Part shown: positions 1 through 64,000 of the stretch, in pieces | Layout: every line of letters begins with the position of its first letter | Position numbering within the stretch: the stretch's first letter is position 1 | Virus record (IMG/VR): IMGVR_UViG_3300037245_002365 | Length of the DNA stretch: 64,000 bases | Strand: one strand, 5' to 3' | DNA from: a virus | Taxonomy: Duplodnaviria > Heunggongvirae > Uroviricota > Caudoviricetes | Notes under the pieces: generated by a model | Told to the model about the DNA's origin: nothing | The model's input: the letters and a program-made list of their open reading frames with translations, nothing else | Database searches by the model: none | Translations under genes and position numbers: made by a program

Positions 1-2139
1 GTAGACATAAATGAAATTAGCACATATAACGGTCTCTATAGTTTAGGTCTTACAGAAGAAGACTTAGCAAACATAGCAGAAGCCGATGCTACACTAAAAG
101 GATTAAGCAGTAACGAGCGGAATAATACCGACAGGCTCTTTTATTGTATAAGCAGAGGCACTACCTTGGTTGCTGTAAAGGCAATCGATTATAAAGAAAG
201 GTTATTTCTAAAAATATATGAAATAAACCCAACAATGGAAAATTCTGGTATTAACGAGGGCTTTTCTGGGTATGGATATATTTATAGAAATTATTCAAGC
301 AATTATCTTAGCCATCGGCAGGATGATATAAGCCTAAAAGACTGCTTCTTATCAGAAGAAGGTATAGTCGGAGTGGATGGCACTCTCAATAAGTTAAAGG
401 AATCATTAAAAAGTTTATCAGCCCTAAATAGTTTTGGGGTGGAAACCGAAGTAGCACTACAAAGTGTAGAAGGTAGATTAGACGGCCTTGAAGGAAACTT
501 TAAAAAGATATTGTTAGAAAACTACGAGAATATAAACAGACAGGGAACAAGTTCCAATGTTGAACGTGAGTATTTTCAAAGTGATGCGGGTATTCAAAAG
601 TTTGTAGAATTATTGGGTGATGATGTTACTCATACAACAAACAGGGATAACTTTGGATCGGATACCGGAATAGGAAAAATTACTGACGTTTTTGAATGTG
701 GTAATTACAGAATGTTCTTATGCAGGCGTTCTGGATACTCATATAACAGAGAAGTAGCACCTTACGAAGTTGAAGTACAGTTTAAAATACTTCCAGCAGA
801 GCATCGTGATTATAACTGGATTGATGTTGGCAGAAGCTATATTCCAATAAATAAGACTACTACTGAGAAACCTTTTGCATCAGCTATCTTTATGGATTTA
901 AACGGCGTAGTACCTGATAGTGACCTCATTCCACAATCATCTAAAAATGTTTGGGAAAGAGGGGACAATACGTATTCTATTGACGGTGATACAGTTAATA
1001 CTTTATTAGCAAAAGCAGCCGCCAAAGAGCAAAAGGAAAAAGAAAGAGTTAATCCCGTTAATATTAGGGACGCTGTAAAAGCTAAGTTAGAAAAGAAAGC
1101 CGCAGAGAACAAAACGATTAAGCTGGCTGATATTGAATTCACAGCGCATCAAATAGTTTATGCTGAGCAAGTTTTAGCTTATGATGATACAAACGAAAAT
1201 AATAAATGGGGATATAAAATACTAGAAGATTTACTTAGTACTTATGGAAGCACTATAGATAATATAAACTTCGATAATGTATTTTCAGCCTTTGTAACGC
1301 TAGCATTACCAGCTACTTATAGAAGTAAAGAGACATATAGAAGTGGTACCATTGGTACTGTGAAATATGCTATTACTGAAAAAGAAACTACTAATGCTTT
1401 AGGTAACGCTTCTAAACGTTCATATATAAATGGTGTTAGGATTAATGCGAAAGAGCTTAGAGCTTGCTTATTGCAGGCAATTTGCTTTACGGAGCAGGCA
1501 GACTATGACCAGTGGCTTAAAACAGTAAGCAAAGTTAGTATTCAAATTCATAAGTATTTATTGAATGGTATTGAAACAGCAGTAACAGATGAATTGAATC
1601 ACGAAAGGTTAAACCTTAAATTCCCGCTAGTCAGAAAAACTGGAAATACCTACATTAGAATTAATGAGGTAGACTACAAAGTTAGAAATATTCATAAACT
1701 TGTAAACATTAGAAGTGAACGAAGTCTATTAAAGGTCGCAGGAGTCTTAATGGATGACACAATTGTTAGTGGTATTTTATCACCAAGTTTATCAGGTATT
1801 GTCACTGGTGCGAGGGAAGCATTCAGGGCAGCAGTTGAGAAATCAAGAGTATTGTTAAAGCAAACCGAAAAGGTTTTCAATTTAACATATGAATCAAATA
1901 AAACAATAGCCGGAAAACGCTTAAGTGGTTATCAAGTAAATGGTAACAGAAATAAATACTTTATTGAATATAACCCAGAGTCGAAAGACAATGAATTCAA
2001 AGTATGGAATGCAGAAACCGGCGATTACTTCTGTATTGTTGATAAATCACATCAACAAGTCGGCGTAGATGGATTAGTAAATAGAATATATGCATTGCAT
2101 AATGACTCTGCATTAGCTAACCAAATACACACAATTTAA
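1..2139 (+). CDS. Large hypothetical protein, 5'-truncated (>712 aa); candidate E2-like C-terminal domain of the Ubl cassette
   Basis: Frame 1 is stop-free from base 1 to TAA at 2137-2139, so the track start at 166 is probably internal. C-terminus GDYFCIVDKSHQQVGVDGLVNRIYALHND. Lies directly upstream of the Ubl ORF; both precede a terminator. Confidence 0.75.
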   Translation, partial: VDINEISTYNGLYSLGLTEEDLANIAEADATLKGLSSNERNNTDRLFYCISRGTTLVAVKAIDYKERLFLKIYEINPTMENSGINEGFSGYGYIYRNYSSNYLSHRQDDISLKDCFLSEEGIVGVDGTLNKLKESLKSLSALNSFGVETEVALQSVEGRLDGLEGNFKKILLENYENINRQGTSSNVEREYFQSDAGIQKFVELLGDDVTHTTNRDNFGSDTGIGKITDVFECGNYRMFLCRRSGYSYNREVAPYEVEVQFKILPAEHRDYNWIDVGRSYIPINKTTTEKPFASAIFMDLNGVVPDSDLIPQSSKNVWERGDNTYSIDGDTVNTLLAKAAAKEQKEKERVNPVNIRDAVKAKLEKKAAENKTIKLADIEFTAHQIVYAEQVLAYDDTNENNKWGYKILEDLLSTYGSTIDNINFDNVFSAFVTLALPATYRSKETYRSGTIGTVKYAITEKETTNALGNASKRSYINGVRINAKELRACLLQAICFTEQADYDQWLKTVSKVSIQIHKYLLNGIETAVTDELNHERLNLKFPLVRKTGNTYIRINEVDYKVRNIHKLVNIRSERSLLKVAGVLMDDTIVSGILSPSLSGIVTGAREAFRAAVEKSRVLLKQTEKVFNLTYESNKTIAGKRLSGYQVNGNRNKYFIEYNPESKDNEFKVWNAETGDYFCIVDKSHQQVGVDGLVNRIYALHNDSALANQIHTI

Positions 2140-2168
2140 TTAATTAAAAAAAATCGAGAAATAAAAAA

Positions 2169-2414
2169 ATGAATGAAACAAACAAAACTCCAAATGCAAT
2201 GGTAACAGTAAAAATCATAAGCAGCAGTGGCCACGATGAATTTGTAGGAGACGCAGTATCGGCTCTAGCAAAAATTCAAGAAGAAACAGCAAAGAATGCC
2301 AAGTGGGTATATATTGATGGTGGCCAATTCAATCCTGAGAACCTAACCGTTGATCAACTATTGAACGCTGAAGATATTACTCTAACTAATGCTCTAGCAG
2401 GCGGAGTTGGATAA
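2169..2414 (+). CDS. Ubiquitin-like (beta-grasp/ThiS-MoaD-like) small protein with di-glycine near the C-terminus
   Basis: 81 aa, ends ITLTNALAGG-VG; GH..W.YIDG pattern; clustered with JAB and E1 genes. Confidence 0.75.
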   Translation: MNETNKTPNAMVTVKIISSSGHDEFVGDAVSALAKIQEETAKNAKWVYIDGGQFNPENLTVDQLLNAEDITLTNALAGGVG

Positions 2415-2433
2415 TTTAACGCAGAATTATATG

Positions 2434-2465
2434 AGTGGGGATTCTATGAGTCCCCACTTATTTTG
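2434..2465 (+). terminator. Intrinsic terminator after the Ubl gene
   Basis: AGTGGGGA-ttctatgag-TCCCCACT stem followed by a T-rich tail. Confidence 0.7.
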
Positions 2466-2518
2466 AAAAGATAAAAACACTGAAAGAGTTTACACAGAAA
2501 GAGTAAACAAGGAAATGT

Positions 2519-3274
2519 ATGAATGCATCAAGACAGCGTGAAGCCAACCTAACAACCGTTTTATTACGGGTGGAACAAGGAAGCTTACAACACGCACCTA
2601 AACGTTCTTTGGCCGAAAAAGAAACGAGGGTTACTTTTATAAGAGCAGCAGCAGAGGATACAAGCAAACTAACTCAACAGAAATTAGCAGACATTTGGGG
2701 CATTACCCCAAGCGCAGTATCTACGAGATTTAGAAAAGCGGGCATCCCTTGGGTTTCATTTAAACTAGTCTATAATTTGGGCGGACAAGCAAATTATGAT
2801 TATTTTATGGGGCTAGCTAATAAAGGCTATAGATTAGAAAATCTACAAGCGGCAGCAGAAAAGTTTGGGTTGAAACTAACTCAAGCACAAGTAGATTACA
2901 TACGTAGAGCAGCCAATAACACAGAGAAAAAACACGTTGGTCTAAGCCGTAATAATACCGGTATAGTTGAACATTGGCCGAGAGCAGGTAAAGATATAAC
3001 TATTGGGGGCATAAGTAGGCACGAAGACGCACAAAGTAAATTAGTCACCCAAGCGTATAACTTAGCAGTAGCAGACATAGCCATGGTTATGGGTACTAGT
3101 GAAGCCGAAGCTGAGAAATTTTATGGACCTGAAGGTCATAATTTTTTAGGCGAAAGAACCCCTTCATTTATTGCTGCCCATTGGCATAAATATTATTGTA
3201 ATCACGATCACTCGAAAGTAGAGGTAAATGTTGGAATTAAATCCACAGTCGTTGAGCTTACAAGTAAGGACTAA
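2519..3274 (+). CDS. Hypothetical protein with an N-terminal helix-turn-helix
   Basis: TQQKLADIWGITPSAVSTRFRKAG fits an HTH pattern; His/Cys-rich C-terminus (HWHKYYCNHDH). Confidence 0.6.
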   Translation: MNASRQREANLTTVLLRVEQGSLQHAPKRSLAEKETRVTFIRAAAEDTSKLTQQKLADIWGITPSAVSTRFRKAGIPWVSFKLVYNLGGQANYDYFMGLANKGYRLENLQAAAEKFGLKLTQAQVDYIRRAANNTEKKHVGLSRNNTGIVEHWPRAGKDITIGGISRHEDAQSKLVTQAYNLAVADIAMVMGTSEAEAEKFYGPEGHNFLGERTPSFIAAHWHKYYCNHDHSKVEVNVGIKSTVVELTSKD

Positions 3275-3677
3275 GGTAGTAAAAGAGATGACGGACTACG
3301 GAGACGCTAGTCCGTCCCTCGAAGTTTGTGGAGTATTGTTGGGGACTAAAACATCTGATACGGAATGGCTCTGTGATGAGTTCGTTCCAGTAACAAATGT
3401 TTCTCCAATGCCTCCCGTACATTATATACCCCATCCAAACGAGTTCCTTAACGTTTTAAAACGAACAACACACTTCAGCGATGATGCTGAAAAAGATTTA
3501 ATAGGTATTTTTCATACACACCCTAATAACGTCGCCAGACCATCTATAATAGATATTACAGAGGCTAGTTATTTAGGAGCGTATATCATTTATTCACCTA
3601 GATTAAAAGAAATGAACACATTTTACAGTGATGGAGAAATTCCAGCATGGACACCCATCATAAGAAAGGATATTTAA
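3228..3677 (+). CDS. JAB/MPN+ (JAMM) metalloprotease, deubiquitinase-like; start may be ATG 3288
   Basis: EVCGVLLG ... IGIFHTHPNNVARPSIIDI is a complete JAMM motif (E..HxH-x7-S-x2-D). Confidence 0.9.
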   Translation: MLELNPQSLSLQVRTKVVKEMTDYGDASPSLEVCGVLLGTKTSDTEWLCDEFVPVTNVSPMPPVHYIPHPNEFLNVLKRTTHFSDDAEKDLIGIFHTHPNNVARPSIIDITEASYLGAYIIYSPRLKEMNTFYSDGEIPAWTPIIRKDI

Positions 3678-4292
3678 ATGGCTAGAAACATTTTAATAGT
3701 CGGAGCAGGCGGAATCGGCTCATGGCTGGCTTTTAATTTATTTAAATTACAAGAAGCCAACCAACTGGGAACCGTACGTAAAATTATCTTAGCAGATGAT
3801 GATACCGTAGAAGTTAAGAATATAGCTTATCAATGTTTCGAGAATACAGACATCCTAGAGACAAAGGCGGAAGCCTTATCAGACAGGTTTGGCGAGCTAT
3901 TCACACCTCTTGAAAAACGAATTACGGAACAAGATTTACGTGATGGCAGCCGTTGGGGTCAATATGACTGTATAGTCAGCGCAGTAGACAACACTGAATT
4001 CAGAAGAGTGTTATTTAATTACTGTGAGAAAAATACTCGCATTCATTGGATTGACCTAAGAAGTGAGGGTAGATCAATCGCTGCTTATACAAAGCACGAG
4101 AAAAACACTCTTGAAGTTATGATGGCAACCATTCCAGAAGAAGTTAAAGAAGGTAGTTGTCAGAGATCATTTGAGATGAGTGCCGGAATTATCCAAAACG
4201 GAAACAAAATTGTAGCCGCAATCGGTTCGCAGTTTATATTAAATTGGCTGAGAGGAGACTCCAGCATCAGCAAGCTTTGCTTGAATATTTAA
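3678..4292 (+). CDS. ThiF/MoeB/E1-like adenylyltransferase
   Basis: ILIVGAGGIGS nucleotide-binding loop, DDDTVEVKNIAYQ, KAEAL, SAVDN..FR, WIDLRSEG, C-terminal EGSCQ cysteine; abuts the JAB stop. Confidence 0.9.
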   Translation: MARNILIVGAGGIGSWLAFNLFKLQEANQLGTVRKIILADDDTVEVKNIAYQCFENTDILETKAEALSDRFGELFTPLEKRITEQDLRDGSRWGQYDCIVSAVDNTEFRRVLFNYCEKNTRIHWIDLRSEGRSIAAYTKHEKNTLEVMMATIPEEVKEGSCQRSFEMSAGIIQNGNKIVAAIGSQFILNWLRGDSSISKLCLNI

Positions 4293-4293
4293 T

Positions 4294-4503
4294 ATGGATA
4301 CGAGTCGAGCGGAGAGTCTAAATTTTGGTGAGATTAGAAATACTCAAACCAATATAAAAGTAGACCAAGAAACGTGGGATAGAATATTCCACAACGAAGC
4401 TGATCCAGATAATTGCAGCGGTAGGGCTCGCCCTACCGGTTGCTCTATCTGTGACAAAATAATAATCAAAGAAAAGAATGCTAGAGAAACTGAAGAGTCG
4501 TAA
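4294..4503 (+). CDS. Small hypothetical protein
   Basis: 69 aa, 1 nt after the E1 stop; CxxC near the C-terminus. Confidence 0.55.
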   Translation: MDTSRAESLNFGEIRNTQTNIKVDQETWDRIFHNEADPDNCSGRARPTGCSICDKIIIKEKNARETEES

Positions 4504-4666
4504 ATTAATTGTAGCCTTAGTAGGCGTATTTGCAATTTTAGCGACACAACTTTTTGGAGTACCAGAAGCAGCCGCAAGCGCAATGTCGGGACATATAGTA
4601 ACACTTGTTAGTACTTATGTTCTTGGTCAAGGCGCTGTAGACGCAGCAGGAGCTTTTAAGAAGTAA
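4478..4666 (+). CDS. Small two-helix membrane protein, holin-like
   Basis: KLKSRKLIVAL N-terminus and two hydrophobic segments, as in small phage holins. Confidence 0.55.
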   Translation: MLEKLKSRKLIVALVGVFAILATQLFGVPEAAASAMSGHIVTLVSTYVLGQGAVDAAGAFKK

Positions 4667-4700
4667 ATAAATTACCAGATACAACCAAACCATACTATAC

Positions 4701-5507
4701 ATGGAACACTATTTTAGATTAATAGCTAATTATAAACCTCTTACCAAAAAAGAGGAATTATCCCTATTTTTAAAAGCTAAAGGTGGGGACGATAGAGCAA
4801 AAGATAAATTACTAAATGCAAATTTAAAATTTGTTGTATCTACTGCTAAGAAATATCAGAATCAAGGACTTACATTACAAGAACTTGTTGCTGATGGTAA
4901 CTACGGGTTGATGAAGGCATACCATAAATTTGATGTCGGAAGAGATGTTAAATTTATAACATATGCTGTATGGTGGATACGCCAAAGCATCATCAATTCT
5001 ATTCATGAGCACGCTAAGTTAATTAGATTGCCTTTGAATAAAATAACCAACGTAACCAAACTAGCAAAAACTAAAGAACGCCTAGAGCAGAGGCTTGGAA
5101 GAGCGCCAGATAACGATGAATTATTAGATGAACTCGGAGATAATTATGCTACGATACTTAGAGATAGTATGTTTAATTATCAGGTTATTGCTCTTGATGA
5201 GCCTCATGCAGATAATGGAACTACATTAGATAATGTAATTCCGGCAGAGCCAACTTCGCAGGAAATGGCTATTGAGGCATCGATATTAAAGCAAGAGTTG
5301 GAGAGCGTCTTAATAGACTTTACCCAACGAGAAAAAGATATTCTTTATATGTATTATGGCATCGAACAAGTTCGACCATATACTCTAAAGGAGATTGGCG
5401 TTGACATGGGATTAACCCGTGAACGAATTCGCCAAATAAAAGAAAAAGCTTTAACTAAACTAAGACGTAAACACAGAGCCGATAGGTTACGAGGTTACGT
5501 CAGTTAA
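4701..5507 (+). CDS. Phage-encoded sigma-70 family RNA polymerase sigma factor (no region 1.1)
   Basis: NLKFVVSTAKKY, DGNYGLMKA..KFD, KFITYAVWWIRQSI (region 2), IRLPLNK, TLKEIG..MGLTRERIRQI (region 4.2). Confidence 0.95.
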   Translation: MEHYFRLIANYKPLTKKEELSLFLKAKGGDDRAKDKLLNANLKFVVSTAKKYQNQGLTLQELVADGNYGLMKAYHKFDVGRDVKFITYAVWWIRQSIINSIHEHAKLIRLPLNKITNVTKLAKTKERLEQRLGRAPDNDELLDELGDNYATILRDSMFNYQVIALDEPHADNGTTLDNVIPAEPTSQEMAIEASILKQELESVLIDFTQREKDILYMYYGIEQVRPYTLKEIGVDMGLTRERIRQIKEKALTKLRRKHRADRLRGYVS

Positions 5508-5519
5508 CCAAAATAAAAC

Positions 5520-7346
5520 GTGATTTATACAGTTACAAACGACTCGGAATTAAAGCACGCGGTATCAGTCTTCGAAGGAGAACAGATACTTGCTGTTGAT
5601 ACCGAAACTACAGGACTAGACCCATTAATTGATAAAGTCCTGTTATTACAGATAGGAAATGAAAATGACCAAGCAGTATTCGATGTTTATAGACTCGGAA
5701 CGAGTATCTATGATGCACTAAAATTAATTACTAATCCAAACATAATTAATGTGTACCATAATGCTAGGTTTGACTATAAAATGTTAAAAAGAAATTTTAA
5801 CATAGAACCAAATAATTTACGTTGTACTATGATTGGTGAGAAATTACTTAATCAAGGTAAAATGAAAGTTAGGTATGGGTTAGCAGACGTTGCTATGAAA
5901 TACATCGGTAAAGAGATAGATAAATCTCAACAAAGTTCATTTATAGGAATGAAGTATGGAAACACTTTTACAAAGGAACAATTAGCATATGCTGCTGATG
6001 ATACCACATACTTAATACCTATTTATAGGAAAATACAAGACCTTTTAGATAAAAGGGGTATGGGAACCTTAAGTGAATTAGAGTTTGAGACCATTAGAGC
6101 TATAGGGGACATGGAGCTGAATGGTATTTATGTTGATCGTAAAACATGGCTTGGACTAAAAGATACTGCTCAAGCTAAAGCAGATGAATACTTTAAAGAG
6201 TTGAGTGAGATTGCAAAAACTAAATGCCAAGTAGATTTGTTTGGAGATCCTGTTATTAATTATAATTCTCCAAAACAATTACTTCCATTAGTTATTTCTT
6301 TAACAGGCGTTAATATTAAAAGCACTGGTGTAGAGATTTTAAGTAAAATAAATCATCCATTCACAAATAATTTATTAAAGTATAGAAGCCAAACTAAATT
6401 AGCAGGAACATATGGTCAGGCTTTCCTAGATGAAAACACATCAAAAGTAGATGGAAGAATACATTCTGACATTGATCAGATGAAAGAGACAGGCAGGCTC
6501 GGAGGATCAAATCCGAACCTAATGAATATTCCTAAGGAACAGGCATATAGGACACCTTTCTGTGCTCAAGATCCAGAATATAAAATAATAAGCAGCGATT
6601 ATGCTCAACAGGAATTAAGGGCTTTAGCTCAAATGAGTAAAGAGCCAAAATTTTTATATGCTTTACAAAATAATATGGATTTGCACGCTTACTCCGCAAG
6701 TTTAATTTATAACATACCATATAAAGATTTTTTTGTACTAGATGAGAATGGAGAAATAACATTTGATGAAAAAGGCGAACCAAACTTTATTCCTGAAATG
6801 AAAAAGAGGTATCGTGCTCCATGTAAGAACATCAGTTTCGGCATAATGTATGGTATGGGCCCAAAAAAGTTAGCGAATGATCTTGAAATTTCATTACAAG
6901 CAGCAAAAGCGCTACTAAGGAAATATTTCGGGGAATTTCCCAAAATTGAAAAATTATTTAATTCATTAGCCAAAAATGCTAGAGATACTAAAATAGCAGT
7001 ATCTAAATTAGATGGGCGATGCAGAGATTTAAATAGCTTTGATTGGGACAATAGCGGGGATGCTTCAAGGGCAGAAAGAATCGCTAAGAATCTTCCGTTT
7101 CAAGGGGTTGGCGCTTCATCTACAAAACTAGCTGTTTGTAGAATTAAGAATAGAATAGATGAAGAGAACGTCGATGCGATGTTAGTAAACATAGTTCACG
7201 ATGAGCTTCTTTATGAAGTTCATGAAGACGAGGCAGAAAAAATGTCGGCAATTATTGCGGAAGAAATGATTAAAGCTTTTAATTATTATGCGCCGGATGT
7301 GCCGATGGTAGTAAATCCAGTGATTGATGATCATTGGATACATTAA
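5520..7346 (+). CDS. polA: Family A DNA polymerase with 3'-5' exonuclease
   Basis: Exo I DTETTGLD, Exo II HNARFD, Exo III YAADD; motif A DYAQQELR, motif B R..CKNISFGIMYG, motif C VHDE. Confidence 0.95.
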   Translation: MIYTVTNDSELKHAVSVFEGEQILAVDTETTGLDPLIDKVLLLQIGNENDQAVFDVYRLGTSIYDALKLITNPNIINVYHNARFDYKMLKRNFNIEPNNLRCTMIGEKLLNQGKMKVRYGLADVAMKYIGKEIDKSQQSSFIGMKYGNTFTKEQLAYAADDTTYLIPIYRKIQDLLDKRGMGTLSELEFETIRAIGDMELNGIYVDRKTWLGLKDTAQAKADEYFKELSEIAKTKCQVDLFGDPVINYNSPKQLLPLVISLTGVNIKSTGVEILSKINHPFTNNLLKYRSQTKLAGTYGQAFLDENTSKVDGRIHSDIDQMKETGRLGGSNPNLMNIPKEQAYRTPFCAQDPEYKIISSDYAQQELRALAQMSKEPKFLYALQNNMDLHAYSASLIYNIPYKDFFVLDENGEITFDEKGEPNFIPEMKKRYRAPCKNISFGIMYGMGPKKLANDLEISLQAAKALLRKYFGEFPKIEKLFNSLAKNARDTKIAVSKLDGRCRDLNSFDWDNSGDASRAERIAKNLPFQGVGASSTKLAVCRIKNRIDEENVDAMLVNIVHDELLYEVHEDEAEKMSAIIAEEMIKAFNYYAPDVPMVVNPVIDDHWIH

Positions 7347-7362
7347 ATAACCATAATTACAA

Positions 7363-8055
7363 ATGGAATTGGCAAACAATATTATTTTAGTCGGTTTAGG
7401 CCATAAGGCTAGACAAGGTAAAGATGCTACGGCATTAATACTAGACGAGCTACATGCGCACACTCATGTGATTCATTGGGCTGATAGCCTATATAATGAA
7501 TTAAGAGATGTTCCAGAAGGTGAAAACCTTATTGAACTTGAGGACGGTGTTTTCAAGTTTCGTGATCCAGACGGTTCACACAACACGTATGCTGCAGGAA
7601 AGTTCCCAACTTTATTGGCATTGTTTAGAGAGCGTGGTATAGCCAGCTACTCGCATATGACAGACAAAGACCCGCAAATGTTACAGTTTTGGGGCACAGA
7701 ATTTAGAAGGAACCATACAGATACGGATTACTGGGTGAATAAAACTTTAGAGAACCTTTCCACTTACGCGGAAAGAAACTTTATCGAAGATGCTCTATAT
7801 ATAGTTCCGATTGCAGATACGAGGTTTAGCAATGAAGCCAGAGCTGTTTGGAAAAACGGAGGAATCTACGTTGATATAATTAGGATACGGGAAGATGGAT
7901 TACGCTATATAGCGGATGACAGAGACCCCGGCCACCCTTCAGAGGTTGACCTTGATGGGGTTGTGCCTGATTATTTAATACGTTGTTCTAATCTAGACGA
8001 ACTTAGAGAAGAAACAAAAAAACTGCTTGAGTTTATTAAAACAAAAGCAGCTTAA
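7363..8055 (+). CDS. Deoxynucleoside monophosphate kinase
   Basis: GLGHKARQGKD P-loop, LQFWGTEFRR, DTRFSNE, HPSE..LD. Confidence 0.85.
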   Translation: MELANNIILVGLGHKARQGKDATALILDELHAHTHVIHWADSLYNELRDVPEGENLIELEDGVFKFRDPDGSHNTYAAGKFPTLLALFRERGIASYSHMTDKDPQMLQFWGTEFRRNHTDTDYWVNKTLENLSTYAERNFIEDALYIVPIADTRFSNEARAVWKNGGIYVDIIRIREDGLRYIADDRDPGHPSEVDLDGVVPDYLIRCSNLDELREETKKLLEFIKTKAA

Positions 8056-8062
8056 ATTTGAG

Positions 8063-8097
8063 TGGAGAGAGAGGAAATACCTCTCTCCATTTTTTTA
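8063..8097. terminator. Intrinsic terminator between convergent blocks
   Basis: TGGAGAGAG(A)GG-aaata-CCTCTCTCCA plus T7. Confidence 0.8.
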
Positions 8098-8106
8098 CCT
8101 TAAGAA

Positions 8107-8811
8107 TTAAACGGTTGGATTATATGCTGTTCCTCCGAACGATACAATACTTTTTGCTCTAATTCCTACATTTTCCGCAAGTACAGTTTGTTGTGAACCT
8201 ACCGCTATCCCGTGAGTTTGGATGTGACACATTTCTAGATAAATGCCGCCCCACGCCTGCGTAGCACCTGTATTTGTTGTTGGTGCTCCATCAGCACCAC
8301 CTAAAGTAGTGTAAAGTAATAGTGCCAATCCCATTGGTCTATTAAAGAACTCTGATGCCAAGTTAATATAGAACGGTCCACTATAAGTTTCACCACTATC
8401 AGTTGAATATGGGTCCACCGGTTTTATTGAGTCTGATGCGTCATTAACTGGTGCATCAGGAAATGTCGTTCCGTCTGCACTATACTCATAAACAGCTCTC
8501 ATTAAAGATGGACCATCAAATAGCGCTCTCGATATACCTACTTGAACTAATGTTCTTCCCGGTATGAAGAAAGGCTCTCTAGAACCAACTTCAAATAATT
8601 GTGTTACTTGTTTGTTTTGACTAATTTGTACATTTTGTACTAAACCAATTGGTGTTAAATATCCCCCTGGTCCACTTGTCATATCGTCGAACTTTGGAGG
8701 TCCTGCGCATAAAACAGCCGACTCAGAAGATAAGAAATTGCCATTGGTCGCTATTGGCTGTACACTTCCGTTAAGGAAGTCCCAATCTGTTAGTATTTTT
8801 GTTGCTGCCAT
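8107..8811 (-). CDS. Probable tail tube protein
   Basis: Directly downstream of the sheath gene; PIGLVQNVQISQNKQVTQLFEVGS pattern; SD TAAGGAG. Confidence 0.65.
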   Translation of the reverse strand: MAATKILTDWDFLNGSVQPIATNGNFLSSESAVLCAGPPKFDDMTSGPGGYLTPIGLVQNVQISQNKQVTQLFEVGSREPFFIPGRTLVQVGISRALFDGPSLMRAVYEYSADGTTFPDAPVNDASDSIKPVDPYSTDSGETYSGPFYINLASEFFNRPMGLALLLYTTLGGADGAPTTNTGATQAWGGIYLEMCHIQTHGIAVGSQQTVLAENVGIRAKSIVSFGGTAYNPTV

Positions 8812-8822
8812 TTTTTATCTCC

Positions 8823-10424
8823 TTAGAATATTAATCGAATTTGGATATAGTTAGCAGGGTACTTAAGTAGTACAGCGACATCAACCAGTAAGGTATCTGG
8901 GTTAGCTTCGCTCTGTACAACAGATACAACTCTAAGGTCACTAATGTATCCCTGACGTTTCAAATAGAACCCTACACTTATAATGGTAGTTTCGACCAGC
9001 GTTAAGAACGCAGGATCAATTGTTCGTTTACCAATATGTGGGTCTAATGCTTTTCTAATAAATTTAGCTGTATAATCTAATTGTGTAGTTATACTTAGCT
9101 CTCTGCTTGCTATCGTAGATGTATCAGTACTTAACTGATGTCTTGAAACAAGTGTATTAGGAGCTTTTTGCTCCATAATAAATGTTCCACCTTCTGCCAT
9201 TGTATTTAGGTTGGCTTCTGAATAATAATCAGTAGAACCTTTAGCATCATAAAATCCAGCTTGTGCTACATTTGTTAATGGTGCCTCTGGTGTTTTACCA
9301 ATAACAGAACCAACATTCGATGCACAGTAGTAGTATCCCGGTACTGGTACCAATGCCGTCAATGTCATATCTTCTGTCCTGTAGTAATCCTTCATAACAT
9401 CAAATATAGCCGACGTTATCAATGTACCCTTCAAATATATTTTACCATTTAAAGTCAGATTCGATTTTAATATGGCAAGCAACGGTGTTGTACCTATTGT
9501 TTTATCTGTAGTATCTGTGAAACTTGCAGTTATCCATGCAGGAGACAGTGTTGAAATATGTCTTTTTTCTTCTATGTAAGCAATATCAGGATGAACTGAG
9601 AACAGTCTCTTATTTCCAAGAGCTGCATTCGCGTCCCTAATTTCTTCTGCTGTGGTATTTTTCTCTGTTGAAGTTTCTTCGTACTCCGTTCCAGTGAATG
9701 TTATTTCTTTATCAACAAACGCGATACGTTCCTTTCTATTTTCAGGTTCTGATTGTGTGGTAACGTGTGAACTAACAGCCCCAACTGTTGTTGACATGTT
9801 TGATTCTTGTGTTAGAACACCTAGAGCATACACTTCTTTATTCACTAAGAAATCAAGTGCGCTTACTACATCGGTATCCGCCGAAGCTGCCATTCCATAA
9901 GAATTTACAACTGTACCGGCATTCGCCATTGCTAGGAAACCGCCGTAAGCTACTGTGTTCCAAGATTTTATATCACCATACAGAGTTTTAATAGTATCAA
10001 CACCATCTAGAATGTTGTACCCTTGTCCGTCTGCATTAGCTGTTCTGTACGAAACAAATACTGCTCCGTTTGTAATGTCAACTCCGCCGTTCTGAATACC
10101 AGAGGCAATCGTAATTGTACTTACACCAGATAGCGTTGCTATTGTGTAATCAGTATCTTTTACTAGTGGCAGTCTAGTGCCAAATGACAGTAAGTCTACT
10201 ACAACTAAGTCCTCATCTCCAGTTACATCACTATAATCTGCGTTAACAGTACTTAAATCTAAATCCAAAGGTGCCGCTGTCGTATATGTTACAGCCGCCT
10301 CTGTTTCTTCTTGAACCCAAAAAGATTGCCCAAGAACAACCGCTTCTAAATCTGGGGTATTTAGTACGGGAGTTGCTACGCTTTCTACCTGAGTGATGTC
10401 TGTACCTGGCTTGTTATATGCCAT
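8823..10424 (-). CDS. Tail sheath protein
   Basis: MAYNKPG N-terminus; C-terminal ELSITTQLDY..K.IR..L..HIG and V.V.L.YPANYI.I sheath-type signature; SD GGAGG. Confidence 0.8.
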   Translation of the reverse strand: MAYNKPGTDITQVESVATPVLNTPDLEAVVLGQSFWVQEETEAAVTYTTAAPLDLDLSTVNADYSDVTGDEDLVVVDLLSFGTRLPLVKDTDYTIATLSGVSTITIASGIQNGGVDITNGAVFVSYRTANADGQGYNILDGVDTIKTLYGDIKSWNTVAYGGFLAMANAGTVVNSYGMAASADTDVVSALDFLVNKEVYALGVLTQESNMSTTVGAVSSHVTTQSEPENRKERIAFVDKEITFTGTEYEETSTEKNTTAEEIRDANAALGNKRLFSVHPDIAYIEEKRHISTLSPAWITASFTDTTDKTIGTTPLLAILKSNLTLNGKIYLKGTLITSAIFDVMKDYYRTEDMTLTALVPVPGYYYCASNVGSVIGKTPEAPLTNVAQAGFYDAKGSTDYYSEANLNTMAEGGTFIMEQKAPNTLVSRHQLSTDTSTIASRELSITTQLDYTAKFIRKALDPHIGKRTIDPAFLTLVETTIISVGFYLKRQGYISDLRVVSVVQSEANPDTLLVDVAVLLKYPANYIQIRLIF

Positions 10425-10458
10425 TTTTTATCCTCCAATAAACTATTTTATACAATGC

Positions 10459-11148
10459 TTACTTACCAAGAAGCATTGCTGCTGTGCCAATTGCTGGGCT
10501 AACGCCCCACAATGCATATGATTTTGCTCCTGCTTTCGCTCTCTCTTTAATACCACCTTTGGTAAAGGCAACATCTGTTGCTGCAAATCCTGGAGCGGTC
10601 ATTGCATAGCTAAGGCCCCGCATTGGGGCTCTCTTTTTAATAAGCACATTTTTACCTGCTGTACCTACAACTTTTCTGCTAGAACTTAGGGGTATTCCAA
10701 ATAAACTTTTTCCTTTAAGAACTCCGCCCGTTAATTTATCGGGTGAAACTACCTTATATTTAGCTGCTCTTACTTGTCCTTTTCCCATTTCTACTATATT
10801 TTTACTTGCTTGCGCAAAATTTTTCATTGCAGATTGCTGTCTAGTAACTCCTCTGCCCAAGATGGATAAGTTATGAGCGATGTTTCCCATCTCTCTAACT
10901 CCCCAACTTTTTGCTGCACCGTGTCTCATTGCACCAATATTTTTTACACCCTTTGCTAAACTAGCCGTGGGATTTCTATATTTGGCTGCATGAGTAAGAG
11001 TTGCTCTTAATCCTTTTGCTTTATACGTACGATGTAACAGCTTACCAAGAAATATTGCTGGTCTAATGAGTGCTGCAAATGGAAGAGCGTTTTTTTCAAA
11101 CTCCCTTGTTTCTGAATATTTATAAAATACTATTTCTGCTTTATCCAT
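10459..11148 (-). CDS. Basic protein with shared N-terminal leader (MDKAEIVFYKYS); putative internal head protein
   Basis: K/R/G/A-rich; the leader resembles those of five other ORFs. Confidence 0.6.
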   Translation of the reverse strand: MDKAEIVFYKYSETREFEKNALPFAALIRPAIFLGKLLHRTYKAKGLRATLTHAAKYRNPTASLAKGVKNIGAMRHGAAKSWGVREMGNIAHNLSILGRGVTRQQSAMKNFAQASKNIVEMGKGQVRAAKYKVVSPDKLTGGVLKGKSLFGIPLSSSRKVVGTAGKNVLIKKRAPMRGLSYAMTAPGFAATDVAFTKGGIKERAKAGAKSYALWGVSPAIGTAAMLLGK

Positions 11149-12005
11149 TATGCATCTTCCACTGTCGTAAGCGTGTAATCATTAAATATTGTGTAATACC
11201 CATGGACAGTTCCACCGTCTGGTATTGTAAAATTCTTGTTAACTCCATCCACATCTCCAACCAGAACAACATCTTCTATTGTTTCCAAAGTTATTCCATC
11301 TACGTAAGTTGCTTTTACTACACCGCCTGTGGCTGGTGCAGTCGTCATTATTACTGTGTCTGCATCTGGTCTATTAATTCTAAATCCAATGCTTTCAAAT
11401 TCTTTTTCGTCATCTATTGTTACAAGTATGTTATAATGACTTTCTCCTCTTGAAACAACTACATTTTTTTGGAAGGCAAAGCTTATTGAAATCCCAGTCA
11501 TTTCCATATCAGAGTTACTCTTTACAATCGACTCCTCGCCCATTGAGATTGAGAACACCGAATGGACTCCCTTACTCTGTAGCTCCTCTCTGAAAGCATA
11601 CAGAACAGTCATAACTTCATCAGCTAACGCTTCAGCCTCTAGCCCATCTTTAGTAATTACTGTAAAAGTGCCACCACCACGAATCATATCGTTATATGTG
11701 GTATTTTTATATGCACTTGATGATGGTTCTGGTCCTTGTAATCCTTCTGGTCTAGATTGTCCTGGTTGTACAAAGTATGCCTTTTGGTTCATACCAATCT
11801 TCATAAATGAAAAAGAGCCTCTAGAGAATACGATAGTTGGACGTTTAATCGTGATCCCTAAATCAATTGCGTTTTTATCTACTATAATTACCTTGGTTTG
11901 TGTAACGTCCTTAACCCAAGGATAAACATAATGCTGTTCGAAATACTCTTGCATCATGCTGATAAATATGTATTTAATATCTAGACTTATATTACCTGTA
12001 GACAT
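11148..12005 (-). CDS. Putative tail completion/terminator-like structural protein
   Basis: Position upstream of sheath/tube; TAATG coupling on both sides. Function inferred from context only. Confidence 0.5.
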   Translation of the reverse strand: MSTGNISLDIKYIFISMMQEYFEQHYVYPWVKDVTQTKVIIVDKNAIDLGITIKRPTIVFSRGSFSFMKIGMNQKAYFVQPGQSRPEGLQGPEPSSSAYKNTTYNDMIRGGGTFTVITKDGLEAEALADEVMTVLYAFREELQSKGVHSVFSISMGEESIVKSNSDMEMTGISISFAFQKNVVVSRGESHYNILVTIDDEKEFESIGFRINRPDADTVIMTTAPATGGVVKATYVDGITLETIEDVVLVGDVDGVNKNFTIPDGGTVHGYYTIFNDYTLTTVEDA

Positions 12006-12178
12006 TACAGTTTAATCGTTTTATATAAAAGAGGCTTCAGCCCCTTAACGATTTTTCCCCCGGTTTTCTTAACATTTTCTTCGCCAACTTCATCAGATAG
12101 CTTTTCCTCCGCATCTTTCAGAATTCTTTCTGCAAGAGTCGTAGGCTGGGGTACATGTATTTCTGGTACTAAACGCAT
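12005..12178 (-). CDS. 57-aa hypothetical protein missed by the ORF track (MRLVPEIHVPQP...KTIKL)
   Basis: Hand-translated. Its TAA overlaps the next ATG (TAATG at 12005); ATG lies 5 nt downstream of a -10 box. Confidence 0.65.
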   Translation of the reverse strand: MRLVPEIHVPQPTTLAERILKDAEEKLSDEVGEENVKKTGGKIVKGLKPLLYKTIKL

Positions 12179-12183
12179 ATCTT

Positions 12184-12212
12184 AATATAGTAGTATCTTT
12201 CTCGATAGTCAA
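12184..12212 (-). promoter_or_regulatory. Sigma70-type promoter TTGACT-N17-TATATT
   Basis: Read on the minus strand; one of eight similar intergenic sites. Confidence 0.75.
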
Positions 12213-12236
12213 GAATATTCTTTATATTCTATATGT

Positions 12237-14159
12237 TTATACAAGAGCGATTTCATGTTCTACCCCAGTTCCATCTTGAAAATATAATTTATTGTCAGCT
12301 TTAGTATATACTTTACCATAATCAGTGTCTGCTGTGGGAGTTGTCGTTTCCTTAATACACAATACTCCTCCCTCAAGAGTTAGATCTGCGTTTACACTGG
12401 GAGAGGCTGTCCCTATGCCGACGTTGCCAGAAGAGTCAACACGAACCCTCTCGGTTCCTCCTGCCTTTAAAAATAAATCATCGGTCACCGCGCCAATCTC
12501 AACGCTACTACTATCCGCAGTGTTTGAGTCTACAAAAGCAATAGAGGCAGTAGGATCGCCGGATTCAAATAGTCCAACACGGTTAGTTGAGGCATGAAAT
12601 ACATGGAGATATGCGCCAGGAGTAATCCCTATCCCGAATTTACCCGCACTATCAAATCGTGCCCATTCCTCAGCAAGCGCAGCATCAGTATGAACAGCCT
12701 TCGCGCCAAAAACTAATCCTCTAGATATATCTGTGTATAATGCAGTATTTGATTCGTCAGGAATATCAACGTCAATACCAAAAAAGTGATTCGAGTCCTC
12801 TACCATTGCAAATCGTGGATTAGTTGCAAAAATTTCTAAGTTTACACTTGGCGAATCAGTCCCTATGCCTACGTTGCCATTTCCAAGAATAGTAAGCATA
12901 TTAAGAGAATCTCGTCCTGTCACATGTAATAGTTTATAACTAGCACTATCACCGGCTGCATGTTTAATTTGAACTAACGTATTTGTTACACTAGTTTGGT
13001 CCGTACATTCAAATAGATTATTTACCGCAGTAGCTCCATCGGTTGATACGGAATGGAAGGGCAAGGTCGCATGGACTGTATAAAGTCTATAATCTGGATC
13101 ATCAATCCCTATGCCGACGTTGCCATCCGCAAAGTAATAACTTGACGCCCCAAAAATTAACGGTCTATACGCAACGGCATCACGGTCAAATGAATCAATA
13201 TATGCCTTATCATCAGTCCTAAAACTAATCTCTAATCCACCAACTCCTGTAGGATCTGAAAATGCAGTCCTAGTTGCTTGTATAACTCCAGCAGTTGCTA
13301 GTTTCGCTGTAGGCGCAACAATCCCTATGCCGACGTTAGTGCCGTCATCATAAATTATGGAATTAGTTAAGGAGTCCGCGTCTGACCATTTAGGTATGTA
13401 ATTAGTAGTACCACTTCCATCAATAAGACTGCCATCCCATACTTTACTATCAATTTCATCAGTTTTAAGCAAGCCGCCACTATTTAAAATTACTACGCTA
13501 TTGTCAGTATCAACTCCAATATTTGCAGCGCTAATAGTAGTTGATACAGACAGTGCTCCAGTTATTCCAAGAGTAGTAGTATTCCAGGTAAGATTAGCAT
13601 CTGTATCATATCTTAACGCACTGTTATTCCAGAAACTTATTGCTGTATCGGTTGGAGTATCTTCGCGTGTAGCAACAGCCTGTGTGTCACCAGATGTACC
13701 TACTCTAAAGTTATCTTGGGTTTCGTCGAATATGAATTGGTAATTGGTCGAAGACCCGCGATCAATTTCAATACCAGCAGTGCCTGAGGTGACTCCTGCA
13801 CCCACTTCACCATTATTGATGAGTAGGACGTTGTCTTCAATTAAAACGGTCTGTGTATTGGCTGTGAAGGTAGTTCCATTTACAGACAAGTTTCCTGTAA
13901 CAACTAGATCCAGGCCTATGGTTAGGTCTCCAGTTAAGTCTAAACTGGGGGCCGCTTCTACTGCTTTAGGTCCTATTTCGTCCCATTGCAATAATGAGCC
14001 GTTATAAACTTCTATACGTTGTGTAGAAGAATTGTACCAAACCCAACCAGCGGCCGGACTTGTATTATCTGAATGGTCTTTTGGGCTAAAATTGCTGAAT
14101 AAGTCAGACTCATTCATTATATCAGCATCTAATATCTGCCCTTCTCTAAATCTTGGCAT
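12237..14159 (-). CDS. Tail fibre-like protein with GNVGIG repeat modules
   Basis: Repeated G(N/T)NVGIG..P modules, LLINNGEVGAGVT..AGIEIDRG segment, C-terminal GKVYTK.DNKLYFQDG.G.E. Confidence 0.7.
   Translation of the reverse strand: MPRFREGQILDADIMNESDLFSNFSPKDHSDNTSPAAGWVWYNSSTQRIEVYNGSLLQWDEIGPKAVEAAPSLDLTGDLTIGLDLVVTGNLSVNGTTFTANTQTVLIEDNVLLINNGEVGAGVTSGTAGIEIDRGSSTNYQFIFDETQDNFRVGTSGDTQAVATREDTPTDTAISFWNNSALRYDTDANLTWNTTTLGITGALSVSTTISAANIGVDTDNSVVILNSGGLLKTDEIDSKVWDGSLIDGSGTTNYIPKWSDADSLTNSIIYDDGTNVGIGIVAPTAKLATAGVIQATRTAFSDPTGVGGLEISFRTDDKAYIDSFDRDAVAYRPLIFGASSYYFADGNVGIGIDDPDYRLYTVHATLPFHSVSTDGATAVNNLFECTDQTSVTNTLVQIKHAAGDSASYKLLHVTGRDSLNMLTILGNGNVGIGTDSPSVNLEIFATNPRFAMVEDSNHFFGIDVDIPDESNTALYTDISRGLVFGAKAVHTDAALAEEWARFDSAGKFGIGITPGAYLHVFHASTNRVGLFESGDPTASIAFVDSNTADSSSVEIGAVTDDLFLKAGGTERVRVDSSGNVGIGTASPSVNADLTLEGGVLCIKETTTPTADTDYGKVYTKADNKLYFQDGTGVEHEIALV
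12410..13337. repeat. Dispersed 20-nt direct repeat TCCCTATGCCGACGTTGCCA
   Basis: Exact at 12410-12429 and 13106-13125, one mismatch at 12860-12879, 16-nt match at 13322-13337; encodes GNVGIG on the minus strand. Confidence 0.85.
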
Positions 14160-14176
14160 ATGAAATTATCCTTATT

Positions 14177-15550
14177 TTATGCTGTTGATGTTAATGGTCC
14201 CCAGATCATAACTTCGTCTGCTGGGAATAATGTATAGTTCAGTTCAGAAGAATTGAACGTAATGACAATATTACTACCGCTGTTAGAAATAGAAGTTATC
14301 GCTGCTAATTCTGTTGCTTGTCCATTTACAAATATTAAGAATTTGCTATTGTCGTCTGCTGTTCCTGCTGTTTCAAAATCAGTATGAATATTATATCCTG
14401 CAACCGTTGAAGTGGTTGAAGTTGTATAAACTCCTGGAGCATTTGTTAATGCACCAAACCAAGTAGCCATCGCATGTGTATCAACATAAGTTTTATTAAC
14501 TGCGTGCGTCCCTAACGTTGGTGTTGGAACAATTGGGCTTACACTAAATGTTTGTAGCGCTGTCCAAGTCATTGCTTGGTCATCCAAGTGCGCGTATAGA
14601 ACACTTGTGTCCACATCAAACGTATCTGCGCCTACTGTAGTATAAGTACCGTCCGGGATAGTGAAAGTAAAATCAATACCACCTAATAATGTTCCTGAAT
14701 TATTTCCAGTTAAACCATTGCCTGCTGTTGAAGTCCAAGTAGTTGCCTCAAGGATGTCAATAGCTGCTCTATTTTCTGCTAATGCACCTTCTACGGTAGT
14801 AGCTGAAATCTGTGCTGCCGCATCCTCAATCTTGATCATGTTAGCACCTTTACCGGATGCTGCCGTATCTAAATCTTGCCATGCTGTATCCAACGCATTA
14901 AATGCGTTATTCACTTCTGAATTGGTTGCGACCTTTTTAGCGTAGGTCATTGTACCAATAGTAAGTGTGTTACTATCAGTATCTATTGACTTGTTTGTAA
15001 AGGTGTCCGTCGTAGACGGACCCACTACATTTTGTAATGCAGTGGTTAAACCAAACTGCCACCTTGTCAACCCTTGCTTCCACACAAATTGTGCGTTATC
15101 TTGAGTATTTCTACCAATCTCAAGACCACCGTCAGTTCCAGTATTTGGAGAACCGGCGGTATAATTTAATTGCATTATTGGATCTTCAACCTGAACAACT
15201 TCAGTGTCTATAATGGTATTTGAACCCAATACAGTTAGATCACCCCAAACAACCAAATTTTTTGGTGTTCCTGAAATACCTATTGAAACGTCTCCGTTGA
15301 ACGGAGTAGTTCCATTTAAAATATTATCTATTTGTGTCTGGATGCTTGATGTTACCCCGTCAACAAAATTTAACTCTGCTGTGGATAATGTTGCTCCATC
15401 TAAAATATTTGCTTCTGCCGCAGTAATAGTTATAGCCACAGTGTCTATCTGTAAGCCATCCTTTACGACATCTAGTGTACCATTTACGTCTAATACATAT
15501 CCAACGTCTACTACTCGGTCTGTTTGTCTACTAAAATCAATTATTGGCAT
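14177..15550 (-). CDS. Tail fibre/baseplate-associated structural protein
   Basis: Shares the GDLTV.G..T.I.T..V.VED..M.LN...G.EI.R module with the 640-aa fibre; HAVNKTYVD motif. Confidence 0.6.
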   Translation of the reverse strand: MPIIDFSRQTDRVVDVGYVLDVNGTLDVVKDGLQIDTVAITITAAEANILDGATLSTAELNFVDGVTSSIQTQIDNILNGTTPFNGDVSIGISGTPKNLVVWGDLTVLGSNTIIDTEVVQVEDPIMQLNYTAGSPNTGTDGGLEIGRNTQDNAQFVWKQGLTRWQFGLTTALQNVVGPSTTDTFTNKSIDTDSNTLTIGTMTYAKKVATNSEVNNAFNALDTAWQDLDTAASGKGANMIKIEDAAAQISATTVEGALAENRAAIDILEATTWTSTAGNGLTGNNSGTLLGGIDFTFTIPDGTYTTVGADTFDVDTSVLYAHLDDQAMTWTALQTFSVSPIVPTPTLGTHAVNKTYVDTHAMATWFGALTNAPGVYTTSTTSTVAGYNIHTDFETAGTADDNSKFLIFVNGQATELAAITSISNSGSNIVITFNSSELNYTLFPADEVMIWGPLTSTA

Positions 15551-15565
15551 TTTGCCATCTCCTTA

Positions 15566-16756
15566 TTAATTATTTATTTGATAATATATACCAATATCGT
15601 CTGCGTCTTCAATATTTATCGTTCCACCATATGCGGTCTTTTGTACTATTACATCTTGGCCACTTATGTAAAAATCTGACAATGCCGCAATAGATGTCTG
15701 AACGGTATTACTTAAGTACATTACGCCATTTACTATTACTTGGACGGACCCGTCTGCTAAAATAGCCTGCGCTGATGATAACACATCACTAAAACTAAAT
15801 TGACTCCCTCTGGTTACCGTTGTTCCGTCTGATCCAGCAAACCTTCTATACTTTAATGGACCACCACCAACTAACTGTTCGTCTACATATGTCTTAGTTG
15901 CTAAATGTGCATAACTGGCCTTATTGCTATCAGTAATAAGTACAGCTGGCATAGTCGTCTTAGCGCCTATTTCATTGTCAACTGTATAAACAATATCGTC
16001 AAATGCTATTAAGCTACATTGTACGGATTGCTCTATTAGAAAACCATTCTTTTTGGTTGGTACTACCTGTTTAACAACCCATCTCTGGTTTTCATCATCT
16101 ACAATAATATCCTTCGCGCGCAAGGGCGGGAAGTTTAAGGTGTAGAATATAATATCCTTCGGAACCCACTCACCAAACATCGTTAGTTGATTGGCATCTG
16201 GTGAGACAGTTATCATGCCTTTGGTATAGATAGATTCAAAATATCCGCCTACCCATCCAGTATCATAACAAGTGCTACAGTCGCCAACGGTGACCCTACT
16301 TGTCGTTTCATCCCAACAATCAGGACAGTGTGTACCAAACGTTCTTCGTTTAAGTATGTAGAAATCTCGCCCAGTTTTCTTATCTAAAGACAGGCGTTTA
16401 CGTCTAATAATGCTTAAAGCAATCTTATCGGTTACAACACCTTTTCTATAAGCAGGTATTTCTGGCTGTACTGTCTGTTTATCCGTAACAGTATTATTTA
16501 TACCTATTTTATAATACCATGTTCTCAGCGGATCATATAGGCCTGCAACTGATGTATCGTCATATGAAAATGTAGCTGCTGAAATTCCAGAGGCGACTAG
16601 ATCATATCCATCTAAATCCTCCGTTCCTGGATTCTCCGACCTATAAATATCTATTTCATAATCAGTCAAGGATTCTAATGTATCTTTGAACTCCCATGTT
16701 ACTGTAAGTTGCTCTGCTTGATATGAAGATATTGTTAGTGTGTTAAGTAGTAGCAT
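15566..16756 (-). CDS. Putative neck/head-closure protein with Cys cluster
   Basis: N-terminal Ig/FN3-like beta region, CPDCWD...CSTCYDTGWVGGYF; lies among head-tail genes. Confidence 0.5.
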   Translation of the reverse strand: MLLLNTLTISSYQAEQLTVTWEFKDTLESLTDYEIDIYRSENPGTEDLDGYDLVASGISAATFSYDDTSVAGLYDPLRTWYYKIGINNTVTDKQTVQPEIPAYRKGVVTDKIALSIIRRKRLSLDKKTGRDFYILKRRTFGTHCPDCWDETTSRVTVGDCSTCYDTGWVGGYFESIYTKGMITVSPDANQLTMFGEWVPKDIIFYTLNFPPLRAKDIIVDDENQRWVVKQVVPTKKNGFLIEQSVQCSLIAFDDIVYTVDNEIGAKTTMPAVLITDSNKASYAHLATKTYVDEQLVGGGPLKYRRFAGSDGTTVTRGSQFSFSDVLSSAQAILADGSVQVIVNGVMYLSNTVQTSIAALSDFYISGQDVIVQKTAYGGTINIEDADDIGIYYQINN

Positions 16757-16764
16757 GTGTAATC

Positions 16765-17244
16765 TTACTCAAAAATGTCGTGTGGATCGTCCCAAAATTG
16801 TGCGTACTCAGATGCAACTCCACCGTAACCATTATCAATGTTCGTGCTTACTTTGAAACTTAACACCTGCTGTCTATATTTACTTATCAGTATATTATAG
16901 AAGTTAATATATCTTCCATAAGTATCTTCTTCGTGGATTGTAACGCCACCTGAATCATTGTAAGTAACAGTATTTCGTGCTGACAGCACACCCTTACCTA
17001 TTAACACATTTAGAGTTGCCCCAGTTCTTAATAGAAACCAATTAGGGAAAGTGTCTAATGAATATGTTGTTAGCATTCCAACTAAATTTATTTCGTCCAG
17101 CGCGTCTTCTATACACTCATATAAGTATAAATCACTAGATTCTACATCAGCTAGTAATACGTTTGCGGATGTGGTATCGTTTAAAAATCTTCTTAATCTA
17201 TTTACCTTTCCTAAATATTTTTCTGGTACTGTTGGCTCTGCCAT
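16765..17244 (-). CDS. Putative head-tail adaptor
   Basis: VNRLRRFLND helical start; position downstream of the capsid gene. Confidence 0.45.
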   Translation of the reverse strand: MAEPTVPEKYLGKVNRLRRFLNDTTSANVLLADVESSDLYLYECIEDALDEINLVGMLTTYSLDTFPNWFLLRTGATLNVLIGKGVLSARNTVTYNDSGGVTIHEEDTYGRYINFYNILISKYRQQVLSFKVSTNIDNGYGGVASEYAQFWDDPHDIFE

Positions 17245-17252
17245 ATTTCTCC

Positions 17253-17873
17253 TTATGAGCTTATATCTACTTCTGTTATTGATCCTAGTCTGGCCGTAGG
17301 CTGACTAGGTATAATCACATATCTACTAATTCCTGCATCAAGTATCTCAAAGTATACTGTTGCTCCATAAACAATATCCCATTGAATCAACCCTGATTCG
17401 TCACTATACATAGTTGGTGCATTCACATTAGCGTAAAACGCAGCCGTATTTGAGTATGGAAGATTCATTATTGTTGCCGTTCCTTTATATCCTTCTAACA
17501 ACGAGCCATTCTGTCCGGCAAGTGTTTCAAATATTCTACATACCTCTGGCGCACTTACGTTCCAATCTGCATCTTGCACATTGAATTCTAACGCCATATC
17601 TATGGAAGCCACGCCTGATTCGTATATAATGTTTTCCCAAGTATCAGTCCAAGTGCCTAATTGAGCGTCCACGTCTAAACTGTAGTCTACGTAGTAACTT
17701 CCTGTATCTAATTTTGTTGGAACTATTCCACTGGCTAATACTACCCCAGACGCATTAGTTATGGTTACGCCATCACCAATATCATAGGGATCAGTGAGTG
17801 TACCTCCCATATCAATTAATACAGGTAGTCTAACTATCTGTCCCGGTCTTGCTGTTCCTCTTGTTGTTGGCAT
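17253..17873 (-). CDS. Hypothetical structural protein (beta-rich)
   Basis: 206-aa ORF with SD and its own promoter. Confidence 0.55.
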   Translation of the reverse strand: MPTTRGTARPGQIVRLPVLIDMGGTLTDPYDIGDGVTITNASGVVLASGIVPTKLDTGSYYVDYSLDVDAQLGTWTDTWENIIYESGVASIDMALEFNVQDADWNVSAPEVCRIFETLAGQNGSLLEGYKGTATIMNLPYSNTAAFYANVNAPTMYSDESGLIQWDIVYGATVYFEILDAGISRYVIIPSQPTARLGSITEVDISS

Positions 17874-17904
17874 AATACCCTCTTTGAAATAAATGTTACA
17901 CTAA

Positions 17905-17933
17905 AATATAAGATATTTTGGTGTTATTGTCAA
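17905..17933 (-). promoter_or_regulatory. Sigma70-type promoter TTGACA-N17-TATATT
   Basis: Intergenic, just downstream of the capsid terminator. Confidence 0.8.
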
Positions 17934-17951
17934 TCAATTTCGGTGGTAAAT

Positions 17952-17981
17952 AAAAAAGGGCCAAGCGTTAGCCTGACCCTT
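17952..17981 (-). terminator. Intrinsic terminator after the major capsid gene
   Basis: Minus strand AGGGTCAGGC-taac-GCTTGGCCCT followed by T6. Confidence 0.75.
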
Positions 17982-18007
17982 AGTTTTAGTTGCTACTTAC
18001 TTATCAA

Positions 18008-18901
18008 TTAAGATAAAGTAATTACTGAGCATGCTTTGGTGTTACCAATACCAATACCAATCGACTCATAAGATGAGAAGGTTATGATATTCTTTTCTTT
18101 CTTCACCCAGAACTTGATATCGTTCAACACGCAGAAGTTTCCTAGGAATTCTTGTGCGGTGAAGCCATAGATTTTGTTTTGTAACAAGGAAACCTTGTTA
18201 GAAACAATCAGTCTACGACCGAATAGAGTGTCATATTTATACCCATTAACGAAAGTCTCAGAACCAACGGCATCACCCACGGTTGTGGCGTCATATAGGA
18301 ATAAACGGTTATAGGTTGTGGTGTCCATTAACAGAACTTCAGTTTTTAGCTCAATTCCGTCCAGAACGTTAAACAGTTTCCTGAAATCGTCTTTTTTGAT
18401 TGAACCATCTGTCTCGTAAGAACCTGTAATAGCAGAACTTTCTGTGGCGATAGCCGCATCAATTGCTGCAAGGAAACTTTCGTCTTCTGTTTTTTGGATG
18501 TCTAGCAACGAGTTTTGCTCGATAACTTGCGTTAGAGGCATTTCATAGGCTAGCAATTCTTCTTCCGTTTTCTGGAAGTTTTCAGAACTGACCATATTGA
18601 AATTAATCTCATAACGTTCGCCTTCGATGTAGTTGTAATCTGCGTCGCCGCGGAAGTTTACTGTCATCGCTTTTGAGTCTGGCTCGATATCAACGATTTT
18701 TGTCAAACCGTCGTGCTGGACTGATCTTTGCAGATCTGCTTTTGTTACGTACTCTGGTTGGATTACCTTTCTAGCGAAGGAAACTTCACGTAATTTCTTA
18801 CGAATAAAAGCTGAACCTTCTGCTGCGATCTTTTCTTGACCTTCAGATGTTTCCAAGTTTTGAACGAAAAGCTCGTTCATGGCTGCTACATTATAACTCA
18901 T
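18008..18901 (-). CDS. Major capsid protein (HK97 fold, short encapsulin-like type)
   Basis: FIRKKLREVSFARKVI, QVIEQNSLLDIQKTEDESFL, YESIGIGIGN C-terminus; follows protease and scaffolds; strong SD and downstream terminator. Confidence 0.75.
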   Translation of the reverse strand: MSYNVAAMNELFVQNLETSEGQEKIAAEGSAFIRKKLREVSFARKVIQPEYVTKADLQRSVQHDGLTKIVDIEPDSKAMTVNFRGDADYNYIEGERYEINFNMVSSENFQKTEEELLAYEMPLTQVIEQNSLLDIQKTEDESFLAAIDAAIATESSAITGSYETDGSIKKDDFRKLFNVLDGIELKTEVLLMDTTTYNRLFLYDATTVGDAVGSETFVNGYKYDTLFGRRLIVSNKVSLLQNKIYGFTAQEFLGNFCVLNDIKFWVKKEKNIITFSSYESIGIGIGNTKACSVITLS

Positions 18902-18914
18902 ATTACACTACTCC

Positions 18915-19355
18915 TTAAGTTGTTGTAAACTCTATTACAGTGTGGTTACGACCAAGATGCTCAATAACATGAGCTGCCTTAGTACAATATGCAACAACGC
19001 TTACATTATCATCTCCTGGAGCCGCAACAACGACTAGTGTTCCATCAGTCCCTGCAACTAGCGCGTCGCCTACGGCGGGCGTACCTGTGTACTGATCTGT
19101 CAGTGCTCTTACTGTCTTTCCTGTTAATACAGTCAATTTGCCTGTATTGGTTACATCTGGTGTCCAACCAACAGTACCGTCACGATTTGACTCGGTCCAT
19201 ACTAGTTGTGCTTGGTCGCCTTGTGTACCAGGAAGGTCAATAGTATCACCTATTTTTGAAACCCAGCTGCCCGTAACGCCCGATGCAAGTAATCCTGCAG
19301 TAGCGATAACATCATAACGACTCACTAGGTTTAAGCTTGTTAGCATTCTTAACAT
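18915..19355 (-). CDS. Putative capsid decoration protein
   Basis: Immediately upstream of the capsid gene; G/T/V-rich beta protein (PAVGDALVAG.DG.L); SD AGGAGG. Confidence 0.55.
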   Translation of the reverse strand: MLRMLTSLNLVSRYDVIATAGLLASGVTGSWVSKIGDTIDLPGTQGDQAQLVWTESNRDGTVGWTPDVTNTGKLTVLTGKTVRALTDQYTGTPAVGDALVAGTDGTLVVVAAPGDDNVSVVAYCTKAAHVIEHLGRNHTVIEFTTT

Positions 19356-19381
19356 AAGAACTAACCTCCTTTTTTGTTTAT

Positions 19382-19723
19382 TTAATGATCAAGTAGTCCT
19401 AAAAAGAACTGCTCATCTGCTGGAAGATTGTTAGCATTGCTAGCATCATCCAATTTTCCGAACGAAAACGAACCCTTCGATTCCGTTACAAATTCAGCGG
19501 CCTTTTCCAAGACCTCTATTTCTTTTGCTGTTTTCTCTGCAAACTCGTCAATTTTACTTTCCAAGTCCTCTATCAAGATAGCTCCTTCTTTTAGCAAACT
19601 AAATCCAAGTACATGAGCACGTTTATAAGTAGCTAGTTTTTCAACTGCCTCTTCGTTCTCTGTTTGTAAGTGTTTAATTGCTTCTGCAGCTTTTTCGAGC
19701 GTTTCGACTGTCTCAACGTTCAT
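19382..19723 (-). CDS. Acidic coiled-coil scaffold-like protein
   Basis: E/K/A-rich with repeated EKxA; lies between protease and capsid genes. Confidence 0.55.
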   Translation of the reverse strand: MNVETVETLEKAAEAIKHLQTENEEAVEKLATYKRAHVLGFSLLKEGAILIEDLESKIDEFAEKTAKEIEVLEKAAEFVTESKGSFSFGKLDDASNANNLPADEQFFLGLLDH

Positions 19724-19749
19724 GGCTTTACCCCCTAATTATTAGTTGA

Positions 19750-20106
19750 TTAAGCTTCTTCTGCTGGTGCTTCTTCGGTTGATGCGTTAACTCTTTCAAT
19801 AAAAGCGTCTGCTGCTGCATATCCCATGATTTTTCCTTGATCTTCAAGGCTAGCAATTTTCTCAAGATTTTCTTCTTGTTCCATATCACTTTCAATCATC
19901 ATTTCAGCCAACTTAACTACATCTGCTTCTTCGTAGTCTTTACCATATTCGTCTGCCATCAGAGCATCTGCGGCTTCTGCATATTTTTCAAGTACTTCAA
20001 GTCTTTCGTTTACAACGCCTGACTCTTCAGCAACCTTTTCTTCTTCGACAACCTGTGCAGCTTCAGCTTGTTTCATCATGTTATAAGTGTCCATTATATT
20101 TGACAT
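19750..20106 (-). CDS. Acidic scaffold-like protein
   Basis: EKVAEE, EKYAE, EKIAS motifs. Confidence 0.55.
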   Translation of the reverse strand: MSNIMDTYNMMKQAEAAQVVEEEKVAEESGVVNERLEVLEKYAEAADALMADEYGKDYEEADVVKLAEMMIESDMEQEENLEKIASLEDQGKIMGYAAADAFIERVNASTEEAPAEEA

Positions 20107-20729
20107 TATTTACTTTCTCCTTCTGGAAAATGGTTTTTGTATAGTTCAAAAAGGATACGATCTGAAGCTGTCTTCAATTCGCCTTCTTCCTCTGGTGCTT
20201 CTTCGGCAACTTTTTCTTCTTCCACTGTAGCTTCCACTGCTGGAGCTTCTGCAGGAGCTTCTTCCGCTGCAATCTCTTCGGCAACTTTTTCTTGAACTGC
20301 TGCCAGTGTGTCTTCGGCGTGTTTATCCATTTCAGCAATAAAGCCTTTTGCGATAATGCGACCGCGATCTTCTAAATCTTTGGTCTCTGCCAGTTTTTCT
20401 TCTGCTACTTTCTCTTCCTCTACAGGAACTTCTTCAGCAGGTGCTTCTTCAGCTACCTTTTCTTCAGCAGGTGCTTCTTCGGCTGGTGCGGCTTCAGCAG
20501 GTGCTTCTTCTTCTGCTACTTTTTCTTCCTCAACTGGAGCTGCTTCTTTCGGAGCTGCTTCGGCTGGGGCTTCTTCTGCAGGAGCCTCTTCAGCGACTTT
20601 TTCTTCCGCTGGTTTTTCTTCTTCTAAATTCTTTTGTGACAGCGACTCAAGTAATACTTCCTCTGCATTTGCAACCTTAACTTGTTCCTCAATATCCGCT
20701 AGAATTTCTTTAATATTCATTCCGGCCAT
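20106..20729 (-). CDS. Low-complexity acidic scaffold-like protein with EEKVAEE/AEEAPA repeats
   Basis: Multiple EEKVAEE and AEEAPA units; matching DNA repeats GCAGGTGCTTCTTC around 20437-20510. Confidence 0.65.
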   Translation of the reverse strand: MAGMNIKEILADIEEQVKVANAEEVLLESLSQKNLEEEKPAEEKVAEEAPAEEAPAEAAPKEAAPVEEEKVAEEEAPAEAAPAEEAPAEEKVAEEAPAEEVPVEEEKVAEEKLAETKDLEDRGRIIAKGFIAEMDKHAEDTLAAVQEKVAEEIAAEEAPAEAPAVEATVEEEKVAEEAPEEEGELKTASDRILFELYKNHFPEGESK

Positions 20730-20735
20730 GGTTAT

Positions 20736-22451
20736 TTAAACCTCCTTATTGTTTACTAAATCATCGTAGATGGCATTTAGTTCGTTTTCATCAAGTTTAT
20801 ATACTAAACTAGATACTTTCGTCATTTTAGACGACCATTTACCAATAGTTTTTCCTGCTTTACCCAGCGCTATTGTGCCAGCTAAAGCTACAAGCATCGG
20901 ATGTTTTCTTACAAAGTCTTCAGTCCCTGTAATTGTTTTTCCTTTCCTTGCTTTTTCTTCTTTTATTCCAGAAGCATAATAGGAAACCGGAACTGCGATT
21001 AACGCACTTTTCAGGCCCCTCTCAATAGCACCCATTGTGGAACTCATTTTTTCAAATGATTTTCTTTGTGCAAACACTGAAGCACCTGCGGTACCTCCGA
21101 GTAATGCAGCAAAAATCCACGGATGTCTTTTAACAAATTTACTAAAGCCTTTTAAATCAGTCTCATTATAAACTTTAGTATACCCGTGGTAAACACTGCC
21201 CAAAAGAGCTAATGGTACTATAGGGTTCTTTGTCGCATCTATTTTCACTTCTGCTTCTTTGTCAATTAGCACTCGTCCAAAATCGTTTTCGGCTGATCTA
21301 CTTAATGTAACTAAACTTCTGGCAAGAATCAAGGGTTTTGTTAAAGAAACCGAAGAAATCTTTTCAGACAGCAAATCTGCCACTTTTTCGTTGTAATTAT
21401 CGAGTTTAATATCATTAGGTATTGCTTCGCTTATCTCTTCGACCTCAAACACTATTCCGTCAGATTCAAGCTTCTGCGCTATATCTTCTAAACCAATAGA
21501 AGATAAAGCGAGTTTCTGAAACTCTTCTTTAGTCGGAACAATTCTTAAGCCTAACATCGTCGATAGTACTTCATGTAATGGGTATTCAGATAATTTTTCA
21601 ATTATCTCTTCACCCAAATCTTTTTTGGATTTTAAGATAAGGGCCTTTGGGTCCTCGTCTATGTGTTCAATTTTTGTTATAACTTCTTTTTTTATTTCAG
21701 CCATGTTATACATAGTGGCTGATTTCATAAACTCCTCGCCCCAATCTGCTACCTTCTCCGTATGGTGAGAAACACTAGAAACTAGCCTACCTATAGAGTC
21801 TCCAAAGAACTCCATAAAACTAGCAGTCTTTTCTGCTGGAATGGTAACAACACTTAAGTCAAAAAACCGTGGTCTAACATTTCTTGCACAAACACGCTTA
21901 CCGTTAGGTAAGATTTTGTTCATTCTATATCTTAGACATTCGCAGTAATCGGACATTCTTTTGGCTTTATGTCCACACTCTGTGCAAACATCATATGGAA
22001 CTTTACAGCCCATACTAACTGCGGGAAGTTCACCGCGTCGCAATCCGTCAATAATACTCTTTGCTCGAACATTATCTAACTCAAGGACAAGCTCTACTCG
22101 CTTCATCCTGTTGTTATAATGAGAAAAAACAACCCGTCCAAACGCTTTTTCTGGGTTTTTATTTACATGGTGTTTATAAACGTGACCATGCTCTTCAAAA
22201 GTTTTGTGGTGAGCTATAAGTTCACTTTCAGGAAAGAAGTCGCCATTTCTATTACTTCCATAATACTCACCGGCTGATAAAGCGTTAACTAAGGCATATA
22301 CCTTATTAATCTTTCTTTCCAAGTTCGCTAGATAAGCAGAAATTTCATCTGCATATGAAGCGGTTTTAACTAATCCATCATCACCGTCATATAAGGAAAA
22401 AACCTCAGAGTCATTATCTCCGTAAATATATTTTACAGATTTATTGAACAT
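20736..22451 (-). CDS. Prohead (capsid maturation) protease with Zn-finger insertion and long C-terminal extension
   Basis: N.NGDFF, HH.N...AFG.V, VELVL, AVSMGC (catalytic-Ser type motif), CTECG..YCECL, FFDLSVV..PA. Confidence 0.75.
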   Translation of the reverse strand: MFNKSVKYIYGDNDSEVFSLYDGDDGLVKTASYADEISAYLANLERKINKVYALVNALSAGEYYGSNRNGDFFPESELIAHHKTFEEHGHVYKHHVNKNPEKAFGRVVFSHYNNRMKRVELVLELDNVRAKSIIDGLRRGELPAVSMGCKVPYDVCTECGHKAKRMSDYCECLRYRMNKILPNGKRVCARNVRPRFFDLSVVTIPAEKTASFMEFFGDSIGRLVSSVSHHTEKVADWGEEFMKSATMYNMAEIKKEVITKIEHIDEDPKALILKSKKDLGEEIIEKLSEYPLHEVLSTMLGLRIVPTKEEFQKLALSSIGLEDIAQKLESDGIVFEVEEISEAIPNDIKLDNYNEKVADLLSEKISSVSLTKPLILARSLVTLSRSAENDFGRVLIDKEAEVKIDATKNPIVPLALLGSVYHGYTKVYNETDLKGFSKFVKRHPWIFAALLGGTAGASVFAQRKSFEKMSSTMGAIERGLKSALIAVPVSYYASGIKEEKARKGKTITGTEDFVRKHPMLVALAGTIALGKAGKTIGKWSSKMTKVSSLVYKLDENELNAIYDDLVNNKEV

Positions 22452-22990
22452 TAGTTTGTTTGTAAGAATCCGCCTGGGGTAGTTAACTCCTTAACTGTGG
22501 CTTTTAGGGCTTCTCCCATAAACAGCCCACCTTGGGTTTTTCCTTTTAATTTATTTTCTATATCAGTCAATGTTAGATAAGTATCTGGAGCGGGTCCACC
22601 AAACTCACTTGGCAGTCCTCTAGCTAAGGATTGTCTGATAAATGATCCTGCCGCTAATGCATCCTGTGCCATATACGGCGCAAAATGGTATAGAGATGCC
22701 CAATACCTGGCTACAAGTTTTGGGTCTTCTTTCTTTAACTCTGGATGTGCCTCTAACATCTTAGCATAAAATATGGGACTATTGGCTCTTACAGCTTTTC
22801 CTCTTAAATGCTCAACAATCATATCTGCTATTTTGGCAGTTAAGACAAAAGTACCTACATTAAATGCTTTCGTTCCAAAACCTTTACCTATTTTTGATAC
22901 AACCCTGCCAAACCGTCTTTTAACAAATTTACTTCTGATTGCTTTTGCTTCATCTAGTGTCTTAATTCTCGCTTCTTTAACCGTACTCAT
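22451..22990 (-). CDS. Hypothetical head-associated protein
   Basis: TAATG-coupled on both sides within the head module. Confidence 0.55.
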   Translation of the reverse strand: MSTVKEARIKTLDEAKAIRSKFVKRRFGRVVSKIGKGFGTKAFNVGTFVLTAKIADMIVEHLRGKAVRANSPIFYAKMLEAHPELKKEDPKLVARYWASLYHFAPYMAQDALAAGSFIRQSLARGLPSEFGGPAPDTYLTLTDIENKLKGKTQGGLFMGEALKATVKELTTPGGFLQTN

Positions 22991-23985
22991 TATCTAAATG
23001 CCTTCCTTGGGTTTCTGCTTTGCCCTTTTAAATATACTTCTTGTAATGCGTGTCCCTGCTCCCTTTTTCCCTTTCTTTTCCCTGCGGAATAAACGAGTGG
23101 AGTAGCTATTGCTGCTACCGTAGCTTTTGGGGACCGTATAAAGAAACCAACTAACTTTCCTATGCCGCTAATTACGCCTGCAAATTTAGTAATCATAACA
23201 ACCTTGGTTGTTTTATCAACGGCTTCCACATATTTATCCATGTGCGAATCCATTGCTTGTTTAGTTAGTTGTATTCTATGTAGAGAATCTCCGACTCTCT
23301 TTGCTGTCTTATAAAGTGATGTATTGGTTTGTAACAAACCCTGTGGAGTAAACTCTGCCTCAAAATCCACTAAGGGCATTGAGTCAGTTAGATCGTTTTT
23401 GATACTATCTGCTATAACATTATCTTGGTCAAGTGACGCCCGCTTAATAACATAAGCTGCTTCATTAAAATTTTCTCCGCTCAACACATGCTGTGAAACA
23501 ATGTGCCCAAGTTTCATATAGTCTTCATCTAATGAAGCGTGCGCCTCATAGATAGCATCTTGTAGGAATTGTACAGTGCCTCTTAAATCTTCTGCTTCTT
23601 TTCTAAGCTCTGCTTGGGGCCTAACAATCTCTGTTTCTTCCTCTGCGCTTGCAGTCTTTTCAACTTCTTCAGTCTCAACGTGCATGTTTGCAACATGAGC
23701 GCTGTAATCATCTGTTATCACACTAGCTATTTTTGGCATTTCAAGGTCTCCTGCAATTGCGTTTGAGTCCGCTAAATCAAAATTAACGTACTTACTTTCT
23801 GCTGTTTTCATCATAGCTAGATAAGTTTCAACATTAGCAGATTCAACCACACGGTTAATTTGCTGTCTGTTTAAACTATTCTCACCTGCAATTTTTTGTA
23901 TACCTTTATTCAAAGGTACGCTATTATCTAAGAAACTAGAGGAAGCTACCTTCCCAAAATCTTCTAAATCGTGTGCACTATACAT
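22990..23985 (-). CDS. Hypothetical head-morphogenesis protein; probably leaderless
   Basis: KIAGENSLNRQQINRVVESAN helical motif and several KxA sites; ATG 5 nt after a -10 box with an in-frame TAA upstream. Confidence 0.6.
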   Translation of the reverse strand: MYSAHDLEDFGKVASSSFLDNSVPLNKGIQKIAGENSLNRQQINRVVESANVETYLAMMKTAESKYVNFDLADSNAIAGDLEMPKIASVITDDYSAHVANMHVETEEVEKTASAEEETEIVRPQAELRKEAEDLRGTVQFLQDAIYEAHASLDEDYMKLGHIVSQHVLSGENFNEAAYVIKRASLDQDNVIADSIKNDLTDSMPLVDFEAEFTPQGLLQTNTSLYKTAKRVGDSLHRIQLTKQAMDSHMDKYVEAVDKTTKVVMITKFAGVISGIGKLVGFFIRSPKATVAAIATPLVYSAGKRKGKREQGHALQEVYLKGQSRNPRKAFR

Positions 23986-23990
23986 AGTTT

Positions 23991-24019
23991 AATATACCCC
24001 CACATTGACAATTAGTCAA
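23991..24019 (-). promoter_or_regulatory. Sigma70-type promoter TTGACT-N17-TATATT
   Basis: Intergenic between the terminase and the 331-aa ORF. Confidence 0.8.
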
Positions 24020-24032
24020 GTCTTTTTTATTT

Positions 24033-25589
24033 TTAAATCGAATTCACCGAGTATAGCATCTGATTTGCAAGTATTGCAAACAAGGTTGCATGGAAAAAAT
24101 CGTCTGGACCTAAGTTTACAAACTTCATTTTTCCTAACTCTTCATTGAACTCTGTCTGTATGTTTAGTATATCTTCTACACAAGCTTCCACATCAGACAA
24201 CTGTGGAAATAATAGTTTGCCTTTTCTTATATGATCAAATGTTTCTGTCATTACCTGATTCCTGTTCATAGTATAAGCAGGCATGTCTTTGTTCCAATTG
24301 ATCCTTTTCTTTTGGGTGGCCATATGTTGGAAAGCAATTACTTTCTGATATCCGATACGAGAACGGATTTCTCCATTAGGAGCCTCTCCCATTCCATAAT
24401 CAGCAGCCAAATGAGTACAATTCCACTTTGCCATTAACCTTGGTATTTCTGCATGTATGAAGGCATAATCTGCCTCTTTACCCATAAACTTTTTAGCATA
24501 TACAACATGATATTTATCATCCCCACGCATCTGAACGATTGAGATAACTGTGTGCGACTTCTCCGAATTAACCGGACCATAATCGATACCCATAATTGAT
24601 TGATATGATCTTTCCAATCTGTCTGGTTCAATGTTCATTGGCATGTCCATCTGACAAGCAGCATATAATTCCGCTCTAGTAATTGGTGAAACGCCAATAT
24701 CGTGCTCAAGTCCTAAAGTTTCATTATAAAATAATGCCTTTGTTTGATTACGCCGTTTAACTATAACATCTCTATTCCAATCTACCCATGGTGCGTTAGC
24801 AAAGTGTAGTAAGCAAATTCTATAACCATCTAGATCAGGACCAAGCCCTGTTTGTGGGAAAGTTGATACCCATTCACCTCTAGCGGTTCGTGGGTCTAGT
24901 TCTCTACCACACTTTTTACAGATTAAGTGGAGGTCACCAATATTATCTTCGTCCAATAAGTTCCATTTGTTACAAGCATTGCATCGTAACATGTACTCAT
25001 TCTGTGTTGATCTAAACCATATATCAGCCAGCGTTCCTTTAGAACGTTTAGGAGTTCCTGTGTAGATCGACCGTTTAACAGTCGAACGTGACATGGTTTC
25101 CTCAACAACTGGAATAATATCTGACTTTAAATCCTGGACTTCATCGAAGTAGTTTACATCTGCTGAATATCCACGGATTCTATCTGCGTTCTGCAGCGCA
25201 TACCGAAGGTATAGTCTGCTCCCGTTTAAGAACTGCTTCATATGTACATTCTGCACAAGAGCAGAAGACATATAATAATCTTTAATAAATGGGCTCGATT
25301 CAATAACCGGTGCTACCCTATCAATGGAAAAAACTCTAGTCTGATCTACGGTAGGTGCAACATATAAACTCTTATAATAAGGGTTCATCGCACTATCTGT
25401 AATCATTAGATTAGCTAACGTTGTTGACTTAGCGGTCTGTCTACTAAATTTTAATACCAATTTATCTGCTGAAGTATTATATACTTGACGCAGGAATGGA
25501 TAATCAGACAGTGACAACTGTCTACCATTTAGATATAAGAAGCGTTCCGCAAACTCGCTGCGGGTCATTGTTATTACTCTTTTACTCAT
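24033..25589 (-). CDS. terL: Terminase large subunit
   Basis: SRQTAKST (Walker A variant), IRG..AD..YFDEVQD (Walker B), GTPK coupling motif, CNAC/CKKC Zn ribbon, GIDYG nuclease Asp, DDFFHA. Confidence 0.9.
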   Translation of the reverse strand: MSKRVITMTRSEFAERFLYLNGRQLSLSDYPFLRQVYNTSADKLVLKFSRQTAKSTTLANLMITDSAMNPYYKSLYVAPTVDQTRVFSIDRVAPVIESSPFIKDYYMSSALVQNVHMKQFLNGSRLYLRYALQNADRIRGYSADVNYFDEVQDLKSDIIPVVEETMSRSTVKRSIYTGTPKRSKGTLADIWFRSTQNEYMLRCNACNKWNLLDEDNIGDLHLICKKCGRELDPRTARGEWVSTFPQTGLGPDLDGYRICLLHFANAPWVDWNRDVIVKRRNQTKALFYNETLGLEHDIGVSPITRAELYAACQMDMPMNIEPDRLERSYQSIMGIDYGPVNSEKSHTVISIVQMRGDDKYHVVYAKKFMGKEADYAFIHAEIPRLMAKWNCTHLAADYGMGEAPNGEIRSRIGYQKVIAFQHMATQKKRINWNKDMPAYTMNRNQVMTETFDHIRKGKLLFPQLSDVEACVEDILNIQTEFNEELGKMKFVNLGPDDFFHATLFAILANQMLYSVNSI

Positions 25590-25594
25590 AAGCT

Positions 25595-25801
25595 TTATTG
25601 AGGTTTTTTACTAAGTCTCTTTTTTCTTTTAACTGCACTTGGTTTAATATAGTATGACTTATTCTTTAAGTCTTCCATTATACCGGAATCCTTAATTCTT
25701 TTATTTAGCCGACGCAATGCATCCTCTAAATTACCGTCATTAACAAATACTTGGTTCCCAAAATCCCTGCTTTTATTCTTATCTTTCTTAGACTGTGACA
25801 T
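25595..25801 (-). CDS. rpsU: Ribosomal protein bS21 homologue
   Basis: VFVNDGNLEDALRRLNKRIKDSGIMEDLKNKSYYIKPSAVKRKK matches the bS21 pattern (V.V....E.ALRR.K....G....K....Y.KPS..R). Confidence 0.85.
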   Translation of the reverse strand: MSQSKKDKNKSRDFGNQVFVNDGNLEDALRRLNKRIKDSGIMEDLKNKSYYIKPSAVKRKKRLSKKPQ

Positions 25802-26588
25802 CTTCTGCTTTTAGTGGTTCGAGTTTTTCGAATAGCTCTCCGTGAGGGCCGTGTTCTATATACTTAAATATAATATTTTGTGCACTCCGTCTTGGAGTAC
25901 CCCAACCTGTTCTGTAAGTTTCCTTTCTTCCCGTATCTATACGGTCTATGAAAGTTACTAGGTTAATCAGATCAGCTTTTATCTCTGCTTTCTTCTTTTT
26001 GATAAGTGCACTTCTAGTAGGAGTGCCCTTAGTTGTCAGTTTTATATCTTCTAATTCTTTTAAGTCTTTATAATATTCTTTTGCTCTTCTATCGAACTCT
26101 CTGCCAAACTGTCTTGCTTGAAGAATTTCCATTACGAATTCTTGTTTTGGGTCTTTAATGGAACTTTGTGCTGGAGGTTCCTGTTCCCATCTATTATTAA
26201 GGACATCATAAACACCAAATTTTGAGCCAGCCCAATTAGCCCCTTCAATATATTTTTGTAAGAAAAAGTTAATTGGATGGCGTCCACCATATGATAGAAA
26301 ACCGTTTACACCCTTAGTAAGGGCGGTCTTTGCAAGACCCTCTGGATATGGATCAATCTTAATATTAACATCTATATCAGATGTCTCTCTATATTTAAAT
26401 CCTGTGATAGACCCTATAATAAATATCTCTTTAATAGTTAGATGTGCTGGAATTGCCTGTCTAGACCTAGTTAGAATTTGTTCCCTTAACTGTGGTATAA
26501 GTTTGCCGTCAAGTTGAAAAACATCCATTGCCAAGGATTTCCTTGGTGCATCTAAGATACCGGCTACTTTTTCTAACATTGTAAGCAT
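25788..26588 (-). CDS. Pol-beta superfamily nucleotidyltransferase
   Basis: IFIIGSITGFKYRETSDIDVNI is a GS..DxD motif; HPINFF supplies the third-strand region. Confidence 0.75.
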   Translation of the reverse strand: MLTMLEKVAGILDAPRKSLAMDVFQLDGKLIPQLREQILTRSRQAIPAHLTIKEIFIIGSITGFKYRETSDIDVNIKIDPYPEGLAKTALTKGVNGFLSYGGRHPINFFLQKYIEGANWAGSKFGVYDVLNNRWEQEPPAQSSIKDPKQEFVMEILQARQFGREFDRRAKEYYKDLKELEDIKLTTKGTPTRSALIKKKKAEIKADLINLVTFIDRIDTGRKETYRTGWGTPRRSAQNIIFKYIEHGPHGELFEKLEPLKAEDVTV

Positions 26589-27151
26589 TATATATTATAT
26601 ACACCCTTCAAATCTTTTGATAAACTGTGCCGTGACCTGTTTCTAGCAAGAGTAACCTCGTTCCGATACTTTCTATTAGCAGCTCCCGTTTGCTTAAGTT
26701 TAGACGATGGAAGCCGAAACATTCCTCCTAGATTTTTCTTTCTAGTTTTGTATGCTTTCATTAACCTTATTTGTTGGTCAAACTTTTTAGCCTCAAATGC
26801 ATGTCGAGCAGCACGTAAAACTAGTTGTTCTGATACTGCTAGTTTTTCTATTGTTAGGTCTGCAGTTTTACGTAATCTGGATTCGATATCAACAGTGCCC
26901 GGTTTAGTTCCTCGGCTTACCCGATGAAAGGAAACCAAGCTAGGTTTCTTTTTACCAATACCAAGAAAACCCTTTCTTCCTTTATTCAGGATAAAAACAT
27001 CCGCTTTTCCAGGTTTAAATGTCGCAGCAAACGTAAGCTTTTTATCTTTCTTGACAGTTCTTTGTGCAAACCGTGTTACTGTGTCTCTAAAATCCTGTTC
27101 TGGGTCTAGAGAAATTGCTAACTTCTCAAATAATCTTTTTGCCCTATCCAC
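26588..27151 (-). CDS. Basic protein with shared leader (MDRAKRLFEKLA)
   Basis: GTG start with SD GGAGG; highly basic. Confidence 0.6.
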   Translation of the reverse strand: MDRAKRLFEKLAISLDPEQDFRDTVTRFAQRTVKKDKKLTFAATFKPGKADVFILNKGRKGFLGIGKKKPSLVSFHRVSRGTKPGTVDIESRLRKTADLTIEKLAVSEQLVLRAARHAFEAKKFDQQIRLMKAYKTRKKNLGGMFRLPSSKLKQTGAANRKYRNEVTLARNRSRHSLSKDLKGVYNI

Positions 27152-27153
27152 CT

Positions 27154-27984
27154 TTAATCCTCCAATTCGGAAATGTGTCTTGGTGTGTCATCTGCTGTAG
27201 GCGCACCTTCTCGTGTATCTGAGTTTGCCATATTAAATTCAAAGCTAGCAAATATATCTTGTTTTGTACCTGTGTCTTTTTCTAACTTTTCTGCCCTGTC
27301 TACTAATTTCACTAACAACGCTCCCCAGCGTTGTGCGTCTTCAGGATTACTCAATGAGCGTTCCTTAAAGTTGTAGTATGTATCGGAAACCATATCCCTT
27401 AACATTTCATCTACTGGCTTGTCCGGGGCTGCCCCTAGTTTCCAAACCAAGTAATCTTTATCGCCATCAAGCGCTAGTTTATAAGCTCTCTTAAGAGCTT
27501 TATCAGCTACCTCAGTTACAAATGAAGTTTTCTGTTTGATATTCCAACCCGCTACATCAAAGAAATAATGTAAGAATTGCTCTATATCCTCGTGGCTGTA
27601 TGACATGTTAAACTTGCCATTAACAATAAGTTCTATATCTTCATCGTTGATCTTCGCAAGGGCTAAACTGGTTACCAGTCTGTACATTAAAGGATCATTA
27701 ATTATATTAATAGCCCCCTCAATTCCTTCAATGCCATAAGGCACTTCAACGGAGAATTCATAACCAAACATCCTGTCCACCTTCATCTCAACCAGCAATT
27801 CAGTATTTACTGAACTGGTGTCTTCGAAATGCTCTGGATATAATGTTTTTAGTTTAGTTGCAACTTTGTATACAAGTTCTTCTGGAAACGCTAGTCCGTA
27901 TTCAGATAATTTTGATACTATCTGTGAAGGAGAAAGTCTCCCTAGGGCTAAAGTTTCTACATATTTAATATAAGGAAATTCCAT
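27154..27984 (-). CDS. Hypothetical helical protein (small terminase not excluded)
   Basis: 276-aa clean ORF near terL; no decisive motif. Confidence 0.55.
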   Translation of the reverse strand: MEFPYIKYVETLALGRLSPSQIVSKLSEYGLAFPEELVYKVATKLKTLYPEHFEDTSSVNTELLVEMKVDRMFGYEFSVEVPYGIEGIEGAINIINDPLMYRLVTSLALAKINDEDIELIVNGKFNMSYSHEDIEQFLHYFFDVAGWNIKQKTSFVTEVADKALKRAYKLALDGDKDYLVWKLGAAPDKPVDEMLRDMVSDTYYNFKERSLSNPEDAQRWGALLVKLVDRAEKLEKDTGTKQDIFASFEFNMANSDTREGAPTADDTPRHISELED

Positions 27985-27996
27985 AAGTTTTATTGA

Positions 27997-28215
27997 TTAC
28001 ATTGATTTTACATAGTTCATTAATATCAGGCCAACCGCAGGAATGACCCCGCCAGCTACTCCCCACATACCAGCTTTAACTTTAAGCATGGCTATGTCTA
28101 CGTGAACCGCAGTCATCGTCTCATTCATTGTTTTTAGCAGTTCTTCGTGTGCATCTAATCTGTGCAACACTAGTCGAGAATATTGTTCCCATCCGCTTGT
28201 TTGTTCATCAGTCAT
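27997..28215 (-). CDS. Small coiled-coil plus C-terminal TM protein (XhlA/holin-like)
   Basis: GWEQYSRLVL..L...DIAMLKVKAGMWGVAGG followed by a hydrophobic helix. Confidence 0.55.
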   Translation of the reverse strand: MTDEQTSGWEQYSRLVLHRLDAHEELLKTMNETMTAVHVDIAMLKVKAGMWGVAGGVIPAVGLILMNYVKSM

Positions 28216-28238
28216 TATTATAATTTATAACCTGTTTA

Positions 28239-28853
28239 TTAGTGTATATTTACTTTAGTGTCATACTGTATTAGGTAGTCACCTAATATAGTTTTTAACA
28301 CCGGCCAATCTTCGATAGCTAACAGACCCATCAGTTCTTCATGAATCAATTTTGTGTCCGTTATGTCTACCCCAATACTGACCGTACCGATCAGTTTTTG
28401 TGCATCATCTAATATAGGACAACGTTGCACATACACGCTGTACTCCTTATCAAGGATTATTCCTTGTTTTACAAAACTTTGCTTTTCGCTTAATGACGTT
28501 GTTTTCTGACAAAGGAGTTTATTTCCCAACTCTTCATCTGTTTTGCCAATCGCATCATGATAATCATCAATTTTCAGAATGCCCTGACACATGGCCTTAT
28601 TAGCGAATGTGTATCTTCTTTCTAGGTCTTTAGCCCAGATAATATGCGGAACCAAATCAATTACTGTCTTAAACAACGCAGATAATTTTTTATATTTGGC
28701 CTTACTTAATAGTAAATCTTCTTCCGCTTTTATTAAAGCCATAGTGAACTGTTTAGTATCACTACCAACTTTTTTCAATTCTTCCAGTCTATCGGTTATT
28801 TTTTTTATGTGTCCGTTTTTTCTAACCGTTTTCTGCACCATTTCTTTGAACAT
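28239..28853 (-). CDS. Stand-alone PAS-domain protein with N-terminal coiled coil
   Basis: VIDLVPHIIWAKDLERRYTFANKA..IGKTDEEL and PILDDAQKLIGTVSIGVDITD (PAS/PAC core); no output domain. Confidence 0.75.
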   Translation of the reverse strand: MFKEMVQKTVRKNGHIKKITDRLEELKKVGSDTKQFTMALIKAEEDLLLSKAKYKKLSALFKTVIDLVPHIIWAKDLERRYTFANKAMCQGILKIDDYHDAIGKTDEELGNKLLCQKTTSLSEKQSFVKQGIILDKEYSVYVQRCPILDDAQKLIGTVSIGVDITDTKLIHEELMGLLAIEDWPVLKTILGDYLIQYDTKVNIH

Positions 28854-29287
28854 TATTTAATCAATCCTGCTATTGGTATATACAAAAATTTCTTCCCACC
28901 AGAATGCTCAATTCTAAATATTCTATCATTTGTTGAAAAGACATAATATTTATTTTTCACTGCTTCTATCAGGGATGCAGGACCAGATTCAATTATCTTA
29001 ACGGTGTTCTTTTGTCCTTTCTTTGAGAAGTATTCTCCTTCAAAAGTCATCCACCTAATATCGTGGTCTCTAGCTCTTCTTATGGTTATGGGATATGCTT
29101 GCCTCAATAAATGTTTATCCGCATTCCAGGAATAAACATTGTCCGACGTTGCTGGGCAATATAACCTTAAATCAAAATGAGTACCATTCTGATTCTTGTG
29201 CATACTATAAGAAAAATCCCAATTAACCTCGTTAATATCAAGGTTAATGTACGAGTATCCCCTCTCGTAATATCTCTCTTTAGCCAA
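28853..29287 (-). CDS. Stand-alone LigD-type 3'-phosphoesterase domain
   Basis: SMHKNQNGTHFDLRL..YSW..DH...FEGE..IIESG parallels the PE domain of the ligase at 31964-33322. Confidence 0.65.
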   Translation of the reverse strand: MAKERYYERGYSYINLDINEVNWDFSYSMHKNQNGTHFDLRLYCPATSDNVYSWNADKHLLRQAYPITIRRARDHDIRWMTFEGEYFSKKGQKNTVKIIESGPASLIEAVKNKYYVFSTNDRIFRIEHSGGKKFLYIPIAGLIK

Positions 29288-29441
29288 CCTCGGAACGGCA
29301 AACTGGATTCATACATACGATCTTTGTCTGCTTGGTTCCGTGTGACGAAAAAACTCTGTTTATTCTTGCCGTACGTTTACGACAAATAGGACAAACAGTG
29401 CTCCTAAAATTTCTAGCTATTGTAGGTTTCTTACGCTTCAT
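29280..29441 (-). CDS. 53-aa Ogr/Delta-like zinc-finger protein missed by the ORF track
   Basis: Hand translation MKRKKPTIARNFRSTVCPICRKRTARINRVFSSHGTKQTKIVCMNPVCRSEVG has exact C-X2-C-X22-C-X4-C spacing. Confidence 0.65.
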   Translation of the reverse strand: MKRKKPTIARNFRSTVCPICRKRTARINRVFSSHGTKQTKIVCMNPVCRSEVG

Positions 29442-29682
29442 TACCTAAGCTTTTATCTAGCTTTTCAATGACAGATGCCGTCTTTCCTATCGCAAATCCT
29501 GCGGCTCCTACACCTATAAGTTTTTTATGTTTCTCTGCTTTTAACAGGGCTTTTCCACCATGTATTATAGCTTTTGATTTAACAATAGATGCCATTGGTT
29601 TTGCCATGGCTGCCACTGCTTTTACAGCGCCTACCATTGGGTGTACGCTTAATTTCTCAAATAATTTTTCTGCTTTATCCAT
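29431..29682 (-). CDS. Small basic protein with shared leader (MDKAEKLFEKLS)
   Basis: Leader plus amphipathic A/G/K-rich body. Confidence 0.65.
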   Translation of the reverse strand: MDKAEKLFEKLSVHPMVGAVKAVAAMAKPMASIVKSKAIIHGGKALLKAEKHKKLIGVGAAGFAIGKTASVIEKLDKSLGNEA

Positions 29683-29697
29683 TATATTCCTTATAAT

Positions 29698-29868
29698 TTA
29701 TTTGTTGTATCTTCTGCATATAGCGGTTTTAACTTCAGAGTGTCTTACTTCCTTGTTGCCTGCTCCGCACATACATTGTTTAAGATTAGCACTTCTTCTT
29801 GTTGGGAAGGACATCGTTTCAGATGCGTGTACTGCTATTTTTTCAAATAATCTCTCTGCTTTATTCAT
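29698..29868 (-). CDS. 56-aa protein with shared leader (MNKAERLFEKIA), missed by the ORF track
   Basis: Hand-translated; TAATG-coupled to the upstream ORF at 29868. Confidence 0.65.
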   Translation of the reverse strand: MNKAERLFEKIAVHASETMSFPTRRSANLKQCMCGAGNKEVRHSEVKTAICRRYNK

Positions 29869-30107
29869 TACTCCATTTCCTCGTAGTAAGTATCTAATAT
29901 ATGTCTAATGTATGCATCGTTCGCTGGAATGTGTGGTAGGAACTCTCCTATCTTTTCCAGGTCTTCATTGTAGAAGATGACATTATCGCCTTCTCCTGAT
30001 ACTATATGATCTACAGTTCCGCCATACTCTGCTTCAATAAAATCAGCTACATAACTGGCTGTCTTTGTGTGCTCCGGTGTTCCTGAATGTTCAATAAGGA
30101 CGTACAT
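29868..30107 (-). CDS. Small acidic hypothetical protein
   Basis: TAATG coupling on both sides. Confidence 0.55.
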   Translation of the reverse strand: MYVLIEHSGTPEHTKTASYVADFIEAEYGGTVDHIVSGEGDNVIFYNEDLEKIGEFLPHIPANDAYIRHILDTYYEEME

Positions 30108-30580
30108 TAATTGTTGATGGTTACTGTTGAGTCATTAATTGTTAAAATAACCCTATTTGTTTTGTCTGCTGGTATTTCGTTGTCACCAGTAGTTTGAAAT
30201 CTTTTTCTTTGCCAATCAGGTTTAACCCTATTTCTCATCTGTGCTTCGTATATATCGTTCTTACCAAACATTGGAAAATACTCATGTTCCATCCATGAGT
30301 ACCATGAGTGTCCTGGGTCTCTTTGACCTGCTGTTTTTTCTAGGTTTTCCTTTTCTAAATATATAGCAACTTTATATAATATAGACATAGCAATTTTTTC
30401 AGGAAGCTCTTTATGTTTTGTTTTAGCAAAATCATCTACTTGTTTAGCAGTCATGCTCTCTGCAGCACTTTTAATTTTTTTAACGAACTCGGGTGATAGG
30501 TTGGAGGTGTCTAGCTTACCGTCTTGATATGCACTAGCCATTCCGAAAAATTTCTGCTGTTTTTTACTAACACTTGGCAT
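30107..30580 (-). CDS. Hypothetical protein, DUF3008-like N-terminus
   Basis: MPSVSKKQQKFFGMA start; internal EKIA and EKTA sites. Confidence 0.55.
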   Translation of the reverse strand: MPSVSKKQQKFFGMASAYQDGKLDTSNLSPEFVKKIKSAAESMTAKQVDDFAKTKHKELPEKIAMSILYKVAIYLEKENLEKTAGQRDPGHSWYSWMEHEYFPMFGKNDIYEAQMRNRVKPDWQRKRFQTTGDNEIPADKTNRVILTINDSTVTINN

Positions 30581-30643
30581 TAGTCTTTCCTATATAATTT
30601 TTATTTAATTCACTTAATTTTAGTAACCATATCTCCATATTTG

Positions 30644-30672
30644 AATATAGTCCTTAAATTTGATCTTGTCAA
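30644..30672 (-). promoter_or_regulatory. Sigma70-type promoter TTGACA-N17-TATATT
   Basis: The -35 box overlaps the stop of the upstream 431-aa ORF. Confidence 0.75.
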
Positions 30673-31964
30673 GTTCTATTACTCATGTAGTCTCTTAGTT
30701 CATCAGACACTGTAAGAGTATCTTTTTTATTCTCGAACCATTGATTAATAGTCGGAAACTTCGTGTTGGAAACACGATAGTGCATAGTTCTATTTACACT
30801 ATACCAATCTGCTATTGCCTCTAATTGGTTCTTCATTGGTTGATGCTTTTGAATTTTATGGTAATGGTGTGGGTTGCGTCTGTAGTGCTTTTCAGCAGCA
30901 TCACGAAATCTTTGTTTCACTGCCGGATTATGTGTACCAGTTTTACCTTCTGGGCCGAACCAGTAATCTACATATGGTTTCCATTCTGTTGGTTTAAATT
31001 TTGACATATCGTGAGCCAGCAACGTAGTGGTTGGTACACCTATTTCTCTACCTGCTTTCAGAACATTAAATTTGTGAGAACTTATATATTTAAGATAGGC
31101 CATGTGATCGCCTATACTTGAGCGTTTTCTTTTTGCAGCGTATTTAATTAAGGATGTAGGACGGCCTGATCCTTGTCTCATGAGTTCCCAAAGTGTCTTC
31201 ATCTTTGGGTGATCTGGTTGGTAACGAGTTCCCATGGAAGCGTTATATTCTCTAGCGAATCTTTTCTTATCTTTTTTGGTTGCCTCTCTCCATTTTTTAG
31301 TTGCAACAAGTGCAGTTAAGAACATGGTAAATTTGGGTAAGAAGCCGGATCGGCTTCTTGTACGGTCATTGCCCGCTTCATCTTTACTTTTCTTATCTCT
31401 ACCAAACAGGTATGAGATAGCGCCAAGACCAATCACTAAAGGAGAGGTAGCCACTCCAGTTGTTTTTGCAGATGATGGTGTTTGCTGGAATCTTTCCACG
31501 AACGCCAAGTTTTCTTGAGGAGACGTTCTTCGAGCGAACGATGCTGGATGAAATCCTAATTTAGTAAACATTGCTTGTTTTTGTACTCCTGTATAATGTC
31601 CATATGTAGCTCCACCTGAAGTGCCCATTATTCCTGCTGCAAAGAATGGTTTTTGTGCTTTTGCGATGGCTTTAAGTCCTGATTTATATCGTTTCGCCTT
31701 GAGTAAGGCTAATGCCTTACCCTGTCTGGAAATATATTGGCCCATACCCTTTTTGCCTTTTAGGGCTACTGCTGTTCCCATAGACAGTGCCCAACCAGCA
31801 TATGAAGTTCCAGCACTCCGTGCTGCTACAGCAGACCCTTTCTTTGGAGCTAATGCTTTTGAGATTGGTGCATGCCACGGTCCCGGAACGAATGCACCGG
31901 GAACTGCAACTGCACCAACGATGATCGCATCTGCTAGAGTTCTTATTTTATTTTGTTCAGCCAT
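30669..31964 (-). CDS. Multi-segment protein: amphipathic basic N-terminal blocks plus a C-terminal HD-like (DUF5662-type) domain
   Basis: C-terminus HK..V...LLAHDMSKF...E...Y...F...HYRRNPHH...AIADW. Confidence 0.6.
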   Translation of the reverse strand: MAEQNKIRTLADAIIVGAVAVPGAFVPGPWHAPISKALAPKKGSAVAARSAGTSYAGWALSMGTAVALKGKKGMGQYISRQGKALALLKAKRYKSGLKAIAKAQKPFFAAGIMGTSGGATYGHYTGVQKQAMFTKLGFHPASFARRTSPQENLAFVERFQQTPSSAKTTGVATSPLVIGLGAISYLFGRDKKSKDEAGNDRTRSRSGFLPKFTMFLTALVATKKWREATKKDKKRFAREYNASMGTRYQPDHPKMKTLWELMRQGSGRPTSLIKYAAKRKRSSIGDHMAYLKYISSHKFNVLKAGREIGVPTTTLLAHDMSKFKPTEWKPYVDYWFGPEGKTGTHNPAVKQRFRDAAEKHYRRNPHHYHKIQKHQPMKNQLEAIADWYSVNRTMHYRVSNTKFPTINQWFENKKDTLTVSDELRDYMSNRT

Positions 31965-33322
31965 TACTTACCACTTCTGTATTTTTCAAATCTTCTTCCT
32001 AGATAAACCGGCTTTCCAATTTTTCCTGATACGTGTTTTTCGTATCCTTTAATCTTTGCCCACTGCCCGATGTAGTCCTCAGGACTACTGTATGCAAGTT
32101 TTCTTTCAACGTCTGATAAACCACTGCCAACTTTAAATGTTACTGATTGGTCATACTCAGGTCTTACTACAAATCCGCCTATTCCCTTACCATGGTATTT
32201 CGAGGCTGGGTCAGCTTTGAAAGTTCCTATGATTCTCACATCATAGTCTTCGTGCATCTTTGCTTTAACTGGTACAGATTTATCAAGGTTATAAAGAACA
32301 ACGCCTTCCGTTGTTTCAGGGTGGTGTTTGTTTTTGATTTCTCGTAACAACCTCTCTTTCTGCACGGGCGTGTGCGCTAATTCAGGAAGTTTCAATTGTG
32401 GGATAGCCCTATTAATCTCTTTTAACATTAATAGTTTTTCTGCATAGGGTTTATCCTCAACGTGCTTGCCCTTAAAACGTACGACATCAAAAATCATATT
32501 CTTCAACTTGCCCGTCATGGTAAGTTGCTTCTCTCTAGATTTCCAAACATCTGTATTCAATAACCCTGCGGTTATTGCAGCCGACTGTCTCGGCAGGTAT
32601 AGTTCTGATCTTATAACCGTATTCCCGAGTTCCTTTGGACCTCTCAGTTTATATAAATCAGTTCTATATGTGTGATCAATTCTTTCCGGACGTTTCTTGC
32701 TTAATCGGTATGAGTAAACGTCAAGACGTTTATTCGGTCTTATAGAGATTGTAGTATGAGCACCGTCTGCTTTAGGTGCTATGACCTGACTGGTATCAGT
32801 TAGGTCAATTTTGCCAATCTCCATATGCTTCATCTTCGGCTTATAGTCTGGAATATTTGGGTCTTTAACTTTTGTGTAATTAAACAAAAGCCACTGCTTT
32901 CCACTCGTTCGCGTAAGCAAATATCTGGTTACCTTTTGCCCAGGACCATATGCATTGAATGTTATTCTATCTGGTGTTGAATCCAACACCTCAATCTTAT
33001 CAAAAATCTTTGAGCGAACTTTGCCCGCTCCATATCCACTTTCTATGACACCTGACCAACCCATATAATCTTTCGAGTGAGTTGGTTGTTCTATGGCCAA
33101 AACTTTCTGACCAGAAGCCGGTAGACTTCTGAGCGCCCACGAATAAGCGTGGTTCGTGTTTGGGTCATTTAAGCGCAGGTCAAAATGTTTGCCTGCCCTC
33201 TTTGCATCGTGTTGCTGAACATTAAGAGACCATTCAGTCTCTTTAGTGCTAGGCATCCTTTTAAAAATTGTCTTATCAGGGATGCCCAAAATTGCTTGCG
33301 CTATTTTCAGCATTGATTGCAT
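31964..33322 (-). CDS. ATP-dependent DNA ligase fused to an N-terminal LigD-type 3'-phosphoesterase
   Basis: PE: VQQHDAKRAGKHFDLRL..SWA..H..GYGAGKV. Ligase: motif I KADG, FDV, EGVVL, K.K, OB-fold FKVGSGLSD. Confidence 0.85.
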   Translation of the reverse strand: MQSMLKIAQAILGIPDKTIFKRMPSTKETEWSLNVQQHDAKRAGKHFDLRLNDPNTNHAYSWALRSLPASGQKVLAIEQPTHSKDYMGWSGVIESGYGAGKVRSKIFDKIEVLDSTPDRITFNAYGPGQKVTRYLLTRTSGKQWLLFNYTKVKDPNIPDYKPKMKHMEIGKIDLTDTSQVIAPKADGAHTTISIRPNKRLDVYSYRLSKKRPERIDHTYRTDLYKLRGPKELGNTVIRSELYLPRQSAAITAGLLNTDVWKSREKQLTMTGKLKNMIFDVVRFKGKHVEDKPYAEKLLMLKEINRAIPQLKLPELAHTPVQKERLLREIKNKHHPETTEGVVLYNLDKSVPVKAKMHEDYDVRIIGTFKADPASKYHGKGIGGFVVRPEYDQSVTFKVGSGLSDVERKLAYSSPEDYIGQWAKIKGYEKHVSGKIGKPVYLGRRFEKYRSGK

Positions 33323-33609
33323 TATTTTTTTGCAAGGTTCTCTAAAAGAATTCTAGCTACACTTGCATGCTTTTCTTGTTTCATGCCTTTTGCAATAACT
33401 ATTGAAGTCGATGCTAATGCGGCTGCTCCGGTAAGCAATTTAGCTTTACCAGACATACCTTTTAATTTAGTAGCTGCTGATCCAGCAACATTCTTTACTT
33501 TGCGTGCTGCTCTTGTTCCAAGAGTTTCGGCGTTCTCTAATTTTTGTGATACGAGTTTACTGTGATCCACAGGTTGCTCATAAAAAGCTATTTTTTCTAA
33601 TAAAGTCAT
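33322..33609 (-). CDS. Small basic protein starting MTLLEKIA
   Basis: SD AGGAG; coupled to the ligase by TAATG. Confidence 0.6.
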   Translation of the reverse strand: MTLLEKIAFYEQPVDHSKLVSQKLENAETLGTRAARKVKNVAGSAATKLKGMSGKAKLLTGAAALASTSIVIAKGMKQEKHASVARILLENLAKK

Positions 33610-33628
33610 TTGTTCTCCTTTTTGGGTT

Positions 33629-34702
33629 TTATAAAATTTTCTCTACATTACCTTGTAGAAATGTTCTGAGGTATAATAACCCCGTTAAGTCGTCATTGAT
33701 TGTGGTAGCCATATTATCTTCTTCTCTAGAATCTAAGCTTATTGGGTTACCAGGGTCTATATTATATGCTAAAGAAGTAAACGTGTTTACACCATCATCT
33801 AATTCAGCTATAAGATCAAATCCAAGTTGATATAGATCAGAAAATTGACGTACTGTTGTAGTAAACGACTGTGATCCACCAGATGTTGTAGCGAAATTTA
33901 GTCCTACTGGCAATGTCGCAAGATCACCAATTTTATCAAATGATGACCCTCCAGTATAAACATCCGCTATTGTTATTATAAATTTAGTAACGTGAAATTT
34001 AGTACCTTTTGCTGGTCGTGCAATAAAAGGTTCTCCTATTCCAGAAGTTTCCTCAAGCTGAAGTTCATCAATATAAAACTTCGGGCCTGGACCATCTCTA
34101 GTAATAATCTCAATTCTCCATGCATCAACTGAACCTAAGGACGCACTCTCGAAGTCTACCATAGGTATTAAAATTTTGTGCCATACACCAAAACTACCCC
34201 AACTAAAGTAATTTCGTAAAGAGACATCATTGCCAATCTTGAGTTCCGTTCCAGTATCATATGCATATATACGAATATCATCATCAGCCGACCATTCCTT
34301 ATCAACATAGATTCTAACTGAAAGAGCCTCATAATTATTTGGGGTAACCCCTCCCGCATCATAAAATTGTACTATATCATTAGTCGCGGCATTATTAATT
34401 AAAACACTTTTAGTTCCAGAGTATGCTTGATCCTCACTATTAAATGTAGCGGCATTACCAACTATACTCGAACCTGTCCAAAGATCAGCATCCGTTCCAT
34501 CGTGGATTGGAAAAGGTGTTCCACCTGTGCTGGCATCTTGATTCATGTCTAGACCATACCTGCTACTTAAGAATGGAATTATAAAATTCTCTAGTTGCTT
34601 TAATGGTCTAGTCGCTACAACTAAAGCGTTTGGCTCTGTACCGTCAACTACCTCTGCTAGTAACCCTGTTCTTGGATCTTGTATTTGAACCTTTAAGGAC
34701 AT
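33629..34702 (-). CDS. Beta-rich protein with possible carbohydrate-binding module (virion accessory)
   Basis: IHDGTDADLW..SEDQAYSGTKS..L.VRIY..W.K.LIP..DF..FYIDELQLE jelly-roll-like pattern. Confidence 0.5.
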   Translation of the reverse strand: MSLKVQIQDPRTGLLAEVVDGTEPNALVVATRPLKQLENFIIPFLSSRYGLDMNQDASTGGTPFPIHDGTDADLWTGSSIVGNAATFNSEDQAYSGTKSVLINNAATNDIVQFYDAGGVTPNNYEALSVRIYVDKEWSADDDIRIYAYDTGTELKIGNDVSLRNYFSWGSFGVWHKILIPMVDFESASLGSVDAWRIEIITRDGPGPKFYIDELQLEETSGIGEPFIARPAKGTKFHVTKFIITIADVYTGGSSFDKIGDLATLPVGLNFATTSGGSQSFTTTVRQFSDLYQLGFDLIAELDDGVNTFTSLAYNIDPGNPISLDSREEDNMATTINDDLTGLLYLRTFLQGNVEKIL

Positions 34703-34703
34703 A

Positions 34704-35258
34704 TTATCCTATAGAGTGATAATTGAATACCATTATTCCTGATATTTCTGTTGTACCTGTTTGAGCATATATAGTTATTGCTCTGTTTTTTGGCAATATA
34801 ATGTCTTGGTTAAAATTCCAAAATATACTGCCCACGCTCGATGCATGATAAATTCTATGACTTACTTGTCCACCAGTTAAGCCCGTGATATCAACGCCGT
34901 TTTGAAAAGCCCCTAACGCCGTTTTACCGCTACCACCATTTAAGTTCACTGGTGTTATATCCGTTCCCCCGGCCACAGTTCCAGTGTCACCAATCTTAAT
35001 TTCTAAATATTCATTAGCTTCTAGTTTAATCCAAAACCCTTCAAGTACCATATCAATTTCAGCCGTATTTTTAATATAAAGAAAACAATCGCCTGGTCCA
35101 GTAGGTGTGGCTGTAAATAATAAATTATAAGACTCGCCTTTAGTATGGTTTACAAAGTGTTCAACACTCTGTTCAACAGCGCTAACTTGAAACCTATTGT
35201 CAGAATTTACACCTGCGGTTAATCCCGATCCCTTTCCGTCTACAATTTCAAATCCCAT
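34704..35258 (-). CDS. Beta-rich virion accessory protein, paralog A
   Basis: N-terminus IVDGKGSGLTAGVNSDNRFQV is shared with the neighbouring ORF. Confidence 0.55.
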   Translation of the reverse strand: MGFEIVDGKGSGLTAGVNSDNRFQVSAVEQSVEHFVNHTKGESYNLLFTATPTGPGDCFLYIKNTAEIDMVLEGFWIKLEANEYLEIKIGDTGTVAGGTDITPVNLNGGSGKTALGAFQNGVDITGLTGGQVSHRIYHASSVGSIFWNFNQDIILPKNRAITIYAQTGTTEISGIMVFNYHSIG

Positions 35259-35262
35259 TTTT

Positions 35263-35856
35263 TTATCCTCTGTTTATCGTTTCCATTAGGAAAGATAGCC
35301 TAGTATATATTGTACCGCTTGTTTGGTTACCAATATAACTTAATTCTATTGTTTGATTTGGTGGAACTATCAACGCACCCTCTTTATTGAAAGCGTTCAT
35401 ATCGCCTTCAGATTTTGTGTACCATCTGTCAATTTCGTTGGCAATTCCCCCTAATGTAGGGTTTCCTTGTATTGCAACCACTTCAGCGGTGTTTCCACTT
35501 CCCGCAAATACATTTACTGCCACTGCTGTAGCGCCATTACTTACGTATGTTCTTCCCCATGATAAACTAAAATAATTGCCGGGGTTGGGTATTGTGGTTC
35601 CTCCGGATGGATTAATTACTTGATGTCTAATGTACGTGGCAATTAAATTTTTATCGTGTGATGCATTCCTTACATGTAAAGCTGTTACAGTTCCACTAGA
35701 CATTGTGGTTAAACCAATTACTTGGTATGCCTGCTCAAAGTCTTTACTAATTAAATGTTGTAAAGATTCTGATTTAGAAACTACTTTTAGTCTCCCATCA
35801 ATATCTACTTGTGCTAATTGACCGCTTCCTCCGCCGTCCCTAATTGTTTCAGGCAT
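35263..35856 (-). CDS. Beta-rich virion accessory protein, paralog B
   Basis: N-terminus IRDGGGSGQLAQVDIDGRLKV; similar overall layout to paralog A. Confidence 0.55.
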   Translation of the reverse strand: MPETIRDGGGSGQLAQVDIDGRLKVVSKSESLQHLISKDFEQAYQVIGLTTMSSGTVTALHVRNASHDKNLIATYIRHQVINPSGGTTIPNPGNYFSLSWGRTYVSNGATAVAVNVFAGSGNTAEVVAIQGNPTLGGIANEIDRWYTKSEGDMNAFNKEGALIVPPNQTIELSYIGNQTSGTIYTRLSFLMETINRG

Positions 35857-36050
35857 TATTCTACCTCCTGTCTAGTGATGTTTTCGTTTGTAACTATAGA
35901 TAAATGCAAGTTCATTATTTTTAATTCTTTTGCAATATCTGCTAATGCGTCTAACATTAAGTAACCTTGTACTTCCAATTCCGCTAAAATTTCTACTGAA
36001 GTTCTAGCGTCGTCTTCTACCGCTTCTCGTATTTCTCCTAGGTGAGCCAT
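35856..36050 (-). CDS. Small acidic hypothetical protein
   Basis: TAATG-coupled. Confidence 0.5.
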   Translation of the reverse strand: MAHLGEIREAVEDDARTSVEILAELEVQGYLMLDALADIAKELKIMNLHLSIVTNENITRQEVE

Positions 36051-36466
36051 TAGTGGTTACCTTGTCCTAAAATAAAGTCTTCTGCGGCTTCATCCATTAT
36101 TGTTTCTGTGAGCCTTGTTCTGCTGTGATTTTTACGCCAATTGGCATTTCTAATCTTTTGTTTCTTTTGCTCTAAATTCTTTACAGCTTCTTGTAATAGT
36201 GATTTTTGTTGTGCTTCAGACAACTTTTCTAATCCATGCATCTTTAAGTATTTTTCCACTGGTATTGCCATTGCCTTGGCATCATCTAAATGACTGTTAA
36301 GTTTTTTAATTGCCTCTGGAAGAAAACCACCCATTTTAGGCTCCTTCATAATCGCTTCTACTTGTGGCACACTAATTTTATTACCGTGCGCCCTCCTAAT
36401 AGTGGCCCTCGCTGCATTAGCAATACTAGTGTATATAACAGGACTTTTAGGATTTGGTATACGCAT
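36050..36466 (-). CDS. Hypothetical protein
   Basis: TAATG-coupled, 138 aa. Confidence 0.55.
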   Translation of the reverse strand: MRIPNPKSPVIYTSIANAARATIRRAHGNKISVPQVEAIMKEPKMGGFLPEAIKKLNSHLDDAKAMAIPVEKYLKMHGLEKLSEAQQKSLLQEAVKNLEQKKQKIRNANWRKNHSRTRLTETIMDEAAEDFILGQGNH

Positions 36467-36687
36467 TATTTACCAACATTCAGTCTTGCAAAATCATTAG
36501 ATGACTTTGCGCTTGTAGCTGCTGCTCTAGGCTTTGGTAGAACCTTACTAGTTTCTTTCATAGTTTGAAGCGACATCTGGGGTGCTTTTGTTGCCATCTG
36601 CTTTATAGTTTTAGCGCCCCCACCAATAAAGTTGGGTGCTTTTCCAAATGCCGCTAATTTATCAAATAAAGCTTCTGCTTTACTCAT
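36466..36687 (-). CDS. Small basic protein with shared leader (MSKAEALFDKLA)
   Basis: Leader motif. Confidence 0.65.
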   Translation of the reverse strand: MSKAEALFDKLAAFGKAPNFIGGGAKTIKQMATKAPQMSLQTMKETSKVLPKPRAAATSAKSSNDFARLNVGK

Positions 36688-36690
36688 TGG

Positions 36691-36894
36691 TTACTTTCCG
36701 GCCGGTGTACTATACTTGCCGTAGTTGTTTGGTAGTTGTCCACTGAAGAACTTACCACCTACTACATTATTGGTCTGCATATTTACGTCGCTTCCCTGTG
36801 GGGTAGCTGCATATTCGTCATAATTTGATTCTAGATGATTTGCATCCAGTGCTATCATAGCTAGTTTCTCAAAAATTGCTTCTGCTTTATCCAT
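36691..36894 (-). CDS. Small protein with shared leader (MDKAEAIFEKLA)
   Basis: Leader motif; first gene after the promoter. Confidence 0.65.
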   Translation of the reverse strand: MDKAEAIFEKLAMIALDANHLESNYDEYAATPQGSDVNMQTNNVVGGKFFSGQLPNNYGKYSTPAGK

Positions 36895-36968
36895 TGTATT
36901 AGATTCCTCTTTTAATTTAAATTAACTGTACTACATGCTACGTGCACACATAGTACACCATGTACTTT

Positions 36969-36997
36969 AATATACTATAAGAAGGATATGTTGTCAA
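36969..36997 (-). promoter_or_regulatory. Sigma70-type promoter TTGACA-N17-TATATT
   Basis: At the strand switch, divergent from the GGTATAAGAA site at 37047. Confidence 0.8.
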
Positions 36998-37046
36998 CCT
37001 ATTTATCGTCGAAGGGCCTTTTTTGGTGTGTTTTTAAGCTATTTGA

Positions 37047-37056
37047 GGTATAAGAA
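37047..37056 (+). promoter_or_regulatory. GGTATAAGAA motif (putative early promoter element), copy 1
   Basis: Exact 10-mer, intergenic, upstream of a plus-strand gene. Confidence 0.7.
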
Positions 37057-37091
37057 TTATGTAACTAACATTAACATTGAAAGGAACGAAC

Positions 37092-37673
37092 ATGCAAATA
37101 ACAATAAGTGATATTTTATATCAATTAGTGAATGGGCGTGGACTGACAGCAGACGTTATTGCCGAGACAGTAGGGGTTAGACCCGAAACAGTCGGTCAAT
37201 GGTTGTCTGGAATTAAAGAACCGGGTAAAGACAGTGCAACTGCTTTACTTACTTTTTATAAAAAAGAGTTTGAAATCGAAGATGAAGTTACGCTAGTTGC
37301 GCCAGGGGGCGAGACAAATGTGGCTGACGATAGCGTTGAAGAAGAGACCGTTGAACAAACGGCTGTTCATCACACTTCCACCGAATCCGAACCCGCTACT
37401 GAAACTGAAACAGTTCTAGAAGCGGACACTATTACTGACGACCAACCGGCCGCCAGTGAAACCAACAATGAACCAGAGGATACTGCCAATATGAGTGACA
37501 AAAAAACTACCGATCAAGAAGGACAATCAATTGGAACTAAGGTTTCAACATTCTTCCGTAAACCCGCTGTCAGGAATACCCTTAAAGGTATTGGTGGCGC
37601 GATAATACTTAGCGCAGCCGCTTACGGTGGCGCAGTCGGTGAAAGACGTCGCGGAGCTAGCACTCCTGTTTAA
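37092..37673 (+). CDS. XRE/Cro-type HTH protein with acidic linker and C-terminal hydrophobic helix
   Basis: LTADVIAETVGVRPETVGQWLSGIKEPG; SD GAAAGGA favours ATG 37092. Confidence 0.7.
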   Translation: MQITISDILYQLVNGRGLTADVIAETVGVRPETVGQWLSGIKEPGKDSATALLTFYKKEFEIEDEVTLVAPGGETNVADDSVEEETVEQTAVHHTSTESEPATETETVLEADTITDDQPAASETNNEPEDTANMSDKKTTDQEGQSIGTKVSTFFRKPAVRNTLKGIGGAIILSAAAYGGAVGERRRGASTPV

Positions 37674-37685
37674 CATTAATGGATT

Positions 37686-37712
37686 TGGAAGGGTTATAAA
37701 CCCTTCCATTTC
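37686..37712 (+). terminator. Hairpin/terminator
   Basis: TGGAAGGGTT-ata-AACCCTTCCA then TTT. Confidence 0.6.
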
Positions 37713-37757
37713 CTTACCCTAAAAATCATGCTTTTGGTGTGTTTTTTCGGTTTTATA

Positions 37758-37767
37758 GGTATAAGAA
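37758..37767 (+). promoter_or_regulatory. GGTATAAGAA motif, copy 2
   Basis: Exact 10-mer, intergenic. Confidence 0.7.
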
Positions 37768-37846
37768 ATATGTAACAAACAATAATATAAATAGAATCAA
37801 CACATAACGTGTTGGTGTGTTTATGTTGAGCATAAAGGATACCGCA

Positions 37847-38083
37847 ATGAATGCAAAGAATACAGCAAAGAAACATTGGTGGCAGTCAAAGAATACAACT
37901 GGCTTTGGCGAAGAAGGTAAACCCGCAGGTGAGCCTGTGAATTCTGAACCCAGTCGTGGTCGTTGGAGTCGTGGTAGTGATGCCGTTCTTAACGTAGCAG
38001 GAAAAGTAACTTTGTTACTGATTCTTGTTGCAGCGAGTGTGTCATCTGTAGAAAAAACTAAAAACTCCTACAATAACCTGTAG
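37847..38083 (+). CDS. Small protein with C-terminal TM helix
   Basis: SD AAAGGA before ATG 37847. Confidence 0.55.
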   Translation: MNAKNTAKKHWWQSKNTTGFGEEGKPAGEPVNSEPSRGRWSRGSDAVLNVAGKVTLLLILVAASVSSVEKTKNSYNNL

Positions 38084-38099
38084 GATGAAAATGCTTAGG

Positions 38100-38133
38100 A
38101 TAGGGGGCTACGAAGGTAGCCTCCTATTTTTAT
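38100..38133 (+). terminator. Intrinsic terminator
   Basis: ATAGGGGGCTAC-gaag-GTAGCCTCCTAT plus T run. Confidence 0.75.
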
Positions 38134-38153
38134 TTAAAATAAAAGGAACACAG

Positions 38154-38516
38154 ATGTCTCTTGAAATAACGTACAGAGCGCAAGCTTTTGTAGCAGCCAT
38201 AATCCTATTTGCATTGATCGTTGGTTTTAATGCCATTGGTCTCTCTTTGGTATCTTTAGCCATTTGTTTTGCATACTGGGGATTAGATCACAATCTAAAA
38301 AAGGATGTATATTGGTTAGAGATTAAAGAAAACTACTTTTCGAGGATTGGTGGTATTTTTTGTATCATTGCTTTAATCGCTTTTGTCTTTCATGGCGGAA
38401 GTGTTATTGCGGGATTAACTTTTGCAACTTCAGGACTTTTTCTTGCAGGTTTCAGCTTGTTGGTAGTATGGGAATATCTTCCCATAGGATTTACTCACCC
38501 AAAGTTTAAGGGCTAA
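38154..38516 (+). CDS. Multi-pass membrane protein
   Basis: About four hydrophobic segments; SD AAAGGA places the start at 38154 rather than 38085. Confidence 0.65.
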   Translation: MSLEITYRAQAFVAAIILFALIVGFNAIGLSLVSLAICFAYWGLDHNLKKDVYWLEIKENYFSRIGGIFCIIALIAFVFHGGSVIAGLTFATSGLFLAGFSLLVVWEYLPIGFTHPKFKG

Positions 38517-38527
38517 TTTGGGTGATA

Positions 38528-38557
38528 AAGGGGACTTGCTTTGCATGTCCTCTTTTT
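38528..38557 (+). terminator. Intrinsic terminator
   Basis: AGGGGAC-ttgctttgcat-GTCCTCT plus T run. Confidence 0.65.
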
Positions 38558-38569
38558 ACCTTAAGAATT

Positions 38570-38579
38570 GGTATAAGAA
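38570..38579 (+). promoter_or_regulatory. GGTATAAGAA motif, copy 3
   Basis: Exact 10-mer, intergenic. Confidence 0.7.
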
Positions 38580-38619
38580 CTCTAGTGTAACAATGTAACT
38601 TAAATAAAAGGATACGCTT

Positions 38620-39405
38620 ATGAACCTATTTGCAAAATTACCGATAATATTGGTTTTTATTTTAACCAATGTTGTCTATGCCAGTTTTGGTTTTTACTTT
38701 AGCATGATAGTTTGTGGAACAATATCATTGTTCGCAATCTTGTATGTTAATGAAATAACCTGTTCTGGTGGTTCCGTTCCGTTTTCAATCATGGCCGCAT
38801 TCTGGTATGCGCTTTTGGTTTTTCCTGTTTGGCAGTATGCACGGCTTACTGAGTCAGTCTTTCTTTTCGGTGCTTACCTAATAAGTTTAGGTTTAGTAGC
38901 CGGAGCACTGGCTGGGTACAGAAGAATATACGATGCTTGGAAGGAAGAAACATGGTTACGATTAGTTGCTGTTAGTGCGTTTGTTAAACAAACCCACACT
39001 AGAGTGTATAGTCGTCCTGAAAAGACACTTAGTGGTGATCTCGATATGGCTACTGTTTCCGACACACAACGTTGGATACAAGAGCTGTATGATGCTGGTA
39101 TTGGTAATGCATCGCTGCATGAAATGTGCTTTGCTATGCATGATTGGGATACTGTCCTATCATGGGTAAACGGAAGTACTTTCGGTATGCCAGTGGAGAC
39201 TGTCAATATTATCTGTGACCTTCACAGATACTTCGTTGATCTGGAAGAGTTCGATATAGACGAAGGTCTGCTCGATCTAGTTCCAGAGGATGCTATTGAT
39301 ATGCGTACGCAACAGCTTATTGATGCAACGCATGTGAAAGGGGCCTCAAGTATTGAAGGATTACTTCCGGGTTATCAAAACGAAGCACAATCAGAAAGTA
39401 AATAG
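38620..39405 (+). CDS. Membrane protein with N-terminal TM bundle and soluble C-terminus
   Basis: About four hydrophobic helices then an acidic domain; SD AAAGGA. Confidence 0.65.
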   Translation: MNLFAKLPIILVFILTNVVYASFGFYFSMIVCGTISLFAILYVNEITCSGGSVPFSIMAAFWYALLVFPVWQYARLTESVFLFGAYLISLGLVAGALAGYRRIYDAWKEETWLRLVAVSAFVKQTHTRVYSRPEKTLSGDLDMATVSDTQRWIQELYDAGIGNASLHEMCFAMHDWDTVLSWVNGSTFGMPVETVNIICDLHRYFVDLEEFDIDEGLLDLVPEDAIDMRTQQLIDATHVKGASSIEGLLPGYQNEAQSESK

Positions 39406-39407
39406 AC

Positions 39408-39815
39408 ATGGTAATACCTGAATGGTGTGACAACCTTAAAGATAATGGCCGTGGCATCTATTGCGAAACTTGTGCTACTTATTGGGTACACGGAGTTTGT
39501 AGATGTGAAAGCATCTTACGGGTTGGTTGCGAGTGTGAGGAATGCAAAAAACCTGCACCAATGCCAATAAAGGGTACGATTAAAGGTTTGTTTATCAAGG
39601 GAATTGAGTTACCTAACGGTGCTTGGATTGTCGAGGTAACTAAGTACCACAAGAGATTCCTTGGGTTTATAGGCCGTAAAAAACCACCTGCAGTATTGCG
39701 GGCAGTTGGTTATGGGTATTCTTGGAAGTACTTGGACACTATGAACTCTCCTAACGATAAAATTAGGCTAATGCTTAATGGTATCTACGGAAAGTTGTGT
39801 TCAGGTAAGTTGTGA
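39408..39815 (+). CDS. Hypothetical protein with Cys-rich N-terminus
   Basis: WCD..CETC..CRCE..CECEEC. Confidence 0.55.
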   Translation: MVIPEWCDNLKDNGRGIYCETCATYWVHGVCRCESILRVGCECEECKKPAPMPIKGTIKGLFIKGIELPNGAWIVEVTKYHKRFLGFIGRKKPPAVLRAVGYGYSWKYLDTMNSPNDKIRLMLNGIYGKLCSGKL

Positions 39816-39910
39816 GCGTTATCACTAACGAACAAGAGGCTAAGAAGCTAATGCACTATTAGACTTAACAAAATATACATAGATTAGAATAGACTGGCTG
39901 ACGTATGATT

Positions 39911-39942
39911 AAAAAGGGCCCACAACTGTGAGCCCTTTTTTT
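39911..39942. terminator. Bidirectional intrinsic terminator
   Basis: A5-GGGCCCAC-aact-GTGAGCCC-T7 between convergent genes. Confidence 0.8.
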
Positions 39943-39962
39943 ATCTTAAGAATTGTGTGTGC

Positions 39963-41300
39963 TTATGCAGCCGCTGTTCCTGTGTAAACATGCCAGTTGG
40001 TTCCGTCACTTAATACTATATAACTTTTTGTGTTTCCACCGTTGTCATTAATAATCTTCATAAACCCAGTTCCAGCTTTGTCTGCTGAACCATAGGCTGA
40101 ATCAAGTTCCGCCGTAGTTGGTGGGTTTGAAAAGTTCGAAGTATCTATAGAACCTAAAAGAGTTGCGTCGTCTGGATACAAGCGTATTATCCATTTACCA
40201 TTGCAATACACCATTGTCCCGTCAGGCCCAGGTTGTAGGTCTGTATACTTCTCTCTACTGCCTGCATGGTGTACTTTATGTTGTATGTAATTGCCATCAC
40301 TGTCTATAAGGTTGTGACGTAAGTATGAGCCACTCTCCTGAGTATTCAAAGCCCATACACATAATATACGGTTGCCTGCAACTGCTCTAGCGCAGTAGGC
40401 ATTTCCAGTGGTATATACTCCATTAGCTATCTCAACAGGAGAGGTAAAACCTTTACTTATTGGATCATAAAAAATCATAAACACTTTAGTATCGCTGGAA
40501 CCACGGTAAGCAAATAAATAACGACCATCAGTCATTATAGAAAGGTTAACTGAATGTGCTTCATCTGTTGTAGTAATGTCTGTTTCTCCTATGACCTCTA
40601 CACCATCTTTAGTATAAATAGTCATAGCACCATAACGTGAATTGCTTCCCCTATTAAAAAACACTAAATTGCCTTCTGCATTCTCAACTACGTCTACCGC
40701 ATTGAAATTTACACTATTGCCTGATGGTGTGTAATTAACTGGGTCTAGTACAACATTGAAGTCTTCATCTATAATAGCAAAATGCCATAGCATTCCACCG
40801 CCAGTATCTCCCCGGAATGTAACCAGTATGTTACCATCACTAAGTTTTGTATAATGTTGATAGTCAATATCAGTCACGTCTTTGGGACTATAAGTTATTT
40901 GTGATCCTACTTCTGCCCCTTCGATTGGGTCATATTTGTGTAACAAAATACTAGGAGTTGCTAACACGCCTACCATAATCGTATCGCCAGTTAGTCTACA
41001 TCCAGCACTATCTGGATAGTTTCCACCTGTGGCTACTGGTGTTTGTTCGGTTGTTGTTCCGTCACTCTCTGATAAAGCACATTTAAAGTACCCATCGTAT
41101 GCATATAGTCTAACTGCAGTTCCCGCCATCGTTAGTGGGATTATGCTTTGGTATGTCGTAATTTCATCTACCGCATTGCCCCATTCGGCTCTATAAGTGT
41201 GCGGTAATGATTGATCTGTCGGTGTTAATTTAGAGTCATACACCGTTGTATCGGCTGTTACAGTAGAGGCACCTATTCCTCCCCATGCTCCTATTCCCAT
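39963..41300 (-). CDS. Beta-propeller-like virion/fibre accessory protein
   Basis: Repeated blade-like segments (L.DG..L..Y) and a short C-terminal tail-type module. Confidence 0.5.
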   Translation of the reverse strand: MGIGAWGGIGASTVTADTTVYDSKLTPTDQSLPHTYRAEWGNAVDEITTYQSIIPLTMAGTAVRLYAYDGYFKCALSESDGTTTEQTPVATGGNYPDSAGCRLTGDTIMVGVLATPSILLHKYDPIEGAEVGSQITYSPKDVTDIDYQHYTKLSDGNILVTFRGDTGGGMLWHFAIIDEDFNVVLDPVNYTPSGNSVNFNAVDVVENAEGNLVFFNRGSNSRYGAMTIYTKDGVEVIGETDITTTDEAHSVNLSIMTDGRYLFAYRGSSDTKVFMIFYDPISKGFTSPVEIANGVYTTGNAYCARAVAGNRILCVWALNTQESGSYLRHNLIDSDGNYIQHKVHHAGSREKYTDLQPGPDGTMVYCNGKWIIRLYPDDATLLGSIDTSNFSNPPTTAELDSAYGSADKAGTGFMKIINDNGGNTKSYIVLSDGTNWHVYTGTAAA

Positions 41301-41620
41301 TATCCTATACCTACTATGTGTACGGTTACGTTACTGCCACCAGTTACTCTGATAACAGAGAAATATGTGTAGTTAACATTCTCTAGAGCGATGTTGCCAT
41401 TCGCCGCTAAAATTGCGTGATTGTTTGTTGCGGTTACTGCGCTAGTTCCCCATATGACATATGCTTTACTAGCTGAGTCATTTTGAATTAATACGTCTCG
41501 TAAAGTATCTGCTGTTATTACACTAAAATTATTCTGTACAGCTGTGTCATCAGTTGTTGTTAGTGTTATGATTTCTGGGTCTAATAATGCAGGTCCCAAT
41601 GCTGCTGGTAAAAAAGCCAT
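41300..41620 (-). CDS. Small beta-sandwich protein, paralog of 48296-48721
   Basis: LTTTDDTAVQNNF..RDVLIQND..YVIWG..aligns by eye with LTTSSDTAVQANF..RDILLQND..YVTWG. Confidence 0.65.
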   Translation of the reverse strand: MAFLPAALGPALLDPEIITLTTTDDTAVQNNFSVITADTLRDVLIQNDSASKAYVIWGTSAVTATNNHAILAANGNIALENVNYTYFSVIRVTGGSNVTVHIVGIG

Positions 41621-41655
41621 TTTGCTTCTCCTAATTTTGTTACTTATCTATTATT

Positions 41656-41684
41656 AATATACGAAAACACTTTGGATAAGTCAA
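41656..41684 (-). promoter_or_regulatory. Sigma70-type promoter TTGACT-N17-TATATT
   Basis: Intergenic. Confidence 0.8.
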
Positions 41685-41689
41685 TGTGT

Positions 41690-44600
41690 TTAATCTATCC
41701 GTCTCCATGATCCATTTTCATAAAATTGCACTTGATTATATGTTGTACAATATATCATCATTCCATTAACACCTGTTAATGCGTTTCTTTCTGTTTCGTT
41801 CATTCTTGGCATTAAGAATGCTCCTGTAGTAGATTTAACTTCTAAAGCTGCACTATCCTTTAATGCTGTACCTTGACCACCACCGATTCTAATGTGTCCG
41901 AGCGAGAGATTGCCCCAAATAGCATTTCCAATATTTAAGGAGTTAGAGCTTCTTCCATTTACTGTTTCAGTAGTGTACCCAATCAAAATATTATTGTCGT
42001 CAATACTCGTAGAGACCCCTACGTCATTTCCAGATTCTGAACCAAGAATTATATTGAAATACCCGTCTGTAATTCCTCTTCCACTAGATGCTCCTAAAAC
42101 TAAATTACTATCGCCATCAGTCAAATTTATAAGAGTTATATCTCCAAGCACGATATTTCCTGATCCAGTTCCTATTCCTGCTGGAATAGGAGTACCTATA
42201 TAAACATTTCCAACAGAGTCTTCTTCAAAAGCCATATTATTTATATCGCCAGTAACTTCAAGACCGCCACTAATTTTAGTATCGCCGTCTACCCATAGTC
42301 TCTCTGGACCAGAAGGTTTAGCAGTAGTTCTTGTAATGGCTACATAATGGTCGTCCGTATTTGCATGTATTTCATTTCCAAGATTCATGTAATCCGTTGT
42401 TTCTCCAGAAGGAACATTGCAGGAATAGCCTAATAAAATTACATCGTTTAGGGTGTTATTAGCTGAACTACCAGCAGACTTACCTAGGATAGTACATCTA
42501 CTCATATTAGTTGCACTTCTGGCAATGTTAGTACCAAATAGTACATTATCAAGGAAACTATTTACGTCATCAACACTGCTATGCCCTATAACGATGTTGT
42601 CTGATGCATTTTCGCAGTTAGACATAGCAAGATTATGACCCATCACAATGTTGCTATCTGTAGCAAGTGTTAGTCCTGTCATAATGGTAGTACCTATACC
42701 AATATTTTTGTCTGAATTTCCTTCAAGTGTGGGCATAACATTCGTGCCAATAACAATGTTGTAGTGGGCATCATCAGATGTTAGACTGGTCATATTTCCA
42801 GTACCAATTGAGATATTACTACCGCCAATATTCGAGGGAATTTCTTCGCCTAAAAAGATGTTTAAATCTCCATCTTCATGGAGGATGGTACCATTTATTG
42901 CATCATCAACAGTTAAATCTCCTCTTACTCTTGTATCTCCCCAAACATCTAGTGTTTTATTTGGAGAACTAAAGCGGTCTACATTTATTCCACACCGTCC
43001 GTCAGAAGTAAAGATCATTCTTTGAGCTAATACGCCACTGGTATCTTGACTCTCTAAAGCAAGATTGAATCCTAGGCTTCCACTCACACTATCAGGCTTT
43101 TCGGCTTCTATTCTGGCAACCATGGCTTCGTCACCAGCATCGTTGTATACAGCACCAAACGCTATTCCACCACCTACTCCTTCCGCTTGAGGCGAGGAAT
43201 CAATAACCATAATTTGGTTATCGTCTGCACTTTCTACTTCCAAAGGTAACTGTATTGTAGCGTCTCTATTAATCCCTACTTTTCCATCACTAGTTACTAC
43301 AATTCTATCAATAGAATTTGTTACAATTTGAAATGGCTTGTCTATCCAAGTACCAATTCGATTGTATTCTTTTGTTCCTTCAAACCTAAGATCAGTATAA
43401 GTTGAATCCAGGAAAGTTTTAATAGTGTTGTTGGAACCCCTAACGACATTTAGGCTTGCTCCCATATTTGCATCTAGAATCATTTGACCAGTGCTGTCTA
43501 TTGATATAAGGGTGTCGTTGTCGCTATTTCGGAAATAGATTTTCTTTGCTCCAGCAGAGTCACCAACCTTAAATACTATATTGTCAGTAACGGAATTAAT
43601 AGTGAAAGCAACCTGTGCCTGAAGTGTCAGAGGACGACTAGCGTGTATGTAAGCATTTCTGCTTTGACTAACATAAAATCTTATATAATCATTTCCCTCT
43701 GGAGCCCTTCTCCAAATCTTGAGTATTTTACCGTTCTCGACGTTACCTACATCGGTGTCTCCAAAGAATTCTACGTCTCCTTGAGCATCGGGTTGTATTT
43801 TTAGAAGACCGGTAGACCAGAACTCTGGAGCCCTTACTCCCCCAGTTACTTTCAACATTCCGTCTGATTCTATTCTAGCTACTTCTGAACCACTATAACC
43901 TCCAGTATAAAATGTTGTCATAGCACCAGGGCCACTGGCAATCCTTAGCTCACTAGATTCAACACCTAGTGAATAAGTGTCGCTGTATAAATTTATCTTG
44001 ACCCCTGTTGTATTCTCAAATTGTAAAGTGCCATCCCCTAATAAATCTGTTACACTTTTATCCCATGCTGTAAATATGGGGTCGGTTTCAGTGTATGAAG
44101 TCAAAACATTAACATTGTTTACCTTCATAGCAGTAGCTTTTATTGTACCTTCAACATCTAATGTTGAGGTTGGGTTAATTTTATTTATAGCAAGACGCTT
44201 GTTTGCATTATCCCACTCAAATAGATTGTCAACATTTAATCCTCCAAAACCGCTACCAAATGGAACTTTGCCATCAGTAAAACCTTCCAATTGTGATCCG
44301 GCTATAAGTATTCCACTACTCTTGTCCCATGCTGTGAATACCGGGTCTGTTTCGGTTTCATGGTCGCCCCAATTGTATGCAGTGTTCCAATTGGTTCTTT
44401 CTGTGTCCGTTACGACTAGAGTGCTACCTGCATTCGTGATGCTACCAGCGGGGTCTGCTGATGTTAAAACAGTATTACCACCTGCTGTGATACTCCCGTC
44501 AACAGCTAAATTATCCTCTATTGTAACGGTGTCTCCAGCTGAATTTCTGATAAGGGGTGTTTCAAGATAACTAGATATATCTGCTGAAGTAATAGCAATA

Positions 44601-47600
44601 GTAGTAGCATATAATTCTGATACATTTATACTTGGAGCATCTAGTCCTGCCGAGAATCTAAACCAATCGCTACCTGAATCCCAATCTATATAATCAGAAC
44701 CACTGTCATTGAGATAAAGTTTGTTCGCTGTTAGGTTTCCTGTAGCATAAATATCTTCACCGACATACAACTCGTCATAACAATTAACTGTTCCTGCGCC
44801 TGTATCTACATCAAAGTGTATGTTAATACCTTCGGGATCTGTTATTGCTATTTTGTCTGACCATCCCTGAATCCTACCTGCACTAGTTTCGTCTACAATA
44901 AACTCAATAAAGGGGTCTACATTCTTATGTATTGTTATACCGTCATTAATAATATTAACATCTAGATTGTCGATAGTTGCATTATTGAGAACAAACAGAT
45001 CGCCGGTAATTATGTCATCACCAATTAAGTTACCAAACTCCAACTCATTAATATTTACATTCTCTGCGGTTATATCATCAGCAGTTATAACATTGGCAGT
45101 TAAATCGTCAATAACCACGTTACCTTGTATAACAGTGTCATACTGATGGGTGAAAATGCCCCCACCATCGTTTGATACTATTATATACTTTCCATCACTG
45201 GACATTTTAATGTCTGACTTCTCACTGGCACTCGTACCGTAAAGGAGAGTCCATGTTTGTCCATAATCGTCTGAAAGGAATAAACTATATGATACTTCAT
45301 ATGTCGTCTGTGCAGCAATTTGATATTTTCCATCACTGGACATAGCCACGGCCACATAATCTCCATCATTTCCTTTTTGACTGAATGTACTTCCATAATT
45401 AGATGAAACATAAATACTTTTGTTAGTATCATGATTTGCCGCTGTTTGGTATTTTCCGTCAGAAGACATGGCTATACCTTCCCATAGAAACGAGCCGCCT
45501 ACACTAGCCCAAGTTTCGCCGTAATCAGTAGAGCGATAAAGGTTATTCTCAGTGCTAGTTGCAGTAATATATTTTCCGTCACTTGAGCAAGCTACACGTT
45601 GCCAATAACTTGATATACCTTTTTGATTCCATGTTTGACCATAATCATAAGAAATATAAATGTACTCTGGATTACCATCGCCACCACATACTGTTACCTG
45701 TACTCTTCCGTCGCTAGACATATCAACGTTAGATCGTGACAGGCCGCCCTCGCCAGCCGCAACCCACGTAACACCATAATCATCCGAGGTATAAATGTCA
45801 CCATATGACGCTGTTGCAGTTTGGTATTTTCCATCGCTGGACATAGCAATACCTGTCCATGATTTAGTTTCTGATGTAGTTATTGCCCAAGTAATACCAT
45901 AATCTGAAGAAATTTGAATTGGGCCACCCCTTTTCACTGCTGTTTGGTATTTCCCATCACTTGATATAGCTATTTGTGTCCAAGGGTCTGGATCAATTAC
46001 ACGAGTTAATGTTATAAAGTTTGACTGTTGGATATAAATGTTGCCAGAAGTTACAGTACCCACTTGGATTTCTGCACCACTGGATAAAGCGATTCCTGTC
46101 CAGTCTCTATTAACTTCATCGTTTTTGAACCAGCCTTTTCCATAATTTTCGGAGACGTAAATTTTACCGCCATTCACCACTGCGGTTTGGTACTGACCAT
46201 CACTAGACATGGAAACGTCTGTGTAATCCCTATAAGTATCTTCGTGGTAATCCCAGTTGTTGCCATAATCAGAAGATACCCAAACTCTTTCTGAATCTGC
46301 AACCGCTGTCATATACTTTCCATTAGCAGACATGTCGATGCCTGTCCAATTCCAAATAGTACTTTTACCAGAGAAGTTAACACCATAATCAGATGAAACG
46401 TAAATTGTTTGACCAGCAGCTCCCACTGCTTGGTATTGTCCTGTGCTAGATACAGCAACACAAGCCATAGAACCATTTTTACTTCTAAGAGACCAAGTTT
46501 CTCCGTAATCGGAAGATACATAAATATCACCGTCACTAGTACCAGCAGTTTGATACTGCCCAGTACTAGACATTCCTACACTAAGCCAATTTCTAACACT
46601 GTCTTTTTGTGTCCGGGTGACACCATAATTTGAGGATTTATAAATTTGACCACCGTTTACTACAGCAGTTTGATATTGTCCATCGCTAGAAATAGCGACG
46701 TCTCGCCAAGCCCTATCACTGTCTCTCTCTGTCCAACTGACACCATAATCATCTGAAGTGTAATAATTGCCATTGTCTACTACTGCGGAGATATATTGCG
46801 TATCACTAGATACTGCAACTTTCTTCCAGTCCCTAGCACTCTCTGTAGCTTCCCAGTCATTAATAGTTGGGGAAGACTTCCAATGGCTTTCTGAAATTCT
46901 AGTTCTACCGACGTAAACACCGTCGGATTGTTTTGAGACAAGGTTGCCTTCAAGAAGAGCTTGTCCACCGATATTTAGTTTATCAGTTACATCGTCCCAT
47001 GATAAATGGGCGTTGTCTTGAGTTAATTTTCCATTTGAGGATGCAAACGGAATTGAGCCCTCTGTGAAACCGCCTCCCTCAACATATGTTGAGTGTATTA
47101 AATCCCACTTATCGGCATTGTCCTCAAACGTACCCGTTTGAATACCTGTTACGGTACATACATATATTTGTCTTTCATGTATTAATAATTGACCTTCATC
47201 ATAAGTGCCACCACTATAATATGGTATTGTTTGAAGAAGATTCTCTTCTACGACAAAGGATGTATCTGCTAAAAAGTAAGGCTCATCCCCGGCAGCGTTG
47301 ACCTTCATTGAGAAGGTTTCATCACTGCTAAAGCGAATCAGGTATGTCATACCTGCATTAAATTCTAGATGCCCTTCCAGTTTGATACGTTGTTCATCTT
47401 CAATGCCCCAACCTTCATGAGAAAATAGCTGACTAAATATTTTAGTACCTGTATCCACACCATCCTCGTATACTTCAATTCTTACAGGTGCTAATGGAGC
47501 AGATGCACCAGTTTTAAAAGTAGCATCATGTATTAGTGCATGAAATGGTACTTGAGATTCAATATAATCGAATTGAGTTCCTGACCATTCATTACTTTGA

Positions 47601-47953
47601 TCAGGATTAAATGGAAGATTTTCTACATAGTTATATGCGTTTAAAACTTGAACATCACTAGTGGTTAAACCAGTATTATCATCATACTCACTATGAGCAT
47701 GAAAATGTAAATGTCCATCTGATGATTCAGTCGCTAAATGGTGACCAACACCTGCTATTCCAACATTGTGTCCGACCCAAACTGAGTTAGGGCCAGTCTC
47801 GAAAGAGGCAGGTTGCCAAAGGCCATTTACCAGTTTTTCGACGACAACAACCTTCGAGTACTCATCTATATAAAACCGAGAGCTGCCTTCTTTATCAACT
47901 CTACCTTCGTTTACGTAAAGTTTTCCGTCGTCTATTGATGCATTATAAGTCAT
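41690..47953 (-). CDS. Giant fibre/adhesin-like protein (~2090 aa) with two BNR/Asp-box beta-propellers and C-terminal N..IG repeats
   Basis: Twelve SxDYGxTW-type Asp-boxes in two groups of six; ETDP.FTAWDKS twice; YadA-like NIxIG repeats. Likely start ATG 47953 (track start 48001 overlaps the upstream ORF). Confidence 0.8.
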   Translation of the reverse strand: MTYNASIDDGKLYVNEGRVDKEGSSRFYIDEYSKVVVVEKLVNGLWQPASFETGPNSVWVGHNVGIAGVGHHLATESSDGHLHFHAHSEYDDNTGLTTSDVQVLNAYNYVENLPFNPDQSNEWSGTQFDYIESQVPFHALIHDATFKTGASAPLAPVRIEVYEDGVDTGTKIFSQLFSHEGWGIEDEQRIKLEGHLEFNAGMTYLIRFSSDETFSMKVNAAGDEPYFLADTSFVVEENLLQTIPYYSGGTYDEGQLLIHERQIYVCTVTGIQTGTFEDNADKWDLIHSTYVEGGGFTEGSIPFASSNGKLTQDNAHLSWDDVTDKLNIGGQALLEGNLVSKQSDGVYVGRTRISESHWKSSPTINDWEATESARDWKKVAVSSDTQYISAVVDNGNYYTSDDYGVSWTERDSDRAWRDVAISSDGQYQTAVVNGGQIYKSSNYGVTRTQKDSVRNWLSVGMSSTGQYQTAGTSDGDIYVSSDYGETWSLRSKNGSMACVAVSSTGQYQAVGAAGQTIYVSSDYGVNFSGKSTIWNWTGIDMSANGKYMTAVADSERVWVSSDYGNNWDYHEDTYRDYTDVSMSSDGQYQTAVVNGGKIYVSENYGKGWFKNDEVNRDWTGIALSSGAEIQVGTVTSGNIYIQQSNFITLTRVIDPDPWTQIAISSDGKYQTAVKRGGPIQISSDYGITWAITTSETKSWTGIAMSSDGKYQTATASYGDIYTSDDYGVTWVAAGEGGLSRSNVDMSSDGRVQVTVCGGDGNPEYIYISYDYGQTWNQKGISSYWQRVACSSDGKYITATSTENNLYRSTDYGETWASVGGSFLWEGIAMSSDGKYQTAANHDTNKSIYVSSNYGSTFSQKGNDGDYVAVAMSSDGKYQIAAQTTYEVSYSLFLSDDYGQTWTLLYGTSASEKSDIKMSSDGKYIIVSNDGGGIFTHQYDTVIQGNVVIDDLTANVITADDITAENVNINELEFGNLIGDDIITGDLFVLNNATIDNLDVNIINDGITIHKNVDPFIEFIVDETSAGRIQGWSDKIAITDPEGINIHFDVDTGAGTVNCYDELYVGEDIYATGNLTANKLYLNDSGSDYIDWDSGSDWFRFSAGLDAPSINVSELYATTIAITSADISSYLETPLIRNSAGDTVTIEDNLAVDGSITAGGNTVLTSADPAGSITNAGSTLVVTDTERTNWNTAYNWGDHETETDPVFTAWDKSSGILIAGSQLEGFTDGKVPFGSGFGGLNVDNLFEWDNANKRLAINKINPTSTLDVEGTIKATAMKVNNVNVLTSYTETDPIFTAWDKSVTDLLGDGTLQFENTTGVKINLYSDTYSLGVESSELRIASGPGAMTTFYTGGYSGSEVARIESDGMLKVTGGVRAPEFWSTGLLKIQPDAQGDVEFFGDTDVGNVENGKILKIWRRAPEGNDYIRFYVSQSRNAYIHASRPLTLQAQVAFTINSVTDNIVFKVGDSAGAKKIYFRNSDNDTLISIDSTGQMILDANMGASLNVVRGSNNTIKTFLDSTYTDLRFEGTKEYNRIGTWIDKPFQIVTNSIDRIVVTSDGKVGINRDATIQLPLEVESADDNQIMVIDSSPQAEGVGGGIAFGAVYNDAGDEAMVARIEAEKPDSVSGSLGFNLALESQDTSGVLAQRMIFTSDGRCGINVDRFSSPNKTLDVWGDTRVRGDLTVDDAINGTILHEDGDLNIFLGEEIPSNIGGSNISIGTGNMTSLTSDDAHYNIVIGTNVMPTLEGNSDKNIGIGTTIMTGLTLATDSNIVMGHNLAMSNCENASDNIVIGHSSVDDVNSFLDNVLFGTNIARSATNMSRCTILGKSAGSSANNTLNDVILLGYSCNVPSGETTDYMNLGNEIHANTDDHYVAITRTTAKPSGPERLWVDGDTKISGGLEVTGDINNMAFEEDSVGNVYIGTPIPAGIGTGSGNIVLGDITLINLTDGDSNLVLGASSGRGITDGYFNIILGSESGNDVGVSTSIDDNNILIGYTTETVNGRSSNSLNIGNAIWGNLSLGHIRIGGGQGTALKDSAALEVKSTTGAFLMPRMNETERNALTGVNGMMIYCTTYNQVQFYENGSWRRID

Positions 47954-47954
47954 T

Positions 47955-48296
47955 TTATATTCTTGCCCATTTGTATGTTGCGTCGTATTGTATAGTAACA
48001 CTGTTTGTAGCGACTACATTTAGATCGCTATCAAGTTCATCGATAGTATTTCCATTTCTTGCTATTGTGCAGACAAAGGTTGAATTTATACATTTAATAT
48101 TATATACTTGTCCCTGTGTTGGGATTAGTGGAAGAGTGATCGTAACTGCGTTATTACTGGCATCAGCTAATATCGTGAAGTCTGTATCGGTAAGAGTGTA
48201 ATCTGCTGTTTTTACAGAGATTGTATGTATACTACCCTTTTGTATAATCTGTACAATCTGTTGATTGGTCGTATTTGTAGTTACTGCAATTGGCAT
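47955..48296 (-). CDS. Small virion-associated beta protein
   Basis: VKTADYTL..D..ILADAS..VTITLP..G..Y.IK pattern seen in phage fibre accessory domains. Confidence 0.55.
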   Translation of the reverse strand: MPIAVTTNTTNQQIVQIIQKGSIHTISVKTADYTLTDTDFTILADASNNAVTITLPLIPTQGQVYNIKCINSTFVCTIARNGNTIDELDSDLNVVATNSVTIQYDATYKWARI

Positions 48297-48721
48297 TAGC
48301 CTACACCTGTTATGTGTATACTAACATTTTCTCCTCCTGCTTCTCGAATTATAGAGAAAAAGGTGGCGCTTACCTGATCTAATGACAAGTTGCTATAAGC
48401 AGGTAAAATCGTATGACTGGCGTTAGCTGTAACAACTTCTCTTCCCCAAGTCACATAACATTTATTTGCTGTATCGTTTTGGAGTAAAATATCACGTACG
48501 CTTTCTATATCAAAAGTAGTAAAATTTGCTTGAACGGCAGTATCTGAACTTGTAGTTAGTACAAGATTCTCCGGATTTTGGTAAGTCCGGGTAAGGTGTG
48601 CTAGATGTGCTAATTGGGACACTACTTCCTCCTGAAATATTAAAATAAAGTAAGGTACATCCCAATATACCCCTTGACTATCTATGTATCTTAATGTAGG
48701 CATTAAGATACGTCTAGTCAA
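48296..48721 (-). CDS. Small beta-sandwich protein, paralog of 41300-41620
   Basis: See paralog; start may be ATG 48703. Confidence 0.6.
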   Translation of the reverse strand: MTRRILMPTLRYIDSQGVYWDVPYFILIFQEEVVSQLAHLAHLTRTYQNPENLVLTTSSDTAVQANFTTFDIESVRDILLQNDTANKCYVTWGREVVTANASHTILPAYSNLSLDQVSATFFSIIREAGGENVSIHITGVG

Positions 48722-48840
48722 GTTCTATTCTTTTATTCCATAGTGTCCCAAAAACGCACCAAATATATGCTGGTTATGTCGTTCCCCGTTACAGGCCGTA
48801 GGCCTCTACGCATCACGATTTTGGGATTTAGTTATTTAAC

Positions 48841-49272
48841 TTAGGTGTGGTGGGTGTCGCATCCCGGTGGGTACACTGGGGGTAGTGTGGGTAAGGGCGG
48901 TTTTGTGACATGTGAGCCTTTTGGTTTCTCATGCCAGACTCTGAACAATCTTGGGTGATCTCCCATTAAGTCTATACATCTTGGTTGACTGAAATCACAG
49001 TCGTCAAAATGATAATCGATCCCGTGCTCTTCTATAGCACGGGGTTTAAATGACCCTCCATGCATTTTTGAGTCATTAGGTCTTCCTAGCCAGAAATCGG
49101 GCCTAGGGAAACCTCGTTTAATCATGAGATCAATATCTCTTTCTCTAATTTTTTCGTGATGCCCGGTAAGCATCCCTACTTGGTGTCCAGCAGCTTGCAT
49201 TGCTTTCATAAATGCAATGAAGAATTCTTGGTGCTGCCAAGTTGTTCCATCGAAATCTAAACTAATTTTCAT
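48841..49272 (-). CDS. HAD-superfamily phosphatase-like protein
   Basis: ISLDFDGT (DxDxT), LTG, FKP..I..HFDD. Confidence 0.75.
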   Translation of the reverse strand: MKISLDFDGTTWQHQEFFIAFMKAMQAAGHQVGMLTGHHEKIRERDIDLMIKRGFPRPDFWLGRPNDSKMHGGSFKPRAIEEHGIDYHFDDCDFSQPRCIDLMGDHPRLFRVWHEKPKGSHVTKPPLPTLPPVYPPGCDTHHT

Positions 49273-49274
49273 TT

Positions 49275-49757
49275 TTATACTTCTACCTTTTTAATTATGT
49301 CTTGTAAATAAATCATACCTTCCAAACAAGCTATTTCCGCTGCTTTGTTTTTAGATACCCATTCTGGAATATCATTACCATACATAGCTTCCATGATTTC
49401 ATCCTTCATTTCTTGTCGGCCTTTTTTAATAAGATTTTTCTCAATAACCTTTTCAAGACGACCTAATAATGCTTCTGCTTCCTCTTCGGTAAACGTATCT
49501 ATGCCTGTTACTTTTTCACATGTCTTACATATTCTATATAAAATGCCCTTTTCATCTTCTGGGTTTTCAAACCAAAGTTTATGTTTAAAGGCCTTAAGTC
49601 GTTTCTGCGGTGCTTCACACCCTTCATAGTGTTGCAAGAATGCTTTATAAAACCATTCGTCTCTTGTCATTTTTGCTACTTCTTTCTTATGTTCCTCATA
49701 ACTCGCAAGCAAAGGAAGCCACTCTTCCTCTGTCAGTTCTAATTCTGGATTATTCAT
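49275..49757 (-). CDS. Hypothetical protein
   Basis: Clean co-oriented ORF; CKTC. Confidence 0.55.
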   Translation of the reverse strand: MNNPELELTEEEWLPLLASYEEHKKEVAKMTRDEWFYKAFLQHYEGCEAPQKRLKAFKHKLWFENPEDEKGILYRICKTCEKVTGIDTFTEEEAEALLGRLEKVIEKNLIKKGRQEMKDEIMEAMYGNDIPEWVSKNKAAEIACLEGMIYLQDIIKKVEV

Positions 49758-49763
49758 TTTATC

Positions 49764-50129
49764 TTAATATCCTATAAATTTCATTAAGTCTTCATTATCT
49801 AATATATAATTAATATTGTCTGCAATCATGTTCGCTTCTCGGTAAACCTTATTGGTACCGTTTGCTTCATTTATTACCCAGAAGGAAAGACGTCCTATAT
49901 GACCATTCTCTATCATATCATTATCTTGTATCTGTAATGACCAGCCCGCATATGCATCAGGTCCTCCATATCGTCTATCTAAAGCGCGCGCCACAATATA
50001 TAATGGCTCAAAACTCTCCGGTTTAAATGTTATGAAAAAGGACGTATGATCAAGAGAACTTGTTTGCTCTGCTTTTATTCCTGGTATCCTGTTCATCGCT
50101 TCATATAATTTTTTATGTTCTTTATTCAT
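49764..50129 (-). CDS. Hypothetical protein
   Basis: Clean co-oriented ORF. Confidence 0.55.
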   Translation of the reverse strand: MNKEHKKLYEAMNRIPGIKAEQTSSLDHTSFFITFKPESFEPLYIVARALDRRYGGPDAYAGWSLQIQDNDMIENGHIGRLSFWVINEANGTNKVYREANMIADNINYILDNEDLMKFIGY

Positions 50130-50132
50130 TTT

Positions 50133-50447
50133 CTATTGTCCTTTATCTGAGTAATCTAAATTAAGTATTGTGTAGTCATGTAAAGCGTGTTCCACACACT
50201 TCGATACTTCCCATCCATTGCCTTCTTCATGTAGTGAACCATCAAAATAAAAGTAATGACCCACACCCGAGCATCCCACCGAATATAATGTATTTTCTTT
50301 TAAAGGTGGGATCATATACAAGTCTCTCATACTATCCGGCATAATCTCTGCCTTTTCTATTTCATAATCTATTTCATAATATACTCCCATAGAAAATACT
50401 TCATTTATTTCTCTAAAATCACACATTACATATCCACTGTTCTCCAT
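50133..50447 (-). CDS. Hypothetical protein
   Basis: Clean co-oriented ORF. Confidence 0.5.
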   Translation of the reverse strand: MENSGYVMCDFREINEVFSMGVYYEIDYEIEKAEIMPDSMRDLYMIPPLKENTLYSVGCSGVGHYFYFDGSLHEEGNGWEVSKCVEHALHDYTILNLDYSDKGQ

Positions 50448-50707
50448 TGTAATTGTGCCAGATGCTCGCGTTCTGCTTCTTTTTCTAAAGATGCAATCCA
50501 GCCCGGCATTAGGCTTAAATCGTTTACATCGCTAGGTTCTGTAAACATACTATTTTTATATTTTTCAGGTTCGCTAGTGAAAAACTGAAGTTTAAATACA
50601 TTTCGTACTTGACTCCAACTAAGCCCATCGTCCTCTGAACACATTATTCTATACCAATCATCATAACCAGATTGCTCTGCCATATATAATCTTTTGTAAT
50701 TAAACAT
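50426..50707 (-). CDS. Hypothetical protein
   Basis: TAATG-coupled. Confidence 0.5.
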   Translation of the reverse strand: MFNYKRLYMAEQSGYDDWYRIMCSEDDGLSWSQVRNVFKLQFFTSEPEKYKNSMFTEPSDVNDLSLMPGWIASLEKEAEREHLAQLQWRTVDM

Positions 50708-50943
50708 TAAAATTCACCTTCCCATGACACAAGCCCATTCTCGGACTTATAATTTACACCTAATTGTTTTAACCTTTTTTTATCATCACTAGTTATTTTA
50801 TAGGGCGGTAATTTGTCATACAATGGATCACTAAAATTATAGTAATCGATATCATAGTGGTCGTCTCGACCACTATAGATTTTAGCGTTTGGATTCGCGT
50901 TCTCTATAATCTGTAATACTTCTATTAGGTCTTTAATCTTCAT
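50707..50943 (-). CDS. Hypothetical protein
   Basis: MKIKDLIEVL start; TAATG-coupled. Confidence 0.55.
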   Translation of the reverse strand: MKIKDLIEVLQIIENANPNAKIYSGRDDHYDIDYYNFSDPLYDKLPPYKITSDDKKRLKQLGVNYKSENGLVSWEGEF

Positions 50944-51380
50944 TAATGAGGACCCACGTCCTCATCCGGTTCTTCTGCTAATGATGGTTCCTTCGGTATT
51001 TCAAACAATGCATTTCCATATATCTCAAAATCTAACGTGTCCCCATTACGCCCTTCTGGGTGAATATAGATTATTACTGTACCATCTTCAACACGAGCCT
51101 GTATCGTATGTGTTTGATGCCAACCCTCTTCTCCACAATAGTATTTCTTGAAATACTCTTCTAATGTCATTTGTGCTCCACACGCTACTTCATTCATTCT
51201 TATCATTTCTCCTACGCATTCTTTTGTCATCTTTATAATTTTGTTCTTTGTAATTGTATCTATAATTGGTCTATTAATCAAAGGTCTACAAGCAACTTTA
51301 ATAAAACTTTCTGTATAATCCAGTGCTTGCTGTACTTGAGGTGTATATACCTCTTTTTCTTTCTTTAATTCATCGGCCAT
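50943..51380 (-). CDS. Hypothetical protein
   Basis: Clean co-oriented ORF. Confidence 0.55.
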   Translation of the reverse strand: MADELKKEKEVYTPQVQQALDYTESFIKVACRPLINRPIIDTITKNKIIKMTKECVGEMIRMNEVACGAQMTLEEYFKKYYCGEEGWHQTHTIQARVEDGTVIIYIHPEGRNGDTLDFEIYGNALFEIPKEPSLAEEPDEDVGPH

Positions 51381-51386
51381 AATACT

Positions 51387-51815
51387 TTATACTGGTTCCC
51401 ACTGATTCAGTCTTGAGAGATATTGTGTTTTCTCGTGATCTTCTAATTTCTTTTTTAACTTTTTAATAGCGTCAAGAGCAACGTATATTAAATCAGTTCC
51501 TGGGAACAGACTTTTTAAGTCTGCTGCAACAAAATCCCACGTTCTACCACTATCTCTTGATTCAGCTAATCTAAACTTTTTTAACTTACCTAACTTTTCT
51601 GCTCTATATAACCTTTTTAATGTGTCTACATTATGCTCATATAAATATATTTCTTTTGCGTTGACGCATGGCAAGTCTATTCTATTACCAGCAACGTCTC
51701 TTAAGGCTATCCACTTAAAAGGTTCTAGGTGTATTATTGTGTGATAAAGCCCTTTATAAACAACTTGTGTATCTCTTGGGTATGCTCTTCCTAAATTTAT
51801 TAACTCTAATTCCAT
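51387..51815 (-). CDS. Hypothetical protein
   Basis: TAATG-coupled. Confidence 0.55.
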   Translation of the reverse strand: MELELINLGRAYPRDTQVVYKGLYHTIIHLEPFKWIALRDVAGNRIDLPCVNAKEIYLYEHNVDTLKRLYRAEKLGKLKKFRLAESRDSGRTWDFVAADLKSLFPGTDLIYVALDAIKKLKKKLEDHEKTQYLSRLNQWEPV

Positions 51816-52087
51816 TATGGCTTCTCAAACATATCCGGGTGATTCTCATATACATCTGTTTCTCCGTGTACATGAACTCTCATTGAGTTTAGTAAATCTG
51901 TTATAAATTCCCTTGACGGCAATTCTGTCAAGTACTTTAATTTATATATTGGCTCTGGTGGTGCTTCATTGATGATAAACTTCGGTGTTTCATCTAATTC
52001 TTCTTTAATACCTTCCATACGAGCTTGGAGAGTTTCGACTTGTTCAATTATTTCTGGTAAATGTTCTGTGTAATCTATTGTTTCCAT
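51815..52087 (-). CDS. Hypothetical protein
   Basis: Clean co-oriented ORF. Confidence 0.55.
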   Translation of the reverse strand: METIDYTEHLPEIIEQVETLQARMEGIKEELDETPKFIINEAPPEPIYKLKYLTELPSREFITDLLNSMRVHVHGETDVYENHPDMFEKP

Positions 52088-52100
52088 TTTAAATCTTTGG

Positions 52101-52571
52101 TTAAGCGTTATGCTGTGTTAATGTTTTGAAGTGTTCGTCCGCGATATCGACGAAAATTTCTGGATCTTTTGAGTCGTATTTATAGTGGCAAGGTTTACAA
52201 CCTATTGCGACTACTGCGTGAGTAAGGTGATACTCGTGATATTCAATCTTTGCTTCATCTAAATCATTGTTGCATTTTTGAAGTGCGACAAGTGCTATGT
52301 CTTTTCTTTCATAGCCTAATTTGTGTATTGCTTGAATATCGTCTGTAATTGGTTCTCCACATATTCCGCAGGTTCCTCTATCTCTTGTAGCTTTTTTTGC
52401 TTTTAAATATTTTTGGGCTGTGTGATCTCGGAGTGAGAGTATGAAGTATTTTCTTAGTTCAAAGGCAGAGCCTAATTCCTTTTCATCATTTGTTGCTTGT
52501 ACTGCAACTTTTATATTTTTAATTAGTTTTTGAGCTTTAAGGAATTTTTGTTTTGCTAATTTAGCGAGCAT
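52101..52571 (-). CDS. Hypothetical Zn-binding protein, HNH-like pattern
   Basis: CGICG..IH ... GCKPCHYKYD. Confidence 0.45.
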   Translation of the reverse strand: MLAKLAKQKFLKAQKLIKNIKVAVQATNDEKELGSAFELRKYFILSLRDHTAQKYLKAKKATRDRGTCGICGEPITDDIQAIHKLGYERKDIALVALQKCNNDLDEAKIEYHEYHLTHAVVAIGCKPCHYKYDSKDPEIFVDIADEHFKTLTQHNA

Positions 52572-52608
52572 TTATTATTTTGGTTTATTTCGTAACTGTC
52601 TATACTTA

Positions 52609-52638
52609 AATATAGACATTTTTTTAGTGGTTGGTCAA
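52609..52638 (-). promoter_or_regulatory. Sigma70-type promoter TTGACC-N18-TATATT
   Basis: At the strand switch, divergent from GGTATAAGAA at 52670. Confidence 0.65.
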
Positions 52639-52669
52639 TACTTATTTTGATTGGAAAGAGGTCAAATTT

Positions 52670-52679
52670 GGTATAAGAA
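52670..52679 (+). promoter_or_regulatory. GGTATAAGAA motif, copy 4
   Basis: Exact 10-mer, intergenic. Confidence 0.7.
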
Positions 52680-52742
52680 TAATGTGCAACTCTAGCGGAT
52701 AGATGTGCAACAAAATTATTTAAATTAAAGACGGAGGTTACT

Positions 52743-53381
52743 ATGTCAAAGACTAATAAAGATATGCCTAGGGGATTTGTTGGTGTAGGATTCATTTCTC
52801 AAACTGGTCCTAAAGGGTTTATGGCCAGGATTGGTGTTCTACGTGAAAGGCGTGGACCACAGGAAGGTCGTATAATACAACCAATTGCTTTTGGTGAATT
52901 ACATAGTTCTGTTGGTGAGGCTAAAACCGAGCTGATAGAATTATGTCGTCAATACAGGCCATTCAAGGTTTGTGTTGTTCCAATACCTTATACTGGTCAG
53001 ACCGCTATAATGTATTATAAGGAGCTGAGAGGTAGTAGTCAAGCTCCTAAATTACCGGAAGTAGCGGAAAATTTGCCATCCGAAACTAGGGCTAAAAAAC
53101 CTATTGAGTATGTTGCGTTTATCAAAACCAATAAGAATGGTAGAATGCGCGGCGTAATGGGTAAACTGCTGGCAGTTGACGGACCAGACGCAGATAAGTT
53201 CATACAGATACTTGGGGTGAGTGAACTGTTTGAGGCTCATCAGCTTAGTCAGGCAATCGCTGACTTGCAGGAAACAATAGATGGTTGTGGACAACCCATG
53301 TTTAAAACATGTTTTACTCCTGTAAAGGGTAGTGGTATTGGTTTCTGGGAATCAATGTTAAAAGAACCGGAGGTTCATTGA
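52743..53381 (+). CDS. Hypothetical protein with an internal two-fold repeat
   Basis: SD GGAGG; the two halves share FI....G....G.L....GP....IQ..G..EL. Confidence 0.6.
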   Translation: MSKTNKDMPRGFVGVGFISQTGPKGFMARIGVLRERRGPQEGRIIQPIAFGELHSSVGEAKTELIELCRQYRPFKVCVVPIPYTGQTAIMYYKELRGSSQAPKLPEVAENLPSETRAKKPIEYVAFIKTNKNGRMRGVMGKLLAVDGPDADKFIQILGVSELFEAHQLSQAIADLQETIDGCGQPMFKTCFTPVKGSGIGFWESMLKEPEVH

Positions 53382-53881
53382 TGTGGGTGTATAATGCATG
53401 GGGGTCAATGTTATTTAGTTATGTTCGTAATTGGAAACACATTGTGGTGTCAGTTGTGATTGGAGTACTTGCTTTTCACCAAATCGTTTTCACACTCATA
53501 CTTGTTTCTCCTCCGGAAGGTAGAGTAGAGGTAGAATTCTGCCACCACTTACCAAACGGCAATAAGGCAATTATGATTGGTGATGTTGTTTACAACCAAG
53601 ATAATGCTATGAAACGCATTGAAGAGGTTGGGTATATGAGCATGATTGGTGAGATGCATGCTGCTATGAAAGAGTATGTCGCCTTTTCTGATGCCTTAGT
53701 TAAAACAAACCCACGTATGTTTACTATGGTGTTCAAACGTGGAAATGGGATTAACAACGATTTGGTCTCATCTACTCCTACAGTACTTGGGAGTGAGATT
53801 AGATCCTGGGATGCAAGTATCGATCCTCATGGGTTGATTTTTGAGATACGATTAAATATAAAACGAATAAAACTACCGTGA
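53378..53881 (+). CDS. Membrane-anchored hypothetical protein
   Basis: N-terminal TM helix. Confidence 0.55.
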   Translation: MMWVYNAWGSMLFSYVRNWKHIVVSVVIGVLAFHQIVFTLILVSPPEGRVEVEFCHHLPNGNKAIMIGDVVYNQDNAMKRIEEVGYMSMIGEMHAAMKEYVAFSDALVKTNPRMFTMVFKRGNGINNDLVSSTPTVLGSEIRSWDASIDPHGLIFEIRLNIKRIKLP

Positions 53882-53909
53882 CTTTTCGTCATGGGAAAGG
53901 AATCATAAT

Positions 53910-54167
53910 ATGTGGAAGAACTTGGTGATCGCGGCACTATTGATTTGCCTTGGTGTGATAAATTACAACGTAGGCACTTCAGGTGGAACGGAAGCAAAAG
54001 GGACAGTAGAGCTGTCAAGTACACATCCGGTGGAGAACTGTGAGGAGCTAATATCTACTTACAAGTTACTGGTTGAGAAGTATAAAGAACGAAATGCTCT
54101 GCAAAATCTGAAGATTGCAGCGTATGAAAAGTTTGTCGATAAAGTTGATAAAACGTTAGGTCGATAA
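53910..54167 (+). CDS. Small exported/membrane-anchored coiled-coil protein
   Basis: N-terminal hydrophobic helix; SD AAAGGA. Confidence 0.6.
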   Translation: MWKNLVIAALLICLGVINYNVGTSGGTEAKGTVELSSTHPVENCEELISTYKLLVEKYKERNALQNLKIAAYEKFVDKVDKTLGR

Positions 54168-54182
54168 TAAGAAAGGAATCAA

Positions 54183-54476
54183 ATGAAAATCTTTAAACAG
54201 ATATTCAGCACGAGCATGATAGGTACATGGATTTTAGCTCTGTTTACCTGTGGTGTTCTTTGGGGAGTTACGATGACTCACCATAAAATGACGTTAGATC
54301 GTGACGCTGCATTAGCAACGATGCATAAAACGTCTGTGAACGACCATCCTGACTACAAAGGTGTCGGTCCTCCGTTCACTCTGCCTGCGGCAACTCCAGT
54401 ACAGGTTGATTTTGTCGATGGGATTGAAATGGATACAACTGGTATTAATAAACCACTCGCGTGGTTAGAAAGGTAG
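54183..54476 (+). CDS. Membrane-anchored hypothetical protein
   Basis: N-terminal TM helix; SD AGAAAGGA. Confidence 0.6.
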   Translation: MKIFKQIFSTSMIGTWILALFTCGVLWGVTMTHHKMTLDRDAALATMHKTSVNDHPDYKGVGPPFTLPAATPVQVDFVDGIEMDTTGINKPLAWLER

Positions 54477-54480
54477 TATC

Positions 54481-54954
54481 ATGAGTAGATGGTTTAGTAA
54501 AGAAACTTCATTTATTGTTACTGTTGCCCTCATACTTCTTGTTGCCTTTATAATCGGTAAGATTGGGAAGGATATTGAGGAAGCTACCGGACAGATTGAG
54601 TATGTAACTGAAGTGGCAGAGGCTGCTATAGATACAACGGTCAAAGTTGTTCGTTACGCTTTTGAAAATCTGGATACTGCTGCAGTAAACGGAACATTTC
54701 GTGAATATGCTGAAAGCGCACGCGAATTCAAGGATGGTATTAAGAATGCAGTTCGAGAAAAACTGCAGAAAACCGGCGGAGAAAGTGTGACCATTACTGG
54801 TTGGCGCGTTCTCAGATTTCCGGGTACCATTGGTGAAGACGAGATAAAACGTCGCATAGCCGTTATGGATTGGTCGAATGTGGCCGTCCCTGATGGAATC
54901 GAGATTATCAGCATCTATACAATCGCCACCTTGGGCGGGAAGGCGGCTGAATAA
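54481..54954 (+). CDS. Membrane-anchored hypothetical protein
   Basis: N-terminal TM helix. Confidence 0.6.
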   Translation: MSRWFSKETSFIVTVALILLVAFIIGKIGKDIEEATGQIEYVTEVAEAAIDTTVKVVRYAFENLDTAAVNGTFREYAESAREFKDGIKNAVREKLQKTGGESVTITGWRVLRFPGTIGEDEIKRRIAVMDWSNVAVPDGIEIISIYTIATLGGKAAE

Positions 54955-54979
54955 GCTTCTGAGCAGCTTAGCTAGATTT

Positions 54980-55007
54980 GTGGGGGCCTTTATTGGCCTC
55001 CACTTTT
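54980..55007 (+). terminator. Intrinsic terminator
   Basis: GTGGGGGCC-tttatt-GGCCTCCAC plus TTTT. Confidence 0.7.
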
Positions 55008-55055
55008 CTCTAGCTTAGGGGCGAAATTCTTAATGTAAAAAAATCGGAGAGTATT

Positions 55056-55322
55056 ATGAGTGGTGTGAAAGCAGGATTTGCAAAATTGGAATTATATGCG
55101 GGCGATAGCCATGGGTTTGGGTACGCCTTGATTTTTGTTGAAGGTAAGGAAAGGCACCGTGAATTCCGGGACGTGTCCGATCCAGACATTCGCCTTAGTG
55201 GTAGTGGGTTCCTAACTCGGGACGGAGCACTCGGTTCAGCAGCATCGATTGCTAGCGGGATAAATATCAAAATTACTAATAAAACTGCGTTTAAGGATGA
55301 GATACAGGCTCTATTTGATTAA
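55056..55322 (+). CDS. Hypothetical protein
   Basis: SD GGAG, 88 aa. Confidence 0.5.
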   Translation: MSGVKAGFAKLELYAGDSHGFGYALIFVEGKERHREFRDVSDPDIRLSGSGFLTRDGALGSAASIASGINIKITNKTAFKDEIQALFD

Positions 55323-55351
55323 TGATTTTAGGTGTTTTTCTGTATTTTCTA

Positions 55352-55361
55352 GGTATAAGAA
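55352..55361 (+). promoter_or_regulatory. GGTATAAGAA motif, copy 5
   Basis: Exact 10-mer followed by TAGTACAATGTAATC. Confidence 0.7.
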
Positions 55362-55426
55362 TAGTACAATGTAATCAATACACTAACAATCAGTTGGTGT
55401 TTTAATCAAACCGAAAGGATACTATC

Positions 55427-55600
55427 ATGAAGATGACAGCAAAACAACACGCACACTCATTAGAAATGAAAAGACAAGCTGCTGAGCAAATGCAGCCTTT
55501 CATTGACAATGGCACCATCATCCGTAAGGGTTCTTCTAAAGCAACCATTGGTGGTGATGTAGGCAGTGGATCAAACTTCAAGCGTTCGTTTAGCAGATAG
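55427..55600 (+). CDS. 57-aa hypothetical protein missed by the ORF track (MKMTAKQHAH...)
   Basis: SD GAAAGGA; flanked by the motif and a terminator. Confidence 0.6.
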   Translation: MKMTAKQHAHSLEMKRQAAEQMQPFIDNGTIIRKGSSKATIGGDVGSGSNFKRSFSR

Positions 55601-55607
55601 TAGATAT

Positions 55608-55638
55608 AAGAAAGAGCACGCCTGTGTTCTTTCTTTTA
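55608..55638 (+). terminator. Intrinsic terminator
   Basis: AAGAAAGAGCAC-gcct-GTGTTCTTTCTT plus TT. Confidence 0.75.
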
Positions 55639-55671
55639 CCTTAAGAATTCGACTGCTCTGCTGTCGAATTT

Positions 55672-55681
55672 GGTATAAGAA
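55672..55681 (+). promoter_or_regulatory. GGTATAAGAA motif, copy 6
   Basis: Exact 10-mer preceded by the inverted repeat AATTCGAC..GTCGAATT. Confidence 0.7.
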
Positions 55682-55715
55682 CAGAGTAACTAACAATAAT
55701 AAAAAAGGAACTATT

Positions 55716-55886
55716 ATGTTTAGGTTTAGGTTACTTGGAGTGGCGTTTTTAGTGCTAGGGTGTGTTCTGTTTGGAACTTTAGTGTCTATTTTTGGACTCG
55801 GTGAAGCGTTCGGTCAAGTTTGCGCTGGAGCATTAACTGCTGGAACGTTTCTTGGTGGTGGATATTTAATTTTGGCTAATTACTAG
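55716..55886 (+). CDS. 56-aa two-TM membrane protein
   Basis: SD AAAGGA places the start at 55716; the longer track ORF runs through a terminator and the promoter motif. Confidence 0.6.
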   Translation: MFRFRLLGVAFLVLGCVLFGTLVSIFGLGEAFGQVCAGALTAGTFLGGGYLILANY

Positions 55887-55897
55887 AAAGGAATCAT

Positions 55898-56359
55898 ATG
55901 ACTGACAATAATGATCGTAAACCTGCCTTAAGAGACGATGTCGATGGAGGCACCCCGTGGTATGTTCGTGTGAGTTTTCTTATCCTTTTCTGCATTCTAG
56001 TGGGGTATACTTACGCAGCCACTCGTGATAACCATATGCGTTTAGTTACAGGATTGGAATCCTGTGAAATAATTATGCGTGATGGCGAGCATGGGAAGTT
56101 TGACTTGACATATGTCTGGTCAGGCGATCTGTCGTACGAGATTAAGGGCAAGTTTATACTTGATCCTTATTTTGCGGATAGGATGGAAGTGTTATATAAC
56201 GATAAGTACTTATCAACATTCTTGTTTGATAATATCAAAACGTTTGTTGACTCCGACAGTGTTTCTGTTGGAACCATTCCTATTGTTGAACACACTGACC
56301 TTATTGAGGAGATTGATATAATCACTATTGGTATATTAATGCCTAGTCGAGGTTTGTAA
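55898..56359 (+). CDS. Membrane-anchored hypothetical protein
   Basis: One TM helix near the N-terminus; SD AGAAAGGA. Confidence 0.6.
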   Translation: MTDNNDRKPALRDDVDGGTPWYVRVSFLILFCILVGYTYAATRDNHMRLVTGLESCEIIMRDGEHGKFDLTYVWSGDLSYEIKGKFILDPYFADRMEVLYNDKYLSTFLFDNIKTFVDSDSVSVGTIPIVEHTDLIEEIDIITIGILMPSRGL

Positions 56360-56389
56360 TTAAGTTTGAGAACCTGTATGGGATCAGGA

Positions 56390-56420
56390 GGAAGTGGGCG
56401 GCTTCGGCCGTCCGTTTCCT
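56390..56420 (+). other. Stable GC-rich hairpin with cUUCGg tetraloop (terminator or RNA-stability element)
   Basis: GGAAGTGGGCGGC-TTCG-GCCGTCCGTTTCC, intergenic. Confidence 0.55.
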
Positions 56421-56443
56421 TTCCCTTTACATAAGGAAATAAT

Positions 56444-56953
56444 ATGCCTACTAATAGAAGTGAAGTTGCATGGTTTTTTAGAGAGCAAATAAAAAACGCA
56501 GAAAGAATGAACATGGATTTTGGTTATCAAGAAAACCATTATGCGAGAAGTATTATTTCTAGAAGTAGGAATATTCTTTGTGGTATGTTTAGTTCGGTCG
56601 ATATAGGATCATTTCCTAGATATGATGAGGACGTAATCTCCGATTTTGAAGGCTTTAGCGATTTTGATAGTTGTGGTTCTTGTCCTTTGCGAATTCCTGG
56701 ATGTACAAGATTTAAGGCTATACGAGAATTAATTGGTGCACAATTAGAATATTACAATCGTTATCGTCGCGTTGTTAACACTGATGAGCCACGAACAGTA
56801 GAAGAGAAAGCTGCTAGAAAAAAACTCATAGAAAAGTATAAAGTATATGGAGAGCTCCTGAAGAAGATTTGGGAATTAATAAAACCTCTTTCATATAAAC
56901 GATTTACTAAAGCAGGATTTATACCATTTGAAGAGCTAGAAAGTCTTCTATAA
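56444..56953 (+). CDS. Hypothetical protein with Cys cluster
   Basis: CGSCPLRIPGC. Confidence 0.55.
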   Translation: MPTNRSEVAWFFREQIKNAERMNMDFGYQENHYARSIISRSRNILCGMFSSVDIGSFPRYDEDVISDFEGFSDFDSCGSCPLRIPGCTRFKAIRELIGAQLEYYNRYRRVVNTDEPRTVEEKAARKKLIEKYKVYGELLKKIWELIKPLSYKRFTKAGFIPFEELESLL

Positions 56954-56955
56954 TT

Positions 56956-56965
56956 GGTATAAGAA
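56956..56965 (+). promoter_or_regulatory. GGTATAAGAA motif, copy 7
   Basis: Exact 10-mer immediately before a structured RNA candidate. Confidence 0.7.
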
Positions 56966-56970
56966 CTATA

Positions 56971-57217
56971 TGAAGAACAATAAGCCAGAGATGCGCTGAA
57001 ACACAGCTTCAACTCATAGTTTGTTTTTGATTCGTACTGATGGTTTCTTAATCTTCTCTTATGGATTAAGGATGTGCGATTAAACACCTATGTTTCAAAT
57101 AAATACCATGTAAAAAATACAAAAGAAAACACTCGCAAGGGTGCATAAGAGCTCGAACAGGTTCGGCTGCTTTGCTGTGTGCTGAAGGCCGACTTAGCGT
57201 CTCTGGTTTGTTCTTCA
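56971..57217 (+). ncRNA. Candidate ~250-nt structured RNA (ncRNA or 5' leader)
   Basis: 5' end pairs with 3' end (10+8+6 bp); internal hairpins including a GCAA tetraloop; no plausible CDS. Confidence 0.55.
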
Positions 57218-57242
57218 CATTAACTACACAAAGGAATTAATT

Positions 57243-57530
57243 ATGGATTTAAAAGGAAAAATTACAAAATTTGGAGAAGAGCCCGTAGAAGTTGATTTAT
57301 GGCTTAATACTACTGATTTAGAAAATGGAATTACACAATATCTTATTAGTTGTAGACGTGATCAACTTGCTTTAGCAGCTCCTCCGTCAGGCGATTTAGC
57401 TAAAAGAGTGTTTGAATCGCATGAAAGATTTTTAGCTGAAGCTGATGATCGTTATATTCGTCAGGCGTTCGATGAGGAAGCGTGGAAGTATGAATGGGCT
57501 GATAAGATGATTGCAGCAAGTGGAGAATAA
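57243..57530 (+). CDS. Hypothetical protein
   Basis: SD AAAGGA. Confidence 0.6.
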   Translation: MDLKGKITKFGEEPVEVDLWLNTTDLENGITQYLISCRRDQLALAAPPSGDLAKRVFESHERFLAEADDRYIRQAFDEEAWKYEWADKMIAASGE

Positions 57531-58029
57531 TATGTTAAAAGATGAAATAATTTGTAACCATACAGAAACAAATATTCCTTGTTTATCTTGTGGTCAGTTA
57601 AGTAACCCATTACCCGTTATTGATTATAATCACCTTTGGTTGTACGCTAGAGGTCATTATGTTCGTAATGATCTTATTGAAGATCTTCAGAAAATCTTCA
57701 TGGCGCGATCTGGTACGGAACTTAAATTTAACCCTATTACTATTGTTAGTATAATTTTGGAACAAGTTTTACCACATCTTAATACTAGGGTAGTAATTGA
57801 GGTAGTAGAGGTTGCTTTAGGTTTTAAAGTTAGGAAACTCTATAGAGGATTCACTGAGGAACAAATTCAAAAAATTTATACTATTGAAGTTATTGAATTT
57901 CTTCTAGGCCAAATGTCGGCAATTGCTATATATACTGATGATCGGGAACCTTTAGTTAATGAGGGAAGACCAGATTCTAATATACTAGAATTGAAACGTC
58001 CTGTTTCTTGGGTAATTAATAGTGAATGA
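57511..58029 (+). CDS. Hypothetical protein
   Basis: Clean co-oriented ORF; CNH..CLSC. Confidence 0.55.
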   Translation: MQQVENNMLKDEIICNHTETNIPCLSCGQLSNPLPVIDYNHLWLYARGHYVRNDLIEDLQKIFMARSGTELKFNPITIVSIILEQVLPHLNTRVVIEVVEVALGFKVRKLYRGFTEEQIQKIYTIEVIEFLLGQMSAIAIYTDDREPLVNEGRPDSNILELKRPVSWVINSE

Positions 58030-58100
58030 TGGTTTAAAGTCAGTCTTCGTGCTACGTGTATGGAGATTGACTATAATTTTTCACTGGAAAAGGAGATAAT

Positions 58101-58331
58101 GTGAGAACCTTTACAGTTGTGTCTGAGATTACTTTGGAAGTATCTGACATAGATAATGTCTCTGAGGTACTTAAGGCCCTTGATGATGCTAATACACGGT
58201 TGAAGAACTGTGTAGAAGATACTATTAGAAGGGGCGAACTCTGGAATTATGAGTTTGGCATTTATACTAAAAGTGAGGCTGAGCGAAGAGTTCTTGGCGG
58301 CAAAATAACTATCGAGGATCGGAAATTTTAA
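58101..58331 (+). CDS. Hypothetical protein
   Basis: GTG start with SD AAGGAG. Confidence 0.55.
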   Translation: MRTFTVVSEITLEVSDIDNVSEVLKALDDANTRLKNCVEDTIRRGELWNYEFGIYTKSEAERRVLGGKITIEDRKF

Positions 58332-58345
58332 AATAAAAAAATGAG

Positions 58346-58660
58346 GTGACAATGGCCGAATTACCGCTTGCGATAGCGTTTGTTGTCGCAATGACTTCAT
58401 ATGGTCTTATTACTAGGTTTTGTTATAGACCTATACCAAAACCTTATGATGATCCTCATTGGGCGACATTTAGAGAGTTTATAAAAACTTGTCCTACCAA
58501 AGAAGAACTTAATTGGCAGTATGATAATGGTTTTCTTGGGTATAACTATAGAGAGCATAAATGGCTTTCCTATGGTGATTTGGCAGGTTGGTTGAACTTT
58601 CCTGAGCATTTTGATTATTACTGGAATGCTGCACAACAACAAAGATGGAGAAAAAAATGA
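58346..58660 (+). CDS. Membrane-anchored hypothetical protein
   Basis: N-terminal TM helix. Confidence 0.55.
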   Translation: MTMAELPLAIAFVVAMTSYGLITRFCYRPIPKPYDDPHWATFREFIKTCPTKEELNWQYDNGFLGYNYREHKWLSYGDLAGWLNFPEHFDYYWNAAQQQRWRKK

Positions 58661-59121
58661 AAAAAATATTAATTTTTCTGGCAATGGTATCTTTTTTAGT
58701 ACCAACGGCAGTTTTGCAGGGTCAGGATGTTTCTATTAGAGGAGGCCTAGGTTATCCTTTACAGGTTGTAGTTAAAGGAAGAGTTCCTTATGGTTCAAAT
58801 CATGTGGTTATACAGACTGCAGGGGATCAAACTCGAAAAAAGGGAGCGCTTCTTGGGGTTACAGCGATCATAAATGGTGAAGACTTTGATTTTCCTGTAG
58901 AGGTAGTTAAAGGTAGATTTAATGAAACATATACAATACCTACTTGGAAAATTGTTCAGGGTAGTGCAAGTAGAATTACGTGGGTTGTTTCACTTTGGAG
59001 AACAAAGTTTACACCACTTGCGTGTTCGCAACTAAATGGAGTTGCTTGTAGTAATTGTAAATTAAATGGGTATCATTTGGCAAGACGCCAAACCTATAAA
59101 GCACTTAAATGGTCTTTTTGA
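58645..59121 (+). CDS. Exported hypothetical protein with signal peptide
   Basis: MKKILIFLAMVSFLVPTAVLQG signal-like; C-terminal C..C..C. Confidence 0.6.
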   Translation: MEKKMKKILIFLAMVSFLVPTAVLQGQDVSIRGGLGYPLQVVVKGRVPYGSNHVVIQTAGDQTRKKGALLGVTAIINGEDFDFPVEVVKGRFNETYTIPTWKIVQGSASRITWVVSLWRTKFTPLACSQLNGVACSNCKLNGYHLARRQTYKALKWSF

Positions 59122-59248
59122 AAATTTTAAAAAATAAATTTTCGAAAGTTGAGGGTGGGGGCACTACCAGGTTGATTGCAGACTCTGGTTCGTCCCGGGG
59201 GTAGTGTATGGAACCTTAATCCTTGATGTCGAGTTTGGATTTGTTATT

Positions 59249-59258
59249 GGTATAAGAA
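59249..59258 (+). promoter_or_regulatory. GGTATAAGAA motif, copy 8
   Basis: Exact 10-mer immediately before the large structured RNA candidate. Confidence 0.7.
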
Positions 59259-59261
59259 TAA

Positions 59262-59832
59262 TGAGTGTTATAGTGTTAGACTGCTATGCAGTCTTTACTA
59301 CATACAGGTGGTTGCCATGCAGCCCCAAGGTCACTGTAGGCATTATGACACGCAAAAGCTTTTTTTAATTAGCATAGTGATTCCTTTCGATAATCTATGC
59401 AAAATGGAGTGGAGTAGGTAGAGTACGTGTGATATCCGCTCATCAGACAGTGTAGTGCCTGATTATTGTTGGTTACATTGTTCACGCATATTCCTTATTT
59501 CACTCCTATTTTTTTGATAATGCAACGCCATGAAGCCGTATAGGCGAAGAGAGTCACTCGCTACAGAAATCCGGACTTCGCGAAAGCCTTGAGCCGTCAG
59601 TAAAGTAGCAAAGTGCGTAACGCACACCCATTATCAAATTTTTAGATCGTCTACACACGGTTGTTGGGCTGGAGGGTCGACCACGCAAAACAGCTATATA
59701 CCGCCCATATCTCATTGGTATGGGCAAAAATTATAGGTACCCGACTTTGACGGTGCCTGTTAGAGAGGTGAACACCAATACTGTTCACCTCTTGGACGTC
59801 TTTCTATTGGTAACACAGTAACGCTGTGTTTT
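59262..59832 (+). ncRNA. Candidate ~570-nt structured non-coding RNA
   Basis: No ORF of 60 aa or more; at least eight predicted helices, one long-range helix, possible 5'/3' closure; own promoter motif and terminal hairpin. Confidence 0.6.
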
Positions 59833-60127
59833 GTGTTTGAATGCGCTATGCACATAGCGCGTCACGTAGCATCACCTCCGATGCGTTTAAGTCCCGTACT
59901 TCTGTACGGGCAAACTTTCAGTGTAGATAACAACACCGGTAAACATAAAAACATAGAAACTCTGATACAGCAAAACTCCGACATAAAAACATATGTTGTT
60001 ATCTGCACATATTTACATACCCCAGAGGCCCCTTTCACCGTTATTCCTAACACAAAGGGTGGTAAAAGAGAGTTTGTTATCGCAAACTCTTTTTTTACGT
60101 TAAATTCCACAATTCTTGTCGAATTCA

Positions 60128-60137
60128 GGTATAAGAA
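60128..60137 (+). promoter_or_regulatory. GGTATAAGAA motif, copy 9
   Basis: Exact 10-mer followed by CAGTACAATGTAATC. Confidence 0.7.
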
Positions 60138-60173
60138 CAGTACAATGTAATCTATAACAAAAGGAGACTACAA

Positions 60174-60317
60174 ATGAAGTTAACTGATGAACAAGTACAA
60201 GAAGCAATTGATGCTAGTAATGATGCATCACTAGCATTTATAGCTGGTGCTATACTTGGAGCAGTTGTTGCTACAATAACTGTATGTACTTTAGACTATT
60301 TCTTCGGAAAGAAGTAA
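60174..60317 (+). CDS. 47-aa single-TM protein missed by the ORF track (MKLTDEQVQEAIDA...)
   Basis: SD AAAGGAG; between the motif and a terminator. Confidence 0.65.
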   Translation: MKLTDEQVQEAIDASNDASLAFIAGAILGAVVATITVCTLDYFFGKK

Positions 60318-60324
60318 TAAACGC

Positions 60325-60357
60325 AAAAAAGGGGTTGAGCAATCAATCCCTTTTTTT
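60325..60357. terminator. Bidirectional intrinsic terminator
   Basis: A6-GGGGTTGA-gcaa-TCAATCCC-T7. Confidence 0.8.
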
Positions 60358-60466
60358 AACTTAAGAATCCTATTCGATACTATTTAACTATTTTTTATGT
60401 TTTAAAAAGATAGTCAGATCGAAAACAACAACCTTCGCGTACGACCAGGTTCTCGTTTTGCCCATT

Positions 60467-61138
60467 TTACCAAGTTTTTTGCCCATTTTCAGTACGCATT
60501 GCTATCCAATCATTGTAAACTCCTCGTAATCCTACGCGATCAAACAATTCTGCGTCAAACTCTTTATTTAAATGATTGTCACCCACACCTATTGCTGCTT
60601 CAACAATAAAAAGAGCGTCAGATACATCAGTTTTAATATCTTCAGAAAGTAAATCATCAATTACAGTATTTAAGGCTTCTATCGCAATAATCATATACTC
60701 TTCTCGTATTTTTTCCATTTTTCGATCAGAGAACATAAAAATTGTTGCTTCGTCCGATTCTGCACATAATTCGTCTATATACTCATTCGATCTTGCACGC
60801 AGTTCATCCATATAAATATCAAAACTATGTGGTGGTAATGGTTGTACTACATAACCAAGCCTTTCCATTCTATTATCAGTGTGTTGTAATCTCTCACTTT
60901 CAACAATATTTGTTTTTATATGCTCAAGAACACCCTCTGCAAAAGCAATACCTTCAGGATCTAATCTACAATCCCGTATTTTACCAAAAGTTTCATTACC
61001 ATCCCCATCTATACTAACTTCTAACGCAAGTCCTAAAGGATGAAAAAAGAGCCTATTTGCCTCTTGAAGAAAACCTTTCTCTCTAAACTCTTTTATATCC
61101 ATATATTTCATTTCATTTATTTCATTTATTTCATTCAT
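60467..61138 (-). CDS. Hypothetical protein
   Basis: MDIKEFREKGFLQEANRLFFHPLGLALEV N-terminal domain; TAATG-coupled. Confidence 0.6.
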   Translation of the reverse strand: MNEINEINEMKYMDIKEFREKGFLQEANRLFFHPLGLALEVSIDGDGNETFGKIRDCRLDPEGIAFAEGVLEHIKTNIVESERLQHTDNRMERLGYVVQPLPPHSFDIYMDELRARSNEYIDELCAESDEATIFMFSDRKMEKIREEYMIIAIEALNTVIDDLLSEDIKTDVSDALFIVEAAIGVGDNHLNKEFDAELFDRVGLRGVYNDWIAMRTENGQKTW

Positions 61139-61704
61139 TATTTTTTATTTGATTTCTTCTTTTTTGTAATTGATTTTTTCTTCTTTGTAACCTTTTTTTT
61201 TGGTTTATCTACCACAGCATCTTTAGCATTAATTTCTTCTACTAATCTTTCTACAATTTCTGTTACAGGCTCAACCTCTAACTTAGCAGTTGGTTCCCAA
61301 CCCGTAGGAGCAATGCCTACTGATCCCTCAGTATCTATTTGCAATATCTCACTTGGTGACTCATCGCCAATACGTAAATGTCCAGTATCTTCAATTACTA
61401 TCTCAGTTGGTGGTGGACTCGTACCAATTCCGACTCTTCCAGCTTCTTCAATAATCATTTCTTTAGTTAATCGTACTGCTTCATCCTCTATCGCTTTTTT
61501 CTCAGATTCACTAAATTCAACATTTTCACCTTCTTCAATAACAAGAGGCGCTGATGGATCTCCACCATGTCCTGTTCCTATTTCTTCTGTTTCAACTGGT
61601 TTTGGTGGTGTACCCTTAGCTACAGCTCTTTCTTGTTGCACTGAGCCCTTTGGATCTAATTTTTGTGCTACCATTTTCTTGTAATGGTCCATTTGTAATG
61701 CCAT
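61138..61704 (-). CDS. Acidic protein with degenerate fibre-type VGIG repeats and a Lys-rich tail
   Basis: GRVGIGTSP..GHLRIG..GSVGIAP..PTAKLEV; SD AAGGAG. Confidence 0.6.
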   Translation of the reverse strand: MALQMDHYKKMVAQKLDPKGSVQQERAVAKGTPPKPVETEEIGTGHGGDPSAPLVIEEGENVEFSESEKKAIEDEAVRLTKEMIIEEAGRVGIGTSPPPTEIVIEDTGHLRIGDESPSEILQIDTEGSVGIAPTGWEPTAKLEVEPVTEIVERLVEEINAKDAVVDKPKKKVTKKKKSITKKKKSNKK

Positions 61705-61709
61705 TTTCT

Positions 61710-61862
61710 CTATTCTCCTTTAATTTTCATTATTCTATTCAATTTAATATACAAAGAAACCAAAAAACGCTCCCAATGACTCCATATGTATTTGTCATCC
61801 CAGAGCCAATACTCATATTCTTTCTTTCGTATCTCTATTACTTTATTCTTTAACCACTGCAT
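61710..61862 (-). CDS. 50-aa Trp-rich hypothetical protein missed by the ORF track (MQWLKNKVIE...)
   Basis: Hand-translated; TAATG-coupled to the upstream ORF. Confidence 0.5.
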   Translation of the reverse strand: MQWLKNKVIEIRKKEYEYWLWDDKYIWSHWERFLVSLYIKLNRIMKIKGE

Positions 61863-62248
61863 TAGTTATACACAATGTTATCATCGTAATAGATATTATT
61901 GTTTAAATGTTCGAAGGTAAACTCTCCATTCTTCATTTCTAATTTGCTTCCAACCAGTAACTCAGCAGTTTGCTGATCTAATACTACTTTTACTGTACCT
62001 ACTTTATATATTTTATCTTCTTCAATGATTTCATCATCAAAGAACATATCAAACTGTTTCTTTGAAACCTCTACTTTATCGCCTACAAGCACTATTTTTA
62101 CTTTTGATGCAATTCTGAGAATTTCATTGGGATTGTGGTTGGCTTTTTTATGTTCATCATTAATCTTTATCTGTGCAAATGGTGATATTTCAAGTGGGCA
62201 ACTGTAGCTCATCTTTTTCTTTTTCTGATTTTTGTTTTTCTCTTCCAT
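61862..62248 (-). CDS. Hypothetical protein; probable leaderless start at 62248
   Basis: ATG 5 nt after a -10 box; the track start at 62272 lies inside the promoter. Confidence 0.55.
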   Translation of the reverse strand: MEEKNKNQKKKKMSYSCPLEISPFAQIKINDEHKKANHNPNEILRIASKVKIVLVGDKVEVSKKQFDMFFDDEIIEEDKIYKVGTVKVVLDQQTAELLVGSKLEMKNGEFTFEHLNNNIYYDDNIVYN

Positions 62249-62253
62249 ACTTA

Positions 62254-62283
62254 AATATAAACATATTTCCAACTGTATTTCAA
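62254..62283 (-). promoter_or_regulatory. Sigma70-type promoter TTGAAA-N18-TATATT
   Basis: Weaker -35 match. Confidence 0.55.
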
Positions 62284-62349
62284 GTATTATCTAGTGTTTA
62301 AAACAAAATAGACGCTTTCGCGCCTATTTATCAACCATTTATACTCTAT

Positions 62350-63174
62350 TTAAATTAATGCTTGTTGCAACTCACTCACTACACCATCTAATGCCTGTGT
62401 AGTACGATTGTCTGCTCCCGCTACTGGAATAGACCGTTCAGACCTATTCTTTATACCCAAATTAGCAATTTGTGCTTTCACACGACTTAAACGTAACAAT
62501 GAGCCAGGAGTAATTGTTGTAGGCAATTCACCTGCACCTGTGTGCTGTGGATATAATACAGTATCATTTCTATGATCAGTTCCTTTATATGAAGAACCAC
62601 TTGCATGCATGTAATCTTCTGCTATTTTAAGCATTGATTGTTTCTTTTTTTTCTTATATGACCTTATTGCTAATCCAGCACCCAATACCGCTACTCCAGC
62701 TAAACCATGTTCTAATTTCATTCGATTGGGCCGAAGTTCCCATGCATATCTATATGATTTTTTAGCTGCACCAAAATCAAGTTTACCTTTTTTACTATGC
62801 AATCCACCCCACAAATGTGCAAGAGCCTCACTCTGACCAACTATAGGTTTTAAGTGAAACAGCTCATGCCTTAAGATTTCTCTTGTAGGCACTTCTTTCG
62901 TACCAAGCCTAATATACGCTTTTCCCTTACTATACGTTCCGCCAGGACTTGACTCTAAATACATTTTAGCTTTTATAGTCTTTTTAAATTTTTTTGCTTC
63001 TTTTTTAGTGGGAGCTACAAAATCAAGAACTTTAAGAAGAAGAGCAGGCGCTTTTTGTTCAAAAACCCTGTCAACCATGAATTTATCTATTTTATGGGAA
63101 GGGCCAGACACAAAATAGGCTTTCGTTTTACCTACTCTATGTGTTCTAACTTTTTTCCTACTAAATATATCCAT
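62350..63174 (-). CDS. Basic protein with zincin-like HExxH motif, TM-like segment and internal QSMLKIA site
   Basis: YIRLG...REILRHELFH...SEALAH. Confidence 0.6.
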   Translation of the reverse strand: MDIFSRKKVRTHRVGKTKAYFVSGPSHKIDKFMVDRVFEQKAPALLLKVLDFVAPTKKEAKKFKKTIKAKMYLESSPGGTYSKGKAYIRLGTKEVPTREILRHELFHLKPIVGQSEALAHLWGGLHSKKGKLDFGAAKKSYRYAWELRPNRMKLEHGLAGVAVLGAGLAIRSYKKKKKQSMLKIAEDYMHASGSSYKGTDHRNDTVLYPQHTGAGELPTTITPGSLLRLSRVKAQIANLGIKNRSERSIPVAGADNRTTQALDGVVSELQQALI

Positions 63175-63178
63175 TGGA

Positions 63179-64000
63179 TTATTTAGCAGTTTTAATGCGT
63201 CCTATGCGTTGTAGTGCTAGAACAACATCAGTAACTGATAACATTGCACTCTTGATTGCATCCTCTGGTAGTCCATTCAGTCCTACTCTAGAGGCAAGCA
63301 ACAGTTTAGCCATTTCACTCATTAACATTTCATACTGTGGAAGCATATTAACAAATTCCATAATATTATTCTTTTTAATCAGTCCTAATGAAAGCACAGC
63401 ATCTACTGTATTTTTATCAGGTATGATTGCAGCTTCTTTAACTAGATTTACAGCTATTTCGTCTACTTCAGATATTTCTTCAATATAATTCTCTTTGATA
63501 CTCTCTGCAATCTTCTCAATACCCATTGGTGCAAACATATCATAATCAAACTTAACTTTATCATGTTTCTTCATAGAACTCACTTTAATCAGGTCTTCCT
63601 CATATGCTCCACAATGTAATGCTGCCCAATATGCAGTATCTACATCCAGATCACGAATATCATGTCTCACAGCGTATTTCTCGAAGTCTGGGCCTGATAA
63701 TTGATACAAGCCAAGTCCATCACGTTCTACTATATTACGAGCAAAGACATTTTCTACTTTTTCTGATGGTTCCTCAATGCGTTCACCTGCCAATTTAATG
63801 AAGGTACTAGTCTCAGGGACTAGATAAGCATTAGGATACATCGCATGCTTTGTAAACTCTTCTACTCTATCAGTTACGATGTAAGAAGCTTCTGATGTTT
63901 CAAATACTATTGAATCATTTGGATTGTCTACAGTTGGTGCCAATTCACATAGTTTTGCAGATATTTTAAGCATATCAGCTAATTGTTGTGACGCTGCTTT
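63179..64000 (-). CDS. C-terminal part of a large head-module-type protein (5' end outside the window)
   Basis: Frame stays open to base 64000; contains KxA sites and TVDAVLSLG..LAKLLLASRVG. Confidence 0.65.
   Translation of the reverse strand, partial: KAASQQLADMLKISAKLCELAPTVDNPNDSIVFETSEASYIVTDRVEEFTKHAMYPNAYLVPETSTFIKLAGERIEEPSEKVENVFARNIVERDGLGLYQLSGPDFEKYAVRHDIRDLDVDTAYWAALHCGAYEEDLIKVSSMKKHDKVKFDYDMFAPMGIEKIAESIKENYIEEISEVDEIAVNLVKEAAIIPDKNTVDAVLSLGLIKKNNIMEFVNMLPQYEMLMSEMAKLLLASRVGLNGLPEDAIKSAMLSVTDVVLALQRIGRIKTAK

Follow-up and report, generated by a model that had tools for sequence, protein, structure and literature searches.

A predicted ubiquitin-like conjugation cassette with a candidate E2-like partner in the replication block of large marine phages

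Does a tailed phage carry its own ubiquitin-like protein tagging, and if so, which protein would pass the modifier on to its targets? The question is raised by a 64,000-nucleotide stretch (the window) of the Caudoviricetes record IMGVR_UViG_3300037245_002365, in which a first-pass annotation had proposed a three-gene cassette comprising a ubiquitin-like protein (Ubl), a JAB protease, and a ThiF/E1 enzyme. All three genes were located on the plus strand (Table 1), but a fourth part, an ORF of 712 amino acids, lies inside the same coordinates. The conjugation-type cassette consists of four linked genes, not three: large protein, Ubl, JAB, and E1. Our literature search found no paper on such a phage cassette, in line with the earlier remark that no characterized phage equivalent was known.

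Table 1. Positions of cassette genes, key residues, and accompanying elements in the window.
Feature	Position	Strand	Basis or remark
Large partner protein, 712 aa in window; few N-terminal codons beyond window edge	1..2139	+	ORF directly 5' of Ubl
C-terminal UBC/E2-like, DUF7737-like domain, residues ~600-712	1798..2136	+	fold model, remote homology
Cys678 in C-I-V-D-K motif, invariant	codon 2032-2034	+	alignment
Ubl precursor, 81 aa, ends LAGGVG	2169..2414	+	beta-grasp model, fold matches
Ubl Gly78-Gly79	codons 2400-2405	+	Val-Gly extension after them
Hairpin, 14-bp stem, then short U tract	2431..2465	+	directly 3' of Ubl stop
Optional gene, 251 aa, weak helix-turn-helix	2519..3274	+	between Ubl and JAB; weak HTH matches
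JAB/JAMM metalloprotease; JAMM codons 3513-3554	3228..3677	+	Prok-JAB E=2e-13
Minimal single-domain E1, ThiF-type adenylyltransferase, 204 aa	3678..4292	+	ThiF E=1.2e-19
E1 invariant Cys161	codon 4158-4160	+	in loop after nucleotide-binding core
69-aa protein, conserved His and three Cys (FHNW...C...CxxC)	4294..4503	+	directly after E1 in many relatives

Conservation and setting of the cassette

The neighborhood survey of homologues proposed in the annotation yielded the same gene order (large protein, Ubl, optional gene where present, JAB, E1) in approximately 40 independent viral contigs or loci, across which the large-protein sequences diverge to about 25% identity. The large protein lies directly 5' of the Ubl in all of them, with a gap of -4 to +49 nt. 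This recurring gene order is far beyond chance. One complete relative genome lacks the JAB gene and keeps the other three. The relatives are uncultured marine phages (myoviruses) of approximately 200 kb, and in all those examined the cassette is located in the phage replication block, in surroundings that include nucleotide-metabolism genes. In the window it is followed by a sigma-70 factor (4701-5507) and PolA (5520-7346), so that profile matches bear out both neighbors named earlier. We estimate a probability of roughly 0.6 that the four-gene set is a core component of this phage clade rather than an accessory anti-defence gene, and that it forms an E1/E2-like/Ubl/JAB conjugation system.

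Three further elements accompany the cassette. RNA folding of positions 2410-2520 gave -27.5 kcal/mol (z = -5.7), and none of 200 shuffled sequences was as stable; the hairpin was not picked up by a simple terminator scan. It is terminator- or attenuator-like and closes the unit of large protein and Ubl. At the site of the optional gene, six other lineages carry an ORF of 226-273 aa and most carry none; BLAST ties the window's protein to four of these six, and it is probably not a core part of the cassette. The 69-aa protein has homologues in the majority of related loci and no family match in Pfam or PHROG; it is possibly a zinc-knuckle protein with an accessory role.

Predicted components

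The Ubl had no match in Pfam, PHROG, or NCBIfam. Its AF2 model (25 homologues, pLDDT 82) follows the order beta-beta-alpha-beta-beta-alpha-beta, and the top 50 Foldseek matches in the PDB were NEDD8, SUMO, ubiquitin, and ISG15. VIA-align returned beta-grasp proteins exclusively, at low Z (3.6-4.6), with MoaD and TtuB no more than 1 Z unit from the ubiquitin-type matches, so that Z does not separate the two types. A protein that did not fold as a beta-grasp would have spoken against the proposed Ubl; by all three methods the fold is beta-grasp, and the Gly-Gly of the tail is invariant in 25 distinct homologues, as in beta-grasp modifiers and carriers. In most homologues the Gly-Gly is the exact C-terminus, in others 1 to 9 residues follow it, and two phage Ubls carry C-terminal fusions of 160-196 aa beyond it. 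Every Ubl with an extension or fusion has an adjoining JAB gene, and in the complete genome without JAB the Ubl stops exactly at Gly-Gly. Related Ubls were also found in Poseidoniales contigs, either 5' of the E1 gene or fused to E1, the fused forms consisting of one or two repeats that each end in LVGG.

The JAB protein scored 50.7 bits against Prok-JAB (cut-off 25). Its JAMM motif had been described as complete, and the site residues (H96-T-H98-x7-S106-x2-D109 and E32), which constitute the Glu plus H-x-H-x7-S-x2-D zinc site of JAMM/MPN+ proteases, are indeed invariant in 25 distinct family members. The top NCBIfam match was the archaeal desampylase, at 60 bits and below the cut-off of 130; matches to PHROG 'tail protein' families arise solely from the common JAB fold. 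We predict that this enzyme trims the Ubl precursor to Gly-Gly, and it possibly removes conjugates as well.

The E1 belongs to the ThiF superfamily (PF00899, 70.8 bits, cut-off 28.1). Residues invariant in 41 homologues are GxGGIGS, D40/D42, D104, R109, D126, R128, and S160-C161-Q162. Approximately 200 homologues exist, and the 120 matches listed span 165-215 aa, nearly all of them 191-204 aa. NCBIfam equivalog cut-offs were not reached (PRTRC_ThiF 55.3 vs. 144.75, adenyl_thiF 49.7 vs. 275, MoeB 25.6 vs. 376, and UbaA 24.5 vs. 450 bits). The annotation had described an E1 with a C-terminal Cys: the intact ThiF active site and the invariant Cys of the SCQ motif stand, but functionally Cys161 lies in a loop that aligns to the SC motif of bacterial ThiF. 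In hhalign, the phage E1 matched the ThiF of the bacterial Ubl-DUF4132/DUF7737-ThiF cassette at a probability of 97%, with the SC motif aligned. With a beta-grasp Ubl, an invariant Gly-Gly, and intact JAB and E1 active sites, the proposal of a phage cassette for Ubl activation and deconjugation is upheld. Counting against conjugation, all characterized conjugating E1s are, to our knowledge, larger than this 204-aa protein.

For the whole large protein no Pfam or PHROG family was found. It comprises a variable N-terminal half, with an OB/SH3-like small barrel at residues 223-305, a conserved middle domain (residues ~428-590), and the C-terminal E2-like domain. In an alignment of 26 sequences with identities down to about 25%, the invariant residues are R237, D275, N477, R480, N482, E485, C495, S513, and H517, followed in the C-terminal domain by C678, K682, R695, N701, and D702. 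The AF2 model reached a pLDDT of 74 overall and 80-92 in the C-terminal half, and places Cys678 after the fourth strand and before a helix. In VIA-align, every row for residues 607-712 was a UBC, UEV, or RWD fold, the Cap2 E2 domain among them, with Z as low as for the undoubted beta-grasp Ubl. The 26-sequence alignment contains no HPN motif of the canonical E2 type; K682, R695, N701, and D702 are conserved near the Cys instead. Non-canonical E2s of bacteria are likewise without the last two helices and diverge in the HPN region (PMC11601596).

Against Pfam DUF7737 (PF24879), the E2-like domain scored at best 23.3 bits in a six-frame genome search, below the gathering score of 27. Matches at E up to 10 were obtained for eight of the 26 large-protein members (best 4.6e-5), and hhalign gave a probability of 94.7% (E 6e-8). 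These comparisons support remote homology of the last ~110 residues to DUF7737, and the modeled fold makes this tail a candidate E2.

Related systems in bacteria, archaea, and other phages

Bil and CBASS, to which the annotation had related the cassette, are not its nearest cellular counterpart; the Ubl-DUF4132/DUF7737 cassette, which is linked to DNA damage, is. An uncharacterized example is drA0165-drA0166 of D. radiodurans, in the DdrO regulon (bioRxiv 10.1101/2021.07.07.451423). We sampled seven DUF7737 loci of Bacteroidota. Five have a coupled upstream ORF with an LVGG end, and all five carry the Cys; the two without such an ORF have Ser in its place. SOS-type genes adjoin cysteine-bearing loci twice, and a ThiF gene overlaps the DUF7737 gene at one locus. 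Among the neighbors scanned at the five Ubl-coupled loci there was no JAB, and an E1 adjoined in just one. Common to phage and bacteria are a small protein with a Gly-Gly tail (a free LVGG end in bacteria) coupled to a large protein with a DUF7737 or DUF7737-like tail, the Cys motif (YICIVDK in phage, YLCIVP in bacteria), and, sometimes, an attached ThiF with an aligned SC motif. The gene order, however, is opposite, with the Ubl upstream of the DUF7737 gene in bacteria and downstream of the large protein in phage; DUF4132 makes up the N-terminal part in bacteria and is undetectable in the phage protein, and beyond the tail the Ubls share no sequence similarity.

To date, the bacterial E1/E2/JAB/Ubl systems that have been studied function in defence against phages (bioRxiv 10.1101/2023.09.04.556158; PMC10557695). 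Bil (BilABCD: Ubl, E2, JAB, E1) encodes together the same four activities that are predicted in the phage: a Ubl with a GG end, a UBC-like carrier that bears a Cys, a JAMM peptidase, and an E1 for adenylation. Unlike Bil, the present set is a phage-encoded core unit of a replication block rather than a bacterial anti-phage defence, and its E2-like domain, of the DUF7737 lineage, forms the C-terminal end of a ~700-aa protein. The Bil E1 has an inactive and an active adenylation domain in tandem, along with a Cys domain (BilD; PMC11601596), whereas the phage E1 family (about 190-205 aa) has a single domain of ~200 aa. In PADLOC the phage JAB and E1 matched the CBASS JAB and E1-E2 models only weakly, NCBIfam Cap3 scored 19.8 against a cut-off of 200 bits, and no defence model was reached at family level; the cassette has neither the chromosomal defence island nor the curated model match of a Bil or type II CBASS system. 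Minimal non-canonical E2 domains without the last two UBC helices, which the candidate E2 of the phage would resemble, occur in Bub operons (oxyester E1/E2; PMC11601596) and in type II CBASS Cap2/Cap3, where a JAB serves for precursor cleavage, as predicted for the phage. Bub has Tyr and Ser in place of Cys, whereas the phage has Cys in both E1 and E2-like domain, and Cap2 conjugates the CD-NTase itself, with no free Ubl, in contrast to the separate Ubl here.

Archaeal sampylation (SAMP1-3, UbaA, HvJAMM1; PMC4443979) likewise combines a single-domain E1, a GG-ended beta-grasp protein, and a JAMM protease. It operates without an E2, whereas the phage cassette adds a conserved large Cys-bearing partner, and the desampylase and UbaA equivalog scores given above are far below the cut-offs. 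In phage lambda/T1 tail assembly proteins I and K (PMC1779556), a beta-grasp domain with a conserved C-terminal Gly also adjoins a JAB, but these form a Ubl domain and a JAB-NlpC/P60 protein of the tail module, with neither an E1 nor an E2-like partner.

Proposed mechanism and alternative explanations

We propose that the JAMM protease would cut Val-Gly off the Ubl precursor and expose Gly-Gly. From family chemistry and residue conservation, the E1 would then adenylate the terminal Gly and load the Ubl onto Cys161. Fold, homology, and gene coupling suggest that the Ubl would move on to Cys678 of the UBC-like domain, and the large N-terminal part may pick the substrate, which would make the large protein an E2/E3 hybrid. 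The Ubl would finally be joined to phage or host proteins, a step that JAB may reverse. The block would be expressed together with the replication and nucleotide-metabolism genes.

E1, Ubl, and JAB can suffice for conjugation, as SAMP, TtuB, and Urm1 are conjugated without an E2. Were tagging here of this type, the large protein would be the main target, a scaffold, or an adaptor rather than a thioester carrier. The desampylase match of the JAB, an E1 closer to MoeB/UbaA-type enzymes than to multi-domain E1s, and the weak VIA-align support for the E2-like fold are in its favor. Nevertheless, we consider it unlikely: every fold row for the C-terminal domain is from the UBC superfamily, a protein that is only a target would have no need of a Cys invariant over 26 sequences, and the bacterial Cys aligned to Cys678 is replaced by Ser exactly at the two loci without a GG-ended ORF. 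Counter-defence would employ the same chemistry as conjugation, the kit competing with, reversing, or decoying host Bil/CBASS-type conjugation. The defence role of the known bacterial systems and the PADLOC matches are consistent with it, but those matches are weak and the NCBIfam scores far under the cut-offs, and the closest cellular counterpart lies elsewhere. Across the ~40 relatives, moreover, the module keeps its position and content as a syntenic core within the replication block, unlike usual accessory anti-defence genes, and since JAB was lost from one complete genome while the other three genes were kept, the key activity cannot be deconjugation. The earlier suggestion that the phage strips or competes with host defence conjugates thus appears very improbable.

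The Ubl could instead be a sulfur carrier that forms a thiocarboxylate, with the large protein making a thiolated nucleotide, a cofactor, or a DNA/RNA modification, and JAB trimming only (QbsD/QbsE-type). The E1 is of the ThiF family and its Cys aligns to the SC motif of bacterial ThiF, MoaD and TtuB are close matches of the Ubl model, and the cassette is located among nucleotide-metabolism genes. JAMM-trimmed GG-xx sulfur carriers and JAB/E1/ThiS-type clusters are known in prokaryotes (PMC1779556), so the Ubl extension alone is no proof of conjugation. Sulfur-transfer genes beside the homologues, the observation that would have favored this role, were not found: in five relatives (97-100% complete) there was no MoaE, ThiG, PP-loop ATP_bind_3 thiolase, or rhodanese, all positive controls being detected. 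This argues against a sulfur-carrier role and agrees with the first-pass reading that the cassette is not a thiamine or molybdopterin module. Class-V aminotransferase matches were weak, inconsistent, and confined to two of the five. In addition, the partner domain appears UBC-like, unlike MoaE, ThiG, or TtuA, and the E1-fused LVGG repeats in archaea and the long post-GG fusions in two phages resemble ubiquitin precursors. Sulfur transfer is accordingly quite improbable.

Two points are new: the link between the phage cassette and the bacterial Ubl-DUF4132/DUF7737 pair, and the interpretation of DUF7737 as E2-like. These viruses probably have a ubiquitin-like protein tagging system of their own. 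Because the block goes with replication genes and its bacterial counterpart is DNA-damage-linked, the cassette more likely serves in replication, repair, or host take-over than as an accessory against host defence.

Gene content and order of the cassette

ORF and family searches together found the genes that the first-pass annotation had read from the sequence (an 81-aa protein ending in GG-VG, a JAB, a ThiF/E1, a sigma factor and polA), and on the family-search results that observation was therefore right as stated. The 81-aa and 712-aa proteins yielded zero family matches in searches that included NCBIfam. The best curated NCBIfam match of the JAB was a desampylase and those of the E1 were PRTRC-ThiF and ThiF, all far under the equivalog cut-offs, and PADLOC returned weak matches alone, to the JAB and E1-E2 models of CBASS.

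Features at the 5' end of the window
Feature	Location (nt)	Strand	Basis or remark
Large protein, 712 aa, 5'-open ORF	1-2139	+	ORF call
Ubl, 81 aa, C-terminus LAGGVG	2169-2414	+	ORF call
251-aa ORF, weak HTH	2519-3274	+	ORF call; 47-nt overlap with JAB start
JAB, 149 aa	3228-3677	+	Prok-JAB, E 2e-13
E1/ThiF, 204 aa	3678-4292	+	ThiF, E 1.2e-19
69-aa ORF, conserved F-H-N-W...C...C-x-x-C	4294-4503	+	
62-aa holin-like protein	4478-4666	+	PHROG 9987, E 2.5e-7
Sigma-70 factor	4701-5507	+	
Family-A DNA polymerase (PolA), 608 aa	5520-7346	+	
dNMP kinase	7363-8055	+	
Tail sheath and further structural genes	from 8107	opposite	

The neighbourhoods of E1 homologues and 42 IMG/VR loci were compared by BLAST and HMM searches. 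The grouping of Ubl, JAB and E1 described in the first-pass annotation recurred with the same gene order in about 40 loci (a count that leaves out two unrelated 750-aa E1 fusions), with the gene of the large protein as a fourth member: ribonucleotide reductase, a 650-790-aa protein, Ubl, an optional gene, JAB, E1, small ORFs, sigma factor and PolA. The spacing from the large gene to that of the Ubl is -4 to +49 nt. Immediately 3' of the Ubl stop the window has a hairpin (14-bp stem, z = -5.7) with a U tract, so the large protein and the Ubl form one unit. Judged by this conservation, the large protein is a predicted obligatory member of the cassette. Although it retains only about 25-35% identity across lineages, it has 23 invariant residues, including C495, H517 and C678. 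The cassette is universal in the clade, is fixed in the replication block and is kept even where JAB is missing.

Several genes around this core vary. An ORF of 226-273 aa lies between Ubl and JAB in six lineages besides the window, whose 251-aa weak-HTH gene may have a regulatory role or be a mobile insertion. The 69-aa protein is encoded 3' of the E1 gene in the majority of relatives and may serve the cassette as a zinc-knuckle accessory or be a small gene without relation to it. The holin-like gene sits within the early replication block, overlaps the end of the 69-aa ORF and is kept in several relatives. PolA is a single intact gene in the window and is split by LAGLIDADG homing-endonuclease genes in several relatives (compared loci L004, L006 and L001); one relative has a ribonucleotide reductase with inteins.

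Megablast and tblastn searches of GenBank phages did not reveal a close cultured relative, the nearest being Salmonella phage Arash and Vibrio phages D181, D148 and D69 (TerL 28-29%). In a search of sequencing runs no RNA run was listed, and the single DNA run was a marine sediment metagenome, possibly the one from which the window came. Bacteroidota are a possible host group.

The Ubl, its E1 and JAB

The AF2 model of the Ubl (pLDDT 82) has the order beta-beta-alpha-beta-beta-alpha-beta and a disordered tail. A sequence profile of the Ubl found no match in the PDB, and the best 50 Foldseek matches of the model in the PDB were NEDD8, SUMO, ubiquitin or ISG15. VIA-align retrieved beta-grasp proteins alone, including a Bil Ubl, MoaD and TtuB, with Z scores of 3.6-4.6. 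Taken together, the AF2 topology, Foldseek and VIA-align settle the predicted fold as ubiquitin-like beta-grasp, which bears out the structure expected of the 81-aa protein at first pass. Among 25 distinct homologues taken from related loci the GG is invariant, and most end exactly there. Other copies extend 1-9 residues beyond it (N, K, C, NAN, VG, SDDSNTDLS), and in two loci the Ubl is fused past the GG to a further 160 and 196 residues (L041 and L046, respectively). These post-GG domains (L041 5753-6460, L046 5674-6495) belong to no known family and are weakly alike.

Searches with the E1 found about 200 family members, and the 120 listed measure 165-215 aa, nearly all of them 191-204 aa; to our knowledge the cassette E1 is the smallest E1 known. 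It lacks the Zn-binding CxxC pairs and the C-terminal domain, and its invariant residues are GxGGIGS, D40/D42, D104, R109, D126, R128 and S160-C161-Q162. C161 probably corresponds to Cys184 of ThiF and Cys187 of MoeB, which lie in the crossover loop. Aligned by hhalign with the ThiF of the bacterial cassette described below, the E1 matched over 160 columns with a probability of 97%, and the SC motif of the ThiF fell on C161. A predicted complex of E1, Ubl(1-79) and the C-terminal domain of the large protein scored 0.81, but a control in which partner and Ubl were retained still reached 0.62, and the prediction was given no weight in either direction. Two other viral contigs encode 743-765-aa proteins with a distantly related E1 domain (L049 6878-9175, L050 6761-8992); these may be Cap2-like fusions of other viruses and do not belong to the cassette family.

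In JAB, residues E32, H96, H98, S106 and D109 are invariant in 25 members, and JAB and E1 are both predicted to be intact enzymes under selection. In related loci a JAB adjoins every Ubl that carries an extension or fusion, although the JAB of L041 is divergent and was picked up by Pfam alone. The complete genome G003 (CheckV 100%) has no JAB genome-wide, and its Ubl stops at GG. Both patterns fit precursor trimming as the putative basic job of JAB, and the retention of the cassette in G003 indicates that deconjugation is dispensable.

A ubiquitin-like fold is shared by conjugated modifiers and sulfur carriers, and the VIA-align scores, which lie within one Z unit, do not separate the two sub-types. 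A sulfur-carrier role is opposed by the gene content of five relatives of 204-215 kb (CheckV 97-100%), none of which encodes a PP-loop thiolase, rhodanese, MoaE or ThiG in searches that were each positive in 11-14 of 14 control genomes; the lack of a sulfur-pathway explanation noted at first pass extends beyond the window. A class-V aminotransferase gave weak matches in two of the five. The sulfur-carrier role is also opposed by contigs from Poseidoniales (marine group II) MAGs, in which related E1s (29-35% identical) are closely preceded by a homologous Ubl or carry one fused at the N-terminus. In two of these, the E1 is fused behind one or two Ubl repeats that all terminate in L-V-G-G (L078 5458-6732, L081 5518-6651), a layout that, from sequence, resembles a polyubiquitin precursor. 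The absence of sulfur genes and the repeat fusions favour a conjugation-type modifier, with thiocarboxylate chemistry by means of host enzymes as a less likely reading. In a Micrarchaeota-binned contig (L064 3869-8142) E1 comes straight after the large protein, with a Ubl-like ORF (131 aa) a further 1.2 kb downstream.

The C-terminal domain of the large protein and DUF7737

Modelled by AF2, the 712-aa protein had a pLDDT of 74, with residues 370-700 mostly at 80-92. The model ends in a long helix (594-625), four strands (630-636, 639-647, 652-656 and 668-670), a loop with C678 and helices at 690-706. With the whole model as query, Foldseek matched nothing in the PDB, and across the PDB, AFDB clusters, ESM atlas and BFVD it found no named fold; the relatives retrieved were unnamed viral or metagenomic proteins only, some consisting of the C-terminal half alone. 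Matches in an exhaustive VIA-align search were confined to two regions, and a sequence profile of the C-terminal domain had no match in the PDB. The bacterial non-canonical E2s Cap2 and BubB lack the last two UBC helices (PMC11601596). Around the cysteine, the phage domains invariably read G-x-Y-(I/V/F/L)-C-(I/M)-V-(D/E)-K, and they have no HPN motif. In the model, the C-terminal domain looks like an E2. The family is large: at E<=1e-3, a profile of the last 125 residues matched 489 clusters of proteins (50% identity). The domain stood at the extreme C-terminus in all 150 matches listed, most of them proteins of 600-800 aa, and long representatives (up to 1126 aa) had no Pfam domains.

Pfam DUF7737 was matched by 8 of 26 phage C-terminal domains (best E 4.6e-5), and when five complete relatives were searched in six frames, the top DUF7737 match coincided exactly with this domain in three. 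Compared profile against profile, the bacterial and phage domains matched with a probability of 94.7% (E 6e-8, 83 columns) and with their cysteines aligned; single-sequence comparisons gave 89.8% and 71.6%. The phage domain is thus a probable remote homologue of DUF7737. DUF4132 was undetectable in the phage large protein, and the DUF7737-like domain alone is common to both.

Proteins with DUF7737 occurred in 6 of 201 Bacteroidota genomes, at seven loci. Five of these are of a type of about 860 aa, the copy in genome G011 being split into two neighbouring ORFs (353 and 496 aa). Upstream of each of the five stands an ORF of 82-141 aa with the C-terminus K-L-T-(P/Q)-L-V-G-G-stop, tightly coupled to the DUF7737 gene in four and just upstream of the split gene in G011, and all five carry Y-L-C-I-V-P where the phage has Y-I-C-I-V-D-K. 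The linkage of Ubl and DUF7737 in bacteria is independent of that in phages. At one locus a ThiF gene overlaps and follows the DUF7737 gene. The remaining two proteins, of about 1700 aa (L155 3330-8480, L156 4890-9896), have no adjacent GG-ended ORF and a Ser for the conserved Cys; they may be inactive or oxyester-type variants. Twenty bacterial genomes with distant E1 relatives were also searched, and DUF7737 was found in one, elsewhere in the genome; the distant bacterial E1s are therefore not the cassette E1.

Two Bacteroidota loci have as a neighbour either a Y-family polymerase gene or one for an S24 (LexA/UmuD-type) peptidase. Genome G180 has two Ubl-DUF4132/DUF7737 pairs (L153 2919-4211, L154 3069-3959) 3' of genes for a Y-family (ImuB/UmuC-type) polymerase and an S24 LexA/UmuD-type peptidase, SOS-type neighbours that fit the DNA-damage link reported for Deinococcus. 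There, the DUF4132 operon drA0165-drA0166 of D. radiodurans is strongly derepressed on DdrO depletion (bioRxiv 10.1101/2021.07.07.451423).

Proposed role and known systems

In the mechanism we propose, JAB would trim the GG-VG precursor, E1 would adenylate Gly79 and then form a thioester at Cys161, and the tag would pass to Cys678 in the E2-like part of the large protein. Substrates would be selected by that protein's N-terminal ~590 residues, with an OB-like barrel and a conserved middle domain. Because the cassette is universal, fixed in the replication block and kept without JAB, a life-cycle function is more likely than accessory counter-defence. Replication, repair and host take-over are candidate settings for it, which would agree with the association of the bacterial cassette with DNA damage. 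The tagging of replication, repair or take-over proteins would have a parallel in PCNA-type tagging in eukaryotes. The boldest reading, to which we give roughly three chances in ten, is that DUF7737 is an unrecognised E2-like carrier family and that a large marine phage clade has its own Ubl signalling, wired into DNA replication and repair, that tags replication, repair or take-over proteins and has its bacterial sister in a widespread Ubl-DUF4132/DUF7737 system induced by DNA damage.

The cassette resembles Bil in combining Ubl, E2, JAB and E1 activities (predicted in the phage), but it differs in E1 architecture, curated-model matches and context and falls outside Bil. It is like sampylation in its E1 and JAB, with the Cys-bearing partner as an extra, and the lambda TAPI/TAPK pair, lacking an E1, is of another kind. 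The true relative of the phage cassette is bacterial, the uncharacterised Ubl-DUF4132/DUF7737(-ThiF) cassette. Arash, whose terminase and sheath place it among the closest cultured relatives, carries near its genome end a minus-strand cluster (OQ632216.1, L008, 16282-19302) of a 346-aa ThiF (gp246c), a 412-aa JAB (gp247c) and a weak Prok-E2_D match (gp248c). This cluster was rejected as an orthologue, since hhalign of gp248c and gp250c against the large-protein profiles showed no similarity and the 60-aa gp249c lacks a GG terminus. The 'structural protein' virion annotation in Arash comes from a proteome that also found many enzymes. A literature search, with subscription journals outside its scope, found no account of a phage E1/Ubl/JAB system, in keeping with the first-pass remark that no characterised equivalent was known, and none of DUF7737. 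What is new is the model-based assignment to the large partner of a putative UBC-like DUF7737 domain with a catalytic-type Cys, which ties the viral and bacterial systems together.

Bacterial Ubl conjugation has so far been studied as an anti-phage weapon, and here the phage side holds a complete, conserved predicted kit of its own. The carrier-like domain would be the first functional handle on DUF7737, and thereby on the widespread DUF4132, including the operon in the Deinococcus DNA-damage regulon. If the proposed chemistry is true, it would open to study the viral targets, the hand-over of a tag from a 200-aa E1 to an E2, and the role of bacterial Ubl-DUF4132 after DNA damage.

What the first reader, a model, noticed from the sequence alone, without database searches (positions are those of the whole stretch)
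56971..57217. ~250-nt RNA whose 5' and 3' ends pair, starting right at a GGTATAAGAA promoter
Seen: TGAAGAACAA (56971-80) pairs perfectly with TTGTTCTTCA (57208-17), continued by GCCAGAGA/TCTCTGGT and CGCTGA/TTAGCG. Inside are TTAATC..GATTAA, CACTC-GCAA-GGGTG and TCGGC..GCCGA hairpins. The helix begins 5 nt after the motif and ends just before the SD of the next gene. Inference: a discrete ncRNA (6S-like decoy, protein sponge, RNA anti-CRISPR or antitoxin) or a regulatory leader.
Basis: partly seen in the sequence, partly recalled or inferred. Interest (0 to 1): 0.7.

Follow-up and report, generated by a model that had tools for sequence, protein, structure and literature searches.

The report
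Orphan folded RNA of marine phage
A large uncultured marine-sediment phage carries a 248-base non-coding stretch that starts at a predicted transcription start and is predicted to fold with its two ends zipped together; it matches no catalogued RNA family, has no detectable relative, and its job is unknown.

Summary
The 5'/3' duplex (56971-57217) is the strongest long-range duplex among 12,720 window positions and among 257 promoter copies in this phage and its relatives. The + strand folds at z = -4.5. GGTATAAGAA is a lineage-wide -10-like motif; its pyrimidine-purine phase over 221 copies puts the start at A56970, so the helix begins at +2. An inner hairpin is independently stable (z = -3.1), and a weakly supported pseudoknot may join its loop to 57144-51. 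No homolog was found in Rfam, about 2.5 Mb of related phages, 152.6 kb of the phage's own genome or pattern scans, so covariation is untested. There is no RNA data. No terminator follows, so the RNA is formally the head of the 57243 operon, whose ribosome-binding site stays open in every fold. Best reading (0.45): a discrete, end-protected, protein-binding RNA cut from that transcript; the target is inferred, not shown. Main rival (0.27): a cis-acting stability or RNase III leader. It fails the testable features of 6S, CsrB/RsmY, retron RNA and a MITE. The scan noted similar-sounding RNAs in other phages, but no sequence look-alike.

The parts
56956..56965 (+). GGTATAAGAA promoter box (TATAAG at -12..-7, no conserved -35), right after the stop codon of ORF 56444-56953
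   Evidence: 9 exact copies in the window, all + strand; strand-biased in relatives; position profile of 221 copies
56970..56970 (+). predicted transcription start (A, preceded by T)
   Evidence: T 0.68 at offset +13 and purine 0.91 at offset +14 from the motif start in 221 copies; inferred, not mapped
56971..56999 (+). P1 5' arm (10 bp, 3-nt bulge, then 11-14 bp)
57000..57014 (+). J1/2, 15-nt mostly single-stranded joint
   Evidence: mean unpaired probability 0.62
57015..57092 (+). P2, long irregular hairpin (about 26 bp) with an 8-nt loop at 57055-62
   Evidence: z = -3.14, 0/300 shuffles; helix probabilities 0.45-0.93
57093..57129 (+). A-rich, mostly single-stranded segment (23 of 37 nt are A)
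   Evidence: unpaired 0.77; composition
57130..57143 (+). P3, 5-bp hairpin with GCAA (GNRA) tetraloop
   Evidence: p 0.91
57144..57151 (+). candidate pseudoknot strand, 8 Watson-Crick pairs with 57056-63 (P2 loop)
   Evidence: helix list; duplex -7.9 kcal/mol; 7 bp or more in 11/400 shuffles, test not like-for-like; weak
57157..57193 (+). P4, poorly defined 3' hairpin (57163-68 with 57187-92)
   Evidence: p 0.5; z = -1.2
57194..57217 (+). P1 3' arm
57218..57245 (+). 25-nt A-rich spacer with AAAGGA ribosome-binding site (57230-35) and ATG of the 95-aa ORFan 57243-57530
   Evidence: site unpaired 0.75-0.86 in all folds; resembles ordinary leaders of this promoter class; protein has no relatives

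Best explanation
A discrete, about 248-nt structured non-coding RNA of the phage that acts in trans by binding a protein. Step 1 (supported by sequence statistics): RNA polymerase starts at A56970 from the GGTATAAGAA box. Step 2 (predicted): the first 30 nt zip onto 57194-57217, leaving one unpaired 5' base and enclosing P2, an A-rich strand, a GNRA hairpin and possibly a pseudoknot. Step 3 (inferred): with no terminator, the RNA is made as the head of the 57243 operon and freed by a cut in or just after P1 (host RNase III, or endonuclease plus 3' trimming). The phage's tRNAs, which lie among protein genes, must be processed out in a similar way. Step 4 (inferred, weakest): P1 protects both ends, and the exposed A-rich and J1/2 strands bind and titrate a host RNA-binding protein as a decoy or scaffold, rather than pairing with mRNA targets.
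For: The helix starts at +2 and is the strongest long-range duplex in the window and among 257 promoters. The + strand folds better than the - strand, with 7 G-U pairs among 65 in the model. P2 is significant on its own, which a simple 5' protective hairpin would not need. The element fills the 289-nt intergenic gap except for promoter and leader, and removing it leaves an ordinary-looking promoter plus 26-nt leader. Most of this phage's 20 promoters have 23-80-nt leaders. The ribosome-binding site is open with or without the 5' arm. Single-stranded segments have no antisense match in 152.6 kb of the phage beyond shuffles. The genome carries at least 27 tRNA genes among protein genes.
Against: No homolog, so no covariation. 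The interior as a whole is not more stable than shuffles, and the 3' domain is not significant. No terminator follows 57217. Nothing identifies a protein partner, the A-richness is common in this AT-rich genome, and the host is unknown.
Confidence: 0.45

Rival explanations
1. Cis-acting 5' leader of the 57243 operon. P1 shields the 5' end from decay and/or is an RNase III site whose cleavage sets the stability of the downstream mRNA; the interior has no role in trans.
For: No terminator after the helix. The folding signal is dominated by P1. B. subtilis RNase III cuts 10-36-bp duplexes formed across up to 505 nt (PMC11780869), and P1 is 21-24 bp across 247 nt.
Against: The ribosome-binding site is not sequestered in any tested form. 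Other operons under the same promoter use short leaders. A 190-nt interior with its own significant hairpin is more than this role needs.
Confidence: 0.27
2. 6S-like decoy that traps host RNA polymerase holoenzyme so that the phage's own sigma factor takes over.
For: The 5' half has the order closing stem, 15-nt bubble strand, long apical stem. The phage encodes an RpoD-like sigma factor (4701-5507), also found in 5 of 5 relatives.
Against: 6S RNAs are about 200-nt rods (PMC8876501). Here none of 2000 sampled folds has fewer than 3 hairpin loops, and the 3' side holds 100 nt. No Rfam 6S match at E up to 10.
Confidence: 0.07
3. Relic of a mobile or excisable element (MITE, intervening sequence or degenerate intron) inserted at the start site; the inverted ends are a DNA-level feature.
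For: It sits like a module between promoter and a normal leader and has inverted ends.
Against: Single copy in 152.6 of 228 kb. No obvious target-site duplication. The irregularities are G-U pairs and bulges that favour the + strand RNA. No Rfam intron match. No contig lacking the element in the one DNA run (contigs drop rare variants).
Confidence: 0.06
4. Antitoxin or RNA anti-CRISPR acting on a neighbour or on a host Cas complex.
For: It is promoter-proximal and upstream of small ORFans, like some type III and AbiF arrangements (own knowledge).
Against: No tandem repeats, no Rfam CRISPR or antitoxin match, and the neighbours match no family. The 50-codon antisense frame has no ribosome-binding site and was not called as a gene.
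Confidence: 0.06
5. Second template RNA, used in trans by the lineage's retron-type reverse transcriptase.
For: Paired ends as in retron a1/a2. An RT is present in 10 of 25 related records.
Against: No RT gene among those annotated within about 95 kb downstream. In relative G004 the candidate retron RNA appears to have CTTAGC at the end of the 5' arm (my reading); here that motif lies in the 3' arm. No long msd-like hairpin and no similarity to the RT regions.
Confidence: 0.04
6. Chance inverted repeat without function.
For: No conservation seen; interior z = -1.25.
Against: Top-ranked duplex in 128 kb of scanned sequence, beginning at one of 9 start sites (about 1 in 1000 by arithmetic), plus the independent P2 signal.
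Confidence: 0.05

Closest known systems
GOLLD and ROOL RNAs (phage and prophage structured RNAs of unknown function; PMC12286853)
   Same: Phage-encoded, non-coding, multi-helix RNA of unknown function in a tRNA-rich phage; pseudoknot possible.
   Different: 248 nt, against 659 nt (ROOL env-120) and often over 800 nt (GOLLD); no Rfam match; about 50 kb from the nearest tRNA seen; no covariation evidence.
6S RNA (RF00013)
   Same: Closing stem from the 5' and 3' ends, a short 5' single strand, then a long irregular hairpin.
   Different: Multi-branched rather than a rod; 100-nt 3' segment; 248 nt; no Rfam match.
Long-range RNase III substrates in mRNAs (PMC11780869); RNase III-processed early phage mRNAs of T7 and SPO1 (own knowledge)
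   Same: A 21-24-bp duplex closing about 200 nt at the head of a transcript.
   Different: Cleavage not shown; the helix starts at +2; the enclosed region has its own significant hairpin.
Retron msr-msd RNA
   Same: Paired ends; the lineage has a retron-type RT.
   Different: Not next to an RT; branch-site motif on the wrong arm; no msd hairpin.

Membership tests
6S RNA | Match to the Rfam 6S models | tested here: not met
   no 6S hit at E up to 10
6S RNA | About 200-nt rod: one closing stem, central bubble, one apical stem | tested here: not met
   definition in PMC8876501; 0/2000 sampled folds with fewer than 3 hairpin loops
6S RNA | Binds housekeeping holoenzyme and templates pRNA | not testable with these tools
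   needs biochemistry
CsrB/RsmY-type sponge | Many GGA motifs exposed in loops (own knowledge) | tested here: not met
   2 GGA (57063, 57070), both in the P2 stem
Retron RNA | Adjacent to or co-transcribed with an RT gene | tested here: not met
   no RT among the genes annotated in the flanks or about 95 kb downstream
Retron RNA | Branching G in a TTAGC-like motif at the end of the 5' arm, plus an msd hairpin | tested here: not met
   motif only in the 3' arm; G004 comparison is my reading
GOLLD/ROOL | Match to the Rfam models; length over 550 nt | tested here: not met
   lengths in PMC12286853
Translational switch (cis leader) | Alternative fold that sequesters the ribosome-binding site | tested here: not met
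   site unpaired 0.75-0.86 in five truncations; ligand- or protein-induced folds not modelled
RNase III processing stem | Duplex of 10-36 bp, may be long-range | tested here: met
   P1 21-24 bp; range from PMC11780869; necessary, not sufficient
RNase III processing stem | Paired cuts with a 2-nt 3' overhang | not testable with these tools
   no RNA reads
MITE | Multiple copies and a target-site duplication | tested here: not met
   one copy in 152.6 of 228 kb; no duplication seen
Type I / III antitoxin, RNA anti-CRISPR | Cognate toxin or tandem repeats; CRISPR-repeat-like sequence | tested here: inconclusive
   no repeats or Rfam match; neighbours are ORFans, so a new toxin is not excluded
RNase P RNA / tmRNA / tRNA-like | Rfam or ARAGORN match, T-arm | tested here: not met
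   a short P4-like look (57159-66 with 57189-95) lacks the RNase P topology
Conserved structured RNA family | Compensatory changes among homologs | tested here: inconclusive
   the copies compared (L101, L356, L357) are identical to the window; no other homolog found

The most novel reading that the evidence does not exclude
A new class of phage RNA that traps host RNA polymerase or another core expression factor. It would be a branched, pseudoknotted functional analogue of 6S RNA, made from the phage's own promoter class by a phage that carries its own RpoD-like sigma factor.
Probability: 0.1. Interest if true: 0.85.

Novelty: new member of a known kind. Interest (0 to 1): 0.4.

Why it matters
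Large phages carry many structured RNAs of unknown function, and this is a well-delimited candidate with a predicted start, ends and fold, so it can be made and tested directly. If it binds polymerase or a defence protein, it would be a new RNA route to host takeover. As it stands it is a single-genome orphan, which limits what it shows.

Tried and rejected
Homolog searches, all negative: Rfam; blastn of phages and plasmids; DNA patterns in viral contigs (16/20, 35/39, 65/71) and metagenomes; a GTDB pattern gave 10 hits in unrelated bacterial genomes, at about the chance level and not examined further. A one-sequence covariance model over related phages found nothing, but has limited reach. 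nhmmer's best hit (G030) lay in coding DNA. Local alignment to 101 long promoter leaders gave scores within the null; that list is inflated for TGA-recoding relatives. The 95-aa neighbour has no relatives. No RNA holder listed; the one DNA run may be the source. No whole genome was held; I walked the contig to 152.6 of 228 kb and did not reach the DUF7873-linked RNAs noted by others. An RT homolog search did not return this phage's RT. Considered by eye and rejected: hammerhead, group II intron domain V, K-turn, phi29 pRNA, bulge-helix-bulge, Y RNA Ro-binding motif. The first 12 hits of a paper search for the promoter motif were irrelevant. Some early minus-strand protein references were shifted by one codon, without effect on family calls.

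Full report
Context. The window comes from a large tailed phage: terminase, tail sheath and PolA-type polymerase, on a 228-kb JGI contig. The only sequencing run listed is a marine sediment metagenome that may be the source. Terminase relatives at 40-63% identity gave 71 loci, of which I held about 2.5 Mb. The element lies in the 289-nt gap between ORF 56444-56953 and ORF 57243-57530. Neither ORF matches a protein family, and the 95-aa one has no relative among 5.8 billion proteins.

Observation. The + strand folds at -75.6 kcal/mol, z = -4.52, 0/200 shuffles; the - strand gives z = -2.83. The 5'/3' duplex ranks first of 12,720 positions in the window and first of 257 promoter copies in this phage and its relatives. 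The interior alone is not significant (z = -1.25). Hairpin P2 is significant on its own (z = -3.14, 0/300), and the 3' domain is not.

Promoter. GGTATAAGAA occurs 9 times exactly, all on the + strand. It is strand-biased in relatives, for example 20:0 in G037, and GGTATAAGA is 23:2 in G001. Over 221 copies there is no -35 signal, but T is enriched 13 nt and a purine 14 nt after the motif start. That is sigma-70-like geometry with TATAAG at -12..-7, which puts +1 at A56970 and the first pair of P1 at +2 (inference). The phage encodes an RpoD-like sigma factor with regions 2, 3 and 4 (4701-5507), present in 5 of 5 relatives. Whether it or a host sigma reads the motif is not known.

Anatomy. P1 has 21-24 bp with a 3-nt bulge. 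It encloses a 15-nt joint, the hairpin P2, a 37-nt segment with 23 A, a GCAA-capped hairpin and a loosely defined P4. New here: the P2 loop (57056-63) is complementary over 8 nt to 57144-51, a candidate pseudoknot. Such matches of 7 nt or more arose in 11 of 400 shuffles. My scoring gave the real sequence only 5 on its minimum-energy fold, because a weak helix covers three of the bases, so this support is weak. No terminator follows. The last 25 nt before the ATG resemble ordinary leaders of this promoter class, and removing the element leaves a normal-looking promoter-leader unit. The ribosome-binding site is 75-86% unpaired in the full transcript and in four truncations.

Homologs. None were found in Rfam, phage and plasmid records, or pattern scans of viral contigs and metagenomes. 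A covariance model over related phages and alignment to other promoter-driven leaders were also negative. It is single-copy in the 152.6 kb of its own genome that I could walk. The other assemblies compared are identical to the window. Covariation, the usual proof, is therefore unavailable. A one-sequence model would miss diverged relatives, so absence is not shown.

How it most likely works. I favour (0.45) a discrete RNA made as the head of the operon, released by processing, protected by P1, and acting by binding a protein through its exposed single strands. The start site and fold are predicted from statistics; release, stability and protein binding are inferred. Reasons: the interior carries structure beyond what a protective stem needs, the ribosome-binding site is not switched, and no antisense target stands out in the phage. 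The main rival (0.27) is a cis-acting leader. P1 fits the size of long-range RNase III substrates, 10-36 bp across up to 505 nt (PMC11780869). The two readings are not exclusive, since RNase III could be the releasing enzyme; no RNase III domain was found in 5 relatives, so it would be the host's.

Comparison with known RNAs. 6S RNAs are about 200-nt rods (PMC8876501). This RNA shares the 5' order of parts but is always branched in sampling, so it is not a member, though a 6S-like role is not excluded. It has too few exposed GGA motifs for a CsrA sponge. It is not placed or built like the lineage's retron RNA. It is far shorter than GOLLD and ROOL, the best-known phage RNAs of unknown function (PMC12286853).

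Verdict. The feature is real at sequence level and very probably a transcribed, folded RNA element. It matches no catalogued family, but it is a single-genome orphan of a kind that large phages are known to carry, with no expression, covariation or partner evidence. Earlier scan notes describe comparable promoter-driven RNAs with closing helices in this and other phages, but no sequence look-alike. Novelty: new member of a known kind. Interest 0.4.

Noticed in passing
G004 (L122-L132), G052 (L380-L390), G054 (L391-L392), G017 (L279-L282): These relatives have in-frame TGA aligned mostly to Trp of the window's proteins (14, 11, 18 and 5 cases), so part of the lineage seems to read TGA as Trp. 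The window's phage and G001 show no such pattern.
   Followed up: partly
window 4701-5507 (+): RpoD-like sigma factor with regions 2, 3 and 4 and no region 1.1; a sigma-70 region 2 match is present in 5 of 5 relatives. Candidate reader of the GGTATAAGA box.
   Followed up: partly
window 37047, 37758, 38570, 52670, 55352, 55672, 56956, 59249, 60128: The promoter class has a fixed T-then-purine start 14 nt from the motif start and no -35 element over 221 copies in the lineage.
   Followed up: yes
window 59262-59832 (+): Second long ORF-free, strongly folded stretch after a GGTATAAGAA box; no similarity to this RNA or to the relatives' leaders.
   Followed up: partly
window 56386-56424 (+): Strong GC-rich hairpin with a UUCG loop between ORFs 55898-56359 and 56444-56953; terminator or processing site.
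   Followed up: no
L094:2250-3110 (-) (G001): About 870-nt ORF-free multi-hairpin region after a GGTATAAGA box, with a near-perfect 28-bp inverted repeat; not next to the RT gene.
   Followed up: no
L129:8600-9103 (-) (G004): About 500-nt structured ORF-free region after a GGTATAAGA box, followed by a tRNA-like gene.
   Followed up: no
L403:14580-14840 (+) (same phage): About 245-nt RNA with tRNA-like paired ends and a T-arm; its 3' end looks tmRNA-like to me, but ARAGORN did not call it.
   Followed up: no

Follow-up and report, generated by a model that had tools for sequence, protein, structure and literature searches.

Does the longest ORF-free stretch in this piece of a jumbo phage genome encode a large structured RNA and, if so, what might that RNA do? 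The window (i.e. the whole stretch of DNA analysed here, 64 kb long) was cut from ~228 kb of an uncultured marine-sediment jumbo phage. A family A DNA polymerase, a large terminase and a 2103-aa ORF are all encoded within it, and the nearest IMG/VR phages share merely 62% TerL identity with this phage. At positions 59262–59832, where gene blocks of the plus and minus strands converge, the original prediction had placed a highly structured non-coding RNA (ncRNA) of about 570 nt with its own promoter and of no assignable family; sequence and coordinates match that description. Our results suggest that the stretch probably encodes a structured ncRNA that is real and functional and belongs to a new family; it is treated as a candidate throughout.

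Coding capacity, promoter and extent of the unit

No ORF-free stretch of the window is longer than 59122–59832 (711 nt), whether the threshold is set at 60, 75 or 100 aa, as had been claimed; the second longest measures 316 nt (60-aa threshold). The GC content of 59262–59832 is also higher (43.4%) than that of the whole window (38.2%) and of the flanks (37% and 33%), again as described. The non-coding character of the stretch is upheld by the presence of all three stop codons in all six frames, and a recoded gene was dropped as a candidate because any stop reassignment still leaves every frame closed. No start codon preceded by a Shine–Dalgarno (SD) sequence was found on the plus strand of the stretch, and the JGI annotation places no gene in it. 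The sole sizeable ORF (59833–60150, 105 aa) crosses a terminator and the next promoter; its codon score is 0.127, where genes average 0.325 (sd 0.08, minimum 0.18), and its codon usage is thus at the level of spurious ORFs.

The promoter attributed to the RNA can be identified with the box GGTATAAGAA at 59249–59258 on the plus strand (TGG-TATAAG once the preceding T is counted in, extended −10 type). With this one, the window has nine exact copies (at 37047, 37758, 38570, 52670, 55352, 55672, 56956, 59249 and 60128), all of which are on the plus strand and intergenic, and each of which stands before a small gene or an ORF-free stretch. The IMG/VR phage G003 (180 kb, 62% TerL identity) contains 25 exact copies, 23 of them on one strand, compared with one occurrence of a control pattern, and the box is identical in the partial relative X2/X3 discussed below. 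Because it is strand-specific and intergenic and recurs in G003, GGTATAAGAA is a genuine promoter signal of this phage group, and can be marked as such for a whole group of marine jumbo phages. From the spacing to the box, the RNA probably starts at about G59263 or A59264. One of the G003 copies (57008) precedes a tRNA-like sequence.

The extent of ~570 nt stood only in part: structure is indeed found at 59262–59832, but 59832 did not hold as the end, because the unit probably reaches 60064–60096, i.e. its likely 3′ end lies ~270 nt beyond the one first stated. A weak intrinsic terminator (T1, 59812–59838, plus strand) consists of an 8-bp stem with three G-C pairs (P 0.88) followed by UUGUGUUU. 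Beyond it, a 3′ extension (59839–60063, plus strand), to which transcription would read through, is predicted to form hairpins at 59843–60 and 59892–909 and a 15-bp helix (59921–35/59994–60008), which encloses a 58-nt A/C-rich loop (59936–59993) with ACAUAAAAACAUA twice. This loop could be a platform for an RNA-binding protein that recognizes A-rich motifs. The 13-mer ACATAAAAACATA also occurs twice (59943 and 59981) in the same loop, which is predicted to be unpaired. A strong terminator (T2, 60064–60096, plus strand) follows, with a 13-bp stem (AAAAGAGAGUUUG/CAAACUCUUUUUU) and then further U. The interval from T1 to T2 contains no promoter box. Folding of 59833–60105 gives z-scores of −6.1 on the plus strand and −3.2 on the minus strand, and folding of 59262–60105 (844 nt) gives −7.99 and −3.84, respectively. 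Because T1 is weak, the extension is folded and promoterless, and T2 is strong, we read the unit as producing two isoforms, of ~575 nt (ending at T1) and ~835 nt (ending at T2).

The next unit on the plus strand (60128–60317) consists of a GGTATAAGAA box, the leader ACAATGTAATCTATAACAAAAGGAG and a gene for a membrane-type protein of 47 aa (60174–60317), and is closed by a bidirectional terminator (60325–60357). The 47-aa protein has an acidic N-terminus, a single hydrophobic helix and a very high codon score (0.55), and has no relatives among 5.8 billion proteins. The neighbouring proteins of 158 aa and 274 aa, sought as anchors for homologous loci, also yielded no relatives, and no partner protein family was found among ten genes neighbouring the stretch. 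The 223-aa protein (60467–61138, minus strand, PHROG 3954) gave no IMG/VR locus, and the two other contigs that encode it are identical to the window. Only the N-terminal ~40% of this protein is widespread, with 131 relatives that are mostly proteins of 120–190 aa; a few relatives are annotated as, or bear, a GrpE domain (PF01025).

Predicted fold, invariant core and distribution

The plus strand of 59262–59832 folds with an MFE of −192.3 kcal/mol (z −6.47), which none of 100 shuffles equalled; the minus strand reaches −158.5 kcal/mol (z −2.23). Compared with 434 windows of the same length on both strands after composition regression, the plus strand ranks 1 of 435 with a residual of −38 kcal/mol (z −3.6), and the minus strand is ordinary. 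The folding thus goes beyond both shuffles and genomic background, on the plus strand only, which bears out the description of the stretch as highly structured. Pair probabilities in the 571-nt plus-strand fold have a median of 0.90, with 5% of pairs below 0.5. After the stretch itself, the plus strand of 37336–38760 shows the largest folding excess once composition is adjusted for (residuals of −26 to −30 kcal/mol per 571 nt); it lies in the other block of GGTATAAGAA units.

All helices listed in the original prediction are present in the minimum-energy fold, with pair probabilities (P) of 0.72–1.0; the coordinates that follow are all on the plus strand. In the 5′ domain (59265–59351), a 12-bp stem (59265–76/59340–51) encloses hairpins at 59278–94 and 59298–339 (P 0.86–0.98), the former being AGACTGC/GCAGTCT (59278–84/59288–94, P 0.98). 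The hairpin GCAUAG/CUAUGC (59372–77/59395–400, P 0.74) is followed by a long hairpin domain (59401–59512) that contains the invariant core described below and consists of a long-range outer stem (59401–18/59494–512), middle stems (59421–32/59482–93) and an apical hairpin (59447–81), with P 0.72–0.99 both for the outer stem and for the inner parts. A multi-branch domain (59513–59638), closed by UUUGAUAAUG/CAUUAUCAAA, contains the GCGAAAGC hairpin with its GAAA tetraloop (59580–59587) and the hairpin GUGCG/CGCAC (59613–17/59621–25, P 0.97). The other multi-branch domain (59644–59801) has strong hairpins (P 0.92–1.0) at 59703–25, 59733–60 and 59763–93, formed by the helices 59703–11/59717–25 (P 1.0), 59733–41/59752–60 (P 0.92) and 59763–74/59782–93 (P 0.95), and, at z −7.9, is more structured than any other 200-nt segment of the 12 kb tested.

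By contrast with these helices, the closure of the two ends that had been suggested (59265–78 with 59811–24) is not the preferred pairing: the 5′ end pairs with 59340–51 (P 0.90), and the closure also loses to the terminal hairpin 59812–30 (P 0.88). The best candidate pseudoknot partner of the 14-nt bulge UAUCCGCUCAUCAG, which lies within the invariant core, is 59660–80 (−14.4 kcal/mol, single sequence). Six-base palindromes are not enriched in the stretch (12 vs 14 expected), and a restriction-site or palindrome array was dropped on this count.

Contigs of three sequencing runs were compared with the stretch and gave one independent relative (X2/X3), seen in two samples or runs of one marine metagenome study. 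Its 657-nt contig matches 59197–59268 (i.e. an upstream element U, the promoter and the first RNA bases) with six substitutions and a 9-nt insertion, and then has 392 other nucleotides in place of the 146 nt that the window has between 59268 and 59415. Because everything between these two positions is replaced, the 5′ part of the RNA is variable. The invariant core (59415–59483, plus strand) comprises 69 nt, bulge UAUCCGCUCAUCAG included, with no difference between window and relative, and its flanks (30 nt on each side) diverge by ~20–25%. By our own arithmetic, 69 identical positions beside flanks with ~22% divergence have a chance probability of the order of 1e-7.

The divergent flanks of the relative still fold into the same long hairpin. 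Its outer stem differs from that of the window by (i) two pairs in which both partners are exchanged (one A-U to U-A, one U-A to A-U); (ii) a matched 2-bp deletion on both strands (GGAGUG/CACUCC to GGUG/CACC); and (iii) three G.U pairs that become A-U or G-C. No pair is lost in this comparison, which covers one partial relative with 129 nt known. G.U pairs occur only in the plus-strand RNA and therefore argue for RNA. A decayed gene, named beforehand as an outcome that would count against the RNA, is not supported; the changes seen in the partial relative are compensatory. From one comparison only, the core and the helix presenting it can be shown to be, in all appearance, under strong selection.

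Element U (59197–59227, plus strand; GGGGG-TAGT-GTATGGAACCTTAATCCTTGAT) lies 21 nt before the promoter box and has the general form GGGG(N4-6)GTATGGAACCTnAAnCCTTGAT (~31 nt). Further copies occur in the X2/X3 relative and in G003, and five distinct metagenome contigs have the element too. Outside the relative, these copies lie in L005/L021 (G003 79849–79878, minus strand), L018, L019/L022, L020, L023 and L024, where L019 and L022 are one metagenome contig recovered twice. The element is always near the end of a same-strand gene block, with unrelated DNA after it, and the RNA has no homologue at the loci reached through it. The element matches nothing in Rfam and shows no obvious structure (z −1.1 for 59130–59262); it may or may not belong to the RNA unit. 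An opposite-strand GGTATAAGAA box in G003 serves a 40-aa ORF rich in Gly, Tyr and Arg (L005 1140–1262, plus strand; G003 ~79488–79610), which has a good SD and reads towards element U. A positional analogue of the RNA in G003 was rejected, as this place shows only moderate structure, on both strands, plus the 40-aa ORF.

The claim that no family can be assigned agrees with a cmscan of the whole window against Rfam, which returned no match at the gathering score. At E up to 10 and with lax filters, 59000–60300 gave only five chance-level matches to miRNAs or sRNAs, and no match was found to Rfam 15 models, including those of ribozymes, introns, riboswitches, OLE, HEARO, 6S, tmRNA and C4. Searches by sequence gave no homologue of the stretch in INPHARED phages (blastn) and no exact 20-mers from the core or the RNA start in IMG/VR; one core 20-mer was searched in JGI metagenome contigs and is absent from them. 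BLAST against four IMG/VR relatives (62% TerL identity) recovered the promoter box and element U only. The single genome-contig match, in a Desulfobacterales MAG, was discarded: this 20-mer falls within an adenylation-domain ORF and is put down to chance. Two to four of five sampled core words are present in some 15 additional runs from marine, sediment and cold-seep sites, which is a lead and not distribution evidence. No RNA sequencing runs were listed with the stretch or the core, a result that is neutral on expression. The stretch is a candidate large phage ncRNA of no catalogued family.

Leader complementarity and rival explanations

Predicted transcripts of the GGTATAAGAA class open, 4–7 nt past the promoter box, with one of two leader boxes: GTAACnAACAATAA (37061–37074 with one mismatch, 37772–37785 and 55686–55699) or ACAATGTAA (38590–38598, 55366–55374 and 60142–60150). 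Within the invariant core, the segment UUAUUGUUGGUUACAUUGU (59463–59481, plus strand; hereafter the anti-leader) is the reverse complement of both. The window has three exact copies of GTAACnAACAATAA, two of them just after promoters and the third antisense in the core; ACAATGTAA is found in three leaders and, again antisense, in the core, and chance would give 1.2 matches. Across the two strands (128 kb), the other exact leader-box copies are the antisense one in the core (reverse complement ACAATGTAACCAACAATAA) and a ACAATGTAA at 63611. The leaders of G003 have GTAGGTAGAG or AAGGTAGGT instead of GTAACnAACAATAA and ACAATGTAA, and G003 has no comparable anti-leader against its own leaders. The G003-type GTAGGTAGAG is found once in the window, inside the RNA core (59414–59423).

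The best duplex site in the RNA is 59463–59482 for six of eight leaders, and the summed leader duplex energy is −159 kcal/mol, compared with −119 kcal/mol for shuffles (sd 5.9, z −6.8). When the RNA is compared by BLAST with the remainder of the window, the leader complements are the top matches. The paired leader bases lie 3–25 nt from the SD sequences of small-protein genes. The unit of the 47-aa gene, in which 31 nt are 71% complementary to 59451–59481, may be among the targets of the anti-leader. An 8-bp stem (P 0.96) ties up the 3′ half of the anti-leader, and when the whole domain is cofolded with the leaders one by one, nothing is gained on balance (ddG ~0). Corrected for accessibility by local opening energies, the pairing amounts to −5 to −8 kcal/mol, a limited lead over shuffled leaders, which have means of −1 to −3 kcal/mol with minima down to −7. 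The leader box accounts for 19 of the 69 invariant nucleotides.

An origin for this complementarity is suggested by the minus strand of 59400–59520, which aligns over ~75 nt with the promoter–leader–start module of the 47-aa gene. The promoter box of this inverted module agrees with GGTATAAGAA at 6 of 10 positions and is still more degenerate in the relative; in addition, 59391–59409 is a direct 79% copy of the leader at 60148–60166. Because the minus strand aligns with such a module, the core hairpin probably arose by inverted module duplication, and the leader complementarity could, for the same reason, be a relic of that duplication.

If the complementarity is in use, the following mechanism can be proposed. 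Transcription would start at ~59263 from GGTATAAGAA, a promoter class that also drives small accessory genes; part of it would stop at the weak terminator (~59838, ~575 nt) and the rest at the strong one (~60096, ~835 nt). The functional module would be the hairpin domain 59401–59512 with its 69-nt invariant core, whose apical part and 3′ arm (59461–59482) would pair with the leader box of early mRNAs near their ribosome-binding sites. As a stable RNA accumulates, it would damp the translation or stability of early small-protein messages, and would thus do as an RNA what a global early shut-off factor does. The rest of the molecule, three quarters of it, would be a stabilizing scaffold or might have a second activity.

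An independent plus-strand unit that encodes a large folded ncRNA, with a core acting antisense on early leaders, is the best explanation that we can offer, and we hold it with somewhat less than even confidence. Antisense action on the leaders as the role of the RNA is itself a tentative proposal: the RNA has the same promoter class as its supposed targets, antisense function needs far less than 570–840 nt, and the leaders of G003 differ and face no comparable anti-leader. The widest version seems unlikely to us, i.e. a new family of 570–840-nt RNAs of marine jumbo phages, with a core that acts in trans on a shared early leader box. The same low expectation applies to its corollary of an RNA-only controller of global shut-off or dosage, possibly with a GOLLD- or ROOL-like architecture.

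A shape-based role ranks close behind antisense as the mechanism. A real large ncRNA could act by its three-dimensional form, either as a decoy that binds a protein or the ribosome or as a GOLLD/ROOL-type particle, with the anti-leader as a relic. Its large size, its many well-defined helices and the GAAA tetraloop hairpin at 59580–59587 would fit such a role, as would the energetically weak leader pairing and a 5′ part that varies ahead of a conserved later part, an arrangement also reported for GOLLD (10.1101/2024.12.08.627333). All 69 core nucleotides are invariant, the 14-nt bulge included, and as this bulge bears no relation to the leaders, the core seems to have some other partner. Against a shape-based role, no GOLLD, ROOL, OLE or other Rfam model matches even at E 10, the ten neighbouring genes offer no partner protein family, 6-bp palindromes are not enriched, and GOLLD and ROOL usually lie near tRNA islands, but ARAGORN detects no tRNA anywhere in the 64 kb of the window. 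On balance, we regard this role as possible but rather doubtful. Functionless debris is a less probable reading again, and one that we would not expect to hold: inverted as well as direct copies of promoter–leader modules would have collected, together with terminator hairpins, at a convergent junction of gene blocks, whether transcribed or not, with the folding as a by-product. In its favour are the module-like minus strand of 59400–59520, the leader copy at 59391–59409, the convergent position and a narrow distribution, as searches of IMG/VR, INPHARED and the JGI contigs gave no homologue; in G003, moreover, the syntenic place is taken by DNA that is unrelated, folds weakly and has a small ORF. 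Debris does not, however, account for 69 identical nucleotides beside flanks so divergent, for compensatory changes in the stem, for a promoter box that is exact where the inverted copy is degenerate, or for a folding excess that is the largest of the window and confined to one strand.

It is very improbable that the stretch acts as DNA, be it as a replication origin, a packaging site or a platform, in either orientation, for a phage regulator that recognizes the leader box. Cumulative GC skew turns at the stretch, the leader box stands at a fixed distance from promoters and once inverted inside the stretch, and the conserved element U adjoins it. The skew turn coincides, however, with the switch in gene orientation, and the stretch is GC-richer than its flanks, not AT-rich. 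A replication origin had been named in advance as a finding that would overturn the RNA, but the stretch has no iterons, tandem repeats or DnaA-box cluster. The strand asymmetry of folding (34 kcal/mol) and the G.U pairs favour RNA over DNA, and an exact promoter and terminators bracket the stretch. Hardly credible, finally, is a small minus-strand protein as the cause of core conservation. A frame of 38 aa starts from GTG 59485, with AAGGAA before it, and the relative has 28 aa from ATG in the same frame; in both phages a start codon with an SD-like sequence before it opens the frame, which no stop interrupts within the core. The 23 codons compared, however, contain no synonymous difference while the flanks diverge, the C-termini are unrelated and the lengths differ, and the codon score (−0.15) is below that of spurious ORFs. 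The putative promoter keeps 6 of 10 box positions, and fewer in the relative, and the only phmmer match among 1.84 billion representatives is a low-complexity repeat protein.

Relation to known phage RNAs and regulators

To our knowledge, only a handful of bacterial and phage RNA classes exceed 500 nt, and among these the functions of GOLLD and ROOL in phages are still open. The present candidate is well delimited by an exact promoter, terminators and an invariant core, and comes with a concrete hypothesis of leader pairing. If the antisense hypothesis is true, one RNA can control a whole temporal gene class of a phage; if it fails, the candidate would still be a good substrate for work on large natural RNA structures.

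Particles of the ROOL/GOLLD type are homo-oligomeric cages held by kissing loops, and the Rfam covariance model of GOLLD covers its conserved 3′ domain. GOLLD and ROOL are reported to be phage-encoded, to reach more than 800 nt, to have an unknown function and usually to lie beside tRNA islands (10.1101/2024.12.08.627333). Like them, the candidate is phage-encoded, several hundred to ~800 nt long and rich in helices, with no associated protein known. Its variable 5′ part precedes a conserved later part, the arrangement described for GOLLD (10.1101/2024.12.08.627333). Unlike GOLLD and ROOL, it matches neither covariance model and has no neighbouring tRNA genes, and unlike these broad families it is known so far from one phage and one partial relative.

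Antisense control by phage RNAs has precedents: the c4 RNA of P1 and P7 acts on the ant leader, and the CI RNA of P4 is likewise a trans-acting antisense RNA. Both are ~80 nt long, processed and dedicated to one operon each, and such RNAs are made upstream of, or together with, their targets. The candidate resembles them in having a short hairpin stretch complementary to leaders near the ribosome-binding site and in sharing a promoter class with its possible targets. It differs in its length (570–840 nt) and in that its box is common to at least six separate transcripts; unlike c4, it has no match to the Rfam C4 model and its predicted pairing is weak.

Type I toxin–antitoxin systems combine a small hydrophobic peptide with a partly complementary sRNA. 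The 47-aa protein with one hydrophobic helix, encoded 70 nt downstream of the candidate, recalls such peptides, and the leader, SD and first codons of its gene supply the 31 nt with 71% complementarity to the core. In contrast to these systems, the arrangement here is tandem and not overlapping or divergent, the candidate is far larger than any antitoxin, and its box occurs on other leaders too.

The RegA and RegB proteins of T4 shut off many early mRNAs through their initiation regions. By analogy only, the proposed scheme would likewise have one factor act on a motif that early messages share near their SD sequences, with the difference that the agent proposed here is an RNA.
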